Shown: in pieces, positions 1 through 64,000 of the stretch
How positions within the stretch are numbered: the first letter of the stretch is position 1
How the letters are laid out: each line of letters begins with the position of its first letter
From: Nitrospinaceae bacterium
GTDB taxonomy: Bacteria; Nitrospinota; Nitrospinia; Nitrospinales; JACRGP01
Direction: 5' to 3'
DNA: 64,000 bases
Assembly (NCBI GenBank): GCA_029261575.1
Contig: JAJDBD010000085.1
Coordinates: 388 to 64,387 of the forward strand
The notes under the pieces: model-generated
What the model saw: only the letters and a program-made list of their open reading frames with translations
Databases searched by the model: none
Told to the model about the DNA's origin: nothing
Program-made: the position numbers and the translations under genes

Positions 1-1
1 T

Positions 2-283
2 GTTCTCATGCTGAGAATACAACTGGAGCGCCAGGAACAACTGTTGTTTTCCAGCTTACGGGAATATTCCAATTTATACGGTCTGACTTCAGAGAAGCTC
101 AAAAAAGCCCGAAGCGACATGTTGATCATCCATCCCGGACCCGTCAACCGCGGGATTGAAATTTCTCCCGACGTCATGGACGGCCCGCATTCCTTAATTC
201 TGGATCAGGTCACCAACGGCGTGGCCGTCCGGATGGCGTTGATGTATCTTTTGCTGGGAGCCAATCTTGAAGCTAATAATTAA
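2..283 (+). CDS. pyrB: aspartate carbamoyltransferase catalytic subunit, 3' part (runs off window start)
   Basis: [30 protein letters not shown] motifs; directly upstream of pyrC. Confidence 0.93.
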
Positions 284-1556
284 AAACGGCCGCGTGATCG
301 ACCCCGCCAACGGGTTGGACGGTTTGTACGACATTCTGATTGATAAGGGAAAAATCTCCGCCGTGGAAAAACGCGGCGGGTTATCCGGGGCCGAGGAAGA
401 CGCCAAAACCCTGGACGCCGACGGAAAAGTGGTTGCGCCGGGATTTGTCGACATGCACGTCCATTTTCGCGAACCGGGTCACGAGTATAAGGAGACCATC
501 CAATCGGGATGCGAATCCGCCGCCGCAGGCGGTTTCACCACCGTCGCCGTGATGCCCAACACCGACCCGATCAACGACAATCGTTCGGTCACGGAATTGA
601 TCCTGAACGTGGCCCAGGAGAAAGGAGCCGTGAACGTTCTGGTGATCGGCGCAATCACCAAGGGCCTTGAAGGAACGAGACTGGCTGAAATGACGGACAT
701 GCGGGAAGCCGGGGCGATCGCTTTTTCCGACGACGGCAAGCCGGTGATGAACAGTGAAATAATGCGCCGCGCGTTTGAGTACAGTCGCCTCTTCGATTTG
801 CCTTTGATCCAGCACAGCGAGATTCTTGAACTCACCTCCGGCGGTTGCATGAACGAAGGGTCCGTTTCCACCGAACTGGGTTTGAAGGGAATGCCGACCG
901 AGGCGGAAGATATCATGGTGTACCGGGACATTGCCTTGTTGGAGCGAACGGGCGGGCGCTTGCATGTGGCTCACATCTCCAGCGCTGGAGCGGTCGGTTT
1001 GGTCCGAATGGCAAAGTCGAAGGGACTCCCGGTCACTTGCGAGGCGGCTCCGCACCATTTCACCCTGACGGACGAGGCGGTGCGGGGGTTTGATACCAAC
1101 ACCAAGATGAGTCCTCCCCTGCGCGCATTGAAAGACGTTCAAGCTATTAAGGAAGGTTTGAAAGACTCGACAATAGATATTATCGCCACGGACCACGCGC
1201 CGCACAACGTGATGGACAAGGAGGTGGAATACGACCATGCCTGCTTTGGCATTATCGGCCTGGAAACCGCCCTGCCCTTGACCCTTCGATTGGTGGACGA
1301 CAAGACAATGACCCTTTATCAGGCGGTGGAAAAACTCACCTCCCGGCCCGCGGAAATTTTCAATCTCGATTGCGGTTCCTTGAGCGTTGGAAAAAGCGCG
1401 GACGCGGTTATTTTTGATCCCGAAGCGGAGTATGTGTTTGATAAATCCCATATCAAATCAAAAAGTAAAAACTCTCCTTTCCTGGGCTGGAAAATGAAAG
1501 GCAAAATTTTGCATACGCTGGTTCGAGGCAAGACCGTGTTCAAGGCGGAGGCCTGA
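267..1556 (+). CDS. pyrC: dihydroorotase
   Basis: [26 protein letters not shown] motifs; pyr operon context. Confidence 0.95.
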
Positions 1557-1557
1557 A

Positions 1558-2721
1558 ATGAAAGCGACTTTGGCTCTGGCCGACGGAAGGATTTTTCACG
1601 GGGAATCTTTTGGCGCTCACCTCCAGGCGACCGGCGAAGTGGTGTTCAATACCAGCATGTGCGGATATCAGGAGGTGATCACCGACCCGTCCTATTGCGG
1701 ACAGATGGTGGCGATGACCTATCCTTTGATTGGAAACTATGGAATCAACCTGGAAGATTTTGAAGCCGTCCGGCCCTTTATGAGCGGACTCATTATCAAA
1801 GAACTGAGCGGGATCGCCAGTAATTGGCGGTCGAAAAAGAGCCTGGACGAATTTTTGCGCGAGTTTAATGTCGCGGGAATTCAGGGAATCGACACCCGCG
1901 CCCTCACCCGCCATATCCGGGATAAGGGCGCCCAGCAAGGAATCATTTCAACAACGGAAACCGATCCCAAAAAGCTGGTAGAACAAGCCAGAAGCCTTCC
2001 CGGTTTGGAAGGACGCGATTTGGTCCGCGAGGTCACCTGTCCCCAGCCCTACGACTGGGTCGAAGGGGAATGGGATATTGAGCGAGGTTATAATAAGTCT
2101 CCGCTGGAAAATCCGCGAGAACCGGGCAAATATTATTTTGTGGTCGCTTACGACCTGGGAATCAAATTTAACATTTTGAGGAAGCTGACCCAGGCAGGGT
2201 GTCGGGTAAAAGTCGTTCCCGCTCATACGGGATGGGAGGAAGTGTTGGCGATGAAACCGGACGGGGTGTTTTTTTCCAACGGACCCGGCGACCCCGCCGC
2301 GGTGGACTATGCCATAGAAAATGCGCGCAACCTGTTCGGCAGGGTTCCGGTTTTTGGGATTTGTCTCGGGCACCAGATCGTCAGTCTTGCCCTGGGCGCC
2401 AAAACATTCAAGCTGAAATTCGGACATCATGGAGGCAATCAACCGGTCATGGATCTGATCGGACAAAGAGTGGAAATCACCGCCCAAAATCACGGGTTTG
2501 CCGTCGATCCCGAATCCTTAAAAGGCGACGTCGAAACCGCCTCCATAAATTTAAACGACAAAACCCTGGAAGGCGTCCGGCACAAAAAATTTCCGTTGAT
2601 CTCCGTTCAATACCACCCGGAAGCGTCTCCGGGACCCAACGATTCTTCCCACCTGTTCCATGAATTTGTAAAACTCATGGAAGAAAATTCTCCCAATGGA
2701 CCTGTTGAACGAACTGATTAA
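1558..2721 (+). CDS. carA: carbamoyl-phosphate synthase small subunit
   Basis: GEVVFNTSMCGYQE, SNGPGDP, GICLGHQ, QYHPEASPGP. Confidence 0.97.
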   Translation: MKATLALADGRIFHGESFGAHLQATGEVVFNTSMCGYQEVITDPSYCGQMVAMTYPLIGNYGINLEDFEAVRPFMSGLIIKELSGIASNWRSKKSLDEFLREFNVAGIQGIDTRALTRHIRDKGAQQGIISTTETDPKKLVEQARSLPGLEGRDLVREVTCPQPYDWVEGEWDIERGYNKSPLENPREPGKYYFVVAYDLGIKFNILRKLTQAGCRVKVVPAHTGWEEVLAMKPDGVFFSNGPGDPAAVDYAIENARNLFGRVPVFGICLGHQIVSLALGAKTFKLKFGHHGGNQPVMDLIGQRVEITAQNHGFAVDPESLKGDVETASINLNDKTLEGVRHKKFPLISVQYHPEASPGPNDSSHLFHEFVKLMEENSPNGPVERTD

Positions 2722-3553
2722 ACACGCCGCCCAGGAAAGATTTTCTGAAGACGTCGCCCAGGCGAAAAATGAATACCAGAAACAGGCGGGAGAAATTTTT
2801 GAAGACGACCTTTCCTATGAAAACCGCGCGACGGCTTTTTTGGAATGGTATTTATTCGACCATACGGTATCTGGTTTGGAAAAATCTCCTTTGCAAATTT
2901 ATCTGGATGAAAACGCCAACAAATTGTCAGAAGAACGATTCGGCGCTATCAGCGCTTTTCAAAATAATATTCACGGGATATTCATTCCCAAAAAAATTCG
3001 CGAGGATCACGTTATAGCGTTGAACCTTTTTGACGAGCAGGAGTATCAGGTGGTAGAGCGCCAGGCAAAAACTCTTTTCAACAAAAAAGACGTTTTCGAA
3101 GCCCGGCTTTTGCCCTGCGGAGACAATTATTGCTTTTCAGGGTATTTTGGATTTCATCCGCCGGAGACTTTAAAGTTCATCAAAAAGGAGGCGGGTAATA
3201 TTTCAAAAACCCGTAAAGAAGCCCGCAAGGAATTAGACAGAAAACAGAGCGACCTGGAAAAGCTGGAGGCGCGGTTAAAGAAAACGGAATCCAAGCGGGA
3301 AAAACTTAAAAGAAAACTGGAGACGAAAGACAAACCCAGCCTGAAAGAAAAAATGGATCAGGTGGAGTCCCTGCTGTTTGAGTTAAAGTCGGAATTTTCT
3401 GCGTTGGAAAAAAGCATCGAGGATTGGAAACATCAAAAACTTAAAATTGAGCACAACCGCGCTTGCAAGGATTTGATTTTAAAATTCTCCTACATGAATT
3501 TAAAGTGGGAGCGATCCAGAAACATAGCCCTCAACGATATCTATAAAAGCTGA
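2696..3553 (+). CDS. hypothetical protein with long Lys/Glu-rich coiled coil
   Basis: 285 aa ORF overlapping both the carA stop and the carB start. Confidence 0.8.
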
Positions 3554-6500
3554 TGCCGCGACGAACCGATATAAAAAAAATATTATTGATAGGGTCCGGT
3601 CCCATTGTCATTGGCCAGGCTTGCGAGTTCGACTATTCCGGAACCCAGGCCTGCAAAGCGCTGATGGAGGAAGGTTACGAGGTGATACTGGTCAACAGCA
3701 ATCCGGCGACCATTATGACCGATTCTGATTTTGCGACCAAAACTTACATCGAGCCGGTGACGCCTGAAATGGTGGAGTTGATAATCGCCAAAGACCGACC
3801 CGACGTTTTGTTGCCCACCATGGGCGGCCAAACCGCCTTGAACACCGCTATTGCTCTGGCGAAATCCGGGGTTTTAGAGAAATACAACGTGGAATTGATC
3901 GGCGCGGATATCGCCGCCATTAATAAAGCTGAGGATCGGAAGCTGTTCAAGGAAGCCATGTTGCATATCGGCATGAAGGTGGCTCCCAGCGGCTACGCGC
4001 ATTCGACAGAAGAGGCCGTGGAGATTGTGCGGGAAACCGGGTACCCGGCCATCATTCGACCCTCGTTTACTCTGGGCGGCGTCGGCGGAGGAATCGCCCA
4101 CACAGAGGAGCAATTGATCCACCTGACGGAATGGGGATTGAAAGCCAGCCCCTCTGCCGAAGTCCTGATTGAAAAATCCCTGTTGGGTTGGAAAGAATAC
4201 GAACTCGAAGTGATGCGGGACCGTAAAGACAACGTGGTGATCGTTTGTTCGATCGAAAATTTCGACCCGATGGGCGTCCACACTGGCGACAGCATCACCG
4301 TGGCGCCCGCGCAAACGTTGACCGACAAGGAATATCAGATATTGCGCGACGCTTCTTTGGATATTATCCGGGAAATCGGCGTGGAGACCGGGGGATCAAA
4401 TATACAGTTTGCGGTGAATCCCGAAAACGGCGAACTCCTCGTCATTGAAATGAACCCGCGAGTGTCGCGCAGTTCCGCGCTGGCTTCCAAGGCGACCGGC
4501 TTCCCCATCGCTAAAATCGCGGCCAAACTGGCCGTCGGTTACACGCTGGACGAAATCCAGAACGATATTACCCGCGTCACTCCGGCGTCGTTTGAACCCA
4601 CCATTGATTATTGCGTTGTGAAAATTCCCAGATTCACTTTTGAAAAATTTTCCAAAACTTCCGGCATTCTTTCCACCCAGATGAAGTCGGTCGGCGAAGT
4701 CATGGCCATTGGAAGAACGTTCAAGGAATCTTTGCAAAAAGCCCTGCGCTCTTTGGAAATCGGCGTGAGCGGACTGGATGAACATTTTAAATACGACATT
4801 GAAGATTCCACTCACGACCGGGACGCCCAGAAAGAGAAAATCCGCAGTCTCCTTAAAGAACCCTATTGGGAAAGAATATGGATGGTGGCCGCAGGATTGC
4901 GCCGGGGGCTTTCCATTGACGAGGTCAACAAAATAACGGGGATCGACCTTTGGTTTCTGCAAAACCTCAAAGAAATCGTGGACTTTGAAGTCGTCATTCA
5001 GGGAAAGGGAGATTTTAAAAATCTGGATAGCGACCTTTTGCGAAAGGCCAAGCAAATGGGATTTTCAGACAAATATCTCGCCGGCCTTTTAAACTGCCAG
5101 GAAGCGAACGTTGCCGAGACAAGGGAAAAATTCAATATCCGACCGGTCTTCAAGCGCGTCGACACCTGTGGCGCAGAATTCGAAGCGTACACGCCTTATT
5201 TATATTCCACCTACGAAGAGGAATGCGAGGCCAATCCGACCCGGAAAAAGAAAATCATGATCCTGGGCGGCGGACCCAATCGAATCGGCCAGGGGATTGA
5301 ATTTGATTATTGTTGCGTCCATGCCGCCTTCGCCTTGAAGGAGGACGATTTCGAAACCATCATGGTGAATTGCAATCCGGAAACCGTGAGCACGGATTAC
5401 GACACCTCCGACCGTCTGTACTTCGAGCCTTTGACGTTTGAGGACGTCATGGCCATTGTGAACATTGAAAAACCCGACGGGGTGATCGTTCAGTTCGGCG
5501 GGCAGACGCCGCTGAAGCTGGCGTTGTCGCTGGAAAAAGCGGGGGTCCCCATAATTGGAACCAGTCCTGAAAACATCGACCGCGCGGAGGACCGCAAACG
5601 GTTTAAAGAAGTTTTGGAAAAACTGGATTTAAAACAATCCCTGAGCGGCACGGCAACTTCCCAGCAGGAGGCCGAAAAAATTGCCTTGGAAATTGGATTT
5701 CCCGTATTGGTTCGTCCTTCGTATGTTTTGGGCGGGCGATCTATGGAAATCGTTTATAACCTCGAAAACCTCAGGCGTTATATGAAAACCGCTTTAAAAA
5801 TGTCTCCCGATCACCCCATCCTTATCGACCAGTTCTTGCAGGACGCCGTTGAGTTGGACGTCGATGCCTTGTCGGATGGAGAAACGGTGGTGATCGCCGG
5901 GGTGATGGAGCACATCGAGGAGGCCGGCGTGCATTCCGGAGACAGCGCTTGTTCACTGCCGCCTTTTTCCGTCGACCAGGATTGCATCCGGCAAATCAAA
6001 ATTCAGACGGCGGCTCTGGCCAGGGAGCTTGGAGTGGTGGGATTGATCAATATTCAATTCGCCGTCAAAAGCGGAGAAGTCTATATCATAGAGGTGAACC
6101 CGAGAGCCTCCCGCACCGTGCCCTTTGTCAGTAAAACCATAGGAGCGCCGCTGGCTAAAATTGCCGCTAGGGTGATGGCGGGCAAAACCTTAAAGGAACT
6201 GGGCTTCACCGAGGAAATAACTTTTGATCACATTTCCGTTAAGGAATCGGTTTTCCCTTTCATCAAGTTTTCCGAGGTCGATATTTTATTGGGTCCGGAA
6301 ATGAAATCGACCGGAGAGGTGATGGGAATCGATTCCAGCTTTGGACGCGCGTTTGCAAAATCACAGTTGGCCACGGGCGTGGAACTTTCGCCCAGCGGCA
6401 CGGTGTTCATAAGCGTTAAGGATAAAGACAAGCCGGGTTCGATAAAATTGGCGGAAGGTTTTCGCGATCTTGGTTATCAGTTGACAGCCACTTCAGGAAC

Positions 6501-6795
6501 GGCCAAATATTTAACCGAGGCGGGATTCGAGATTCGGAGGGTCAACAAGGTAAAGGAAGGTTCGCCGCATATCGTGGATTCCATCAACGCGGGCGAGATT
6601 CAATTTGTGGTCAACACGACGTTTGGCGAGCAGGCGATCCGGGATTCTTTTTCCCTGCGGCGGACGTCCCTGAGCTGCAACCTCCCCTATTGCACGACCA
6701 TGCCCGGAGCTTCGGCTTTGCTGGACGGTTTGCGGGCTATAAAGGAGAAAGGCCTCGGGGTGACGTCGCTTCAGGAATTTGGCGCGTCGATGTAA
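3553..6795 (+). CDS. carB: carbamoyl-phosphate synthase large subunit
   Basis: [17 protein letters not shown]; duplicated ATP-grasp halves ([19 protein letters not shown]); C-terminal MGS domain. Confidence 0.98.
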
Positions 6796-6798
6796 TAA

Positions 6799-7764
6799 TT
6801 ATTTTCCCAGCGCCAGGGCGCCGTAAAAGTCCCACCAGGGGGCGGCGGCTCGTTTTCCAGAACTGAGCGTTCCAGAGTTGCGAATATAGTTGTTCCATTT
6901 CAGCCGGGCAAGATTCCCGGGTTCAAATTTGTCGCCCGCTAAAATATAACCTTCAGAGACATTTTCAAATACCTGCTTGATTTTAACGGTTCCCAAAGGA
7001 ATTTGTATTTCGCCCAGGCGTTCGCCCGACCAGGGGTCTTTCATTTTCGAATCGATCTCATAAATTCTGAAGACGTCCAGGAGACCGATTCCATCGTCCC
7101 GTCCGGCGTTTATTAAAATTTTGTTTTTTTCCATATCGACGGACAACACGCGGGCTTCGAAGGTGATTTGATCGGCTAGCGGCTGGATCAAGGTCAAGGT
7201 TTTCCGGGCAACCTCGGCCATGGCCTTGCCGATGGAGGTTTTCATTATGCCTGCCTCGCCTCCGGCGGACGCATTGAACGGAAGGGTTCCGTCGGAATTC
7301 ACAGTTTCCAGGGATTCGCGGGAAATAAGCCCTCCGGTACGGGAATCAAAAATTTCCAACTCAATTTTAAATTCGGCTTTTTCGGCAAACGCTTCTTGCG
7401 CCTGGTTTTTTTGGTTTGATCCAACGACATTGGGGATAAATTTCAAAATTCTTCCCTTGATCGCCGCCTGACCGGGATATTTTGGAATCATGGGATCGTT
7501 TTCAGAAGTTGGTTTGACGGCGATTTTATCGTAACGGACGACCTGGTAATTTGGGAAACTTTTTAATTCGTCCTGAATCAAACGGGGAAATATACTCCCT
7601 AACTCAAGAGTTCCCTTGTAAGCGGAGTCGTTTACAAAAGGCTCGACTGCGAGTTTTATTTTTAAACCCGCCTGCGCCAAACCCTCGGTCGCCAATAATC
7701 CGCCCAAAAGGCAGATCAAAACGAAAATTTTTTTTCTCAACGCTTTTTTCATAGCCCGATTCAA
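6799..7764 (-). CDS. exported CsgG/FlgT-like protein (FlgT C-terminal-like domain)
   Basis: signal peptide; C-terminal ILINAGRDDGI...DPWSGERLG pattern typical of FlgT_C. Confidence 0.6.
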   Translation of the reverse strand: MNRAMKKALRKKIFVLICLLGGLLATEGLAQAGLKIKLAVEPFVNDSAYKGTLELGSIFPRLIQDELKSFPNYQVVRYDKIAVKPTSENDPMIPKYPGQAAIKGRILKFIPNVVGSNQKNQAQEAFAEKAEFKIELEIFDSRTGGLISRESLETVNSDGTLPFNASAGGEAGIMKTSIGKAMAEVARKTLTLIQPLADQITFEARVLSVDMEKNKILINAGRDDGIGLLDVFRIYEIDSKMKDPWSGERLGEIQIPLGTVKIKQVFENVSEGYILAGDKFEPGNLARLKWNNYIRNSGTLSSGKRAAAPWWDFYGALALGK

Positions 7765-7875
7765 TTTAAATTTGATACCTTAATAATACCAAAAATTTGA
7801 TAAGTTGGAAGCCTCCTTGTTATAGTAACGGCTTCGTATGAATCCATTGTTCTAATCCCGGTTACAAATTCGATC

Positions 7876-8625
7876 ATGAAATTTCTGAAACTATTTTTGT
7901 GCCTACATCTCGTCGCTTGTTTGTTCCCTATCAGTATAGCCGCAAACGAAACCCCTGAGAACATGGTTTTGATTAAGGGGGGGTGTTTTATCATGGGAAC
8001 GGACGACGTCTTCGAATACGAATTGGGTTGGGAAAATATAAGCGAACGGCCCGCCCATAAGGTATGCGTGGACGATTTTTATATGGATAAATACGAGATC
8101 ACGCAAAAGGAATGGGGAAAAGTGATGGGGTACCATGAATCCAATTTTTCTGGAGAGAATCTGGCTGTAGATCGAATTGACTGGAAGGAGGCGGCCCAAT
8201 ATTGCCTGCGCGGCGGGAAAAGACTTCCCTGGGAAGCGGAATGGGAATATGCCGCGCGAGCCGGAACGACGGGCAAAAATCCCTGGGCAGAGGGAGAGTC
8301 CAATGATTATGCCTGGACGGCTACAAATTCAGCGAGAAAACCGCATCCGGTGGGAAGCAAAAAACCAAATGCCTACGGGTTGTACGACATGATGGGCGGC
8401 GTTTGGGAATGGGCCTTGGACTGGTATTCCATTCACTATTACGCGAAAAGTCCGGAAAAGAATCCGCACGGTCCAATGAGTCCGCAAAGCTGGCGCGTCA
8501 TCCGCGGGTTGTCCTGGGTGGACGAATTGGAAGATTTTCGCACCACCATCAGATTGAACGGAATGTCCGATAGGACTCAACACTTTTTCGTGGGCGCGCG
8601 GTGCGTGAAGCCGACGAAAAAATAA
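7876..8625 (+). CDS. exported FGE-sulfatase (SUMF1-like) domain protein
   Basis: signal peptide; RLPWEAEWEYAARAG, PNAYGLYDMMGGVWEW. Confidence 0.9.
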   Translation: MKFLKLFLCLHLVACLFPISIAANETPENMVLIKGGCFIMGTDDVFEYELGWENISERPAHKVCVDDFYMDKYEITQKEWGKVMGYHESNFSGENLAVDRIDWKEAAQYCLRGGKRLPWEAEWEYAARAGTTGKNPWAEGESNDYAWTATNSARKPHPVGSKKPNAYGLYDMMGGVWEWALDWYSIHYYAKSPEKNPHGPMSPQSWRVIRGLSWVDELEDFRTTIRLNGMSDRTQHFFVGARCVKPTKK

Positions 8626-8650
8626 TATCAAAGGCCTTCCATAAAAGATA

Positions 8651-9292
8651 TTGTCCGCTTTGGATTCCAAAACCGTAAATAAACTTTATGAAAAGCTAAA
8701 ACGAAGCCTACCCAACTCCCAACCGGAATTAAATTATCGCAATCGGTTTGAGTTGCTGGTCGCCGTCATGCTGAGCGCCCAAGCGACCGACAAATCGGTC
8801 AATAAAGTCACCGCAAATCTGTTCCCAAAATACTCCAGTCCGGAAGCCGTTTTGAAATGCGGGCAGACCCGTCTCCAAAATATGATCCGGACCATTGGCC
8901 TGGCCCCCACCAAGGCAAAGAACATTGTCGCCGCCTGCAAAATATTGATCGACGAACATAACGGAGAACCTCCCGGAAACCGCGAAGCTTTGGAACATTT
9001 ACCGGGAGTGGGAAGAAAAACGGCTAATGTGGTGTTGAACGAAGGGTTCGGCCACCCTACTATTGCCGTGGATACGCATGTATTCCGACTCGCCAACCGG
9101 ACCGGCCTGGCCCCTGGAAAAAACGTGGAAGAAACCGAAAAAAGACTGTTAGAAGTCACGCCAAAAAAATGGCTTAAAACCGCCCACCGTTACCTTATTC
9201 TCCACGGCAGGTATGTGTGTACCGCAAGAAATTACCGATGCGGCGAATGCGCTATAAGAAATGAATGTCAGTTTCCGGACAAATTATTATGA
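8651..9292 (+). CDS. nth: endonuclease III
   Basis: LSAQATD, HhH LPGVGRKTANVVL, VDTHV, C-x6-C-x2-C-x5-C Fe-S motif. Confidence 0.95.
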   Translation: MSALDSKTVNKLYEKLKRSLPNSQPELNYRNRFELLVAVMLSAQATDKSVNKVTANLFPKYSSPEAVLKCGQTRLQNMIRTIGLAPTKAKNIVAACKILIDEHNGEPPGNREALEHLPGVGRKTANVVLNEGFGHPTIAVDTHVFRLANRTGLAPGKNVEETEKRLLEVTPKKWLKTAHRYLILHGRYVCTARNYRCGECAIRNECQFPDKLL

Positions 9293-10074
9293 CTTTCATT
9301 TCGCCTTCAAAAATAGTTAGAAGTTATCCGGATTATTTAAAGCGTCTGCGAGAAAGTCTTGGAACGTCGGTTGAACGTTTGGATTTCATCGGTTCGATCC
9401 AGGCTAACGGGAAAAACTACCCCATCCCAAAGTTGGTTTTTGGCAAAGGAAATCCAGGAAGGATTTTAATTTCGGCGGGGATTCATGGGGACGAACCGGC
9501 GGGCGTGGAAACCCTCCTGGCTTTCTTAAAGGAAAAACGCTTTCAAAAATATCCAAACGAGTTGACTCTCCTGCCCTGCCTCAACCCAACGGGATACGAA
9601 CTTGGGACGCGCAACAATCACGCGGACAAGGATTTAAATCGCGAGTTTAAATTAAATGCGCCTTCCCCCGAGGTCTCTTTAATCAGGAACGAATTTAAAA
9701 ATCCCTTCGACCTCACTCTGGAATTGCACGAAGACGTGGACAGCCACGGTTATTACCTCTATCAAAAAGAAAAGTCCGCGACGATCGGCGATTTGGGACG
9801 GAAAATTTTAAGCAGGGTTGAGACGGTCATGCCCGTCAACATGGATTCCGAAATTGACGGCATGGAAGCCAACCAGGGCGTTCTTTCGCGTTTATCGGAC
9901 CCTGGGGAAATGGACTGGTGGCCTATGGCCTTATTTTCATATTCGCGAAAAACCCGGATTTGTTTTACCTTGGAAACCTCCGTGAAGTTTCCCATGGCAA
10001 CCCGAGTGAACGCCCATTTGAGCGCCTTGGACGCCGCGATAACGGGATTTCACGATAAAGAGGAAGCGGATTAA
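9289..10074 (+). CDS. M14 zinc carboxypeptidase, MpaA-like
   Basis: GIHGDE, NPTG..RNN..DLNR, ELHED; start placed at the ATGA overlap with the nth stop. Confidence 0.8.
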   Translation: MTFISPSKIVRSYPDYLKRLRESLGTSVERLDFIGSIQANGKNYPIPKLVFGKGNPGRILISAGIHGDEPAGVETLLAFLKEKRFQKYPNELTLLPCLNPTGYELGTRNNHADKDLNREFKLNAPSPEVSLIRNEFKNPFDLTLELHEDVDSHGYYLYQKEKSATIGDLGRKILSRVETVMPVNMDSEIDGMEANQGVLSRLSDPGEMDWWPMALFSYSRKTRICFTLETSVKFPMATRVNAHLSALDAAITGFHDKEEAD

Positions 10075-12323
10075 GCGTCGGAGGATTTGGAGCTGGAAAT
10101 GATGGGGATAACGAGGGAATCGCCCGTGGTGAGCGAACTCATGTCTTTTTCCGGATTGTAATTACTCAACAGCCAAAAGGGAATGAAATACTTTTCGTTG
10201 CAGATTTCCCAAAGAGTTTCGCCTTTCACAACGTTCCGAACCAGGGTTTTATTCACGACATAATTATTGAAAAAATCTTCCTGAACCGCCCGATGAAACT
10301 CCTGCCTTTTTCGAACGAAATAATTTGCCCTTCGGTTTGTTAAGCGAACCTTGATTTTTTGATGCAGGTGAATTGATTTCTTGCCCGGCAAATTATTTAT
10401 TCTGCGTAATTCCTTTACGCTCAACCGGGACCACTCGGCATAGTGGCTCAGGGTTTCATCAAAATCCACCTCGATGATCCCAATGCGTTTATCCGCTCCT
10501 CCTCCGGCGGCAAAGGAAACCGGTAAAAAGGCGGGACGGTTCGTATTCATTTTATTCCTAAGCGCTGGTATGTTTGCGACCGCTTTAACGGTTTCCGGCT
10601 CGATTATTTTTTTGGGTTCGGGCGCTTCGTGTTTTTTGATAACCAGGCGCTTTTTGGATTTTGCCGCCGTCTTTGCCGGTAGCCCGACTACTTTAACCGC
10701 CTGGGCCACTACGATGGATTTGGGTATTTTTAGGCTTTGCCCCGGGTGGAGCGTATTGGGATCTGAAATTTTATTTGCCCGCGCCAGCGTGGCGGGCGTG
10801 GTGCCAAATTTTTGAGCGATCAGCGACAGGTTGTCGTATTTGCGAACCTTATATATCGCGTCCTTGGTTCGTAATTTTGCTGTCCTCGTTTCAGGTTGCA
10901 AACGGACGGGAGCCTTCTTGTCCCCCCAGTTTGGAAGGCGTAATACCTGTCCCTTATAAATCCGATTATGGCGATCAATAGTATTGACGCGTTTTAATTT
11001 GGAGACGGAAGTGCGAAAACGTTTGGCGATTCCCGACAGGGTATCGCCGCGACGAATGGTGTACCATTTGGACCGCACCTGGCCGCCATGCTTCTGGGTA
11101 CCGGGGATTCTTTTGTAATTGTACGCCAGGTTGGAGAATTTTTCGGAAGGCGCCTTGAATACGAAACCGGGCGGTATCCGTTTACTTCCATTAAGAACGG
11201 GAGACCGCAACGCGGGATTGAATTCGGCAATTTCCTTGCGAGTCATATTGAAATATTTTTTGGCGGTGTTGACGTGGATATAATCTTGAAATTCTACAGA
11301 CACGAAAGGTTGGGGCTTGTCGAACTGTAAACCCGGGAAATACTTTTTATGGTTTTCGACAACATCCAGCGCCGCCAGAAATTCCGCATAAAAATTCTTG
11401 GAGGCGAACCCAAAGGAACGCTTCCTGAAAAACTGGACGATACGGACGATATTATCGCCGTACAACCGTTTGGCCCTTTTCATTCCATTCAACCCGTGGT
11501 TGTAGGCTGTAATGGCCAAGGGCCAACTGTGTAGGGTCTTATAATTATGGGCCAACAATTTCGCGGCGCCGTGGGTGGCAAGAATGGGATCGCTTCGCTC
11601 ATCGACCTCGTAGCCCACGTTCATAAACAACCGACCCGTCCCTCGGGTGAACTGCCAGATACCGCTGGCTCCCGCGCTGGAATAGGCGTTCAATTGAAAA
11701 GAGGACTCTACATGCGGCAGGACGGTAAGCTCCTGCGGCAATCCATATTGCCTGAAAATTCTTTTGATTTCGGACATGTACCTTCCGGACCGGACCAAAC
11801 CTCCGCGGAACCTGTCCTTTTGCCCGATTTGGGAGCGAATATTTCTGGAGGCGGTGTAATATTTCCCCCTAACCAATCGGGAAATTCTTTTTTCTATAGA
11901 CGTTAATTTGCCCGCTCCTTTTTTCCTGCCCAACCTTTTCAGAACCGATTGGTACTTGGCCTTAATCCTCTTAAGAATTCTTTCGTTTTTTGAGTATGAA
12001 TTGTTGGGATCGAGGTCGACCACTTCATAAACGATACCAAGATCGTTCATGTCGTGAATCACGGCCTGATTCGTCGTGTATTTGGCGTAAACATTCTTCC
12101 AGAAGTCCACCTGGGTTTTTAAGCCCCTGGGAACTTCAAAGGAATATTTTTTATAGGATTGCTTCTTGGGGGCCAGTTTGGCCTGGGCGGCGGAAAATGA
12201 CAGCCCCAAAAACAGGAAAGCGATGAGGAGGCAAAAAATATAGCGGGCTTGGCGCAAAGGCTTCTGTCCTTCCAACATTGAGAACAACCCGATGGTCGCT
12301 GGTGAATTGAGTTGGCCGGGCAA
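10071..12323 (-). CDS. lytic transglycosylase with multiple LysM domains (MltD-like); start uncertain
   Basis: VESSFQ..AYSSAGASGIWQF, AYNHG; LysM repeats YTIRRGDTLSGIA, YKVRKYDNLSLIA, VVKGETLWEI. Confidence 0.9.
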   Translation of the reverse strand: MPGQLNSPATIGLFSMLEGQKPLRQARYIFCLLIAFLFLGLSFSAAQAKLAPKKQSYKKYSFEVPRGLKTQVDFWKNVYAKYTTNQAVIHDMNDLGIVYEVVDLDPNNSYSKNERILKRIKAKYQSVLKRLGRKKGAGKLTSIEKRISRLVRGKYYTASRNIRSQIGQKDRFRGGLVRSGRYMSEIKRIFRQYGLPQELTVLPHVESSFQLNAYSSAGASGIWQFTRGTGRLFMNVGYEVDERSDPILATHGAAKLLAHNYKTLHSWPLAITAYNHGLNGMKRAKRLYGDNIVRIVQFFRKRSFGFASKNFYAEFLAALDVVENHKKYFPGLQFDKPQPFVSVEFQDYIHVNTAKKYFNMTRKEIAEFNPALRSPVLNGSKRIPPGFVFKAPSEKFSNLAYNYKRIPGTQKHGGQVRSKWYTIRRGDTLSGIAKRFRTSVSKLKRVNTIDRHNRIYKGQVLRLPNWGDKKAPVRLQPETRTAKLRTKDAIYKVRKYDNLSLIAQKFGTTPATLARANKISDPNTLHPGQSLKIPKSIVVAQAVKVVGLPAKTAAKSKKRLVIKKHEAPEPKKIIEPETVKAVANIPALRNKMNTNRPAFLPVSFAAGGGADKRIGIIEVDFDETLSHYAEWSRLSVKELRRINNLPGKKSIHLHQKIKVRLTNRRANYFVRKRQEFHRAVQEDFFNNYVVNKTLVRNVVKGETLWEICNEKYFIPFWLLSNYNPEKDMSSLTTGDSLVIPIISSSKSSDA

Positions 12324-12475
12324 AACATAAATACGCCGGCAGGAAGCGCATGGTTCTTGACCCTAGCGATTAAAAATACGCTAACATCTTGTTTTTGAAA
12401 ACGATACCAAACACAGCGCCTGTAGTCAAGCTCAAACCCGGCGACTAATGGAAATAGTGCAAATAAATCAATTAT

Positions 12476-12775
12476 TTAACGCTTTGGAGCGTTTCTGGAG
12501 GGGTATTTCTGGTTGATCTGATAAACGAAGGCCAAAAGCTCCGCCACAATGGTATAAACGGAAGACGGGACCTCCTCGTTTATATCCACCTGGGACAAAA
12601 CCTGGACCAGATCCGGGTCCTCTTTTATGGGAATATTATGCTCGCGCGCCAGGGCGATGATTTTGTCCGCCTGCCAACCTTCCCCCTTCGCCGTCACCTT
12701 GGGCGCCTGGTCTTTGAAGGAATTGTACTTTAAAGAAACCGCGCGTTTCTTATTGGATTCCGTTTCCTTGTTCAT
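12476..12775 (-). CDS. FlhB C-terminal-like (EscU/YscU/HrcU family) small protein
   Basis: AVSLKY...APKVTAKGEG..ADKIIALAREHNIPI..VAELLAFVY; start at the ATGA overlap with the upstream stop. Confidence 0.88.
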   Translation of the reverse strand: MNKETESNKKRAVSLKYNSFKDQAPKVTAKGEGWQADKIIALAREHNIPIKEDPDLVQVLSQVDINEEVPSSVYTIVAELLAFVYQINQKYPSRNAPKR

Positions 12776-14469
12776 GTTTTGATATCCACAAGGGAGGTGT
12801 GACTGTCTATCATCAACCGGGCGAGTGGATCCTCGATTTCCATCTCGTCCTTTTTCCGTTCGCAACAGGTCGCCTCCGTTTCAAAACCCAACGCCTCTAA
12901 ATTGGTTTTCAGGAGGGGGAGATGTTTGTTGATGAACGAAACGCTCTCTCCATTTTCAGCGGAAATATTCACGGACAATTTTTTCTCGCTGATTTTAGCG
13001 TCCATCCGCAAAGCGCCCAGAGCGGTGAAATCCAAAAGAAACACCAGGGAATATTCTCCCGCCTTTTTTTCTCCGCGAGAACCCTTGCCCCCCTCCTCCG
13101 GTTTGAAAAAAAGTTTTAAAGTTTTATCCTCGGCAAAGGGAACGCCGGAAATTTGCAATAAAACAGGCTGATTTTCCTGACGAGAAAGATGATTGGACAA
13201 TTGGTTCAGCTCGATATTTTCGATAGCGGACAGCGCCTGCCGGATGACGCCCTGCGCCGGATTATCCGATGAAGAGCCTGGGTTTTGATTGATTTGCCCA
13301 CCGCCTTCCTGCAAATTCCGGCTCAACCGGATCAATTGCCCCTTTAAATCCGCTCCCAAAATCCGCAGGGTAGAAATTGAAGGCGGAGATTGGCCGTCTT
13401 TGACAGCGTTGCGAACTTTACCCTCATAGTTTATTCCCGATAAATCGACGCGATTTTGAATGATTTTCGCATTGGCCGGTTCGGTTTTGTTCTTCCCCAG
13501 TAGGGACTCCAAAGTTTTTTGCAGACTCTTGACCAGTTCCTGATCAAGTTTTATCAAAGGCGCATTCTTTGCGGTTGGATTTTTAAAAACGGGATCCTGA
13601 TGCAGAGTCTCCTGAAGCTTTCCCGCCATTTCGCCAAAAGTCTGTTTGGCGGGCACATAGGATTTTAAATTTTCCGTCAGCAATGTCGGACCTTTTGAGG
13701 TCGATAACCGGCTCTCAATTTTAAATCCGCCGGGGACTTTCTCGGCTTTCAGCGTCACCGGATCGCCCGCCTTATAATTCGCAACCGGGTTGGAAAGTTT
13801 AACGACCACCCTGCCCCCATCCAGTTTCACGGTGACTCTTCCCTCGGTTTGGATTTTAACAATCTTACCGGACGCCTCTTGTCCCTCCCGCAAATCAAGC
13901 GATTTCAATTGGCCGCTCGTTATGACGTCGCGCTTCAAACTTAAATTTTTGGAGATAACCGCACGGTCCGGATTGAGCGCTCCTTGAACGACTGGAATCC
14001 GCGATGGAACGGCGGGGGTTTTTGCCGCCGGGGAATCGGAAGAAATTTTTTGGGCGCTTCGAAGGACTGGATTTGGAATTTTAAAATCAGTTTGATGAAA
14101 CGGTTTGCGGTCAGCGAGGATCGTCTCTTCCTTGCTTGAGGGACGAAAAACGGGTCTCCCCGGCGCCGCTTTGGTCGCCGTCTCTTCGCTTTTCGAATAG
14201 GAGGTCAGTTTGAAAACCGGGTTGGGAGAAAGTTTCTCCACCTGGACCTTTAGCTTTTGCCCTTCCTTTAATTGCCCGTCATGCTGAACGAGAAGTTTAC
14301 TCCCCTCAAAATCCACCAGAGTCCTTCCATTAGGAAGCGACTGCAGAACCAGGCCGTCCAGAATCTGGCCTAATTTTAGAAATGAGGACAGATTGGGGTT
14401 TTGAGGGATTTCTCCGTTGGGATTCAGAACGTTCAGGAGATTGACGGTCGAATAAATCACCTCAAACAA
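12772..14469 (-). CDS. FliK-like flagellar hook-length control protein
   Basis: C-terminal LLDFTALGALRMDA..LSVNISAE..LKTNLEALGF T3S4 pattern; ends LVDIKT; adjacent to FlhB-like gene. Confidence 0.7.
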   Translation of the reverse strand: MFEVIYSTVNLLNVLNPNGEIPQNPNLSSFLKLGQILDGLVLQSLPNGRTLVDFEGSKLLVQHDGQLKEGQKLKVQVEKLSPNPVFKLTSYSKSEETATKAAPGRPVFRPSSKEETILADRKPFHQTDFKIPNPVLRSAQKISSDSPAAKTPAVPSRIPVVQGALNPDRAVISKNLSLKRDVITSGQLKSLDLREGQEASGKIVKIQTEGRVTVKLDGGRVVVKLSNPVANYKAGDPVTLKAEKVPGGFKIESRLSTSKGPTLLTENLKSYVPAKQTFGEMAGKLQETLHQDPVFKNPTAKNAPLIKLDQELVKSLQKTLESLLGKNKTEPANAKIIQNRVDLSGINYEGKVRNAVKDGQSPPSISTLRILGADLKGQLIRLSRNLQEGGGQINQNPGSSSDNPAQGVIRQALSAIENIELNQLSNHLSRQENQPVLLQISGVPFAEDKTLKLFFKPEEGGKGSRGEKKAGEYSLVFLLDFTALGALRMDAKISEKKLSVNISAENGESVSFINKHLPLLKTNLEALGFETEATCCERKKDEMEIEDPLARLMIDSHTSLVDIKT

Positions 14470-14493
14470 CCCTCCAGAGGAAAAGTTTCATTC

Positions 14494-14826
14494 TCAAGCC
14501 AACAGGTCGATTTGTTTGCCTTGATCGGTTTCGGCCAGAAGCGCCGACCCGGATAAAGCGGCGTCGGAATCCGGCTTTTGCTTGCGCTCCATTTTGCGTC
14601 GCAGGCGGCCTTGCCGATTCTTTCCTTCGGGGTTGGATTCTTCCGAGGGGTTCGCTTCTTCGGAATCCTGGACTTCTTCTCGCTTCATTTCAGCAAGCGA
14701 GAATTGTTCGTCGCTCAATTGTTGAGCGGTGGTGGCGGGCAATTGCTGGGCGGTTTGCTGAATTTTTTCCACCGCCGTCCCCATTTGCAGAACCTGCTGG
14801 GTATTGACCGGTTGGATTGTCGGCAT
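14494..14826 (-). CDS. hypothetical protein, flagellar-cluster associated
   Basis: 110 aa ORF with GGAGG RBS; ends GKQIDLLA like small flagellar-locus proteins. Confidence 0.7.
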   Translation of the reverse strand: MPTIQPVNTQQVLQMGTAVEKIQQTAQQLPATTAQQLSDEQFSLAEMKREEVQDSEEANPSEESNPEGKNRQGRLRRKMERKQKPDSDAALSGSALLAETDQGKQIDLLA

Positions 14827-14904
14827 TTGAAGCCTCCAAAATTCTAATAGCTTATAAAAATAGAATACTCTCCATCTCGAAAAACGCCAGTATTTTCACC
14901 TAAA

Positions 14905-15552
14905 TCACTTGACCACAAATTCGGTAAAATAAACGTCCGTGATGGTTCCCGTTCCGCTAAAAAGTAGGGCATTGGTGGAAGCGATGATTTCTCGCTTCAA
15001 ACGCTCCTCCATTCTAAATCGGTCCTTTTCATAGAACTCCGGTGTTTTCCTCAACAACAGGGTGTAAATATTTTTCCGGATAAAATGCAAATTCTTGGCG
15101 ATTTCACCGCTCAGTTTTTTGTTGCTCAATTGAAGGTTTGGCGCAATGGTAACAAACCGTCCGGTTTCTTCTCCCTCGTCGCGAACCGGCAACAAAAAGG
15201 GTTTCAGCTTAAAGGTGTGCTCCTTTAATTCGTCTCCGCTCTTTTCGTCTTTTTCCTCGTCTTCTTTTGGTTCTTCTTCGATCAGGGCGTCGACTTCCGG
15301 CGTCGATGGTTTCGCTTTAAACACCAGAAAATAATAAGCGGCTCCGCCCGCAGATAAAATAAAAAACAGAAACCCGGTCACCGCCAACGCTTTTATCTTT
15401 AGGGAAAGCCCTGAAACAACGCCTTTGAACCCGGTCGGTTCCTCCTCTTCGACCTCGATTTCATCCGGATCGCCCTCGAGTAATTTTTCGAGTTCTTCCG
15501 CGTCGGTAAACTCGTCGTCCAGTTCAGCGTCAAGGTTCTTGTCTTCTGCCAT
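14905..15552 (-). CDS. fliL: FliL-like flagellar basal body-associated protein
   Basis: acidic N-terminus, single TM helix, C-terminal ITDVYFTEFVVK. Confidence 0.75.
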   Translation of the reverse strand: MAEDKNLDAELDDEFTDAEELEKLLEGDPDEIEVEEEEPTGFKGVVSGLSLKIKALAVTGFLFFILSAGGAAYYFLVFKAKPSTPEVDALIEEEPKEDEEKDEKSGDELKEHTFKLKPFLLPVRDEGEETGRFVTIAPNLQLSNKKLSGEIAKNLHFIRKNIYTLLLRKTPEFYEKDRFRMEERLKREIIASTNALLFSGTGTITDVYFTEFVVK

Positions 15553-15557
15553 TTACT

Positions 15558-16175
15558 TTACGGCCCTTTGGCAATGGATTCGAGCTTCTGAAAAATGTCC
15601 TTCACCTGAGAACGCAAATGCTCCAGCGCGCCATTATTGTTAATTATATAGTCGGCTTTTTCGATCTTTTCCTTAAGGGGCATTTGCTTGGCGATGCGCC
15701 GGGAGATTTCTTCGCGGGACCAGCGGTTTTTTCCCGCCAACCGTTCTATCTGGGTCTTTTCGTCGCTGGCGACAACGACCACCCTGTCCATTTTTTCATG
15801 ATTGCCGGATTCTATAAGCATAGGCGCGTCGACGATCAAAATGGCCCGCGGATTTTTATTTTTCAATTCCTCAAAACGCTTTGTTTCTTCCGCGAAAACT
15901 TTAGGATGTAAAATACCCTCCAGGGTTTTCTTTTTCCGGTCGTCGCTAAAAACCATCGCCCCCAACTTCCCCCGATTCAGAGTTTGATCGGGATTGAGAA
16001 TGTCCTCGCCAAAATTCTGGACGATTTCCTTCCAGGCCGGCAGGTTCGGCTGAACCAAATCCCGGCAAATCTGATCGGCTTCCAACACCTCGGCGCCCAG
16101 CTCCTTAAAAAAATTTCCCGCCGCGGTTTTCCCCGATCCCATGCTTCCGGTGAGTCCCACAATCAGAGCAGGCAT
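15558..16175 (-). CDS. coaE: dephospho-CoA kinase
   Basis: VGLTGSMGSGKT, LEGILHPKV, DAPMLIE, ADYIINN. Confidence 0.95.
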   Translation of the reverse strand: MPALIVGLTGSMGSGKTAAGNFFKELGAEVLEADQICRDLVQPNLPAWKEIVQNFGEDILNPDQTLNRGKLGAMVFSDDRKKKTLEGILHPKVFAEETKRFEELKNKNPRAILIVDAPMLIESGNHEKMDRVVVVASDEKTQIERLAGKNRWSREEISRRIAKQMPLKEKIEKADYIINNNGALEHLRSQVKDIFQKLESIAKGP

Positions 16176-16184
16176 TTCATGTCC

Positions 16185-17096
16185 TCATTGGGACCGGCCC
16201 TGCGCCGGTTGCATTCCATATTTTTCGTCCAAAAGTTGATCGTACAAGCGCATGAACCGCGCCGTGATGGGTCCCGGTTTTCCATTGCCTATGGGCTTGC
16301 CGTCCAAACGGGTCGCGGGCATGATCTTTTTTACCGTGCCGGTCACAAAAGCTTCCTCTGCATGGGTAAGTTCTTCCGGAGGCCAATGCCCCTCCTCCAA
16401 TGGAATTCCATTTTCCAACGCCAATTGAATGGCGACGTCGCGCGTGATGCCCGACAGGATTCCGCAATCCAGCGATGGCGTGAACAATTTGCCTTCATTG
16501 ACAAAGAAAAAATTGCTGGTGGTGCCCTCGGTCAGGACTCCCTCGGCGTTGAGCATCAGAGCGTCCTGCGCCCCCAGCCGATTGGCTTCCATTTTCGCCA
16601 AAATATTATTGAGGTAATTTCCGGTTTTAATGCCGGGGTTGAGAGACTCGCGCGCGTTTCTCTTGACGGAAACCAGGGCCAGGTCTATGCCCTTTTCGTA
16701 ATAATTATGGGGATATACTTTTGCGGGAGCGGCGATGATTATGATGTTGGGCCGGTCGCAGGAACCGGGATCGATATCGATTTCCCCCACGCCCCGGGTG
16801 ACAATGATTCTAATATAGGTTTCTTCAAAATTCGCGGATTGAACGGTACGGCTAATCTGTTCGACAAACCATTCGTCTTCGCTTGGGATCTCCAATGAAA
16901 TCCCGGCGGCGGAATTTCTCAACCGTGCCAGGTGGGCTTCCAGAAAACACAGTTTGTTGCCGTGCGTGGCCACCACTTCATACACGCTGTCTCCGAACAA
17001 GAAACCGTGGTCCAAAACCGATATAAAGGCCTCGTCCTGAATCGAGCCGTTAAAATTTATTTTCAGATCCATGGGATTGAGTCTGGATGAAATCAA
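16185..17096 (-). CDS. class IV PLP aminotransferase (BCAT/D-amino-acid aminotransferase/PabC family)
   Basis: DHGFLFGDSVYE, IKTGNYL (PLP Lys), EGTTSNFF, LSGITR. Confidence 0.9.
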   Translation of the reverse strand: MISSRLNPMDLKINFNGSIQDEAFISVLDHGFLFGDSVYEVVATHGNKLCFLEAHLARLRNSAAGISLEIPSEDEWFVEQISRTVQSANFEETYIRIIVTRGVGEIDIDPGSCDRPNIIIIAAPAKVYPHNYYEKGIDLALVSVKRNARESLNPGIKTGNYLNNILAKMEANRLGAQDALMLNAEGVLTEGTTSNFFFVNEGKLFTPSLDCGILSGITRDVAIQLALENGIPLEEGHWPPEELTHAEEAFVTGTVKKIMPATRLDGKPIGNGKPGPITARFMRLYDQLLDEKYGMQPAQGRSQ

Positions 17097-17773
17097 TTTT
17101 CCTGAATGGATTCAAATATCTTTTCCAATTGTTTTTTGTCTTCCTTGGAAAACTCTTCTCCGGCCGGCGCTTTGGTCTTGGCCTCTCCGCTCTTTGGAAG
17201 GTCGATTTTTCCGGCAAGATCTTTCAGGTTTTTGAGGTCCAGGTCCTTGAGTTTTTCGCCGATCCCATCCAATGGGATCTTCGGCAATTTTTTCAGGAGC
17301 TGTTTCGGAGAACCCATCCCGTTTCTCATAGCGGTGGAAATCTCTTCCAGCGGCGGCGCCACCACAGAGTCTTTAACCACTTTTTGGTATAGGTCGGGAA
17401 AAAGTTCCAGGGGAACTAAAAAAACGATGATCAAAAATGCCGCTTTCACCACCCCGGCGCCAGCCCCCAATACGCGATCTATCGCGGAAAGCGTGTCGGC
17501 GGACCGGACCAGCTTCTTGAACGTCATGCCTGTCAGCGAAACGGCGACTCCCCCCGCAAGGAACATTATGACGTAACCCATCGCCTTTGCGGCCGCAGGA
17601 TTGCTGAGAACCTTGCTCATCAGGTCGGTTCCAAGCGGACTGAACTTGACGGCGACAATGTATCCAACAATGAAAAACAGGAGAGAAAAGACCTCCTTGA
17701 CCATTCCGCGGAAAAATGAATAAATCGCGCTGATGCTTATTAATATTACGGCAATAACGTCGAACGTTGTCAT
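17093..17773 (-). CDS. cvpA: CvpA family membrane protein
   Basis: FDVIAV..RGMVKEVFSL; DRVLGAGAGVVKA; about 4 TM helices. Confidence 0.88.
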   Translation of the reverse strand: MTTFDVIAVILISISAIYSFFRGMVKEVFSLLFFIVGYIVAVKFSPLGTDLMSKVLSNPAAAKAMGYVIMFLAGGVAVSLTGMTFKKLVRSADTLSAIDRVLGAGAGVVKAAFLIIVFLVPLELFPDLYQKVVKDSVVAPPLEEISTAMRNGMGSPKQLLKKLPKIPLDGIGEKLKDLDLKNLKDLAGKIDLPKSGEAKTKAPAGEEFSKEDKKQLEKIFESIQEN

Positions 17774-17821
17774 TTGGAAAACCCGGGCGTTAAATTACAA
17801 AATGGGAACCAGTATATCATT

Positions 17822-17842
17822 CCACGCAAGCGCCTGGAGGTA
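17822..17842 (-). repeat. partial copy of the dispersed intergenic hairpin repeat
   Basis: reverse complement TACCTCCAGGCGCTTGCGTGG matches 58485-58505 at 19/21. Confidence 0.7.
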
Positions 17843-17890
17843 ATTAAAAATGAAACTACAAATACTGCGTCTAGGATACTCGGGAATTTC

Positions 17891-18385
17891 TCAGGAACGT
17901 TTTGGGGATTTTCCGCTCAATTCGACGATGTAATCGGGTTGGTTGTTTTGAATGGTTGGGGAGGCGGTATTTTGATGAACGCTTGAAACGGGCTTGTCTG
18001 GGGCGGAAGTTTCTTCTTTAATCGCCCCGGAATTGAAATAAACGGAGTCTCCCGGTTTGAACGTCGCTCCGGTATTTTCGTTCTTATCAAACGCGACGAC
18101 CACAATTTCTTTCTCTTCTAAAGACTGATCCGGTTTTCTTCTTTCTCCCAGTCGCCTTTGGATTTTTATTTCAACTTGTGACGCCAGGGGGGCGCGTCGG
18201 CTAAACCTGCGACGGTTTCCAACGCTAAGGATCACGCCCCGCTCTCTTTTGCCAAGCGCTTTCTTAAACGAACCTTCATCTTTTTGATGGACGGGGACCG
18301 ATAGAGAAGCGGAACCTGGCGCCTGGAGGGACGATTTTGAAAACTTCCAGAATTTGTCGTTTCTTTCAATATCCGATATCAGCAT
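17891..18385 (-). CDS. hypothetical protein with Arg-rich motifs
   Basis: 164 aa ORF filling the gap in a minus-strand run; NRRRFSRR and ERRK motifs. Confidence 0.55.
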   Translation of the reverse strand: MLISDIERNDKFWKFSKSSLQAPGSASLSVPVHQKDEGSFKKALGKRERGVILSVGNRRRFSRRAPLASQVEIKIQRRLGERRKPDQSLEEKEIVVVAFDKNENTGATFKPGDSVYFNSGAIKEETSAPDKPVSSVHQNTASPTIQNNQPDYIVELSGKSPKRS

Positions 18386-18447
18386 GATTTATAAATCCTT
18401 TGGCATATACATTAATATCGGCGTCTGGCGAACAAATATCCAGTGTT

Positions 18448-18969
18448 TCAGGGTGTAAATTCGGATTTTTTCAAGAATTCTCTAAAAATCACCTTAAATG
18501 AAGAGGTGAAAATATCGGGCCGACGGGTTTTGGTTTCCATGATTTCCGCAATGGACCAGAAGCGTCCTTCGCTGATTTCTTCTGGATGGCAAACAGGGGT
18601 TTTGTCCGTTCGACTGGTAAAAACAGAAACATGCTCCATATGGGTTTCAGGCCCGGCGCTCACCTTGAATAAAAACTCCAGTTCGCCGGAAATCCCCAAC
18701 TCTTCCAGCATCTCCCTATGAGCGCAAGTTATATAGTCCTCCCCGGCGTCCACATGCCCCGAAACGGAACTGTCCCATAAGCCGGGATTTTCGTCTTTAG
18801 ATTCGGAACGTTTTTGGAGGAATAATTCATTTTTTGAGTTGAGGACGAAAATGTGAACCGAGCGATGAAACCAGGATTTTTCATGAACCTCGCGTCGGGT
18901 GGCCTTGCCGATCACCTGGTCATTTTCGTCCACGAGGTCGAAAATTTCTTCGTCGGGTTTTTGGGGCAT
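18448..18969 (-). CDS. Nudix hydrolase (IPP isomerase type 1/YfcD-like)
   Basis: HRSVHIFV, LQKRS..K..PGLWD, GHVDAGE..AHREMLEELGI Nudix box. Confidence 0.88.
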   Translation of the reverse strand: MPQKPDEEIFDLVDENDQVIGKATRREVHEKSWFHRSVHIFVLNSKNELFLQKRSESKDENPGLWDSSVSGHVDAGEDYITCAHREMLEELGISGELEFLFKVSAGPETHMEHVSVFTSRTDKTPVCHPEEISEGRFWSIAEIMETKTRRPDIFTSSFKVIFREFLKKSEFTP

Positions 18970-18977
18970 GAAAATTT

Positions 18978-20312
18978 TTAACTGGGGGAATTGCCCTGAT
19001 TTCTGAGATAGGACAATTCGCGAGGAATTTTTTTGTCCTCGCAATAATTGTGTTTTGCCAGGATCTTCAAATCGTCGAGAATTCTTCTGTCGCCTTCAAA
19101 CACCACCGTTTGGTATCCCTTGTCCGCAACGGCCCCTCCGGCCTGCAACAAACTCATCACCGATTTGGCGCTGAATTTTTCGTCGTCCACCCACAAAAAA
19201 GCTTCTCCCTCGTGTTGCCTCACGATCAACGAAATATAGGTGCTGGGCCGGGCGTGGAATCCCAAGGGGTCCGGAACGGGCAGTTCGTATCGCACGGTTT
19301 TCACCAGACTCTTCAAACATTCCTCGCTGATTTTCTCGCCGCAACGAATGAATTGCAGAGCGTAATAAAATCCGAAGTTAACAATTTTGCTCAGGAGTTC
19401 GTTTTTATCCACCAGCTTGGCAATTTTGCGTTTGCACTCCCCCGTTCTTATCTCATCTTCGTGCCTTTCATAAAAATGCGTCAGCCATAAAACCAGCTCC
19501 AGCAAATGCAGGGGAAGGGAGATATAGCCGCGCAAATTATTCAATCGGGGATACTTTTGTTCCAGGCCGGTATTTTTAACATAAGTGTCGTAATCGGATT
19601 GAACGCTATGAACCATATTTTGATACAAGCGCGCTCTCTTTTCGTCAATTTTGGCGGGAACTAAACTTTTCAGCGTATCCCAGTCCTGGGTTCTCTCAAT
19701 CTTGGCCTGGGACATCATGGCGGCCAGTTTCTGATATTTTTGACAAATATCGAGGACCCGCTCCGCTTCGTCCTTGACCTGGTCCTCTTCAATGTTTTTA
19801 GGCAATCGCCGAAAGGCTTCCAATTCCGGAAAAATATCCAAAGAATCATTATCCGATAAAATCAGAAGACCGTTTTCTTTTCCAACCCTGGCGGCTTCCT
19901 CGAACAGTTTGACAATGGATTGGTTTAAAAACTGCAGGGCGTCTTTGGCGTCGGAGAAAAAACTGCTTTCAAACTCCACCGATTCGCTCAGGTTATAGAA
20001 TGGGTACCTATCAAGAAGATGCTTTAAATAAAAGGCGGAAAGGGAGAGGTTTCTGATCGAGGCGATAAATTCGGTGAACGCGTACCAGGTTTTATTTTCG
20101 CGGGCGCCGTGTTCGTCCAAAAAACTTTCGAAGTCGTGCGAATTTTGAACCAGACTTGAATAGTCCTTTCGGGTAATCGTCTGCTTTTTTTCGAGCCTCA
20201 ATAAAAAATGATTGAAGGCGTAAAAGAAGGACCCGCAAACTTCCTGGGCCAAAGGAAGGAATTCTTCTTCCTGAACTATCTGGCTTAGCGATTTAGGTTC
20301 ATCGGCGTCCAT
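18978..20312 (-). CDS. large helical protein with C-terminal HPr phosphocarrier domain
   Basis: GFHARPS (His15 equivalent) and SAKSVMSL (Ser46 equivalent) in the last ~100 aa. Confidence 0.82.
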   Translation of the reverse strand: MDADEPKSLSQIVQEEEFLPLAQEVCGSFFYAFNHFLLRLEKKQTITRKDYSSLVQNSHDFESFLDEHGARENKTWYAFTEFIASIRNLSLSAFYLKHLLDRYPFYNLSESVEFESSFFSDAKDALQFLNQSIVKLFEEAARVGKENGLLILSDNDSLDIFPELEAFRRLPKNIEEDQVKDEAERVLDICQKYQKLAAMMSQAKIERTQDWDTLKSLVPAKIDEKRARLYQNMVHSVQSDYDTYVKNTGLEQKYPRLNNLRGYISLPLHLLELVLWLTHFYERHEDEIRTGECKRKIAKLVDKNELLSKIVNFGFYYALQFIRCGEKISEECLKSLVKTVRYELPVPDPLGFHARPSTYISLIVRQHEGEAFLWVDDEKFSAKSVMSLLQAGGAVADKGYQTVVFEGDRRILDDLKILAKHNYCEDKKIPRELSYLRNQGNSPS

Positions 20313-20359
20313 AAATCAGGAGACACGGCTTCCCGGTTGCCCGGTTGAAAAATAAAAAC

Positions 20360-20911
20360 TCAATTTAAGGCGCCCGCGAGAAAAAGTTTTTTTGGAAGAT
20401 ATTTTTTCCAAGCCTCGACATGCGAAGGAGAGTCTGAAGAAATTTGAAAAGGATACAATTGGTAATCGGGCTTGAACGGTTTCCTGACCAGGTTCATATC
20501 GATCTCCTGCAAACTTCGGTCGCCTTTTCTAAGGTTACAAGGCTTGCAGGCCACCACCACGTTAACCCAGTTGGTCTTGCCGCCGCGGGATTTTGGCAGG
20601 ATATGATCCACGGTCATCAAACGCGAATTGTCGCCGCAATACTGGCAGGTATAATTGTCCCGGCGCAAAATATTTTTCTTACTGAAGGAGATCCCTTTAC
20701 GGCGTTTGCGCCGCACCATTTTAAGGGTTCGAATCACGATGGGAAGCCGATACGCTGTGTTGGGGGTTCTCACAAAACAGCCGTCCAGCTCCAGGCTCTC
20801 GGCGCGACCGGTCAGCACCATGACGATGGCTCGTTTGGCGTTGCAAAACTGGAGCGGCTCGTAGGAATAATTGAGAACCAGTATTTTTAAAGAGTCCAAA
20901 TTAACGGTCAT
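20360..20911 (-). CDS. HNH endonuclease (McrA-like)
   Basis: LVLNYSYEPL, RDNYTCQYCG, TVDHILPKSRGG, NVVVACKPCNLRK. Confidence 0.92.
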   Translation of the reverse strand: MTVNLDSLKILVLNYSYEPLQFCNAKRAIVMVLTGRAESLELDGCFVRTPNTAYRLPIVIRTLKMVRRKRRKGISFSKKNILRRDNYTCQYCGDNSRLMTVDHILPKSRGGKTNWVNVVVACKPCNLRKGDRSLQEIDMNLVRKPFKPDYQLYPFQISSDSPSHVEAWKKYLPKKLFLAGALN

Positions 20912-21017
20912 AATAAATCCCGTTTTGGAAATATTTTAAAGTAAAAATTCTATCCGCAAGAATTTGCAGTGTCAATGATTTTCCAGCCCACAACGCCGAC
21001 TAGCGGCCTTTGCAGAC

Positions 21018-22442
21018 TCAAGGATCGAAAATATTGCCGCGACCCAAGATCCAACCGGGGTCCAGAGTTTTCTTGATGAGTTTCAAATCAGTTAAAGCCT
21101 CCGCCCCGATCATTTGCAGAAAATATTCTTTTTTTAGTTTGCCAATTCCGTGTTCTGCGGATACGGTCCCTCCAAAACTTAAAATCCGGGTCGCAAGGTT
21201 TTGACAAACCTCTTTGGCTTTTGACAAATCGTTAGCTTCCGGCAGGAGGTTTATATGAAGATGGTTGTCGCCGATATGTCCAAAAGCGACGTAATCTATT
21301 CCGGCGGCTTCGAGTTCACGGTCGTAAAATTTCATCATCTCCAGGAAACGTTCGTCGGGCGCCGCCATGTCTGTCCCTACTTTAACCCTTCCCAGGCGAC
21401 TGTTCTCTTCGTTGATCATGACGGGGAGTTCATGCCGAAAGCCGTGAAACTTTTCCAGGTCTTTATCGTTTTCAGCAAACCAGGAATCCTCAAGAAGAGG
21501 ATCGCGGTCCAGAAGATTTTCACACCATCGGTCAAATAGAGAATCGTAATCGCCGCCAGGTTCGACCGCCTGTTCGAAAAACAGAGCGGCGTCCACCTTG
21601 TCGGGAATTTGGCGGAATTTTATTCTCAAGCGATTTAGGGCGCGACGATCAAAGTATTCGAGAGAGCAAGGCGTCAACGCGCCAGCGTGGTCGGAGCGCA
21701 AGTCCTGAACGAGCTTCCAACAATTTTCTTTCTCTGCAAAAAACAAAACCCCGCTCAAAAAACGGTCCGGGCGCGGAAGCAATTTCAAACGCGCGCGGGT
21801 GATAATTCCCAGGGCGCCATCGGAACCGACAAAAAGGTCCAACCAACTCATTCCTGGTTGAACATAAAAACCGGCCGCGTTTTTGCACGCAGGACTTGTA
21901 TAGTCGACGCTGGGAAATTCTATAAACGAACCGTCGCCCAGTTCCAGGGGGCGGTCGATCTTGTGATCCCGATTCAGTCGAAACGACCTGCCATCCGCCA
22001 AAAAACCTTCCAGTTCCAATACGAAGTCGCGGGTGACTCCATAATAAAAACTCCTCGAACCGGAGGCGTTGGTTGCAATCGTTCCGCCAATGGAAGCCAA
22101 TGTTTCGGTGGGATTAGGAGGATAAAAAAATGCGCTGGATTTCAGACGATCCTGAAGGTCCCGCAAGGAAACCGCAGGTTCCGCTGTGATGGAATCGTTT
22201 TCCAATCCGCCAATTTTTTTAAATCGTTCGAGGGAAATAATTTTTCCGCCGTCGGGGATGCGGGAGGCGGTCAATCCCGTTCCCGCTCCGGCTACCGTAA
22301 TCGGGCCGTTGTTGGTTCTTAAAAAGTTCGCCAATTCTTCGGGGGTTTCTGGAATCACAACTTCTTCGGCGAATCCCAGCGAAAAATTGGAAGCGTCTTT
22401 AAGGTAAGGGGCGATCGCTTGAGGGTCGGTTTTGCGTATCAT
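21018..22442 (-). CDS. FAD-linked D-2-hydroxyacid dehydrogenase (GlcD/D-lactate/D-2-hydroxyglutarate dehydrogenase family)
   Basis: GAGTGL, SIGGTIATNASG, GSDGALGII, GHIGDNHLH, SAEHGIG. Confidence 0.88.
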   Translation of the reverse strand: MIRKTDPQAIAPYLKDASNFSLGFAEEVVIPETPEELANFLRTNNGPITVAGAGTGLTASRIPDGGKIISLERFKKIGGLENDSITAEPAVSLRDLQDRLKSSAFFYPPNPTETLASIGGTIATNASGSRSFYYGVTRDFVLELEGFLADGRSFRLNRDHKIDRPLELGDGSFIEFPSVDYTSPACKNAAGFYVQPGMSWLDLFVGSDGALGIITRARLKLLPRPDRFLSGVLFFAEKENCWKLVQDLRSDHAGALTPCSLEYFDRRALNRLRIKFRQIPDKVDAALFFEQAVEPGGDYDSLFDRWCENLLDRDPLLEDSWFAENDKDLEKFHGFRHELPVMINEENSRLGRVKVGTDMAAPDERFLEMMKFYDRELEAAGIDYVAFGHIGDNHLHINLLPEANDLSKAKEVCQNLATRILSFGGTVSAEHGIGKLKKEYFLQMIGAEALTDLKLIKKTLDPGWILGRGNIFDP

Positions 22443-22457
22443 TTTTGAAGATGGGGA

Positions 22458-23075
22458 TTACGGCAAACGCGAAGATTCCATCAAACCGTCAGCCTGCGGA
22501 GGCAAAAACCCCTGGTAACCGTTGTGCCGCTCAATCAATTCCAGCACGGTAAAGGCCTTGCCGTTTACGATTTCCGGATGGGTGAAAATCTGGCGCAGGT
22601 CGGCGCCTGGCTCGCCTATGATTTTAGAGGGGAATTGGATGTTTTTTGATTGGAGAGAATCTACCGCCCACTCTATATCTTCAACCAATACGGCGACGTG
22701 GTGAAAGCATTGATCGCCATGTTGTTCGACCCAGTCGGGAATCAGACTGCCCTTCCCTCGTTCTCCATCAAACGCTTGATCGATGAATAACGCCGGGTAT
22801 CCGGGCCTCCTGTAAACTTTGGCCCACCAACTGTCGAAATTCAAAACTCCTATGGAACGATCGTATTCAAAACCGAGCTTTTGAACCTCGCAGGCAATCT
22901 TTTCCACGTCGCGGGTGCGGATAGTGCAATGATCCAACACGGGAGCTAAACCGACGCCTGATTGATGCAGGGAATCCGCCATCAATCTACCGGCGGAATT
23001 TCCGGAAAGAAACCGGTCTATATATTGTTTGAAAAATACGTCGACCGGCGCGGAGGTTTCAGGATCCGTCTTCAT
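22458..23075 (-). CDS. VOC-fold metalloenzyme (HPPD C-terminal / DUF1338-HglS-like)
   Basis: DHCTIR, HHVAV, LRQIFT, LELIER..YQGF..ADGLMES; His/His/Glu triad. Confidence 0.72.
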   Translation of the reverse strand: MKTDPETSAPVDVFFKQYIDRFLSGNSAGRLMADSLHQSGVGLAPVLDHCTIRTRDVEKIACEVQKLGFEYDRSIGVLNFDSWWAKVYRRPGYPALFIDQAFDGERGKGSLIPDWVEQHGDQCFHHVAVLVEDIEWAVDSLQSKNIQFPSKIIGEPGADLRQIFTHPEIVNGKAFTVLELIERHNGYQGFLPPQADGLMESSRLP

Positions 23076-23232
23076 TTTTTTTAATCGTTTCCGACTCCTG
23101 CGCCTCTTTTTTCTTTTTAAGTTCTTCGTCTACAATTCCGGGGAATTGGTTTATGAATTTGGCGTATTTGATCATCATGACAACGACCCAAATGGCGGTC
23201 AACCCGGCGATTATGCTAACGATATCATTCAC
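23059..23232 (-). CDS. 57 aa single-pass membrane protein (below ORF-track cutoff)
   Basis: GAGGAGG 8 nt before a GTG start; MNDIVSIIAGLTAIWVVVMMIKYAKF...; overlaps the start of the next gene. Confidence 0.75.
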   Translation of the reverse strand: MNDIVSIIAGLTAIWVVVMMIKYAKFINQFPGIVDEELKKKKEAQESETIKKNEDGS

Positions 23233-23310
23233 AACACATTCCTCCTCAACGCAAATCGGTGTTTTCCTTCAAATTATATTTTATCACGACCGCCGCAAAA
23301 CGAGTCCCTT

Positions 23311-24876
23311 TCATTGCCGGGAAGCGACAGTTTGTCGACATTGGCCCACCCATTCCTTTTCATATTCTAATTTGTTCGCGGCCTTCAAATTTTCCACCCC
23401 CTGTTCGCATTTATAAAAAGGAAAATCCAGTAACATCCGGCCCACGGTATAGCGACTGTTAATAAATTGCTCCTTGTTAAATCCGACGTCGCGTACATAT
23501 TCGGCGGCGGATTTTATTCGTTCCCACTCCCAGGCGTCCGATGTTTCCAAAAGGCGACTTTCCTGAATTTTCTTCGCAATGGCATGGGCCATTAACAAAT
23601 GACCGTTGATGTTGGGATGGACGTGTTCCAGAAAAAACTCATTCCCCACAAAACCGCTCTCGGCGGCTTTTTCAAATTCCTTTTCCATAACCAGAACCGG
23701 AACATCATTTTTCCTTCCCACCGACGTTATTATTTGATTGAACAATAAGCAGGCCCGCAAATGAATTTTATCCATTTCCCTGGCATAGTTGTAGGCGCGC
23801 CTTGCCCGTTTAAGTTTTCCGGATTTATCGTAAGCCTTGCCAAGCCAATAATAATAACGCGCATAATTTGGCGCTGTTGAAACGGCAATATTGAAGCGCT
23901 CCGCCGCTTTGTCATATTCGTCCTGGGCATAAAATTTATTGCCCTCTTGAAAGGCCCTTGATGAATTCGCCCTTTCCTCCGGCGTTGTGCTGGAAGAAAA
24001 TTCAGATTGAAGGGGAGAGAAGTCGCGCGTGTTGGAAGCCAGGGTGGATAGCAAAACAGGCATTCCCTTTTGGCGCGCCAGTTTTAAAATTTCAATCAGG
24101 TTTTTTTCAAAATTTCTTGCCGTAGCCAAATGATCGGCGTCTTCCCAGTTCATCTTTTTTTGGCTCAGCATCGTCTTGAACATATTGACCCGTCCATCCT
24201 TGGCCGCCTCTTGCCTGCCGATGGATTTCACTTTTAACATGCCCCGTTCGGCGAGCAAAAATAAGCGCGACCCAAATAGCCCGGTCAAAAGTCTGTTGAT
24301 CAAATGATTATTGCCGTAGTTGATTTTGGAATTGACTCCAAAGTGACCAATGAACTCATTGTGCCCGGTATAAATAAAAATCAAATCGGCTTGCTGGTCG
24401 ATAATTTTTCCAAAAACGTCTAGGACGCCGTAACTACTCAGAGCGTCGTAACCGGCGTTGATCACTTCTATATTTTTATTCGGTAGCAAATCGGATAGAA
24501 TCTCCTGCAAAAATCCCGAATAGCTGATTCTGCGATTGGTGAAGGGGAATCCGCGGGTGGTGGAGGCGCCGATACAAAAAATTCTTATTGAATCGGGGCT
24601 TTTTTCTTTTTTGAACGCCGTGTCTTCAAACCAGGGGTTCTCCTTGAATAAAGCGCCGAGTTTAACGGGTAAATGGCGAAAATAATGCAGGGCGATATAC
24701 TGGCTGTTGAGCGATTTTTTTGCGGGACTTTGTTTGCCGGGTTCTTCAATTACAAAATCAAAATTTTCGCCAAAACCCACGGCCCAAAGTCCAGCCTCCA
24801 GTAGCCCCAAAAAACAAAGCCCGGCAAAAATCAGCAATAACCTGGAAAAGAATGGTTTATAATCAGCGAGGCGCAT
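23311..24876 (-). CDS. membrane-anchored SGNH-hydrolase-like protein with TPR repeats
   Basis: N-terminal TM; IGASTT, INAG, GHNE, EHVHP blocks; TPR-like YYYWLGKAY. Confidence 0.8.
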   Translation of the reverse strand: MRLADYKPFFSRLLLIFAGLCFLGLLEAGLWAVGFGENFDFVIEEPGKQSPAKKSLNSQYIALHYFRHLPVKLGALFKENPWFEDTAFKKEKSPDSIRIFCIGASTTRGFPFTNRRISYSGFLQEILSDLLPNKNIEVINAGYDALSSYGVLDVFGKIIDQQADLIFIYTGHNEFIGHFGVNSKINYGNNHLINRLLTGLFGSRLFLLAERGMLKVKSIGRQEAAKDGRVNMFKTMLSQKKMNWEDADHLATARNFEKNLIEILKLARQKGMPVLLSTLASNTRDFSPLQSEFSSSTTPEERANSSRAFQEGNKFYAQDEYDKAAERFNIAVSTAPNYARYYYWLGKAYDKSGKLKRARRAYNYAREMDKIHLRACLLFNQIITSVGRKNDVPVLVMEKEFEKAAESGFVGNEFFLEHVHPNINGHLLMAHAIAKKIQESRLLETSDAWEWERIKSAAEYVRDVGFNKEQFINSRYTVGRMLLDFPFYKCEQGVENLKAANKLEYEKEWVGQCRQTVASRQ

Positions 24877-24961
24877 TTTTAAAACAAATAAAGTTTTTAC
24901 AATTTAGGTTTCAAAACCATCATTCACTTTTGGACGCCGGAAGCGCTCCCTCACTCAAACC

Positions 24962-25765
24962 TTGAAAATGCGACGCCTGACCCGATTCCATTCAAATATC
25001 TTTTTACCTCTTCTATTTGCCTGGACGCTGGCGGCGGGCTTCCTGCTTTTGCCCGGTCCTTGCTTTGGAGGAAAGGACAAACAGATTGTCCCCTATGAGG
25101 CGCGCGTCGTCCCATTCAGTCGGGAAGAACGCGAAAAATACGGCGTCAAATTGCGGCAACCTTATATCATGGACGTCCGGTCAATTCAGGAAAGTATGCG
25201 TTCTTTAACGTACCAAACCAAGAGTTTTTTTTGGTCCGAAGCCCGGCCCGTGTTCGACAGCGAACAGATACGCAACCTGAGTCCGCTCATTCAAAAACAG
25301 CTGTCTATTGCGGACGATTCGCAAAAAGCGATTTTCAGATATTTGGACGACACGGGCAAACCCGCAATTCAAGGGGACGCGTTTATCGGCAAAAACGGTT
25401 TGAACTGGAGGTTCATTTTATTAAACGGGATTAAAAGAAAAGTTGGAGACTTTAACGTCTTTGGCGGCAGTTGGAAAATTTCAGGCGCCCAAAACCTGAA
25501 ATACAAAACCAAAAAGGTCTTTTTCTTTTTTAATAAAAAAATCACCAACTGGGTTGTTGGAAAAAATATCCGCCCCGTTTCCCGTCTGGCAATCAAACCG
25601 GCGTTGCCTCCCGGAAGCCCGGCTAGCGATAACGATAAAGCGCCGTCTCTTTCTTCCGACGAGGTTGAAAAAAAATTGCAGGTTTTGAAAGAATTGAAGG
25701 ACGAAAACCTGATCGACGATAAGGATTACGAAGCCAAACGGCGGGAAATTTTAAACAGTTTCTAA
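24962..25765 (+). CDS. exported protein with C-terminal SHOCT domain
   Basis: signal peptide; [27 protein letters not shown]. Confidence 0.78.
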
Positions 25766-25781
25766 GGTCAGGAGATTTTCA

Positions 25782-26735
25782 TTGCTCTATAAAATCAACA
25801 GCGACAACACGGTGGACATTGACGGCGTTTCGCTCGCTCTCAGCCATCCGGACGAATCCGATCCGGAATGGATTGGCCAGGAGGAAGTCCTGAAACAACT
25901 GCTGGCGTGCTGGATGGTCGTGTCCGAAAAAGATTTCCCGCTTTCTCCGCGTCTGGTTGGAATGCCGGGAATCGGCAAAACCACTTTAGGTATGGCCGCG
26001 GCCAAGCATAGAAAACAACCTTTATTCATATACCAGTGCACCAGCGATACGCGGCCCGAGGATCTTCTGGTCGTCCCTGTATTGGCGGGTTCGGGCAAAA
26101 TCTCCTACCACGCCTCGCCTCTTGTCGCCGCGATGCTGGTAGGCGGTATTTGCATCCTGGACGAGGGAAATCGTATGAATGAAAAAAGCTGGGCGTCCCT
26201 CGCGCCCTTGCTGGATCAGCGCCGGTACGTGGAATCCGTGATCGCCGGAATTAAAATCCACGCCCATCCGGAGTTTCGCGCCTGCGTTACCATGAACAGC
26301 GACGAGTCTACTTTTGAAATTCCGGATTATATTCTTTCCCGCCTGCAACCCACCCTGCCGTTGACCCTTCCGACCCTGGAAGACGAAATGGCCATTCTAA
26401 AATACCACCTGCCTTTTGCCGAGAATGAATTGCTGGGAATCTGCGCGCAATTCCTACAAAAGGCGCATCGCCTGGACCTGGATTACTCCATCCGCGACGG
26501 CATTCATATTATTCAATATGCGCTCAAGCGATTAAAACAGGACCCCTCGCATCCACTGGCCAAGGATCGCTTTTGGAGCGAAGCGGTCGAAAAAGTTTTG
26601 GGGGAGGAAGCGTTGAACCTGGACGCGCTTGCGGAAAAGAAAAAGCGCGCTCTGGGCGATGATAAGTTGCCTATGGGATTGAGCGATTTCTTTTTCGGCG
26701 AGGACAGCCCTCTTCATCCAGACAGAGATTTATAA
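25782..26735 (+). CDS. MoxR-type AAA+ ATPase (AAA_5)
   Basis: Walker A GMPGIGKT, Walker B CILDEGNR, sensor TMN, arginine finger SRL. Confidence 0.88.
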
Positions 26736-26767
26736 AACCGGGCAACGCCCGGTGGAAGAGTTTGAGA

Positions 26768-26838
26768 TGCAAACTCACCCAAGCGCGTGGCGTTACCCAA
26801 ATAAGTTCCGCCCTATTGCCTCCTGGCGCTTGCCTGGC
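26768..26838 (+). repeat. dispersed ~70 bp intergenic hairpin repeat, copy 1
   Basis: shares TGCAAACTCACC, CGTTACCC, CGCCC and TGCCTCCWGGCGCTTGCCTGGC, in the same order, with 58439-58506. Confidence 0.85.
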
Positions 26839-26870
26839 GGACAGGGATATATAAAAATCGGTTCGATAAG

Positions 26871-28694
26871 ATGAAAAGTATTTTTTCTCTCAGCGAAAAA
26901 ATTGAAATTCTCCCCGTGGTGCATGGGAGCGGAAATTTTACTCGAACGATACGCGGAAAAATTCTCGCCTCCGCCTGCGACTGCCTGGCCGTGAGCCTTC
27001 CACCCGAATTTCAATCCACGTTGGAAGCGGGTATCCAAAAGCTTCCCTACATCTCGCTAAGTTGCCAGAGGGAGGAGGACGGCTCTATCAATTACGCCCC
27101 CATCGATCCCTGCCAGCCGGTGATTGCCGGCTTGCGGATCGCCGTGCAGGAAGGAATCCACAGGGCTTATATTGATCGAAGCGTCGCCCGTTGGGAAGGC
27201 GCCCAGGCTTTTTTCCCGGACGCTTTTGCCCTCTCCGGCCTGTCGCACGAAAAATACTGCGCCGCCTTGTTGCCCGCCCTGCCCCGGCCTGCGCCGGATA
27301 GCCAACAGGATAAACGGGTTTGCTGGATGGCCTATCAGCTCCACCAGTTGGAAATAAATCATAAAAAAATACTTTTCATTTGCTCCGTCCTGGACTGGCC
27401 CTGGGTGAAGGAAGCCTATGACGAGCGCCGGAAGTATACCCAGCCGGAAGCGCCCGTCGCCGCGCCGGAACTTTTTGGAGTGGAACCGGATTCTCTGTTT
27501 TTTGCCTTGAGCGAGTTTCCTTACGCCACTTACCTGTTTGAAAAAAGAAGAGAGGAATTGAAGTCCGACCGCGACTTCTCCCTGGACGGAATCAAGGAGA
27601 TTTTATTAAAAGGGCGCGATATATTTTTAGACAAGCACAAGAAACGTTTTCACAATCTTTCTTCGCAAACGTTTCAAATCTACCTTCAATACGTGCGTAA
27701 CCTTTCCTTGATGGAAAATCGCCTGACTCCGGACTTGTATACGCTGGCGACTACCGCCAAACAAATCGGCGGCGACGCCTTTGCTCTCGCCCTGTTGGAA
27801 GCGGCCCGGACCTATCCCTATCAGGAACAGGAGTCGGGATTGGAAACCTTGGAGCTTGGAATCGATCAGGCGGTGTTCGGCGACGACCAGGCCGTGGCGA
27901 TGAAAAACCGCCTGCTGGAGACCTCCGTTGAGTGGCGCAACCTGAATTTAAAAAAGGAGCCGGAACCCGACAAACAGGAGAAATGGAAGTACACCTGGAA
28001 TCCTTACGGGCAATGCTCTTGGCCTCCGGAGGACGAGGTGATCGAAAGTTTCCATACGCATGTTCGGGAACAATCCAAACTGATATGCAACGACCTGGCG
28101 CGACCGGAGAAATTCACCTCGTCGGTGAAAGACGGAATCGACATGCGGGAGACCCTGCGGAACTGGCACAAGGGGGATATTTATGTAAAAGAAATTCCTC
28201 CCAGCCGGGGCGGGGTGGAAATCGTCGTTTTTCTTTTCGAGATGGAACCGGACCCCAAACAATATCCCTGGCGGCAAACCTGGTACGCGGAGCACAACGA
28301 AGAATCCACGCTTTGCTTTTATGCGACGGATTATGGGAATAAATTGCAGGGACCTGGGATCGCCCAAGCGGTTTACGGAGGATGCATGATGATTTTTCCG
28401 CCTCGCCCGATACCCAATATTTGGGACGATCCGAGAATTCACAGAGGCGAGACTTTGGAGGAAAAATTGCTGGAGGCTGCATTTTTTCATTCGCGGGAAA
28501 AACGCGTGACCGTGGTTTCACCCGGCCTTCCCCTCCCTAACTGGCGGCGCCTGGCCCGTCAATTGGGCAAACAGATCATTCACATTCCGCTAAAGCGTTT
28601 TTCCAATCAAACTATCGAAAAGGTGCGCCGCTTTCACATTCTAAACGGCAAGGAAGTCCGTCTGTTTGCCAACCGGTTCATACAGGATATTTGA
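26871..28694 (+). CDS. hypothetical protein, putative partner of the AAA+ ATPase
   Basis: 607 aa; N-terminal LPVVHGS..DCLAVSLP; C-terminal DGIDMRETLRN followed by a hydrophobic strand. Confidence 0.8.
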   Translation: MKSIFSLSEKIEILPVVHGSGNFTRTIRGKILASACDCLAVSLPPEFQSTLEAGIQKLPYISLSCQREEDGSINYAPIDPCQPVIAGLRIAVQEGIHRAYIDRSVARWEGAQAFFPDAFALSGLSHEKYCAALLPALPRPAPDSQQDKRVCWMAYQLHQLEINHKKILFICSVLDWPWVKEAYDERRKYTQPEAPVAAPELFGVEPDSLFFALSEFPYATYLFEKRREELKSDRDFSLDGIKEILLKGRDIFLDKHKKRFHNLSSQTFQIYLQYVRNLSLMENRLTPDLYTLATTAKQIGGDAFALALLEAARTYPYQEQESGLETLELGIDQAVFGDDQAVAMKNRLLETSVEWRNLNLKKEPEPDKQEKWKYTWNPYGQCSWPPEDEVIESFHTHVREQSKLICNDLARPEKFTSSVKDGIDMRETLRNWHKGDIYVKEIPPSRGGVEIVVFLFEMEPDPKQYPWRQTWYAEHNEESTLCFYATDYGNKLQGPGIAQAVYGGCMMIFPPRPIPNIWDDPRIHRGETLEEKLLEAAFFHSREKRVTVVSPGLPLPNWRRLARQLGKQIIHIPLKRFSNQTIEKVRRFHILNGKEVRLFANRFIQDI

Positions 28695-28714
28695 GCTCCG
28701 CCAAGAGCCGTAGA

Positions 28715-30580
28715 TCATTTCTTCTCGGGAAAAAGTTTTTCCAGCCGGGCGCGGCACCGGGAATCCCTGGACAACGCCGTCATTAATTTTTCATTGACGT
28801 GAAAATTTGGGATGATGATTTTGTTTAAATAATGCATGAAGGCGGCAGAACAGCTTTTAACATCGTGAAATTCGTTGTAGACGGACAGGATGTTTGTCAT
28901 GTTGACGACGCTCACCGCGTCTTTTTTTTCATAGCCCACAAATAACTGCATGGCCAGATCGTAAAACAACTGGCAAAGCTCGTCCAAAGCCCCCTTGAGG
29001 AAAATAAACTTGTTAACGTTTTCTGCCAGAGAGGCGTGGCCAGAATTTAAAACCGTCAAATTCTTTTTGGCCGCTTCCAGCCGGGGCGTAATTTCCTTCC
29101 ATATTTCCGGATTCCGTAGACGTTTTTCCAGCTTGTCGCGAGTCACTTTCTCGGAAATCGTATTTTGGAAATTGGCTAAAATCTGGGCCGCCAGTTTGAC
29201 CCTTTCCGGATAGGATTTTCGTTGGTTTTCCTCGATTTCCTTATCGCAATTTTTCATCAACCCCAAAAAGGCTTTTTTATCGACAGGCTGGTCCAACTGG
29301 ACTTTATTGGTGAATTGGCCTATTTGCTGAAACAGAATTTGCCGGGTTTCATGGGGATACCAAAAATTAATTTCCTGAACGACTATATTGATTCTCTCCA
29401 AAATATTCCGCCCATAACTTTTTTCCAGGTGAGGGGTTATGTGCAGGGTGATATCGTCCGCGTCTTTTTCCAAGACTGCGACGTTGAAATCTCCTTTGGA
29501 GATTTTTTCCACAACAAAATCTATTCGACGGAAAGCGATGGTTTTCTCGTCCATATGCTTTTTTAATTCATTCAGCAATTCATCAATTTTATCTTTTTCA
29601 TTGGCGAGCCTGGCTTCCAAAGCCTCGCGCATACGATTAAATTCCACAAGGTTGTAAAAAATCAGGAGTTTTTGCGATCTCCCAAAATCGTCAAAAAGTT
29701 CCTTGGCTTTTTTATACTCCTTCCGGTAGGAGTATTTCCTGCCGACCACTTTAATCATCGATCCAAGAAGCGTATTAAAATAAAAAATATCATTGGCCCT
29801 GGAAATGCGGGCATATTCGTCCATGGTTAAACTGGGAATCAACGCCTCGATATCGGGTTCGTGACGTTTTTCAATTAAAAGTGGATGAATGGCGGCGCCA
29901 ATTTCCTTGAGGCATTGGCTGATGAGCCTGTAATCTTCGGTGTGATTTTCATAAAACTGGTACCTTGAAAACAGCTTGTTTTCGGTTCTCAACTGGTTGT
30001 AACCGGAAACATTTCCCTCGTCGCCCTCGTAGCCGAATAAAAACTCGTGAAAGGAAATTTCATACTCCCTGAACTTCGCTAAAAGCTTTTCCAACTCGGG
30101 CATGATAGAAACGGCGACGTTGTCAACCCTTCCATAATGATTTTCCAGAAACTCAATTTCATGCTGAATGTTTGGAAAAATAAAATTTATGAGGCCCGCA
30201 ACGGTTTCCAAACTTTTAAAAATTTCCTGTTTATATAAATCCAGTTTGGTGGCATATTGTTCTTCCGCCATTGCGGCAATTTCGTTCTTTGTTTTTTGAA
30301 TCCAGCCGTCGATTTTAAGAAGCGTTTCCAAACGTTCCTGAAATATTTTATCGTCGGGTTTGAATTTTTCGGGATAGCTTTTTATGATTACAGGAATGGA
30401 TAAGACTTCTTTTCGACAAGTTTCCACCCTGGATAAAAGCCGGGATTTTTCTTCTTCGGGGGCGCGATGGTCGGATTCAATGGAATCGGATTCCTTGATT
30501 TTTTCCAACAGCAAACCAAACTGGTTTTCCAGTGCGGTGAAGGCTTCTTCAAACTGAGTGATTTTATCCGCGTCGATCAT
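28715..30580 (-). CDS. hypothetical all-helical protein
   Basis: 621 aa ORF, Glu/Lys/Leu-rich, no recognised motif. Confidence 0.8.
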   Translation of the reverse strand: MIDADKITQFEEAFTALENQFGLLLEKIKESDSIESDHRAPEEEKSRLLSRVETCRKEVLSIPVIIKSYPEKFKPDDKIFQERLETLLKIDGWIQKTKNEIAAMAEEQYATKLDLYKQEIFKSLETVAGLINFIFPNIQHEIEFLENHYGRVDNVAVSIMPELEKLLAKFREYEISFHEFLFGYEGDEGNVSGYNQLRTENKLFSRYQFYENHTEDYRLISQCLKEIGAAIHPLLIEKRHEPDIEALIPSLTMDEYARISRANDIFYFNTLLGSMIKVVGRKYSYRKEYKKAKELFDDFGRSQKLLIFYNLVEFNRMREALEARLANEKDKIDELLNELKKHMDEKTIAFRRIDFVVEKISKGDFNVAVLEKDADDITLHITPHLEKSYGRNILERINIVVQEINFWYPHETRQILFQQIGQFTNKVQLDQPVDKKAFLGLMKNCDKEIEENQRKSYPERVKLAAQILANFQNTISEKVTRDKLEKRLRNPEIWKEITPRLEAAKKNLTVLNSGHASLAENVNKFIFLKGALDELCQLFYDLAMQLFVGYEKKDAVSVVNMTNILSVYNEFHDVKSCSAAFMHYLNKIIIPNFHVNEKLMTALSRDSRCRARLEKLFPEKK

Positions 30581-30679
30581 CCGGCAAACCGTTTTTTATT
30601 TTAGATACTTACGATTTTAACGCATCCGCCCCACTTGAGGCGTCAAGATTTTGAAAATATTACAGGAAATGGCAATTTA

Positions 30680-30877
30680 ATGAAAAAAGTATTTCGCTTT
30701 TTATTAAAATTTGAAGCCGCTGACGGCGTCACCCATATTGCCGAGTTCGGAACCTTGGAAGATTGCCGAAGCTTCCAAAAAGAACTCGATTCCGAAAACC
30801 TCCCCAACAAACTGGTGAACGTCAAGGAATTAAAAGCCGCCCTGTACAATAAAATCAACTATATTGATTTGAGATGA
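30680..30877 (+). CDS. small hypothetical protein
   Basis: 65 aa ORF upstream of murJ with protein-like composition. Confidence 0.55.
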   Translation: MKKVFRFLLKFEAADGVTHIAEFGTLEDCRSFQKELDSENLPNKLVNVKELKAALYNKINYIDLR

Positions 30878-30959
30878 ACGCTATTTTGAAACGCTCCATG
30901 CCGCAATGGGAACAAGAATGGTGAATTTAGAGAACGTCTTCCACGCGTCCTGCCGTTGA

Positions 30960-32552
30960 ATGGAAAGCCATAAAAATGTAAGCCGCGCCGCCGGAACCGT
31001 AGGCGGCATGACACTTGTCTCCCGCCTGTTCGGATTCCTTCGCGACGCCGTGATTGCCATGATGTACGGAGCGTCGTCTTCCGCAGACGCTTTTTTTGTC
31101 GCCTTTCGCATCCCCAATCTGCAACGTCGGCTTTTAGGCGAGGGCGCGATAGGCTCCGCTTTCATCCCCGTATTCAGCCAGTACCTGGGCGAAAAATCGG
31201 AAAAGGAAGCTTGGAATCTTGCCGCCTCCCTGTTCAATATCCTCGTCCTTTTTCTGACCGCAACCACAGCGTTGATTTATTTTTTCGCCCCGTGGGTGAT
31301 CGCTGTTTTTGCCCCGGGATTTTTGGACCAACCGGACAAATTCGACTTGGCCGTTCAGCTCACCCGCTGGATGTCGCCGTTTTTAATTTGTATCGGATTG
31401 GCGGCGTTTTGCATGGGCGTCCTGAACAGTTTTAAAGTCTTCGCCCTTTCCGCCGCAGCGCCGACGATATTAAATATTTCCATGATTTTAGCGGCCTTGT
31501 TTCTGACGCCTTATTTTGACGAACCCATCCTGGCCCTTGCCGTCGGGGTTTTAATAGGCGGATGCATCCAATTCGCCGTTCAATTCTGGGCCGTGTTAAA
31601 AAAAGGATTTCGGTTTGTTTCCGGATTCAACTGGAGAAACCCCGGTATCGTCAGAATCGGGAAACTGATTCTGCCCGCAATTTTTGGCCTGGCTGTGTAC
31701 GAAGTCAACATCATGGTCGACACTTTACTGGCCTCCCTTCTAGCCGAAGGTTCTATTTCTTACCTCTATTACGCCAACCGCCTGGTCCAACTGCCCATGG
31801 GAGTTTTTGCCGTCGCCCTGAGCGTGGCGATACTCCCCACCCTATCCGATCAAGCGGCGAAAAATAATTTTTCGGAACTGATCCAGACGCTTAATTTCGG
31901 AATCCGTCTGATATTATTCATCACCATCCCCTCCATGGCGGGCCTGGTAATATTGCGCTTTCCCATCGTCAACGCCCTGTGGGAGAGAGGCGAGTTCGAC
32001 CGCGCCACCACCGATGGAACGGCCTTCGCCCTGCTGTTTTATTCTCTGGGGTTGTGCGCGTTTGCCGGAATCAAAGTCGTGGTCGCCGCTTTTTATTCGC
32101 TTCAGGACACAAAAACTCCGGCCAGAATCGGGATCTACGCGATGCTATTGAACATCGTCTTTTGCCTGCTTCTGATGGGACCGCTGGCGCATGGCGGATT
32201 GGCGCTGGCAACCACCCTATCCTCCTTGTTCAACGTCGGCGCGCTGGTCTTTATCCTGAAAAAAAGATTCGGCCTGATAGGCGGAAAAAAGATCGTCGCT
32301 TCTATAGGAAAGACCTCGCTTTCCACATTGCTTATGGGCGCCGCCGTGTACTTTTTTAACGACGCCTTTTATAATCCAGACGCCGTTCTTCTCGTTAAAT
32401 TGACCGTCTTGGCGGCAACGATATTTTTAGGCGTTGGTTTATTCCTGGCGATTTCGTCGCTCCTTAAAAACGAAGAACTGACATTTCTCAAAAAAATGTT
32501 TCGCGAAAGAAAATCCGCCGACCCTGCCCTTCAGAATGATTACAACGATTAG
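30960..32552 (+). CDS. murJ: lipid II flippase MurJ
   Basis: SRLFGFLRD, AFRIPNLQRRLLGEGA, YANRLVQLPMG, FYSLQDTKTP; multi-TM. Confidence 0.96.
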   Translation: MESHKNVSRAAGTVGGMTLVSRLFGFLRDAVIAMMYGASSSADAFFVAFRIPNLQRRLLGEGAIGSAFIPVFSQYLGEKSEKEAWNLAASLFNILVLFLTATTALIYFFAPWVIAVFAPGFLDQPDKFDLAVQLTRWMSPFLICIGLAAFCMGVLNSFKVFALSAAAPTILNISMILAALFLTPYFDEPILALAVGVLIGGCIQFAVQFWAVLKKGFRFVSGFNWRNPGIVRIGKLILPAIFGLAVYEVNIMVDTLLASLLAEGSISYLYYANRLVQLPMGVFAVALSVAILPTLSDQAAKNNFSELIQTLNFGIRLILFITIPSMAGLVILRFPIVNALWERGEFDRATTDGTAFALLFYSLGLCAFAGIKVVVAAFYSLQDTKTPARIGIYAMLLNIVFCLLLMGPLAHGGLALATTLSSLFNVGALVFILKKRFGLIGGKKIVASIGKTSLSTLLMGAAVYFFNDAFYNPDAVLLVKLTVLAATIFLGVGLFLAISSLLKNEELTFLKKMFRERKSADPALQNDYND

Positions 32553-32635
32553 ATTTGACGCCGAACCGGGCAACGATTAACGTAAGGCCGTTTTAGCTTT
32601 TATAAACGCCGTTAATTTTTCCAAGAGATAAAACT

Positions 32636-33250
32636 ATGATATTGGCTTGTTTGGATTTGGAGGGAGTGCTGGTTCCCGAAATATGGATCGCCTTTGCCGA
32701 GAAAACCGGGATCGAAAAATTGCGCCTGACCACCCGTGATATTCCCGACTACGACGAATTGATGAAAGGCCGGCTGAAAATTCTGGACGAAAATAATCTG
32801 AAGTTGGACGATATCCAAGAGGTGATTCGCGGCATTTCTCCGCTGGAGGGAGCGCGGGAATTTCTCGATTGGTTGCGAACCGAATATCAGGCGATTATTC
32901 TCTCCGACACCTTTTATGAATTTGCCGGTCCGTTAATGGCTCAGCTTGGATACCCCACTCTGTTTTGCAATTTCCTGGAAGTCGGCAAAAACGGCGCGAT
33001 TAAAAACTATCGCCTGCGGCAATCCGACGGCAAAACCAAAGCGGTGCGGGCTTTCAAGAATCTGAATTTTAAAACGGTCGCGGCGGGCGATTCTTATAAC
33101 GACACGGGGATGCTTCAAGAAGCCGACGACGGCATTTTTTTCCGGCCGCCCGAAAGCATTGTCGAGGAGTTTCCTCAATTCCAGGTGACCAGAACCTTCC
33201 CCGAGCTTCGCGAAGCTTTCCTCAACAGCAAAAAAACGATTTTAGCCTAA
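32636..33250 (+). CDS. thrH: phosphoserine phosphatase/homoserine phosphotransferase
   Basis: ACLDLEGVLVPEIW, LTTRDIPDYDELM, AGDSYND. Confidence 0.95.
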   Translation: MILACLDLEGVLVPEIWIAFAEKTGIEKLRLTTRDIPDYDELMKGRLKILDENNLKLDDIQEVIRGISPLEGAREFLDWLRTEYQAIILSDTFYEFAGPLMAQLGYPTLFCNFLEVGKNGAIKNYRLRQSDGKTKAVRAFKNLNFKTVAAGDSYNDTGMLQEADDGIFFRPPESIVEEFPQFQVTRTFPELREAFLNSKKTILA

Positions 33251-33297
33251 CAATTTGTTAGAGCCTCTAGTCATTCGATATTTTAAACCAGGGACTT

Positions 33298-33321
33298 GCG
33301 ACCCTTATTTCATAAGGGCCG
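33298..33321. terminator. hairpin between convergent thrH and SH3 genes
   Basis: CCCTTAT-TTC-ATAAGGG core extended by GCG/CGC; no adjacent U-tract. Confidence 0.45.
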
Positions 33322-33353
33322 CTCGTGCCCGTGAAAGCTTTTTTAAAGTCCGC

Positions 33354-33866
33354 TCATTTAACCCTGGCGGTTAAAAGCGAGCTGTAAACCCAACCGGTTT
33401 TGTCCTTATACTTGATCTTTGACCAATTGTTGACGGTCTCCAATACTTTCACTTCCGACCCCTTTTTTATAGCCTGCACAATCTTGCTTTCCATGCTTCC
33501 TCTATCGCGAAGATTGGCCCAGTCCACATTGATAAAATGGCGGACCTCGAAATCTTCATCCTGAGACAGGGTTTGGGCAGGATTTTGAGTCGGCGGGGTG
33601 GAGCTTCCTTTAAAATAGCCCGCGAGATCGACGTCCATCTCGTAAACCACCAGGGCGGAAAATAGCAGGACCAAAACAAAAATTCTGGCGGTGGTCTGCC
33701 CCCCGGTCAATTCGACCTCCGGGTGTTCCTCCGGCAAAACCGGCGGCCCGCAGTTTGGGCAAAAAATGGCCTTTGGAGGCACCGGCTCCCCGCAGGCCGT
33801 GCAGTCGACGGAGTTTCGCGGCTGGGACTCTAACAAGCGTATGTGACTGGCTTTTTCGGGCGTCAT
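33354..33866 (-). CDS. zinc-ribbon + TM + bacterial SH3 domain protein
   Basis: CTAC..CPNC; TM helix; ANLRDRGS..WSKIKY..GWVYSSLL. Confidence 0.85.
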   Translation of the reverse strand: MTPEKASHIRLLESQPRNSVDCTACGEPVPPKAIFCPNCGPPVLPEEHPEVELTGGQTTARIFVLVLLFSALVVYEMDVDLAGYFKGSSTPPTQNPAQTLSQDEDFEVRHFINVDWANLRDRGSMESKIVQAIKKGSEVKVLETVNNWSKIKYKDKTGWVYSSLLTARVK

Positions 33867-35393
33867 TTAATTCAGATTCTGCAAGCGATAAATCGCTCCA
33901 TATTTTTTTCTTAAATATTCCATAAACTGATTGGGATCCAGGGCGCTCCCCGTGACCCTTTGAACCAATTCCCCGGTGGAATGCAAACGGCCCTGGGAAT
34001 GTATGTTTTTATTCAGCCAGGATTTTATTTCCTGAAAGTTACCGCTCTCAATCCACTGGTCCAACTTCGGCGCGGATTTTCTGAGCGCATTATAAAACTG
34101 ACAGGCATACATGGCCCCCAGCGAATAGGAAGGGAAATAACCGAAAGCCCCGCCGCTCCAATGCACGTCCTGCAAAACGCCCTCGGTATCGTTGGGCGGG
34201 CGGACGCCCAGATACTCTTCCATTTTGTCGTTCCAGATTGCCGGTAAATCGCAAACCTTCATTGATCCGTCAAACAGCCCCTTTTCGATTTCATACCTCA
34301 AAATAACGTGCAATGGATAGGTCGTTTCGTCCGCCTCCACACGGATTAACGAGGGGCGGCTGACATTGATCGCCTCGTAAAATTGATCCAAACCAACGTT
34401 TTTTAAGTTTTCAGGAAACGTTGCGGCGAACAGGTTCAGGTAATGACTGCAGAAACTTTTGCTTTGCGCGATCATTCTTTCCCAGAACAAGGATTGGGAT
34501 TCGTGGATCCCCATGGTCATGGATTCGCCGGAAGGCAGGTCGCCCTCTTCCAGCCGCCGCCCCTGCTCGTATAAACCATGACCGGTTTCGTGAATCACCG
34601 CGTATAAAGATTCCGCGAAATTATCCCGCCGGTAGCGGGTGGTGATGCGAACGTCGGTGGCGTGCCCGCCGCCGCAAAAAGGATGCACCGAAACGTCCAT
34701 CCTTCCTTTGTCAAACTGGAAACCAATGTCCCGGCTGATGGTTCGTCCAAGTTCTTCCTGTTTATCGATAGGAAAATCGCCGTTCAAAAATGAATCGTCG
34801 GGTTGATAATCGCTTTCCTGAATGGCCTGGATCAAGGGAACCAAATCGGCTTTCAACGTTTTAAAAACCGGATCGATTTGATCCATGGAAGCTCCGCGCT
34901 CGTAAACGTCGATGTTGACGTCGTACGGAGCTTTATGGGAATCGATGTGGTCGGCCCATTTTTTTTTGAGTTCCACGAATTTCTCGATCACGGGAGCAAA
35001 ATCAGAAAACCTGTTTTGTTCCCTGGCTTTTATCCAAACGTGATGACCGCGCGACTCCAACTCGCTTATCTCCTCGACCAGTTCCTTTGGGACTTTGGTT
35101 TCCATATCGAAATCACGTTTAGCCTCGCGAAGGTTGCACCTTTGAATGGCGTCGAAGTCGTCGGGATCGGCGGAGTGGAGAGCGTCGATTAAGCGCCCCA
35201 ATTCGGGGTCCGTGGACTTTTCATGAATCACCCCGGCCAAGGCGGCCATTTGTTTGGAACGGGCGACATACCCTCCCTCGGGCAAAATAACCTCCTGATC
35301 CCAATGCAAAATCCCCCTCACCCCGCCCAGTCGGGAAATTTCTTCCAACCGTTTGACCAGTTGGTCATAGTTATTTTTTGTTTGATCGTTCAT
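33867..35393 (-). CDS. M32 carboxypeptidase (Taq-type)
   Basis: HPF, DVRITTRY, HETGH, HESQS, IRVEADE, QDVHW, GYFPSY. Confidence 0.95.
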   Translation of the reverse strand: MNDQTKNNYDQLVKRLEEISRLGGVRGILHWDQEVILPEGGYVARSKQMAALAGVIHEKSTDPELGRLIDALHSADPDDFDAIQRCNLREAKRDFDMETKVPKELVEEISELESRGHHVWIKAREQNRFSDFAPVIEKFVELKKKWADHIDSHKAPYDVNIDVYERGASMDQIDPVFKTLKADLVPLIQAIQESDYQPDDSFLNGDFPIDKQEELGRTISRDIGFQFDKGRMDVSVHPFCGGGHATDVRITTRYRRDNFAESLYAVIHETGHGLYEQGRRLEEGDLPSGESMTMGIHESQSLFWERMIAQSKSFCSHYLNLFAATFPENLKNVGLDQFYEAINVSRPSLIRVEADETTYPLHVILRYEIEKGLFDGSMKVCDLPAIWNDKMEEYLGVRPPNDTEGVLQDVHWSGGAFGYFPSYSLGAMYACQFYNALRKSAPKLDQWIESGNFQEIKSWLNKNIHSQGRLHSTGELVQRVTGSALDPNQFMEYLRKKYGAIYRLQNLN

Positions 35394-35488
35394 AAATCCT
35401 TTCGATGAAAAAAATCATTTTAGCGGTTATTTTAAATGTCCCAAAATTTATTTCCCTGCAATTTAAACTATTTTTATGATTTTGCTCG

Positions 35489-35517
35489 TTGACTTTTTAA
35501 CATCAAAACAGTATTAT
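35489..35517 (+). promoter_or_regulatory. sigma70 promoter of the iron-uptake operon
   Basis: TTGACT-17 nt-TATTAT. Confidence 0.75.
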
Positions 35518-35537
35518 TGATAACAATTCTCATTATT
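35518..35537. promoter_or_regulatory. Fur box
   Basis: TGATAAC-A-ATTCTCA matches the 7-1-7 consensus at 12/14; GATAACAATTCTCATTATT matches the 19-mer at 14/19; lies right after the -10. Confidence 0.8.
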
Positions 35538-35617
35538 AAAAAATCAGTTCAAGCTGTTTTAATAGCAATTTTAATCCGGCTTTGGCCTTTCCTTTCAACT
35601 ATTTTGCAAGTGGATAT

Positions 35618-37723
35618 ATGAAACAAATTATCTTTCTCCTTTGGACCTTTTTGATACTATCCGGAACAAATTCTCCCGCCTTCGCAAAAAGCCAATCCAC
35701 CGAAACGACCGTCAAAAAAATCGTGATGATGCTGGATATTGTCGTCAAAGAGTACAAAGAAGGCATTTCCGAAGGAAAAATAATAAATGAAGCCGAATAC
35801 GAAGAAAGCCGATTGTTTTTAGAGCAAGCCCAGGAAAGATTCGGGCGGGTCTCCGAGAGCCTGGATAAATCCTCGGAGCCGGTCAAACAAAAGTTTTCCG
35901 AAGTCGAGGTCAAAATAAAATCAAAAACCAACCCCGACCAGATTCAAATAGACGTCGAGCAAATCCAGTCGGAAATTTTAAATTTGTTTGGAGTGAAAAT
36001 CGAATACGCTCCCAGGGAACCGGTTTCACTGGACCAAGGCAAATTAATTTACGAATCCAATTGCAAGGTCTGCCATGGCTTGACCGGAAAGGGCGATGGA
36101 CCCATTGCGTCTCAACTGGACCCGCGGCCCGCGATTTTGGCCAACCCTGCAATCACCGGCGACGCGGAGACAACCGCCTACGATAATTTTAAGATCATCA
36201 ATGTTGGCATTGCCGGAACGGGAATGACCGACTGGTCGAAAGTCCTGTCGGAAACCGACATTTGGAATGTTTCCTATTACATCCGTACTTTTTCCAACGA
36301 GAACGTGAAACTGCCGTCCGTTTCCGCCCTGGGCGGCGACCCGGACAAAGAATATCAAGCCATATTGACCGAGGTAGAAAACGTTCTGGATCGCAGCCTG
36401 GAATCCTTTAAAAATTCCCAAATCCAGGACGCGGGGGAACAGGCTTCCGACTCTTACCTGGTTTACGAAAAGGTGGAACGGAATCTGTTGACTAAGCGAA
36501 AGGAACTGGCCCTGCGACTGGAATCGGCATTCGGCAGGTACCAGGGAGAGATCAAACGAAAGGCGTCGCTGGAACAGGTTCAGGGAATATACCAAAACAT
36601 TAAAAACGACCTGGAACTTGCCCGCGAGGCCCTGGATAAAAACGTCGGTTTTTCCGGACTGTTCATTCAATCGCTTTCCATTATCGTCCGCGAGGGTTTC
36701 GAAGCCATATTGGTGATCGCCGCCCTAATCACTTTTCTGGTCAAATCCCGAAACAAAGACAAGACCAAATCAATTTGGATCGGGATGGGGCTTGGAATAT
36801 TTGCCAGTTTTATCACCGCATACATTCTTCAAGAAATCCTTGAGGTGTCCTCCGAAAACAAGGAAGTGATGGAAGGCTGGATCATGTTGATTTCCGTGGC
36901 AGTCCTTTTTTGGGTCAGCTACTGGTTGATTTCAAAAATCCAGACCCACCGATGGCAAAGCTATATCACGAGCAAAATGCAGGAAGTCGTTTCCACTGGA
37001 AGCGCGTATACCCTGGGGCTGGTGGCGTTTCTTTCCGTTTACCGCGAAGGATTCGAGACCGTGCTTTTTTACAAAGCGCTCTATACCTATTCCGGAACCG
37101 AGACCGGCGGCATCCTTCCCGGATTTTTTGCGGGATGCGTTATCCTGATCGTGGTTTTTTACGCCATCAACAAACTGGGGTTGAGAATTCCCGTAAAATG
37201 GTTCTTCACCGTCACCAGCATTTTTCTCTATTACATGGCCTTCACCTTCATGGGCAAAGGCTTGCACGAGTTGCAAATGGGCCAATTATTGGTCATGACT
37301 CCGGTTCCGTGGGCGCCAGAGGCGCACTGGTTGGGCATGTACCCCACCCTGGAAACCTTTGCGGGTCAGTTTGTTCTGATCGCCGCCTTTGTCTTCGCCC
37401 TGATTTATACCTTTATCATCAAATCGCAAATAAAAACTCAGGAAATTAAAAACGAAACCCGTAGTTTATTTTCGGGTATTTCTGCGGTTCACGACCTGGT
37501 CAATCACATATCAAACCATACCAAGCGATGCGAATTATTCCTAAAGGATACCCAGGACCAGGACTTGAAAGAACTGGCCATTCATCTTGGAGAAATCCAC
37601 GACAAGGTCCATGAGCTTTCCGATCACGTTCGTTATGTGGAAAGCCAATTGATGGATGAATACGACGAACTGGATCTTGCTATATCCCAGGATTCCGCCA
37701 AGGAGGCCAAGGAATTGCCTTGA
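35618..37723 (+). CDS. cytochrome c / FTR1 family iron permease with extra His-rich C-terminal domain
   Basis: signal peptide; CKVCH heme motif; two REGFE motifs; about 7 TM helices. Confidence 0.92.
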
Positions 37724-39297
37724 AGGTCCGTTCCTCAAAACAATCCAGAATATGGCACAAGTGGACGGGATTGGTATCGAGTATTTTTGTGTTTATATTG
37801 TGCGTTTCCGGCATTCCCCTCATGCATTACGAGGAATGGAATCTTGCCGACGTCCGCGTTTCCAGCCGCTACCTTCCTAAAAAATATTTTCAGGTCAAGG
37901 GACAAAATCCAACCATCCAGGCCCTGGCCGTTTCCCCTTCCAATCCTTCCCTCCTGTTCGCCGGAGCCAACCACGGTTTGTTCAAATCCATGGACGGCGG
38001 GCAAACCTGGGAACCCAAAAACGAAGGACTTTTTAATCTCGACGTTCATTCCATAACTCTCGATCCGGCGCGTGCCGGCGTCGTCTATCTGGGAACGGGA
38101 AAGGGGATTTTCAAGTCGGAGAACGACGGGGAAAACTGGACGCAATGGTTCGAAGAGTCTACGGGACTTCCCGGAGGGAGAGTCAATCACATTTTATTGG
38201 ACCCACGCGACCCGGATACTTTATACGCCTCCACGTCCGACGGTTTTTATCTGTCCGACGACAGTGGAGAGTTCTGGGTGCAAAAGTCTGCTGGCGACTT
38301 GCCTGGAAATGGCCTGGACGTTCGAGCGGCGCGGTTTTTATTTCCCGACAAAAATGATCTGTTCATTGGTACGGACGCCGGCGCTTTTCGTCGCGAGGAT
38401 GGAGGCGATTCCTGGGAAAGAAAATGGACCGAGGGGCCGGAAAGGATTCTGGATTTTATATCGACCGGCGCCGATTCCGAATTTTTTTATGTCGGAACGG
38501 AGAATGGATTTTATAAATCCTTCAATAAAGGGGTTCACTGGATTCAGGATAAAACCTTTGAGGACCTTGCCGTTTCGCAAGTCTATTTGGATCCTCTCAA
38601 CCCTTCGGCTTTATACCTGGTCGCGGGGGGTGGGATTTATTTCAGCGCCGACGGCGGCGACCGCTGGCAAACAAGTTTCCCGGACCGCGACACAATCAAG
38701 GGCGACTTCACCCCGTCTCCGGATTTGACCGCGACGAAATTCCTCATCACTGCCGGCCCAAAACCTGTATGGTTTTTGGGATCCACAGGCGGGTTACTGC
38801 TTTCTTACGATCAGGGCGCGACCTGGATTCCGAAGCGCCTGGAAGTTGCGGGTAACAAAAACGGCGAACCGGAAAAGACCATGGATATGGTCAAACTGTT
38901 CACCGAGATTCATACCGGCAGGATATTCGGCTCTTATGCTTATCTGCTCGTCGACGTCGCCACCCTGGGATTGATTTTTTTAATTTTTACCGGAATAAAA
39001 ATCAGCTTTCATAGAAGGCAGGCAGCCCAGAAAATCCAGAAAAAACTTTTGGAGGCGCAAGACGAAGAGGATGCGGTGGACGCGCTAATAAACGTTCAGG
39101 AAACCGCTTACGATCTCTCCAGGGAAAGCAGTCAAATCCACGACATGATCGAACAGATCGAAGATCATTTAGGGAAATGTAAAAACGTTTATATGAAAAA
39201 GGAAAAGAAGGAAATTGAGGAAGTCGATCGCCACGTCCATATTCTGGACGCCAAGATACAGGGGCTTATGAGCCGATTGAAAGAACTTGGGGAATGA
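37720..39297 (+). CDS. PepSY-associated-TM protein with periplasmic Asp-box beta-propeller
   Basis: WHKWTGL..SGIPLMH and [14 protein letters not shown] helices; seven S-x-D/N-x-G-x-x-W-like repeats; TTGA overlap with upstream stop. Confidence 0.85.
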
Positions 39298-39318
39298 TCA
39301 ACTTGTTAACAAGTTGAT
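39297..39318. repeat. perfect 22 bp palindrome
   Basis: ATCAACTTGTTAACAAGTTGAT equals its own reverse complement; lies between convergent stops. Confidence 0.9.
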
Positions 39319-39327
39319 AAGCGCGAA

Positions 39328-39585
39328 TCAATTGATGAGATTTTCTCCGTTCTTGAAATCCCTTTGAGAATACTCCCGCGGCAATTCCAATTTTTTAAAT
39401 TCCTCCCAGTCGTCCCGAAACAGGTTGAATCCCACAAAATCCAGGGCCTGCATCAATTCCAGATCGGTGAGCCGTTCCCCCTCTTCCGCCGCTTCGCGTA
39501 AGACTTCTTCTAAAGACTCGCAAATTACGGCGAAGCGTTCGTCGTCCATTGAAACCATCAGGTTTTTCATAAAATCAAAGGACAT
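39328..39585 (-). CDS. small acidic hypothetical protein
   Basis: 85 aa ORF with AGGAGG RBS, downstream of the aldolase genes. Confidence 0.75.
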   Translation of the reverse strand: MSFDFMKNLMVSMDDERFAVICESLEEVLREAAEEGERLTDLELMQALDFVGFNLFRDDWEEFKKLELPREYSQRDFKNGENLIN

Positions 39586-39630
39586 GATTTCCGCGCCTCC
39601 TTTAAGTAAGCCGTTACCTCCGACCGTTTT

Positions 39631-40275
39631 TTATATTTTAGAGTAAAACTTTTGAACCGCCAATAGAAATTCGCGGATATCTTTTTGAATCAGGTTGTAG
39701 TCCCCGTTTTCAATGCGTTGCAGAGAAAAAATTGAAGACCCAAAGGCCAGCGCGTCCGCCCCTGCCGCTAAATAATCGGCGGCGTTTTTAGAATGGACGC
39801 CGCCAACGGCCATGAGCCGGAAATGCGAAAAAGGTCCTTTTATTTCCTGAAAATATTTGGGGCTTAATTGCGACGCGGGAAAAACTTTAACCATGGTTGC
39901 CCCGGCGTTCCAGGCTTTTTCGATTTCGCCCGGAGTGAACGCTCCGGGGAAAAAGGGGATTTCCCGTTGCTGACAGAAACCCGCAACGCTTTCATTGAAT
40001 GTGGGAGCGACCAAAAATTCAGCGCCGGAGTTCTGTGCGATTTCCGCTTCTTTTACGGATAAAACGGTGCCTGCGCCAATGCAAAGGGAACCGGAAAATA
40101 CCCGTGCGGCTTTTTCAATAAGGTGCGCGGCGTTTTTGGTGTTGAAAGTGATCTCAACGGTTTGCAATCCCGCCTGGACACAGGCCTCCAAAACCGGAAT
40201 CAAAGAACTTTCCGTAATCCCTCGGAGAATTCCCAGCACGGGTTCGTTTTTGAATTGGGAAGGATCGAACCGCAT
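39631..40275 (-). CDS. eda: KDPG/KHG aldolase
   Basis: VEIT, IGAGTVL, TPGEI, VKVFPA (Schiff-base Lys), AVGGV. Confidence 0.85.
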   Translation of the reverse strand: MRFDPSQFKNEPVLGILRGITESSLIPVLEACVQAGLQTVEITFNTKNAAHLIEKAARVFSGSLCIGAGTVLSVKEAEIAQNSGAEFLVAPTFNESVAGFCQQREIPFFPGAFTPGEIEKAWNAGATMVKVFPASQLSPKYFQEIKGPFSHFRLMAVGGVHSKNAADYLAAGADALAFGSSIFSLQRIENGDYNLIQKDIREFLLAVQKFYSKI

Positions 40276-40287
40276 GGAGGCTGAAGG

Positions 40288-41238
40288 TCAAACATTTCCT
40301 TCGGTAACCAGCTTGTTGTAGAAACTCAGATAATCGTCCTTGTTTTCCGATTTTCTAAGGGCCATCGCGGCTCTTGGATGAAGGTCCAAAATTCCGGTTA
40401 TGGCGTAGGGAATGGTGTAGCCCCATTCGATTTTCTTTGCCAAATCCACAAATTCGCTCTCCAAAATTTCCAGGATGGGGCGAAGATCATATTTGGGATT
40501 TTTCAAAAAACCCAACAGCAGTTCCAGAGGACAGTTTCCCGCCGCCCGTCCTATGCCCAACGAAGTCGCGTCAAGGTAATTGATATTTTGAATGATTGCC
40601 TCAATGGTGTTGCCAAAAGCCAGTTGCTGGTTGTTGTGAGCGTGGATTCCAAGTTCCCGCGTGGGGAGCAGGGATTTATATTTTTTAGCCAGGTAGGCGA
40701 TTTGTTCGGAATACAAGGCGCCAAAGCTGTCCACCAGATAAACCACGTCGACCGCGCTCTCGTTTTCTATTTGCTGAAGCGCCTCGTCCAGGTCGTTTTC
40801 CCTGGTGTGTGAAACGGCCATGATGTTGATCGTCGTTTCGTAGCCCTTGCCCTTCATCAAGTTGACCAGGTTGATCGCCTTGTCAATGTCCTTGACGTAG
40901 GCGGCCACCCGCATCATATCTATCAGGCTTTCGGCCTTGGGAATGATCGTGTCCGGGTTCACCCGCCCGATATCCACCATCACCGAAATTTTGCAATTTT
41001 TTTCCTCGGAACCCACGGCCATTTCCACGTCCTTTTCGGAGCAAAACTTCATGGGTCCAAATTCGTCCCGGTTAAACTGGCTTTCATCGGCCTTGTAGCC
41101 GAGTTCTACATAATCAACGCCAGCCCGGTTGGAGGCTTTGAAAATATTTTGAACAAACTCGTTGGTAAACTGATGATCATTCATCAATCCGCCGTCGCGG
41201 ATAGTGCAGTCCAATACCTTGATTTCCTTACGGTACAT
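40288..41238 (-). CDS. DRE-TIM metallolyase, 4-hydroxy-2-oxovalerate aldolase-like
   Basis: LDCTIRDGG, VDSFG, HAHNN, GIGRAAGN; start moved to MYRKEIK. Confidence 0.85.
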   Translation of the reverse strand: MYRKEIKVLDCTIRDGGLMNDHQFTNEFVQNIFKASNRAGVDYVELGYKADESQFNRDEFGPMKFCSEKDVEMAVGSEEKNCKISVMVDIGRVNPDTIIPKAESLIDMMRVAAYVKDIDKAINLVNLMKGKGYETTINIMAVSHTRENDLDEALQQIENESAVDVVYLVDSFGALYSEQIAYLAKKYKSLLPTRELGIHAHNNQQLAFGNTIEAIIQNINYLDATSLGIGRAAGNCPLELLLGFLKNPKYDLRPILEILESEFVDLAKKIEWGYTIPYAITGILDLHPRAAMALRKSENKDDYLSFYNKLVTEGNV

Positions 41239-41378
41239 CTTCAATGACTCCAAGACCTGGTTAATTTTATTTTGAGAACTTGTAATTATAAAGGGGAAAA
41301 TTAGGCCGATCAAGCGCTTTCGTACTTTAAGCCCCTGATTTTTCGGGTATTCCTCGATGTGAATCAATTTACCCGCTA

Positions 41379-41407
41379 TTGTTTAAGATATTTACTTTGC
41401 TTATAAT
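41379..41407 (+). promoter_or_regulatory. sigma70-like promoter of the EVE gene
   Basis: TTGTTT-17 nt-TATAAT. Confidence 0.55.
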
Positions 41408-41449
41408 AACGGTTTTATATTTTCAAACGTTCAAAGAGAACGGAAAATT

Positions 41450-41863
41450 ATGAACCACTGGCTGGTCAAACAAGAACCCTCCAAATACAGTTGGGAAGAG
41501 TTTTGTAAGGATAAAGAAACTTATTGGGAAGGGGTTCGTAATTACCAGGCGCGGAATAATCTTCAGGCAATGAAAAAAGGCGATTGGGTTTTTTTCTACC
41601 ACAGCGTCTCCGAAAAATCCATTCGGGGAATCGCCAAGGTCGTCCGGGAAGCCTATCCCGACCCAACCACACAGGACGAACGGTGGGTGGTCGTGGATTT
41701 AAAATGCGTCAAGCCCTTAAAAACTCCCATCACTCTGGACGACGTAAAAGCCAACCCAAAATTAAAAGACGTGGCCCTGGTAAAACAATCCCGCCTGTCC
41801 GTCATGCCCCTGCGCAAGGCCGAATTTGAAATTATTCTTAAAATGTCCGGAACGTCGTTATGA
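41450..41863 (+). CDS. EVE domain protein
   Basis: WLVKQEP, WEGVRNYQARN, FFYHS, RLSVMP. Confidence 0.93.
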   Translation: MNHWLVKQEPSKYSWEEFCKDKETYWEGVRNYQARNNLQAMKKGDWVFFYHSVSEKSIRGIAKVVREAYPDPTTQDERWVVVDLKCVKPLKTPITLDDVKANPKLKDVALVKQSRLSVMPLRKAEFEIILKMSGTSL

Positions 41864-42561
41864 CCCATGCGGGCCAGAAGGCGCGTTTAAAACGTTCCGT
41901 CTTGCTTCTCGTATTTCTTTTTCTCCAGAATGCATTTTTGCCGATTTCCTCGACCTCGGCCGAGCTTTCCATAAAATCCTGCCAGAAAACGACAAAATCC
42001 CTGAAAAGCAAAAGGGAAATCGTCGCCCAAAATGGAGGCGTCTGGGCCAGGTTTGAATCCGTAGGCGCTCTTAGGGACCAGTCCTTAACAGCCCTTCGTC
42101 TGGATTCCAGAATCAATTCCCTTCTGGTTACGCTGGATTATATATGTGAAACGCTCAACGGCGTCCCATTGAACGAGCTGGCTATTTTTGTGAACCGGAG
42201 TATTTCTCGTCTTGGAATGGAAGGTTTCAAAAAACATCAAGTGTCCCTGGGTAAAACTCCAACGGAAGTCAATATCTGGATCCAGTTCGCTCAATACGCC
42301 AAAGCGATAGAAAATCGGGCGTTGGATAAGGTTTCCGTTTCGCAAACTTTCCAGCGCGCGGAAGAGATAGTGGATCAATACCTCAATCTATGGGAAATTT
42401 TATCCGCCGTAAACGACGTCTCATTGGCGCTGAAAGACACAACGGGTTTATTAGCGCGAACAGACAAATTTTTTATCGACGATCCAACCGCCGCCCGGGT
42501 TCGGTTGGAATTATCCAAAGTTCCGTTCTGGGACGTCGATGAAAACTACGGCGGCTCTTAA
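41860..42561 (+). CDS. exported hypothetical helical protein
   Basis: signal peptide; two Cys; ATGA overlap with the EVE gene. Confidence 0.75.
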   Translation: MTHAGQKARLKRSVLLLVFLFLQNAFLPISSTSAELSIKSCQKTTKSLKSKREIVAQNGGVWARFESVGALRDQSLTALRLDSRINSLLVTLDYICETLNGVPLNELAIFVNRSISRLGMEGFKKHQVSLGKTPTEVNIWIQFAQYAKAIENRALDKVSVSQTFQRAEEIVDQYLNLWEILSAVNDVSLALKDTTGLLARTDKFFIDDPTAARVRLELSKVPFWDVDENYGGS

Positions 42562-42609
42562 AAAAAACGGCGGGTTTTAAAAACTGATTTATTGAACGAG
42601 GAGACACAC

Positions 42610-43416
42610 ATGAAATACTTTTTGGTCGTCGGAGGCACCGGCGTCATGGGAACCGCCGCCATACAGGGAGTGCGGGAAGTTTTTGGGAGCGACGCGGTCA
42701 TTGTGGCAAATTGGTTTGGCAAAGAAGACACGGGCGTCCCCGTGGAAGGAGCCGACCACACAATTTTTGGCGATATAAACGATGCGGAATGCCTGGGGAA
42801 ACTAAAAAATTTTAACGGCGGAAAATATGAATATATGTTTTACGCCACCGCTTTGGGAGACGTGGGCTTTCCCATAAATGATTCCACCCCCGCTCAAATC
42901 GAAAGGTCCAACGCCCTGTCTTTCGATCCAATATTAAAGCTGGAAGCGTCCATGGATATTGGAACCATCACGACGTACTCCACTTTTTATCTTCTCAAGC
43001 ATCAGGTTTGCACCTATGGCGCCATGGGACATTCCAAAGAAGCTCTGGAAAAATGGACGCTCGAATCCGGAAAATCCAAACGCGCCTGCATCCGGGCCGG
43101 ATTATTCGAATCCCCTTCTTCGCGGGGAATAAAATTGCTATTACGGAAAAGCGCGAAAAACCTGGATTCTATCCGCGATCCCTTGCTCCGATCTTATTTT
43201 GAAAATGTGAAAACCAGCGAAGGAATCGAAAATTTCACTCAGGGAATCATTCAGGAAGAACGCGACGCCTTTGGAGACAGCCCCACGCGCTCGGAAAATT
43301 TGTACCAGGCGCATTTGAAATTATTTGACGCAGAGACGCCGGTTTTCATCAACGTGTCAGGAACCAAAATCTGGCTCAGCAAAGAGGCCCAGACACTGGA
43401 CCAACTCCCCTCCTGA
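42610..43416 (+). CDS. divergent SDR, enoyl-ACP reductase (FabI)-like
   Basis: VVGGTGVMG Rossmann loop; YGAMGHSKEALE (Y-x6-K); IRAGLFESPSSRGI. Confidence 0.6.
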   Translation: MKYFLVVGGTGVMGTAAIQGVREVFGSDAVIVANWFGKEDTGVPVEGADHTIFGDINDAECLGKLKNFNGGKYEYMFYATALGDVGFPINDSTPAQIERSNALSFDPILKLEASMDIGTITTYSTFYLLKHQVCTYGAMGHSKEALEKWTLESGKSKRACIRAGLFESPSSRGIKLLLRKSAKNLDSIRDPLLRSYFENVKTSEGIENFTQGIIQEERDAFGDSPTRSENLYQAHLKLFDAETPVFINVSGTKIWLSKEAQTLDQLPS

Positions 43417-43622
43417 TCCTTCCCGATTTCCCTCCAGGGGCTTTCGGAAGAATTTTTCCTTTGGAAGTCCCTTTTGTTGCTTTTAACGCTAAATTGTTTG
43501 ATAATAAAAAGGTTTCCAAACCACCTCAAACCGATTGCACAAAAATCGTAGACGATTTTGCCTTCGCTTGACGTTACATTTTCTGCCATTATTACCAGGC
43601 GGGGCCACGCGCAAATTGACAT

Positions 43623-45290
43623 ATGGATATGAACGATTCACCCCGAAAACCTGACCGAATCGAAAAAGTCGACGCTAAATTAGCGCATGACGACCGGTTG
43701 AATTCCCTTCTCGTGGGCGTTGTCAACGAGGTAAAAGCCTACGCCGACCAATTGATGGGTCAGCTCCAGCAACTGTCGGATATTGGGAGAGGCCTTTCCG
43801 GGGAATATGAGCTGGATTCGCTTCTCGAAAAAATTCTGGTGCAGGCTTGCGAATTTGCTTCGGCGGACGCGGGGACCTTATACATTCTTGAAGACAATGT
43901 TTTAAAATTTGAAATTGTTCAAAACAAAAGCTTGAACATACGCATGGGAGGAAAAACCGGGGAACCTATAACATTTGATCCGGTCGAATTGAAGGAATCC
44001 AATGTTTCCGCCTTCGTCGCCCTGAATGGAATTCCGGTAAATATTCAGGACGTGTACGACACGGACCTGTTCGACTTTACCGGTCCCAAAAAATTCGACG
44101 AATCCACGGGCTACCGCTCCAAGTCCATGTTGGTGATTCCCATGCGCAATCACGAAAGCGACGTGATAGGCGTTCTTCAATTAATGAACGCCATCAACCC
44201 GAAGACCGGGGAGGTGGTGCCTTTCTCTCCGGATTTTGAAAATCTGACAGAGTCCCTGGCGTCCCAGGCCGCCATCGCCATCACCAACGCAAAACTGATC
44301 AACGACATGGAAAGCCTGTTTGAATCTTTCGTCAAGGTGATGGCGACCGCTATCGACGAAAAGTCTCCGATCACCGGGGGGCACATACGCCGCGTGGCCA
44401 ACCTCACCCTGACCATGGCTCATGTGATAAACGAGCAAAAGGAAGGGAGTTTTAAAGAGGTTCATTTTTCCAAGGAGAAACTGCACGAGTTGCGCATTGC
44501 GGCCTGGATGCACGATATCGGGAAAGTCACCACCCCCGTGGAAATCATCGAAAAGGCCAAGAAGCTTCAAACCATATTTGACCGGATCGAATTCATCGAC
44601 CTTCGACTGCAATTTTTGATACAAAACGCGCGACTGGAAGCGCTGGAAAAAAGGCAGGTTCTGATCGAAAAAGGCGCGCCCATCGAAGAAATGGAAAAGC
44701 TAGAGCGGGAAATGCAAGCCCGGCAGGAAGAATTAAAGGACGTCCGCAAATTCATCCACTACTGCAATCAACCCAGCGAGTTTCTGGCGGATGAAGCGGT
44801 GGAACGTTTACAGGAAATCGCCAAAAAAATCTACACGGATATCGACGGAAACGCCTGCAACTTTTTGCAGGAGGACGAGGTTAAAAATCTTTCCATACGC
44901 AAAGGCAGCATCACGGAAGAGGAAAGAAAAATCATGCAGAACCACGCTTCCATTACTCTCCGGATGTTGAACCAAATCCCCTTCACCAAAAGACTGAAAA
45001 ACATTCCCAGCTTCGCCGGGGCGCATCATGAATGCATCAATGGAAAGGGATATCCTCTGGGACTGAAGGACGACGAAATACCGTTTGAGGGGAAATTGAT
45101 GGCGGTGACGGACATTGCGGAGGCCTTGACGGCTTCGGACCGGCCCTACAAAAAAGCCATGCCCCTGGACAACGTCTACAGAATTTTAACAACGATGGCA
45201 AATAATAACGAATTGGACGCCGACATGGTGAGTTTGTTCATCAAGCAAAACGTATACGACCGTTACCTGGAGGAACACGAAGATAAATAA
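43623..45290 (+). CDS. GAF + HD-GYP cyclic dinucleotide phosphodiesterase
   Basis: GAF (YRSKSMLVIPM..GVLQLMN), HDIGK, HHECINGKGYP, DRPYK. Confidence 0.92.
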   Translation: MDMNDSPRKPDRIEKVDAKLAHDDRLNSLLVGVVNEVKAYADQLMGQLQQLSDIGRGLSGEYELDSLLEKILVQACEFASADAGTLYILEDNVLKFEIVQNKSLNIRMGGKTGEPITFDPVELKESNVSAFVALNGIPVNIQDVYDTDLFDFTGPKKFDESTGYRSKSMLVIPMRNHESDVIGVLQLMNAINPKTGEVVPFSPDFENLTESLASQAAIAITNAKLINDMESLFESFVKVMATAIDEKSPITGGHIRRVANLTLTMAHVINEQKEGSFKEVHFSKEKLHELRIAAWMHDIGKVTTPVEIIEKAKKLQTIFDRIEFIDLRLQFLIQNARLEALEKRQVLIEKGAPIEEMEKLEREMQARQEELKDVRKFIHYCNQPSEFLADEAVERLQEIAKKIYTDIDGNACNFLQEDEVKNLSIRKGSITEEERKIMQNHASITLRMLNQIPFTKRLKNIPSFAGAHHECINGKGYPLGLKDDEIPFEGKLMAVTDIAEALTASDRPYKKAMPLDNVYRILTTMANNNELDADMVSLFIKQNVYDRYLEEHEDK

Positions 45291-45304
45291 GCCAGGCAAG
45301 CGCC
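45291..45304 (-). repeat. partial copy of the dispersed intergenic hairpin repeat
   Basis: GCCAGGCAAGCGCC is the exact reverse complement of GGCGCTTGCCTGGC in copies 1 and 2. Confidence 0.7.
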
Positions 45305-45554
45305 GACCACTCGCCGTGGGGGCAATGGTTGGCGATTGGATGATCCCTTCTGAATCGGCAACGATGCCTATCGATTTTCCCCTACCTCAAATATTGTCAG
45401 TGGACCGGCGACGGCAATAATCTGTACTAGTCACGATTTAATCGAACAGAATGTTACACAGGGCAAATAATCGATATGCAATTACTCCAAAGCTCGATGC
45501 ACTTCCCATAAAAGCTACGCAATCTGGCCCCGGCGCCCCGCCGGCCTGGCACGG

Positions 45555-45797
45555 CTATTTTTTCTTGGGAATATACTTGCCCGTCCGCATATAATTGTCG
45601 TTCATTTTTACATGCTCGTCGATTTGAACGTCGGAGCTTTTCGATTCCGGCGTCGCAGTTTCCTCGAAACTTTGCATGGCTCGATCCCGGGTTTTGTCGG
45701 ATAATAAAACGGTTCTGTTTTTCCTGTTCCCAACCTTTTTAATTTTTTGATTGGCCCGTAATGTTGCCTTATCACGATGCGATATTCCTATTACCAT
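45555..45797 (-). CDS. small basic hypothetical protein
   Basis: 80 aa ORF with GGGAG RBS. Confidence 0.6.
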   Translation of the reverse strand: MVIGISHRDKATLRANQKIKKVGNRKNRTVLLSDKTRDRAMQSFEETATPESKSSDVQIDEHVKMNDNYMRTGKYIPKKK

Positions 45798-45886
45798 TTT
45801 TGCTCCCGCCTCGTCGTTAATGGTTCCTGTTTAACAACTAGTAATATTATAAATCAAAGCCGAATAAATTCATATCAATTGCGACC

Positions 45887-47239
45887 ATGATTTCACACAA
45901 CCTCCAAAGTTTACTGGACCAGGAAAACCTTGCGGAAGGCGAATTCAAGGCGGCCGTCCAGGAATTTGATCATTTCGACGTCGCCCGGTTTTTACACCAA
46001 CTCCGGCCCGAAGAAAAGATTCGGGTTTTTCAGGCTCTGGACAGCGATGAAAAACGCGAAGAACTCCTCTACGAAACCGACAAGGACAGCCGAAATGAAC
46101 TAATCGCAACCCTGGACAAGGATTATGTAGCCCAGCTTTTGGGCGAAATGGAGGAGGACGAGGCCACCGATATACTCCAGGAACAAAACGAGGAGATCCA
46201 AAAAGAAATTCTCGGGGAAATGGAACCTCGCGAGGCGAACGCGCTTAAAAACCTGGTCCGCTTCGACGAGGAAACAGCGGGGGGAATGATGACTCCCGAT
46301 TTTCTTCGGGTTTCTCCCGACCATACGGCCGCGGGAATTTTAATGCGGCTTAAAAAAGATTCCCATAAGGATCACCTTTCTTATTTTTACGTTTTGGATC
46401 CTCAAAACCGGCTGATGGGGTTTTTCAAATTGCGTGATTTGCTGAGAATTTCGCCCAACGCCCGCGCCAAATATTTTATCCGCCAGGAAACCCCAAAAGT
46501 TTTACTGGACGACCCCTGCGACAAGGTGGCGGAGATCATGGACGACGAACAAATGAGCAGTCTGCCGGTGGTGGATGAAAACAACGTCATGCACGGAATC
46601 GTTACTTTCGACGACGTCATCCGGACGATGGAGGATTTGGCCAGCGACGATATTTACACGATGGTGGGAACCCCGAAAGTGGATCCCTTCGCTCAAAGGC
46701 CCATGAATAAGATTTTGGCGCGCCTGCCCTGGCTGGTTCCAACTTTTATTGGCGGCATTGCCAGCGTTTTTGTTCTCAAGTGGTTTGAATCAAACATGAT
46801 TGAATTTGGAACGGTGATCTTTTTCATTCCCTTTGTTTTGGGGCTCGCGGGGAATATAGGGATTCAATGCGCGACGGTCATCGTCCGGGGACTGGCCACC
46901 GGGGACATTAAAATGGAAAACCTAAAGGGGGTTGTGGCCAGCGAAATTCTGGTGGGATGCGCCAACGGGTTCATATTCGCGCTGCCCTGCGGCGGCCTCA
47001 TCGCGCTGATTGCCGCTCCGGTTTTAAACGCCTCGCCGACCCTGGGGTACGCCGTGGGCGGGGGAATCATCGTGGCGGTTTCCTCCACCGCAATTTTAGG
47101 TTCCCTGATACCCTTCGCATTCCTCCGCATGAATATCGATCCCGCCATCAGCGCCGGTCCCGTTGTAACGGTGATCAACGATATTTTGGGACTCATCAGT
47201 TATCTCGCCGTGGCGTGGGCCGCCTTTGCCTACTTTTAA
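45887..47239 (+). CDS. mgtE: magnesium transporter MgtE
   Basis: MgtE N domain, ETAGGMMT, CBS pair, ARLPWL, AGNIGIQ, DPAISAGPVVTVIND. Confidence 0.95.
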   Translation: MISHNLQSLLDQENLAEGEFKAAVQEFDHFDVARFLHQLRPEEKIRVFQALDSDEKREELLYETDKDSRNELIATLDKDYVAQLLGEMEEDEATDILQEQNEEIQKEILGEMEPREANALKNLVRFDEETAGGMMTPDFLRVSPDHTAAGILMRLKKDSHKDHLSYFYVLDPQNRLMGFFKLRDLLRISPNARAKYFIRQETPKVLLDDPCDKVAEIMDDEQMSSLPVVDENNVMHGIVTFDDVIRTMEDLASDDIYTMVGTPKVDPFAQRPMNKILARLPWLVPTFIGGIASVFVLKWFESNMIEFGTVIFFIPFVLGLAGNIGIQCATVIVRGLATGDIKMENLKGVVASEILVGCANGFIFALPCGGLIALIAAPVLNASPTLGYAVGGGIIVAVSSTAILGSLIPFAFLRMNIDPAISAGPVVTVINDILGLISYLAVAWAAFAYF

Positions 47240-47250
47240 AACGAGGCTAT

Positions 47251-47499
47251 TCAGTCTTCCTCCTCCACCTCTTCCAATTCGATAATGGGCGTGTTGATCT
47301 CGACATATTCGCCCTCGCCAACGTAAAATTCCTTCACGCGGCCCTCGTACTCGGAAACGAGAGTGTAATAACCCTCGGCGGTTATTTCCGCTACGGGACT
47401 TCCCTTCTTCACTTTATCGCCCTGCCGCACCAAAAATTTATCCACCTTGCCGGAAGTCATGGTTTTGTACATAGGAGACATCAAAACATAGAGCGCCAT
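47251..47499 (-). CDS. stand-alone lipoyl/biotinyl-like domain lacking the acceptor Lys
   Basis: GKVDKFLVRQGDKVKKGSPVAEI..EGRVKEFYVGEGEYV..PIIEL; AGGAG RBS. Confidence 0.8.
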   Translation of the reverse strand: MALYVLMSPMYKTMTSGKVDKFLVRQGDKVKKGSPVAEITAEGYYTLVSEYEGRVKEFYVGEGEYVEINTPIIELEEVEEED

Positions 47500-47601
47500 T
47501 CACTCCTCCCAAAAATTGAAAAATTTACTTCCCGGTATCAACCGACAAAGTTTTACGAGTATAATATCCGCTCCTTCAACCAAGAGAACCCAAAGAATCC
47601 C

Positions 47602-47826
47602 ATGAGCCAATCGATCAAATTAAACGTCGGCGATTCCCTGCGCGATCCCATGTCCGGAAACAACGGCGAAATCCTCAAAATCGAGGATCACGTTTCCGGA
47701 AAACTGGTTTTCATCCGTTGGCGCGTGGAAGACCATTTGCATCACGACACGGAGCATTTTTATTCCAAGCTTGTCAAAAGCGTAAAAAAAGGGGAAATCG
47801 AACACAGCCCCCTGACGCCGTCCTGA
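47602..47826 (+). CDS. small hypothetical protein (SH3-like beta barrel?)
   Basis: 74 aa MSQSIKLNVGDSLRDP..; 3' part of the 46957 ORF; His-rich HLHHDTEH. Confidence 0.6.
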   Translation: MSQSIKLNVGDSLRDPMSGNNGEILKIEDHVSGKLVFIRWRVEDHLHHDTEHFYSKLVKSVKKGEIEHSPLTPS

Positions 47827-47873
47827 CCCCTTAATTGCGTGCCAGGGGCGGGACCCGGTTTTTAAAATCAGTC

Positions 47874-48158
47874 CTATTGTTTATAAACCGTGTGGGAAGG
47901 TCGCCCGGCGAGAATATTTTCCTTGCCCCAATTCACCACGTTTCGGAATTTATCCGATTGGATGAATCCGTTGAAGGCTTCCTCGGAACTCCAGTCGGAC
48001 ACGATCAAATAAGATTGCAGATCGTCGATATCTTTAAACAAGTTGGTTTTGGAGTGCCCTTCCATTTCAGCCATAACCACCAAAACCGAGCGAAAAGCTT
48101 TCTCGAACGTTTCTTCTTTTCCCGGCAACACTTTATAATTCATTCCTATTGTGACCAT
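47874..48158 (-). CDS. antibiotic biosynthesis monooxygenase (ABM) family protein
   Basis: YKVLPGKEETFE, YLIVSDWSSEEAF..F, RPSHTVY. Confidence 0.88.
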   Translation of the reverse strand: MVTIGMNYKVLPGKEETFEKAFRSVLVVMAEMEGHSKTNLFKDIDDLQSYLIVSDWSSEEAFNGFIQSDKFRNVVNWGKENILAGRPSHTVYKQ

Positions 48159-48180
48159 TTTTCATCCTCATAAGTAAGAG

Positions 48181-49209
48181 TCAAACGCACATTGACGACG
48201 CCCCGGCCCACTGTATATCTCCCAGATGTTCCCGAGGATTCAGGCGCAGTTCCTTTAAATCAAACCTGCGCTTGAGTTGAGTTATATTTTCCTTTTTGTG
48301 ACCAGTATAAATAGAAATCTCCCGGGAAGGAACCTCAAAAACCGCACGGGAAGGAACTTCGGAAAGTGCGGACAACAACTCCGCCATTTTATCCAGATAA
48401 ATTCTGCATTCCACAAGATACTTTAAGGCGGGATGATGAGGACCGTCCACGATATTTTCGATCAACAACGGTTCGGAGGGCAACCCCAGGCGGATCACGG
48501 GGATTCCATTTTTCTTGAAACGAACCAACGCTTGCTTGCAATTCTGAATCGTCTCCTCGAGTCCCCAGGGCTTGTACCGCCCTTCCCTGTGCATGGTATG
48601 CAAAGCCGTATCCTTAATAACCAGGGCGGGATAAATCCGGACGAAGTCCGGCTTGAACTCGATCGTATCTTCAACCGATTGCAAAAATTTTTCCGCCGTG
48701 TCTCCGGGAAGGCCCGCCATTAATTGCAACCCCAACCGGAAGCCTTTCCGCCTGATCAAATCCACCGCCCTGCGGAACCCGGCCAGGGACCCTCCCCGCC
48801 CGGACTGTTCGAGAACCGAGGCGTCCGTCGACTGAATCCCAAGCTCAATCGTCTTGACAGAAAATGGTTCGAGCAAGTCCAACCCCTCCCGGCTTATGAA
48901 ATCTGGATGAGTGGACAAACGAATGGATTGAATATCTCCCGATTCGATCCAGGGTTGCACCAGCGATAAAAGAAACCGTTGGCGGGACTCCGCCATCCCC
49001 GTAAAAGTGCCTCCGTAAAAGGCCGCCTCGCGGATCGCAAAACTTCCCGGTTTCATGGAATTTAAATAGGTTTCGATAGTTTGCTCGACCCACTCCCTGT
49101 CGGCCCGCTCGCGAACCCCCGCTATATTGTTCTGATCGCAATAGACGCAACGATAAGGACAGGCTTCGTGAGGGATAAAAATGGGAATGATCAGTCTTTT
49201 GGAGGGCAC
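48181..49209 (-). CDS. radical SAM protein (Elp3-like, rnc-associated)
   Basis: CPYRCVYC, FYGGTFT, STHPD, ELGIQS, QLMAGLPG. Confidence 0.9.
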   Translation of the reverse strand: MPSKRLIIPIFIPHEACPYRCVYCDQNNIAGVRERADREWVEQTIETYLNSMKPGSFAIREAAFYGGTFTGMAESRQRFLLSLVQPWIESGDIQSIRLSTHPDFISREGLDLLEPFSVKTIELGIQSTDASVLEQSGRGGSLAGFRRAVDLIRRKGFRLGLQLMAGLPGDTAEKFLQSVEDTIEFKPDFVRIYPALVIKDTALHTMHREGRYKPWGLEETIQNCKQALVRFKKNGIPVIRLGLPSEPLLIENIVDGPHHPALKYLVECRIYLDKMAELLSALSEVPSRAVFEVPSREISIYTGHKKENITQLKRRFDLKELRLNPREHLGDIQWAGASSMCV

Positions 49210-49226
49210 CGTGGGAGGATGGAGAT

Positions 49227-49931
49227 TCAGACGTTGAACTTTTCCAGGGCCTTGCGGGCCGCCGCCTGTTCGGCTTCTTTTTTACTCTTGCCGGAACCCG
49301 TCCCATGGATTTGACTTTTTACGAAAACGGCGACTTCGAATAACTTTTCGTGGTCCGGACCGGATTCTTTTATCACCTTGTAACCGGGAACGCAGACGAA
49401 TTTGTTTTGCGTGTATTCCTGCAGGTCGCTTTTAAAATCATGAAACACGCAATCGTCGGCCACCTTTTCAATCTCAACCTGCAATAACGGGAGCAGAACG
49501 CGGGAAACCTTTTCCAGATTGCCGTCCAGATACAGCGCGCCGGCAAGGGCCTCAAACCCGTTCGCCAAAAGCGAACTTTTGTTTTTTCCTCCGGACAGAT
49601 CTTCGCCTTTTCCAAGATAAAGATAATCGCCCAAGTTGATTTTACGTCCCAGATTGGCCAGACAGGTTTCGTTGACCACGGAAGCCCGGATTTTCGACAA
49701 GGCGCCTTCGCTGTAATCGGGGTATTTTTTGATCATATATTCGCTGACGATCAGGTCCAGAACGGAGTCGCCTAAGAATTCAAACCGCTCGTTGTGTTTA
49801 AGGTTTTCAGAGTTCTCGTTGACGTAGGATTTGTGTGTGAGGGCCTTGACGAGGAGGGGCAAGCTCTGAAACTGGTACCCCAAAACGGATTGAAGCTCGG
49901 TCAATCCCTGCTTACGCGCTTCAGATAACAT
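49227..49931 (-). CDS. rnc: ribonuclease III
   Basis: ALTHKS, NERFEFLGDSVL, dsRBD GKSKKEAEQAAA. Confidence 0.97.
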   Translation of the reverse strand: MLSEARKQGLTELQSVLGYQFQSLPLLVKALTHKSYVNENSENLKHNERFEFLGDSVLDLIVSEYMIKKYPDYSEGALSKIRASVVNETCLANLGRKINLGDYLYLGKGEDLSGGKNKSSLLANGFEALAGALYLDGNLEKVSRVLLPLLQVEIEKVADDCVFHDFKSDLQEYTQNKFVCVPGYKVIKESGPDHEKLFEVAVFVKSQIHGTGSGKSKKEAEQAAARKALEKFNV

Positions 49932-49940
49932 GGAGGAATT

Positions 49941-51179
49941 TTAGTTAGAGACCTGCCGAACGACCAGAACCGCATTGGTTCCGCCAAATCCAAAAGAATT
50001 GGACATTGCGACTTTTATTTTTTTCTCGCGCGCGGTATTGGGCACATAATCCAGGTCGCAGATAGGATCGGGCGTCGTGTAATTGATGGTGGGCGGAACC
50101 GTTCCACGGTCGATAGCCAAAAGAGAATAGATGGCCTCGATTCCGCCTGCGGCGCCTAATAAATGACCTGTCATGGATTTGGTGGAACTGATCCATAAAT
50201 TTTTGGCGTGATGGTTAAAAACTTTTTTAATCGCCATGGTCTCGGTGGCGTCCGCCGCAGTGGACGTTCCGTGGGCGTTGATGTAATCGACTTCGTCTTT
50301 GTTGATTTTCGCGTTTTTGAGCGCCAGTTCCATGCAACGCGCCGCTCCTTCGCCGTCCGGAGACGTCGCCGTCATATGATGAGCGTCGCTGTTCAATCCA
50401 TATCCCAATATTTCACCGTAGATATGGACGCCGCGCTTTTTGGCGCTTTCGTATTCTTCCAGGACCAACACGCCGCAACCTTCGCCCATAACAAAACCGT
50501 CGCGATCTTTATCGAAAGGTCGGCTCGCGCCCTTGGGATCGTCGTTCCGCGTGGAAAGAGCTTTGGCGGCGGCAAACCCTCCAATGCCCAACTCGGTGAT
50601 GACGGATTCGGCGCCGCCGGCGATCATAGTATCCGCCTCGCCGTAACGGATGAGTTTGGCGGCGTCGCCGATAGCGTTTGTTCCGGTGGCGCAGGCGGTC
50701 ACCACGCAGGTGTTGGGACCCTTTGCGCCAAAGGTGATGGATACCTGCCCGGACGCCATATTGGCGATCAGCATCGGAATAAAAAACGGGGTGATTTTTC
50801 GCGGACCCTTTTCAATATAGGTATAAAAGGTTTTTTCCAGAGCGGGCAAACCGCCAAGGCCTACGCCGATCAATACGCCGACGCGATCGGCGTTTTCGTC
50901 GTTGATTTCAAATTGGGAGTCCTTCAGCGCCATGCGGGTACAGGCGATGGCATAATGGATGAACACGTCCATTTTCTTGATTTCCTTGTGCTCAACATGG
51001 TCCTCAGGTTTGAACCCCTTGACCTCTCCGGCAATTCGAACGGGAAACTTTTCCGCATCAAACTTGCTTATGTAATCAATGCCGGATATCCCCCCGCACA
51101 GGGCCTTCCAGTTTTCGTCGACGCCCATCCCTAGCGGGGTGACCATGCCCAAACCGGTAACAACGACACGCCTGTCCAT
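49941..51179 (-). CDS. fabF: 3-oxoacyl-ACP synthase II
   Basis: [32 protein letters not shown]. Confidence 0.97.
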
Positions 51180-51198
51180 ATTCTTCGCCTGAAAAGTA

Positions 51199-51435
51199 TT
51201 AATTAGTGTTGCTTTTAATATGCCCGATAGCGTCTCCCACGGTGGCTATTTTTTCAGCCATTTCGTCGGGGATCTCTATATCAAACTCTTCTTCCAGAGC
51301 CATAACCAATTCCACCGTGTCCAGCGAATCAGCGCCCAAATCTTCCACAAATTTTGCAGTCGGGACAACCTGCTTCTCATCCACGCCCAGTTGATCCACA
51401 ATAATATCTGTTACTTTCTTTTCAATTGAAGACAT
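51199..51435 (-). CDS. acpP: acyl carrier protein
   Basis: [20 protein letters not shown]. Confidence 0.97.
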
Positions 51436-51457
51436 TTATATACACTCCTTTAAGAAA

Positions 51458-52198
51458 CTACATTAGCATTCCACCGTTTATATTCAGAACCTGGCCGGTA
51501 ATATAATCTGCTCGATCCGATACCAGGAATAAGACGCCATCCGCAACATTTTGAGAACTCCCCAATTTCCCAAGGGGAATTTTACCCATCAAACCTTCTC
51601 TGATTTTTTCATTCAAGGCGCCTGTCATGTCCGTTTCAATAAAGCCTGGGGCAATGGCATTCACCCTTATACCGCGCGGCGCCGCCTCCAGAGCCATGGT
51701 CTTGGTCAGTCCAATCAAGGCCGCTTTGGAGGCCGTATAATTTGCCTGCCCCGCGTTGCCTGCCTGACCTACGATGGAGCTGATGTTTACAATATTTCCG
51801 CTTCTTTGTTTCATCATTTGTTTTACTGCCAATTGGGAACAAAGAAACGCGCCTTTTAAATTAACCTCCAGTACCTGGTCCCAATCTTCTTCCTTCATTC
51901 GAACCAGCAACCCGTCCTTGGTTATACCCGCATTATTGACCAAAATATCCAGCCTGCCCGCCTCTCCGACAATCAGGTCAAATGCGTTTTGAATATGCTC
52001 CCTTTTCGAAACGTCCAGGCAGATAGCGAAAGCTTTGCCGCCTTTATCCCGTATAGATTTGGCGGTTTCCTCGGCGGTTTCGAGGTTCGTGCCCCCAAGG
52101 TAAACCTGCGCGCCTTGGGAAGCAAGCGTTTCCGAGATTGTTTTACCTATTCCCCTGCCTCCGCCGGTTACCAGGGCTATTTGGTTTTCCAGTTCCAT
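51458..52198 (-). CDS. fabG: 3-oxoacyl-ACP reductase
   Basis: TGGGRGIG, NNAGIT, YTASK, PGFIETDMT. Confidence 0.96.
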   Translation of the reverse strand: MELENQIALVTGGGRGIGKTISETLASQGAQVYLGGTNLETAEETAKSIRDKGGKAFAICLDVSKREHIQNAFDLIVGEAGRLDILVNNAGITKDGLLVRMKEEDWDQVLEVNLKGAFLCSQLAVKQMMKQRSGNIVNISSIVGQAGNAGQANYTASKAALIGLTKTMALEAAPRGIRVNAIAPGFIETDMTGALNEKIREGLMGKIPLGKLGSSQNVADGVLFLVSDRADYITGQVLNINGGMLM

Positions 52199-52217
52199 AA
52201 AAATAGAGCCGGGCCTT

Positions 52218-53162
52218 TTAAGCCAGGGTTCTTAATTCGCTCGCTGTTTTAGCCAGAGATTCCGGATCGCCCACCTGAAAGCATAGAATTTGTTTGGCAA
52301 ATCGCCGCATCAACCCGGAAAGCACTCTTCCGGGTCCAATTTCAACCACAGCCTGAATCCCGTCGTCCACCAGATACTGCATCGTTTCGACCCATCGAAC
52401 CGGGGAGCAAACCTGCTTCACCAACGCCGCTCTGGCCTCAGAACCCGAGGTCACGGCCTGGGCGTCGACGTTGGTAACAACCGGTATGGACAGGTCCTGA
52501 AAATCGGTTTTTTCAAGCTCAATTTGAAGCTTTTGTTCCGCTGTTTTCATCAAGGAACAATGAAACGGGGCGCTGACGGGAAGAACAACAGTCTTTTTGG
52601 CTCCCAGGCGATTGGCTTCCTCCACGGCGGATTCCACGGCTTGCCGGTGACCGGCGACCACGGTTTGTACGGGACTGTTCATATTTGCGGGAGAAACCAG
52701 GTTTTCTGGATTGGAAAGTCTGGCGCAGATTTCCTGAACCGTCTTTAAAGGCAACCCCACAATGGCCGCCATTCCGCCGAGACCCACGGGAACGGCTTCC
52801 TGCATGAATTTCCCTCGTTTATGGACCACCCGGACGGCGTCCAAAAAATCCAAGGCTCCCGCCGCAACCAGGGCGGAGTATTCTCCCAGACTATGACCGG
52901 CGGTCACACGGAATTCTATACCATTTTCCTTCAATGCATTCAAGGCCATTATGCTGTGGACGAGGATAGCCGGTTGAGTGTTTTCCGTCAGATTCAGCTC
53001 GTCTTCCGGCCCTTCCAGGCACAATTTTTCCAAGTCCTTGCCAATGGCCTCTCCGGCCTGATGAAGCATGTCCCTGGCTTGGGGAAGCGACGAAAAAAAT
53101 TCCCCGCCCATGCCAACAAATTGCGAGCCTTGGCCGGGAAATAGAAAAGCAATATTTACCAT
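52218..53162 (-). CDS. fabD: malonyl-CoA:ACP transacylase
   Basis: FPGQGSQ, GHSLGEY, SAPFH. Confidence 0.97.
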   Translation of the reverse strand: MVNIAFLFPGQGSQFVGMGGEFFSSLPQARDMLHQAGEAIGKDLEKLCLEGPEDELNLTENTQPAILVHSIMALNALKENGIEFRVTAGHSLGEYSALVAAGALDFLDAVRVVHKRGKFMQEAVPVGLGGMAAIVGLPLKTVQEICARLSNPENLVSPANMNSPVQTVVAGHRQAVESAVEEANRLGAKKTVVLPVSAPFHCSLMKTAEQKLQIELEKTDFQDLSIPVVTNVDAQAVTSGSEARAALVKQVCSPVRWVETMQYLVDDGIQAVVEIGPGRVLSGLMRRFAKQILCFQVGDPESLAKTASELRTLA

Positions 53163-54157
53163 CGGATGAGCGCCGATCCCCAGGTCAACCCGGCGCCCAG
53201 CCCGGTGATCAAAACCAGATCGCCGTCCTTGACGCGCCCTTCCTCTCTGGATTCGTGCAGGGCGATGGGAATGGCGGCTCCGGCGGTGTTGCCGTACCGG
53301 TTTATATTCACAAAAGTTTTTTCCAACGGCAGGTCCAGGTGTTTGGCGACGGCGTCTATGATGCGCTTGTTGGCCTGGTGAGGAACCATCAGGCTGACGT
53401 CCTCCTTGACCAGTCCATTGAACTCCAGGGCTTCGATCGCCGCCTCGGTCATCCGTTTGACGGCGGATTTAAACGTGGCCCCGCCCGCCATTTTCAAGGT
53501 GTATTGCTTTTGTTCCGCCGCCAGGGAAGAAATCCGCTCGCGTCCAATTCCGCCTGGAACGCATAACATTTCCGCCTTGGATCCGTCGGAGTGAATGTGC
53601 GTGGACAAAATGCCTTTCGGCGACTGGGTTTCTGTTCTTTTCAATATCGCGGCTCCGGCTCCATCTCCAAATAAAATACAGGTGGACCGGTCTTCCCAAT
53701 CCATTATCCTGGAATTCACTTCGCTTCCCACGACGAGGATCGTTTCCAGCCGCCCGCTTTTTAAATATTGCTCGGCGATCGACAATCCGTAAATGAACCC
53801 GGAACAAACCGCCGATATGTCGTAAGCCGCCGCGTTGACCGCGCCCAACCCCTTTTGCACGAAACAACCGGTGGAGGGATACAAAATGTCCGGCGTGGAC
53901 GTGCAAACAATGATCATGTCCAATTGTCCGGCGGCGACGTCGGCTTCCTTCATTGCCTGAAGCGACGCTTTTACCGCCATGGTCGAGGAACTTTCGTCCT
54001 TGGCCGCAATCCGCCTTTCTTCTATTCCGGTCCGGGCGCGGATCCACTCATCGGAAGTTTCCAGAGTTTTTTCCAGATCCTTGTTGGTGAGTATTTTTTC
54101 GGGAAGGTAGGTTCCGGTTCCCACAATTTGAGCTGAAAACGGCGAGCGATGGGTCAT
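53156..54157 (-). CDS. fabH: 3-oxoacyl-ACP synthase III
   Basis: AVCSGF, FGDGAGA, PHQAN, YGNT, GAGLTWG. Confidence 0.96.
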   Translation of the reverse strand: MTHRSPFSAQIVGTGTYLPEKILTNKDLEKTLETSDEWIRARTGIEERRIAAKDESSSTMAVKASLQAMKEADVAAGQLDMIIVCTSTPDILYPSTGCFVQKGLGAVNAAAYDISAVCSGFIYGLSIAEQYLKSGRLETILVVGSEVNSRIMDWEDRSTCILFGDGAGAAILKRTETQSPKGILSTHIHSDGSKAEMLCVPGGIGRERISSLAAEQKQYTLKMAGGATFKSAVKRMTEAAIEALEFNGLVKEDVSLMVPHQANKRIIDAVAKHLDLPLEKTFVNINRYGNTAGAAIPIALHESREEGRVKDGDLVLITGLGAGLTWGSALIRW

Positions 54158-54168
54158 GTCCGGCGGGC

Positions 54169-55338
54169 TTATTTTTCTGGTTTTTCGGTTTTTTCGACTG
54201 CTTTTTCTTCTTCCGGAACCGGCTCAACCTGTTCAGGAATATCAGCGGGGGGTTCATGCCCATTTTCATCATTTTTTGGATTAAAGGCTATCTCCTTGAT
54301 GTGTTTCCAAAAAGTTCCCTTGGCCCAAATCCCAATATCTTCCAAATTGGATTCGATTTCTTCCTGGATATGCTGATTGACTTTTTTATCCACCATCTCG
54401 CGCGCGCGGTTGATGGCGTTCTTAAGGGCTTTTGGGGAGGAACGTCCGTGGGCAATGATGCACACTCCATTAATCCCCAACAAAGGAGCGCCTCCGGTTT
54501 CGGAATAATCCACGGCTTTTTTCTTGCTGTCCAAATGCGGTTTGATGAGCAGGTAACCCAGCTTGCTGAGCCAACTGGCGCGGAACACGCTTTTCAAAAG
54601 TTCGCCGATCATTTCCGCCATGCTTTGGCTGATTTTCAAAGCGATATTGCCAGTAAAACCGTCGCAGACGATGACGTCCGCTTGCCCGCTGTACACGCCC
54701 TTGGCTTCCACATTGCCAATAAAATTAATATGGCAACTTTTGAACATCTTAAAGACGTTTTTAGTCATCTCATTTCCCTTGCCGTCTTCCTCGCCAATAC
54801 TCAAAAGCCCCACACGCGGATTTTCCATTCCCAAAACGTATTTGGCCATCACGTTTCCCATGATTCCGAATTCAAAGAGTTGATTGGCCTTGCAGTCGAC
54901 GTTGGCCCCGGCGTCCAAAAGCAGGGCGGGTCCGTCCAGGGTGGGAAGTTGTACGGCAATGCAGGGGCGGTCCACCCCTTTCATAGTGCGGAGCAAAACC
55001 GAAGAATACGCCAGAACGGCGCCGGTGTTGCCTGCGCTCACAAAAGCCTCGGCCTCGCCGCGCTTGATCAAATCGACGCCGATTTTCATGGAGGATTTTT
55101 TCTTCGATCGTAAAACCTTGGAAGGCGAATCGTCCATTTCAACGACCTCGTCGGCGTGCACCACACGGATGGGCAATTTCGACGCGTCTTCGAATTTGCT
55201 CAGCTCCGCCTGCACCTCGTCGGTTCTACCCGTGAGAATAATTTCCACCTCGGGGTATTCCCGGGCCGCTAAAACTGCGCCCTCGACAATGGCGGAAGGC
55301 GCATTGTCTCCTCCCATAGCGTCAACGACGATTTTCAT
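54169..55338 (-). CDS. plsX: phosphate acyltransferase PlsX with C-terminal extension
   Basis: VDAMGGDNAP, SAGNTGA, DAGANVD, CDGFTGN, AHGRS. Confidence 0.96.
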   Translation of the reverse strand: MKIVVDAMGGDNAPSAIVEGAVLAAREYPEVEIILTGRTDEVQAELSKFEDASKLPIRVVHADEVVEMDDSPSKVLRSKKKSSMKIGVDLIKRGEAEAFVSAGNTGAVLAYSSVLLRTMKGVDRPCIAVQLPTLDGPALLLDAGANVDCKANQLFEFGIMGNVMAKYVLGMENPRVGLLSIGEEDGKGNEMTKNVFKMFKSCHINFIGNVEAKGVYSGQADVIVCDGFTGNIALKISQSMAEMIGELLKSVFRASWLSKLGYLLIKPHLDSKKKAVDYSETGGAPLLGINGVCIIAHGRSSPKALKNAINRAREMVDKKVNQHIQEEIESNLEDIGIWAKGTFWKHIKEIAFNPKNDENGHEPPADIPEQVEPVPEEEKAVEKTEKPEK

Positions 55339-55394
55339 GAACGACCACTCCTTTGCCCAAGCCAGGTCCAACGCACAACAGGCCGACCTGAAAA

Positions 55395-55574
55395 CTAAAC
55401 TTCCTCGACCTCAACGATCTGCTTTCCGTTATAAAAACCTTCCGGCGACATGTGATGAGGTCTACGGGCTTCGCCCGTATCCGGGTCGACGGTGAAGGCG
55501 GGAACCTTTAATTTATCGTGAGACCTTCGATTCTTTTTCCTTGAACGGGACGTCCTTTTCTTTGGAACGGCCAT
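55395..55574 (-). CDS. rpmF: 50S ribosomal protein L32 (59 aa, not in ORF track)
   Basis: MAVPKKRTSRSRKKNRRSH...RPHH..GFYNGK; AGGAGG RBS; canonical position between yceD and plsX. Confidence 0.95.
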   Translation of the reverse strand: MAVPKKRTSRSRKKNRRSHDKLKVPAFTVDPDTGEARRPHHMSPEGFYNGKQIVEVEEV

Positions 55575-55600
55575 GATTCCTCCTAAGATAATATGAAAAA

Positions 55601-56149
55601 TTATTTCAGTTTGTCCTTCAACTCCATCAAAACTTCAAGCCTCGGGTCGACGGCCAGGTCTTTATCGCAATCGCAATTTTCCAGGTTCAAGTCGGCGCCG
55701 CAACGCTGGCACAGTCCCCGGCAATTTTCATCGCACAGGCAAATCGTCGGCAGGTTTAATACGATATGATCGTGAACCGCCTGAGTCAGATCCACCTGAT
55801 TTCCAGAATTTCCAGAATAGGATTCCGCGTCAATGTCGGACGCCTGCAATTCCACCTCGGCTTTCCCTTTTTGGGATTCAGTTCTGGGAGTGAACCGGGC
55901 TGAAACCTTGCAATGCAGGGGAAACCGGATGGAACCCAAACAGCGGCTACAAATCAGGTCGAGAGCGGAAACGATCCGCCCGGACAAGTAAACGTCCTTC
56001 TGGACCTTTTTTAAATTCCCCTCCACATGAACATCGTCGCAGAGAGCGCAATCGGGCTGGTTTAAATTAAAATGGCTCCGTGGCTGAACCTTGGAAAACT
56101 CCAAGCCTTCCAAGGGGATATCGTCAATTTCAAAGACCAGACTAGACAT
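55601..56149 (-). CDS. DUF177/YceD family protein
   Basis: CSRCL, LCDENCRGLCQRCGADLN, DPRL; upstream of rpmF. Confidence 0.92.
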   Translation of the reverse strand: MSSLVFEIDDIPLEGLEFSKVQPRSHFNLNQPDCALCDDVHVEGNLKKVQKDVYLSGRIVSALDLICSRCLGSIRFPLHCKVSARFTPRTESQKGKAEVELQASDIDAESYSGNSGNQVDLTQAVHDHIVLNLPTICLCDENCRGLCQRCGADLNLENCDCDKDLAVDPRLEVLMELKDKLK

Positions 56150-56281
56150 AATTAACGTCAACGGAACCTGCAAACCCAATAAGCCACTGATGTTGGGATT
56201 CTTATGCCGAGGTGATAAGGCTTGAATTTACCTGTAATCACCAGACCAGTCAAGAAAAATCATTCGCTTTGGAGTGAGATA

Positions 56282-57160
56282 TCAGGCTCGCGGATGGTAT
56301 TCGTCGTGTATTTGGCGCATTCGTTCCTGAAGGATGTGCGTATAAATTTGAGTGGTGGAAATATCCGCGTGGCCCAACATTTGTTGAACCGACCGCAAAT
56401 CGGCGCCGCCTTCCAGTAAATGTGTGGCGAAAGCGTGCCGGAGCGTATGGGGAGAAACCTGGATTTTGATTCCAGCCTTCAAGGCGTACCCCTTTATTAT
56501 TTCCCAGAAGGCCTGCCGCGACATTTTCTTTCCCAGACGAGTGACGAACAACTCCCGAGCCACCCGCCCCTTCAATATTACGGGGCGGGCTTTGACAAAA
56601 TAGTCCTCTATAGCCTCGCGCGCCGTTTGGCCGAGGGGAACCGCCCTTTCCTTCCCCCCTTTCCCGAGGGAACGCAGATAGCCGGCTTGCAGATTCAGGT
56701 CGCCGGGAGTCAAATTAATCAATTCGGAAACCCGCAGTCCCGAGGCATAAAGCGTTTCCAGCATGGCTTTGTCGCGAAGTCCGCGCGGATGAGAAAGGTC
56801 GGGCGCGCTTAAAATGGCGTCCACTTCTTCGAAAGACAGGGTTTCCGGAAGCTTTCGCCATTTCCGCGGGGTTTCGAGATTCTCGACCGGACTGGCGTCA
56901 ATTTGTTTTTCGTCCACCAAAAACCGGAAAAAAGATTTTAACGAGGACATACAACGCGCAATAGACGCAGAGGATAATCCCCGCTCCCGAAGCCCTATAA
57001 AATAATGGCGGACATGCTCGGTATCGATCTCGGAAAAAGGCAACGCTTTAACAGCGGACAAAAAACCGGCGACATCCCGGATATAACTTTTTTGGGTGTT
57101 TAGCGAATGTCTTTTTTCGATCAATAAAAAATCGGCAAACTGGGGCAAAAAATCTCTCAT
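56282..57160 (-). CDS. xerD: tyrosine recombinase XerD
   Basis: LYASGLRVSEL, GKGGKER, HTLRHAFATHLL, LGHADISTTQIYTH. Confidence 0.92.
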   Translation of the reverse strand: MRDFLPQFADFLLIEKRHSLNTQKSYIRDVAGFLSAVKALPFSEIDTEHVRHYFIGLRERGLSSASIARCMSSLKSFFRFLVDEKQIDASPVENLETPRKWRKLPETLSFEEVDAILSAPDLSHPRGLRDKAMLETLYASGLRVSELINLTPGDLNLQAGYLRSLGKGGKERAVPLGQTAREAIEDYFVKARPVILKGRVARELFVTRLGKKMSRQAFWEIIKGYALKAGIKIQVSPHTLRHAFATHLLEGGADLRSVQQMLGHADISTTQIYTHILQERMRQIHDEYHPRA

Positions 57161-57383
57161 AAAATAACTTTATAATAATCAAATGGTTACGCGCAAGTTT
57201 TTATTTTATGGACGCATTTTAATTTGCATTTCTAACGCGGATTTTGGATTATTTTCGCTCTAATATAGTAAGTTTATTGAAAATAAAGGCTGTTTGTAGA
57301 TTACGCCAAAATGAGGTACAATCACGCGCCTTAAAACGACATTTATCCCTCTGCGGTTGGAGGGAAGGATTCAATGGGGGAAT

Positions 57384-58385
57384 ATGGAACGTATCACGTT
57401 GGTCCAGCATTTGCGCCGCCAGGAAATGAAAATCCAGGGAGCGTCCGGGGAGTTCACCAGCTTGATGAATGAAATCCTGGTAGCTTCCAAAATCATATCC
57501 GCCGCAGTGAATAAAGCCGGAATCGGCGAGGATATCCTTGGACTGACGGGAAAAACCAATGTCCAGGGCGAAGAGGTTCAAAAGCTGGACGAATACGCCA
57601 ACAAGACTTTTATCAAAATTATCGGCCAGTCGGGGCATGTTTGCGCCATAGCCTCCGAAGAAGACCCCGAGCCTATTTTGATTGCCACCCAGGAGGGTGG
57701 CGGTAAATACATTTTCATGATGGACCCCCTTGACGGTTCCTCCAATATCGACGTCAACGTCAGTATCGGAACCATTTTTTCCATTTACCGGAAAAAGAGC
57801 AAGGGTTCCATGACATTGGACGAAGACCTGCTGCAGCGCGGCGACCAGCAGGTGGCGGCGGGATATATTATTTACGGGTCCAGCACCATGTTTGTTTATA
57901 CCGTCGGAGAGAGCGTGTTTGGTTTTACTCTCGACCCGGAACTGGGCGAGTTTTTCCTGTCCCACGACGACATGAAAATCCCCGAAACGGGCGACATCTA
58001 CAGCGCCAACGAAGGGAATCGTGCCCATTGGAGCGAGGGCCAGAAACAGGTCGTCGAATACTTTAAAGAATCAGACGACGCAACGCGCCGACCCTATAAA
58101 TTGAGATATATCGGCTCGCTGGTTTCGGATTTTCATCGCACCCTGCTAAAGGGCGGAATTTTTATGTATCCCCGGGACGCCACAAGTCCGGATGGGAAGT
58201 TGCGGTTTTCCTACGAAGCGGCGCCTCTAAGTTTCATTGTGGAAAACGCCGGGGGCCGGGCCAGCACGGGCGATCAAAGAATCCTGAGCCTCCAGCCCAC
58301 GCAAATTCATCAAAGGGTTCCCTTGTATATCGGCAGTAAAAAAGACGTTAAAACCGCAGAAGATATTCTAAAAAAATATTCTTAA
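57384..58385 (+). CDS. fbp: fructose-1,6-bisphosphatase class 1
   Basis: NVQGEEVQKLD, SEE, DPLDGSSNID, RYIGSLVSDFHR, GKLR. Confidence 0.96.
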   Translation: MERITLVQHLRRQEMKIQGASGEFTSLMNEILVASKIISAAVNKAGIGEDILGLTGKTNVQGEEVQKLDEYANKTFIKIIGQSGHVCAIASEEDPEPILIATQEGGGKYIFMMDPLDGSSNIDVNVSIGTIFSIYRKKSKGSMTLDEDLLQRGDQQVAAGYIIYGSSTMFVYTVGESVFGFTLDPELGEFFLSHDDMKIPETGDIYSANEGNRAHWSEGQKQVVEYFKESDDATRRPYKLRYIGSLVSDFHRTLLKGGIFMYPRDATSPDGKLRFSYEAAPLSFIVENAGGRASTGDQRILSLQPTQIHQRVPLYIGSKKDVKTAEDILKKYS

Positions 58386-58438
58386 GGGCGCCTCTAAAAA
58401 TCAATCCTGACTGTAAACGCCGGGATAGCATATTGATT

Positions 58439-58506
58439 TGCAAACTCACCAAGGCTTGTACGTTACCCGTATAGGACGCCCAACTGCCTCCAGGCGCTTG
58501 CCTGGC
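58439..58506 (+). repeat. dispersed ~70 bp intergenic hairpin repeat, copy 2
   Basis: colinear homology with 26768-26838. Confidence 0.85.
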
Positions 58507-58523
58507 CGGCAGTCTTCTTTTTC
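58483..58523 (+). terminator. intrinsic terminator-like hairpin between fbp and hisS
   Basis: ACTGCC-T-CCAGGC-GCTT-GCCTGG-CC-GGCAGT followed by CTTCTTTTTC. Confidence 0.55.
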
Positions 58524-58536
58524 TGGAAAACCCATT

Positions 58537-59811
58537 ATGAGAATCAAAAGCATCCGCGGCGTTAAGGATATTCTTCCCGATGAAATCGCCAAGTGGCAAT
58601 GGACGGAAGATTGGGCGCGCAAAATCTTTCGGCGATATGGATTCAAGGAAATCCGGATTCCCATTTTTGAGGACTCGCGCTTGTTTGCCCGCAGTCTGGG
58701 CGAAACGACGGACGTCGTGGAAAAAGAAATGTATACGTTCGCCGATCGTAGCGGCGATTCCCTCACCTTAAGGCCCGAGGGCACGGCCTCGGTGGTTCGC
58801 TCTTATGTCGAGCATAAGATGCACCACCCGCCCTCTGTGGTGAAATTGTATTACATGGGTCCCATGTTTCGATACGAAAGGCCGCAGGCGGGCCGCTTCC
58901 GACAGTTTTATCAAATCGGAGTCGAGGCCATGGGTTCCGCCAGCCCGGCGGTGGACGCCGAGGTGATGTGCATGTTGGTGGAACTTTTTAAAACTCTCGG
59001 CTTGGCCGACGTTCAACTGCAAATCAACAGTCTGGGCGACAAGGAAAGCCGACCTCAATATCGTCAAATTCTGCAAAACGCCATCCAACCGCATTTAACA
59101 AACCTGTGCGCCAACTGCAACCAACGTTACGAAAAAAATCCTCTCAGGGTATTGGACTGCAAGGAGCCTCAATGCAAGGAAATCGCTCGCGACCTGCCTA
59201 AAACGGTGGAACACCTGAACCCGGAAAGCCGCGAGCATTTTGAAGAGGTGCAAACGCTCCTGAAAGCGGCGGGGGTCGATTTTACCATCAACCCGCTTAT
59301 GGTTCGCGGACTGGATTATTATTCGCGCACTACCTTCGAGATCGCATCATCGGAACTGGGCGCGCAAAACGCCCTTTGCGGCGGCGGACGCTATGATTAT
59401 CTTGTTGAGACTTTCGACGGGCCGCCCACGCCCTGTTTCGGTTTTGCATTGGGAATGGAACGCCTGGTCTCGGTCGTTCAACCCGGCGCGGATTTGGAAA
59501 CCCTGGATCGTCCGGACCTGTACATTGTGAGCCTGGGAGAACAGGCCCTCCTGGCTTCCTTCAAAATTGCGGAAGAACTTCGCTCACGGGGCCTGAGGGT
59601 GGAAAGGGATTACGACGGTTCGAGTTTGAAAAGCCAAATGCGAAAAGCCAATCAGAAGAACTGCCGCTTCGCCCTGATCATCGGCGACAACGAACTGGAA
59701 TCCGGAAAACTGGTTTTAAAAAATATGGTCGAGAGTGAACAAACGGAAATCGCCCTCGCTTCCTTCTCCGATGAAATATTAAATGTTGTGGCCCCGCTTC
59801 CTGATGATTGA
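58537..59811 (+). CDS. hisS: histidine--tRNA ligase
   Basis: LRPEGTAS, FRYERPQAGRFRQFYQ, RGLDYY, GGGRYD, GFALGMER. Confidence 0.97.
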   Translation: MRIKSIRGVKDILPDEIAKWQWTEDWARKIFRRYGFKEIRIPIFEDSRLFARSLGETTDVVEKEMYTFADRSGDSLTLRPEGTASVVRSYVEHKMHHPPSVVKLYYMGPMFRYERPQAGRFRQFYQIGVEAMGSASPAVDAEVMCMLVELFKTLGLADVQLQINSLGDKESRPQYRQILQNAIQPHLTNLCANCNQRYEKNPLRVLDCKEPQCKEIARDLPKTVEHLNPESREHFEEVQTLLKAAGVDFTINPLMVRGLDYYSRTTFEIASSELGAQNALCGGGRYDYLVETFDGPPTPCFGFALGMERLVSVVQPGADLETLDRPDLYIVSLGEQALLASFKIAEELRSRGLRVERDYDGSSLKSQMRKANQKNCRFALIIGDNELESGKLVLKNMVESEQTEIALASFSDEILNVVAPLPDD

Positions 59812-59868
59812 CGCGGAAGTGGGCAAATGATACATTCTCTCTAGTTCAACATCGCCGAGACTATTTCC

Positions 59869-60297
59869 ATGTCCAGTAAAGAACAGCAAGTCCTCGAAGA
59901 TTTTATTTCCCAAAATAATCTTAAAATCACCCGTCAAAGGCGGACAGTTCTGAGCGCTTTTTTAGGAAGCGAGGAACATGTCAGCGCCGAGGATCTGCAC
60001 CGGATCGTACGGGAAAAAGAATCCAACATCGGTTTGGCCACTGTATACCGGACCCTGAGTCTGCTGACCCAAAGCGGCCTGGCGGTCGAGCTTGATTTTG
60101 GCGACGGACAAAAGCGCTACGAACACAATTATATGCACAGCCATCACGATCATATGATCTGCACCGAATGCGGGAAGATCATCGAGTTCAACCATCCCCT
60201 GATCGAAAAATTCCAGGAAGAAGTCGCGCGGCGCAACGGCTTCACCATCACGTCCCACAAACTGGACATGTTCGGCCTTTGCGCGGATTGCAAGTAA
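59869..60297 (+). CDS. fur: Fur family transcriptional regulator
   Basis: KITRQR, HVSAEDL, ATVYRTL, HHDHMICTECG, C-terminal CADC. Confidence 0.88.
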   Translation: MSSKEQQVLEDFISQNNLKITRQRRTVLSAFLGSEEHVSAEDLHRIVREKESNIGLATVYRTLSLLTQSGLAVELDFGDGQKRYEHNYMHSHHDHMICTECGKIIEFNHPLIEKFQEEVARRNGFTITSHKLDMFGLCADCK

Positions 60298-60417
60298 ACG
60301 ATTTCGGCCCTCAAGCGCGTTCCCTTTTCTCCCAAACAGAAACCCACGCCAGAACCTCTCACGATCCATTGAAAAGGAGGACGGAAAAACGTCCCGTTCC
60401 GCCGGTTCCGACCAAAA

Positions 60418-62181
60418 ATGTTTAACGACCTCGGCGCCTCGTCGCGCTCAAAAGAATCCCTCGCCGTTTTATTCTGGACGATATTTTGCCTGATGGCTTT
60501 CAGCTATCGCCTGGGCGAAATCCCCCCTTATCACACGGATGAAAGTTACTACATTGAATCGGTAAAGAGCATGGTCGCGTCCGGCGACTACGTCACTCCC
60601 GTTTACCACGAGAAAAAACGCTTTGCCAAACCCATATTGATTTACTGGGCGATGACGGTTCCTTACAAAATTTTTGGCTTCAGCCTGTCCGCGGCGCGCA
60701 GCGTTTCCGTGTTTTTTGGCGCCGCTTGCGTCTGGTTGGTTTACTACCTGTCCCGCCGACTGTTCGGTCCGGGCGCAGCCTGGTTCGCCGCCTTGATCCT
60801 TCCCGGTTTTTATATTCATGTCCTGGCGGCGCGCTGGGCCACAACCGACATGGCGATGAATTTTTTTATTCTGCTGGCGATCTACTTTTTCGTTCGCGGA
60901 TTTCAGGAGGAAAGTGAAAGGCCCTGGTGTTACGGCCTTTTCTATTTTTCTATGGGGCTTGGCTTTCTAACCAAGGGTCCCCCCGCCCTTCTAATCCCCT
61001 GCCTGGCCCTATTGGTCGCCGGGTTACTGACCCGAGAAAAAATCTCGATAAATGGCTTGCGGCCCTGGAGCGGCGCGGCCATTGTCCTCGCCGTCAACCT
61101 GCCCTGGTTCGCCGCCATGTTCGTTTTGAACGGCGAGGAGTATCGCGCCCATCTCTGGGGCGCGGAAGTGCGGGACCGTCTGATGAACAACGCGGAGATT
61201 GGGTTTTATTATGTGTGGGTGAGCATCCGCTATTACCTGCCCTGGTCCCTGTTTTTCATCTCAGCGCTAGGGGTATATTTGGGACTCATAAAAACCGGTT
61301 CGCCGGGAGCCGTAGAATTGAAAACAGGCGTTTGGGACCGGGTGAAAAATCATTTCCAGAATTTGCGCGAAAAAGAAAATTTTCCGCTTTTATTCTGCAT
61401 TTCCTGGTTTGTATCCTGCTTGATTCTGTTCACGCTGTTACGGATTCAGCACAGCCGATACATGTTGCCTGCCTCCCCGGCCATGGCCATGATCATTGCC
61501 TGTTTCCTGGATCAACGACTGCGTTACGAAAACTTCCATAAATGGTGGATCAAAATTCCGTTTTACCTTTCCGTCGTCCTGTACTTTTTGGCCGGAGTGG
61601 GAATTGCCGTTGGACTTTTCCTCTACAGTTCCATTTCCCCGCCTCCATTGCGCATGGAGTTGTTGCCCGGAGTTTTAATTTTAAGCGCGGGGTCGTGCAT
61701 TTTATTTTATATAAGAAAACAGGGCCGCCTCATGGTGGCGGGTCTGGCCGTAACCCAACTGGTTTTTCTGTCGGGCTTGAGCGGGGACCTCGTCCCTCAC
61801 TTCAATCAATATCCTATGAAAAATATTGCTCGGGAAATTCTTAAAGTCGGCAAACAGGACGAACCCGTGGCCTTGTTCCGGCTCGATAATTACCGCGCCA
61901 AACTGGAAGTTTTAACCGCGCACGCAACTTACCAGGTCAACGACCCGGATCAATTACGGAGCTTCGCATCTTCCGGTAAAAGAGTTTTTTTGGTCATGAG
62001 AGAAACCGATTGGAAGGACCGGTTCCAGCAGGAGAGGTGGGTTCTTGCGAAAAAAGAAGATTTGTGGGAAAAAATTCGCTGGAACGCAAAAACCTTGCAA
62101 GCGATCCAACAAAACGGGTTGGCCAAAACTCTGAAAAAATACAGGGAGGACGCCGTTTTGTTAACCGGCGGCGGGTTTTGA
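60418..62181 (+). CDS. ArnT/PMT-family (GT-C) glycosyltransferase
   Basis: TDESYY, KPILIYW, LTKGP, RYMLP; multi-TM. Confidence 0.88.
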   Translation: MFNDLGASSRSKESLAVLFWTIFCLMAFSYRLGEIPPYHTDESYYIESVKSMVASGDYVTPVYHEKKRFAKPILIYWAMTVPYKIFGFSLSAARSVSVFFGAACVWLVYYLSRRLFGPGAAWFAALILPGFYIHVLAARWATTDMAMNFFILLAIYFFVRGFQEESERPWCYGLFYFSMGLGFLTKGPPALLIPCLALLVAGLLTREKISINGLRPWSGAAIVLAVNLPWFAAMFVLNGEEYRAHLWGAEVRDRLMNNAEIGFYYVWVSIRYYLPWSLFFISALGVYLGLIKTGSPGAVELKTGVWDRVKNHFQNLREKENFPLLFCISWFVSCLILFTLLRIQHSRYMLPASPAMAMIIACFLDQRLRYENFHKWWIKIPFYLSVVLYFLAGVGIAVGLFLYSSISPPPLRMELLPGVLILSAGSCILFYIRKQGRLMVAGLAVTQLVFLSGLSGDLVPHFNQYPMKNIAREILKVGKQDEPVALFRLDNYRAKLEVLTAHATYQVNDPDQLRSFASSGKRVFLVMRETDWKDRFQQERWVLAKKEDLWEKIRWNAKTLQAIQQNGLAKTLKKYREDAVLLTGGGF

Positions 62182-63120
62182 AGAAGAATCCGCAGAGGAA
62201 CCGGCGGCCCCTTCCGCCTCTATAGATCGAGCGCAACGAAAACCGATATAATTATAAACTTCGTTGACGACGCCGCCGAACAAGGTGATTTTTGTGTAGA
62301 CCCGGTTCTTGGGATTCAACCAGGTGCGATTGGAACTTCTCAAGGCCCCTGCGGAAGAATTGAACGAACCGCCGCGAATGACCTTGTTCTCCCCCTTTTC
62401 CGGTCCAGCAGGATTGTCGCGGTTCCAGGCGGAATAGTACGGCGTGTACCAGTCTTCCACCCATTCCCAAACATTGCCCGACATGTCGTACAGGCCATAA
62501 CGGTTGGGCGTTTTTTGTCCTACGGGGTGAGTTTTCCTCTCCGCATTGTCCTCAAACCAGGCAAACCGGTCGTCCATCAAGTTTCCCCAATAGTATCGGG
62601 TTTCGGACCCGGCGCGCGCCGCGTATTCCCATTCCGCTTCGGTGGGCAAGCGGCATCGGCTCTCCGTTTTGGAGATGAATTCTTTAATATCAAAATAATT
62701 CACCTGCTCCACCGGAGAGTCGGGTCCGACAAATTTGGCAGGATTGTATTCCATTATTTTTTCCCAACGGGACTGGATGACTTCATACTTATCCAGATAA
62801 AAATCCTTAACGCAAACCTCGTGCTCCGGCTGTTCATCCACCTGCGCGTTATCATTGCCCATAAAGAAACAACCGCCCTTGATGAAGACCATCCCCTCCG
62901 GAGCCTGATCCGCTATTTTTTGATCTGCCTCGGACAAATGGATGGGTTCCGGGATCGCCGAAGCCTTTTGGTCTGACAAGTCGGGAGGCGATAGATCCTG
63001 TTTTTGAGGCACCAGGGGAGAGGACTCGACTGGCTTTTCCGCTTGACGGTCCTCGCTCTGCGAGCAACCCGTGAAAAAAACCAGCAAAACCCCAAAAATT
63101 AAACGGCTAAGAAAGTTCAT
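62161..63120 (-). CDS. FGE-sulfatase domain lipoprotein
   Basis: lipobox-like FTGC; RLPTEAEWEYAARAG, NRYGLYDMSGNVWEW, RGGS, GFRC. Confidence 0.9.
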   Translation of the reverse strand: MNFLSRLIFGVLLVFFTGCSQSEDRQAEKPVESSPLVPQKQDLSPPDLSDQKASAIPEPIHLSEADQKIADQAPEGMVFIKGGCFFMGNDNAQVDEQPEHEVCVKDFYLDKYEVIQSRWEKIMEYNPAKFVGPDSPVEQVNYFDIKEFISKTESRCRLPTEAEWEYAARAGSETRYYWGNLMDDRFAWFEDNAERKTHPVGQKTPNRYGLYDMSGNVWEWVEDWYTPYYSAWNRDNPAGPEKGENKVIRGGSFNSSAGALRSSNRTWLNPKNRVYTKITLFGGVVNEVYNYIGFRCARSIEAEGAAGSSADSSSKPAAG

Positions 63121-63248
63121 TGTATAAACCTAAAATAAAAGGAAGAAATCATAACACTCCCTCAAACTTTTACCAAAATTTTATTTTTTTTGCGGAGACA
63201 TAGGGTAATTTAACATAGGAAATATTAAAACTATTCTTTTTCAACGCT

Positions 63249-63275
63249 TTAGGTTTTAGCCGCGGACGCCGATAA
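63249..63275 (+). promoter_or_regulatory. putative sigma28 (FliA) promoter
   Basis: TTAGGTTT-N11-GCCGATAA versus consensus TAAAGTTT-N11-GCCGATAA. Confidence 0.5.
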
Positions 63276-63312
63276 AGCGTTATCAAAAGCCTTGAATTCT
63301 TACTTCCAGGAA

Positions 63313-64000
63313 ATGGAGTCCATGAGACGGTTTTTAATTACCTTACTACTTTTTTTGTTTAGCTTTGGTCTGGTTTCATGCCAGTCCGGTCCCCTGCCCT
63401 TCAAACCGGATTCGGAAATGAAAAGCCAAAAGTCCCTGGTTCTCATGGACAAGCTCAAGGATAAACCTTCCAGTCCCATACGCCTATACGGCGATCTGGA
63501 TTTCGCGAAATTCCAATTCGATTCTGGCAATTACAATACGGCGGAGTTTTTCCTGAAAAAGACTTTGTTGGACTATCCGGGAAATCTGGAAGCCACCCGC
63601 CTCCTTCCCTGGTCGTATTTTTTCCAAGGCCGGTACGACAAGGCGTTGATCGCTTTTCAACGCGGGCAAGCCCTGTTCCATCACGATCCCGATCCATGGA
63701 TAGGAATGGGGTGGTCGCAATTTGGCCTGCGCGAGTACGAAAAAGCTCTCGCCAGTTTTGATCGGGCGGAGGAACTTTTTGGCGAGCCTTTCCACATACG
63801 CAAAGGCCGGGGATTTGCCCATCTGCGTTTGCATCGCGTGGACAAAGCCAAAAGGGAATTTATTAAAATTTACAGTTTTGCTGAAATAAAAAAAATCATG
63901 GGCTTGTGGGAAAGCTGGGACGGTTACAACCCCGACGCCCGATTGAAGCTGACGCCGGACAAGGCAGAGGCCGTATCGATCTTCACCTTGCCGGAAGAAA
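63313..64000 (+). CDS. TPR-repeat lipoprotein, 5' part (runs off window end)
   Basis: frame open to the end of the window; lipobox LVSC; TPR-like WIGMGWSQFGLREYEKAL. Confidence 0.8.
   Translation, partial: MESMRRFLITLLLFLFSFGLVSCQSGPLPFKPDSEMKSQKSLVLMDKLKDKPSSPIRLYGDLDFAKFQFDSGNYNTAEFFLKKTLLDYPGNLEATRLLPWSYFFQGRYDKALIAFQRGQALFHHDPDPWIGMGWSQFGLREYEKALASFDRAEELFGEPFHIRKGRGFAHLRLHRVDKAKREFIKIYSFAEIKKIMGLWESWDGYNPDARLKLTPDKAEAVSIFTLPEE

Follow-up and report, generated by a model that had tools for sequence, protein, structure and literature searches.

The locus lies on contig JAJDBD010000085.1 of assembly GCA_029261575.1 (Nitrospinaceae bacterium, Nitrospinota), from which a stretch of 64 kb, hereafter the window, was analyzed. 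Two overlapping genes on the + strand, gene 1 and gene 2, form an operon with a conserved Fur-like box in front, and the ORF listing places a His-rich tail at the C-terminus of both products. The features of the operon are as follows:

35489-35517, + strand: putative sigma-70-like promoter (TTGACT, 17-nt spacer, TATTAT), a pattern match only, 10/12 in a consensus scan
35518-35532, + strand: Fur-box-like 7-1-7 palindrome TGATAACAATTCTCA, immediately 3' of the -10 hexamer, matching TGATAATNATTATCA
35582-37723, + strand: gene 1 (ORF of 713 aa from TTG 35582), encoding a signal peptide, a helical region, a cytochrome c, an FTR1 permease, and a C-terminal tail
36062-36076, + strand: heme-binding motif CKVCH (residues 161-165) of the periplasmic cytochrome c domain fused in gene 1, from motif and Pfam match
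36689-36703, + strand: first REGFE (RExxE) motif, FTR1 permease TM1 (residues 370-374, motif scan)
37043-37057, + strand: second REGFE motif, FTR1 permease TM4 (residues 488-492, motif scan)
37460-37654, + strand: His-rich hairpin domain of the permease, 65 aa (alignment A1), enclosing 37487-37618
37700-37706, + strand: Shine-Dalgarno-like AAGGAGG, 13 nt 5' of the TTG start of the partner gene (sequence reading)
37720-39297, + strand: gene 2 (ORF of 525 aa), encoding PepSY_TM TM1, a periplasmic BNR/Ycf48-like beta-propeller, TM2, and a C-terminal tail
39109-39294, + strand: His-rich hairpin domain of the partner, 62 aa, running to the final codon (alignment A1), enclosing 39136-39267
39298-39317, no strand: perfect 20-nt palindrome TCAACTTGTTAACAAGTTGA, directly 3' of the partner stop, between convergent genes (sequence reading)

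The initial annotation had described the two products as an FTR1 permease and a PepSY partner. Pfam matches bore out both family names and revised both architectures: the permease is really a cytochrome c-FTR1 fusion, and the partner combines two TM segments with a BNR/Ycf48-like beta-propeller. Translation of gene 1 is likelier to start at ATG 35618 (MKQII...) than at TTG 35582. Its permease part matched FTR1 (PF03239) over residues 366-567 with 88.1 bits (cut-off 25.3) and contained two REGFE motifs. Two RExxE motifs in TM helices are the hallmark of FTR1 proteins, and yeast Ftr1 has REGLE. The scores against the NCBIfam equivalog and subfamily models of EfeU/Ftr1 were far below their cut-offs (127 vs. 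303.8 and 110 vs. 255, respectively), so that gene 1 encodes a divergent FTR1 member, not an EfeU equivalog. The N-terminal part carried the signature of a c-type cytochrome, namely a CxxCH motif together with matches above the cut-off to PF13442 (Cytochrome_CBB3; 36.8 bits, cut-off 27, residues 150-234) and PF00034 (35.0 bits, cut-off 21.3). A simple hydropathy scan found five strong segments in gene 1, with two RExxE- and Gly-containing helices under the threshold, and the loop charges of the permease were compatible with an N-out/C-in arrangement. An orthologue of gene 1 was found across the order.

The TTG start of gene 2 overlaps the stop of gene 1, and among 41 related genomes, 26 have the partner gene next to the permease gene. 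The partner matched PepSY_TM (PF03929) with 39.2 bits (cut-off 28.8), in the first and last TM regions only of a longer model (295 positions), and hydropathy placed its TM segments at residues 17-35 and 408-426. The BNR/Ycf48-like beta-propeller was recognized by Sortilin-Vps10 (48.0 bits, cut-off 33) and PSII_BNR (47.1 bits, cut-off 27) and contained three Asp-box-like DGGxxW motifs. The palindrome TCAACTTGTTAACAAGTTGA behind gene 2 was missing from the terminator-scan list because it has no T run.

The promoter is putatively under Fur control. At up to two mismatches, the sole match in the window to TGATAATNATTATCA, which we take to be the Fur-box consensus, was the TGATAACAATTCTCA box, with 0.17 matches expected. 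Among 31 orthologous loci, 26 have the same box upstream of the gene when up to two mismatches are allowed, and 29 have it when up to three are. Furthermore, the genome harbored two Fur genes and 20 Fur-box-like sites, vs. 0 for a backwards control. At the sequence level, the locus combines the features expected of a Fur-regulated promoter: a 7-1-7 palindrome at the promoter, its retention in orthologues, and Fur genes in the genome.

Both tails represent a single cytoplasmic domain of ~60 residues that had not been described before. The initial annotation had aligned 44 aa of each without gaps and proposed that they were homologous; the translations of 37487-37618 and 39136-39267 agreed letter for letter with those that it gave, as did the nine identities in 44 positions and the pattern HD-x7-H-x3-C-x17-H. 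This pair had a BLOSUM62 score of 57, which was reached by 0 of 20000 plain shuffles, by 103 of 20000 shuffles that kept the hydrophobic (heptad) pattern, and by 11 of 2000 pattern-preserving shuffles when any register was allowed. BLASTP of the whole proteins returned just an 18-aa piece (E 0.017). On these results the window pair alone is suggestive of homology, with moderate significance, rather than decisive. The question was settled by orthologues, whose consensus sequences for the two tails resemble each other more than the window pair does. A profile of 31 permease tails aligned by hhalign to a profile of 24 partner tails over 61 ungapped columns (probability 97%, E 1.1e-10, score 55), a score reached by none of 200 column shuffles (mean 11.4, sd 3.0, maximum 33.7); the reversed profile scored 24.6. 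Part of the tail-tail similarity is coiled-coil periodicity, since helix 2 of the domain resembles generic leucine zippers in a PDB profile search (GCN4 constructs, E 1.7e-5 to 3e-4). The domain HMM recovered both copies from the genome itself, with E 2.5e-26 for the permease and 9.9e-26 for the partner.

As had been proposed, AF2 predicts a helical hairpin for the tail unit (pLDDT 84.9, pTM 0.61; helices 2-27 and 34-64, loop 28-33), and hydropathy and the positive-inside rule place both tails in the cytoplasm. This agrees with yeast Ftr1, for which the available text of PMC11817551 gives 7 TM segments and an N-out/C-in topology. The tail is an add-on to the permease: the FTR1 orthologues of one family (genus g7, 5/5 genomes) end near query residue 613-620 and lack a match to the domain. 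The domain fits no named family in Pfam, NCBIfam, or PDB. The two 44-aa tails matched 0 Pfam families, no Pfam family above cut-off covered the tail in 10 diverse carriers, all 44 members of A5 gave sub-threshold coiled-coil families only, and NCBIfam had nothing above cut-off in 7 proteins. The ESM Atlas contained no match of at least 0.9, the best (0.80) being with the stand-alone protein P0044 and uninformative. The PDB profile search returned only GCN4-type zippers, on helix 2, and no relative covering both helices, and Foldseek against the PDB gave 0 matches at E 1e-3 or better; the nearest folds, all at E 0.33 or worse, were generic hairpins, namely those of Rop, histidine-kinase chimeras, designed bundles, and WXG100/ESAT-6-CFP-10. 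The spacings HxxxE, HxxxH, and HxxxxD could suggest a hemerythrin; this reading was rejected, with no Pfam hemerythrin match at E ≤1 and with the motifs overlapping on one helix. Literature searches found no description of the tail; a comparative study of Nitrospinota (PMC10839748) places its iron annotations in supplements, where these genes may be mentioned.

The domain has the motif [VI]-H-D-x-x-E-H-I-x-x-H-x-x-K-C ... H-x4-D-x-K-x-H-x-L. The expected conservation of its H/H/C/H positions on both operon partners held in orthologues: H11, H20, and H42 were found in 31/31 permease and 24/24 partner tails, and C24 in 29/31 and 24/24, respectively. Other positions were nearly as constant, including D12 (31/31 and 22/24), E15 (28/31 and 24/24), H16 and H51 (each 31/31 and 22/24), and D47 (28/31 and 24/24). 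H20 and H42 were also invariant among 44 diverse copies from a broader sampling; the Cys is not universal among distant copies. Both copies contained it at 39/39 two-copy loci, and every Cys-less tail identified was the only copy detected, at the level of the locus for L116 and of the genome for the others (G017, G035, G042, and the mini-partners of family f9), a hint that the Cys may have a role in pairing. The opposite charge of the central loops, noticed in the window, likewise extends to orthologues, with a mean of -1.5 (-3 to -1) in permeases and +0.7 (-1 to +2) in partners. Within the genus to which the window belongs, Q replaces two otherwise conserved His of the partner tail (columns 16 and 51), and the permease tail has N15 and H47; the proposed sites would thus be incomplete in this genome unless shared between chains. 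In genus g1, ligand positions changed in both tails together.

The domain is a new family of very narrow distribution, as the HMM matched 45 of 1,835,955,588 representative proteins at E 1e-3 or better. A full copy was present in 36 of the 45, of which 7 had the FTR1 RExxE motif and 12 the PepSY_TM motif, and the others were fragments, stand-alone proteins, or tandem proteins. The hosts included other FTR1 architectures and a minimal PepSY_TM protein. The domain also occurred by itself, as a protein of 70-90 aa, and as a tandem pair (P0022 and P0025) joined to a transglutaminase-like core. Every host of a recognizable family belonged to iron uptake (FTR1 or PepSY_TM). An AF2 model of the natural tandem P0022, built on a 5-row alignment, gave helices 2-35, 38-73, 89-120, and 126-163; at a mean pLDDT of 42 its helix boundaries are usable, and its packing is not. 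A metagenome scan for the tandem/transglutaminase form yielded a single contig of 2 kb, which carries the gene at one end and is uninformative on context.

Not all carriers have both copies. A lone permease tail was the only domain copy in five genomes of 95-97% completeness, four of which lacked the partner gene at the conserved locus, the fifth (G029) having a different downstream context. Lone permease tails were also found at six further named loci with full flanks. The lone tails scored 90-108 bits, inside the range of all permease tails (85-109 bits), indicating that they are kept under selection without a second copy. In one complete chromosome, the permease and partner genes lay ~1 Mb apart, and in distant relatives the tail was on just one of the two protein types. 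Family f9 carried lone partner-type tails on PepSY_TM proteins of ~215 aa, with no FTR1 gene among the neighboring ORFs listed for locus L123. Lone permease tails in at least five near-complete genomes argue that hetero-pairing of permease and partner is not obligatory. A complex prediction of the two tails (A2 residues 7-106, A3 residues 1-93), run without controls, gave ipSAE values of 0.03 and 0.04 vs. a mark of 0.32 and was counted neither way.

Judged from its sequence, the tail hairpin is most likely a cytoplasmic metal-binding module. The best explanation overall, which we consider reasonably probable, is a new shared cytoplasmic hairpin that putatively binds metal and pairs into a four-helix bundle at the mouth of the permease. 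Its ladder of conserved His, Asp, Glu, and Cys would bind metal, most likely Fe(II) and possibly Zn. H11/E15 and H16/H20/C24 would stand at i, i+4 on helix 1, facing H42 and D47/H51 on helix 2, an assignment of rungs that rests on where the model summary puts the loop and not on coordinates. The module would work as a pair that forms a four-helix bundle, like other isolated alpha-hairpins; Rop, the DHp of histidine kinases, and WXG100-type hairpins dimerize into such bundles as homo- or hetero-dimers. When both proteins are present, the pair is probably made of the permease tail and the partner tail, which have opposite loop charges and the same orientation from the membrane, and where there is only a single copy it would be a homodimer. 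P0022 and P0025, natural proteins in which two copies follow each other in a single chain, are what fusing a module that forms pairs would produce. Loaded with metal, the bundle at the cytoplasmic mouth may report cytoplasmic iron to the transporter, or may take over the incoming ion. The mechanism proposed initially is partly supported: the tails are homologous, conserved at the His/Cys positions, and predicted to be cytoplasmic hairpins, and they would pair into a putative bundle whose His/Cys metal site could sense iron and gate uptake. A more specific form of this mechanism would have a hetero-dimeric four-helix bundle with an inter-chain His/Cys iron site couple the PepSY_TM electron-transfer protein to the cytochrome c-FTR1 permease, the bundle being an iron-sensing gate or an Fe(III)-reduction/hand-off station of a new oxidase-permease-reductase uptake machine, and lone copies doing the same as homodimers; this form we hold to be rather doubtful.

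Alternatively, each tail may act within its own protein, as a cis plug or sensor on its own membrane domain or in homo-oligomers, without contact between permease and partner, and the module would occur in both genes only since both need the same cytoplasmic iron signal. The lone permease tails under selection in five genomes and at six more loci are in keeping with this, as are the lone f9 tails and the two genes that are unlinked in a complete chromosome. However, opposite loop charges across orthologues, the Cys in both copies at all two-copy loci with every Cys-less tail a lone one, the joint change of ligand positions in both tails of genus g1, and the existence of a natural tandem speak against it, and purely cis action appears unlikely. 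It is improbable, and distinctly so, that the hairpin is a purely structural coiled-coil or oligomerization element, or that a third protein from the cytoplasm, such as a ferredoxin, an iron chaperone, or a reductase, docks on it, with the hairpin's His serving hydrogen bonding, pH sensing, or partner recognition rather than metal. Such a role would account for the zipper-like helix 2, for sub-threshold Pfam matches that are all coiled-coil families, and for the lack of a match to any known metal-binding family. On the other hand, nine conserved potential ligands in 65 aa (5 His, 2 Asp, 1 Glu, and 1 Cys), several of them at i, i+4 on both helices, are atypical for a plain coiled coil, and the recognizable hosts are all iron-uptake proteins (FTR1 or PepSY_TM). 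Finally, chance or convergence of two unrelated amphipathic helices, to which the short BLASTP piece and the pattern-preserving shuffles of the window pair would lend themselves, is hardly credible and was refuted by the hhalign profiles and their column shuffles, by the closer likeness of the orthologue consensuses, and by the specificity of a single HMM that recovers both tails and almost nothing else among 1.84 billion proteins.

FTR1/EfeU permeases are widespread high-affinity iron importers, and we know of no account of how iron leaves bacterial FTR1/EfeU on the cytoplasmic side or how uptake is shut off. A small conserved His/Cys hairpin would offer a concrete and easily expressed handle on this cytoplasmic step, as it is located at the cytoplasmic end of both the permease and an electron-transfer-type partner, and the operon that encodes them has a conserved Fur-like box. 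The family, narrow as it is, merits an entry in the domain databases. Nitrospinota are described in the available text of PMC10839748 as the main nitrite oxidizers of the iron-poor ocean. The way in which they acquire iron is important for the nitrogen cycle of the sea.

The system resembles yeast Fet3-Ftr1, whose permease has 7 TM segments and an N-out/C-in topology, in having an FTR1-family permease, a membrane partner with a large extracytoplasmic domain, and C-terminal tails that are predicted to be cytoplasmic. However, the yeast tails share no relationship with each other or with the hairpin domain and have no His/Cys hairpin, and the partner here is a PepSY_TM/beta-propeller protein instead of a multicopper oxidase, with a tail interaction that is putative. 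A Cys- and His-bearing cytoplasmic C-terminus is also found on another bacterial iron importer, E. coli FeoB, where, according to the available part of PMC10647171, the binding of Fe(II), Mn(II), and Zn(II) to this short stretch was investigated. FeoB belongs to another transporter family, and its stretch is an unstructured Cys-rich peptide without sequence relation to the conserved helical hairpin. The partner can be compared with PepSY_TM/PepSY-like iron-reductase systems (VciB and flavinylation-associated clusters), since it matches PF03929 and its tail-carrying relatives adjoin an FMN_bind gene, as in the PepSY-like clusters that PMC8238504 connects with iron reduction and with extracytosolic electron transfer. 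For those clusters, the available text of that paper describes no C-terminal hairpin, beta-propeller insertion, or FTR1 pairing. Rop, histidine-kinase DHp, and WXG100 (ESAT-6/CFP-10) share two antiparallel helices of ~25-30 residues with the domain and are its top Foldseek neighbors, but they are without the His/Asp/Glu/Cys ladder and the matches are non-significant, so that the likeness is an analogy of fold and not membership.

Bacterial FTR1 systems include EfeUOB, FtrABCD, and P19-FTR1, which have the same permease core. In the operon of genes 1 and 2, no cupredoxin, P19, DyP-peroxidase, or polyferredoxin gene was found, and the fused cytochrome c and the PepSY_TM partner replace the components of those systems. 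A link to P19 nevertheless exists among tail-bearing relatives: one FTR1-with-tail gene adjoins a P19 gene and a Fur gene, and another relative has P19 domains fused in.

Gene 1 and gene 2, which encoded the cytochrome c-FTR1 permease and its PepSY_TM/propeller partner, respectively, were located on the same strand with a 4-base overlap, and AAGGAGG was positioned 13 nt before the TTG of gene 2. Their features were as follows:

35582-37723, + strand: gene 1, fusion protein of 713 aa
Gene 1, N-terminus: signal-peptide-like sequence (MKQII at 35618), then a helical region
Gene 1, residues 161-165: CKVCH of a c-type cytochrome (PF13442, 36.8 bits)
Gene 1, residues 366-567: FTR1 permease (PF03239, 88.1 bits), with REGFE at 370 and 488
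Gene 1, C-terminal to FTR1: tail, 100 residues
37720-39297, + strand: gene 2, 525 aa, TTG start overlapping the gene 1 TGA
Gene 2, in order: PepSY_TM-type TM helix 1, a 370-residue BNR/Ycf48-like beta-propeller, a second PepSY_TM-type helix and a 99-residue tail

The neighboring genes (M32 carboxypeptidase, SH3/zinc-ribbon protein, KDPG aldolase, and HMGL-like enzyme) had no connection with iron, and gene 1 and gene 2 were therefore considered a two-gene operon. A Fur-like box was identified at this operon, in which the promoter TTGACT-17-TATTAT was directly followed by TGATAACAATTCTCA (35518-35532), the sole window match to the Fur-box 7-1-7 consensus at ≤2 mismatches. A similar box preceded the orthologous gene in 26/31 loci at ≤2 mismatches and in 29/31 at ≤3, including seven perfect matches, and the genome contained 20 Fur-box-like sites vs. 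0 for the backwards control. The genome harbored two Fur genes. One was within the window (59914-60270, + strand; PF01475, 138 bits) and lay downstream of gene 2 at a distance of about 22 kb from the operon; the second paralogue, on another contig (C84:8284-8640), was ringed by four Fur-box-like sites. An 85-aa acidic ORF (MSFDFMK...; 39328-39585, - strand) without a Pfam family was conserved beside the operon and directly followed the permease gene in genomes without the partner. A GAF and HD-GYP-type (HD_5) signaling protein was encoded at 43623-45290 (+ strand).

The initial annotation had proposed that the two tails are homologous His/Cys hairpins pairing as a cytoplasmic metal-binding four-helix bundle. 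The 44-aa strings that it aligned were exact, with 9/44 residues identical in the reported spacing. The ungapped BLOSUM62 score of the window pair (57) was equaled by 0/20000 plain shuffles, but by 103/20000 shuffles that kept the hydrophobic pattern and by 11/2000 such shuffles when any register was allowed; the window pair alone thus passed the shuffled coiled-coil controls only moderately, and BLASTP of the window proteins recovered only 18 residues (E 0.017). The orthologue consensus tails resembled each other more than the window pair did. Comparison of the permease-tail and partner-tail profiles by hhalign resulted in 97%, E 1.1e-10, and a score of 55 over 61 ungapped columns, which was reached by 0/200 column-shuffled profiles (mean 11.4, sd 3.0, maximum 33.7); a reversed profile scored 24.6. 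The profile-profile score was beyond all column shuffles, and the two tails are homologous, as had been proposed. Furthermore, no Pfam model covered the tail in the two window tails, ten diverse carriers, or 44 aligned copies, and the sole Pfam appearances over tails were sub-threshold coiled-coil families. NCBIfam had no model covering the tail, the PDB profile search returned GCN4-type zippers on helix 2 and nothing else, and the ESM Atlas provided no useful match. The view that the tail belongs to no named family was upheld in Pfam, NCBIfam, and the PDB profile search, and no description of it was found in the literature searched, including passages of the Nitrospinota comparative paper; the tail is a real, new domain.

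Permease orthologues were present across the order, and 31 permease tails were extracted, with an additional one (genome G007) at a contig edge. The FTR1 of eight genomes had no tail; five of these genomes belonged to genus g7 and two to g12, and in the remaining one the gene was broken. FTR1 was not found in one genome that was 71% complete. The partner adjoined the permease in 26/41 genomes. The partner of G015 (locus L055) had a frameshift within the tail, and that of G037 (L063/L066) was divided between two frames, one of 442 aa and another of 85 aa consisting of the tail alone; L086 had the same arrangement and is probably the same record.

Conservation of tail alignment columns (31 permease tails, 24 partner tails)
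H11, H20, H42, I17: permease 31/31; partner 24/24; no exceptions
D12: permease 31/31; partner 22/24
E15: permease 28/31; partner 24/24
H16: permease 31/31; partner 22/24 (Q in G000, G001)
H51: permease 31/31; partner 22/24 (Q in G000, G001)
C24: permease 29/31 (S in G017, G035); partner 24/24
D47: permease 28/31 (H in G000, G001, G003); partner 24/24
K49: permease 30/31; partner 23/24

The His/Cys positions, namely H11, H20, H42, and C24, were conserved in orthologues as had been expected. The window's genus is the most divergent case for the ligand columns, which is why only four shared ligand positions had been noticed initially.

AF2, run on the window permease copy with a 44-row alignment, predicted the proposed helical hairpin (pLDDT 84.9, pTM 0.61), in which a loop at 28-33 joined two helices (2-27 and 34-64). 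With the loop centered near residue 30.5, residue i would lie roughly opposite 61-i; the invariant H20 may thus face the invariant H42, H11/D12 may face H51/K49, and E15/H16 may face D47, with C24 one turn past H20. Heptad assignment by hand placed C24 at a core position and the His residues at flanking positions. Foldseek detected no significant neighbor of the model, and its top non-significant neighbors were likewise hairpins (histidine-kinase DHp, Rop, and WXG100). These hairpins work as dimers. Hydropathy and loop charges indicated that both tails are probably cytoplasmic, as had been claimed, which is consistent with the yeast Ftr1 topology given in PMC11817551.

Several observations were in favor of pairing. 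The opposite loop charges of the permease and partner tails held in orthologues, both hairpins would hang from the inner membrane face in the same orientation, and a natural tandem of two fused copies exists. Both copies kept the Cys in 39/39 two-copy loci, whereas no second copy was found in the genome or locus of any Cys-less tail observed, a pattern seen in at least three lineages, within which kin are not independent. Genus g1 exhibited joint ligand changes (E15N with D47H in the permease tail, H16Q with H51Q in the partner tail), which count as one event. On the other hand, obligatory hetero-pairing was contradicted by the permease tail being the sole domain copy in G011, G017, G024, G029, and G035 (95-97% complete) and in six further loci with full flanks. 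The conserved downstream genes directly followed the permease gene in four of these five genomes, and the downstream context of G029 was different. In one complete Nitrospinaceae chromosome (CP070799.1; L084, L120), the tailed permease and partner genes were ~1 Mb apart. Lone tails scored as high as paired tails and are therefore still under selection. We infer that the hairpin is probably a metal-binding, pair-forming cytoplasmic module, with hetero-pairing where both copies exist and homo-pairing otherwise. Located on the cytoplasmic side of an uptake system that is probably under Fur control, it would sense or receive iron and could thereby gate uptake. The partner also had conserved His residues where TM1 begins on the cytoplasmic side (IWHKW, 37750-37764) and just before TM2 (EIHTGR, 38905-38922). 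The equivalent His residues in PepSY_TM reductases such as FoxB are heme ligands. Heme binding by the partner would need a dimer since it has only two TM helices, and would make the partner a transmembrane electron conduit.

Among 1,835,955,588 representative proteins, the profile of 39 tails (A1) matched 45 at E ≤1e-3 and 19 at E ≤1e-10. A full copy was present in 36/45, and the other nine were fragments or repeated coiled-coil matches to helix 2 only. Hosts of full copies included cytochrome c-FTR1 and PepSY_TM/propeller proteins, FTR1 without cytochrome c (P0033, P0034, P0045), a 1246-aa FTR1 (P0035) with two P19 domains (Iron_transport, PF10634) at the periplasmic N-terminus and the hairpin at the C-terminus, and stand-alone proteins of 73-90 aa (P0027, P0044, P0048). 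In P0022 and P0025 (~395 aa), a transglutaminase-like core (PF01841; 29.8 and 27.7 bits) was preceded by two copies in tandem; both proteins are soluble, P0028 is a fragment, and the one contig found for the tandem form (L128) was AT-rich and short. The domain was matched in 81/120 Nitrospinota genomes, with two or more matches in 55 and one in 26, many of the genomes being incomplete. A Cys-less tail was borne, in Nitrospinota of other classes, by a propeller-free PepSY_TM protein of ~215 aa (L123, L124, L127). In L123 (5992-7216), the gene of this protein followed an FMN_bind gene (Pfam) and a porin-like gene (by eye), and in L126 a propeller-bearing partner gene adjoined an FMN_bind-like gene (by eye). 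Such loci resemble the flavinylation-associated PepSY-like clusters described in PMC8238504. In a sister lineage, the gene for a 660-aa FTR1 with a Cys-less tail adjoined P19 and Fur genes.
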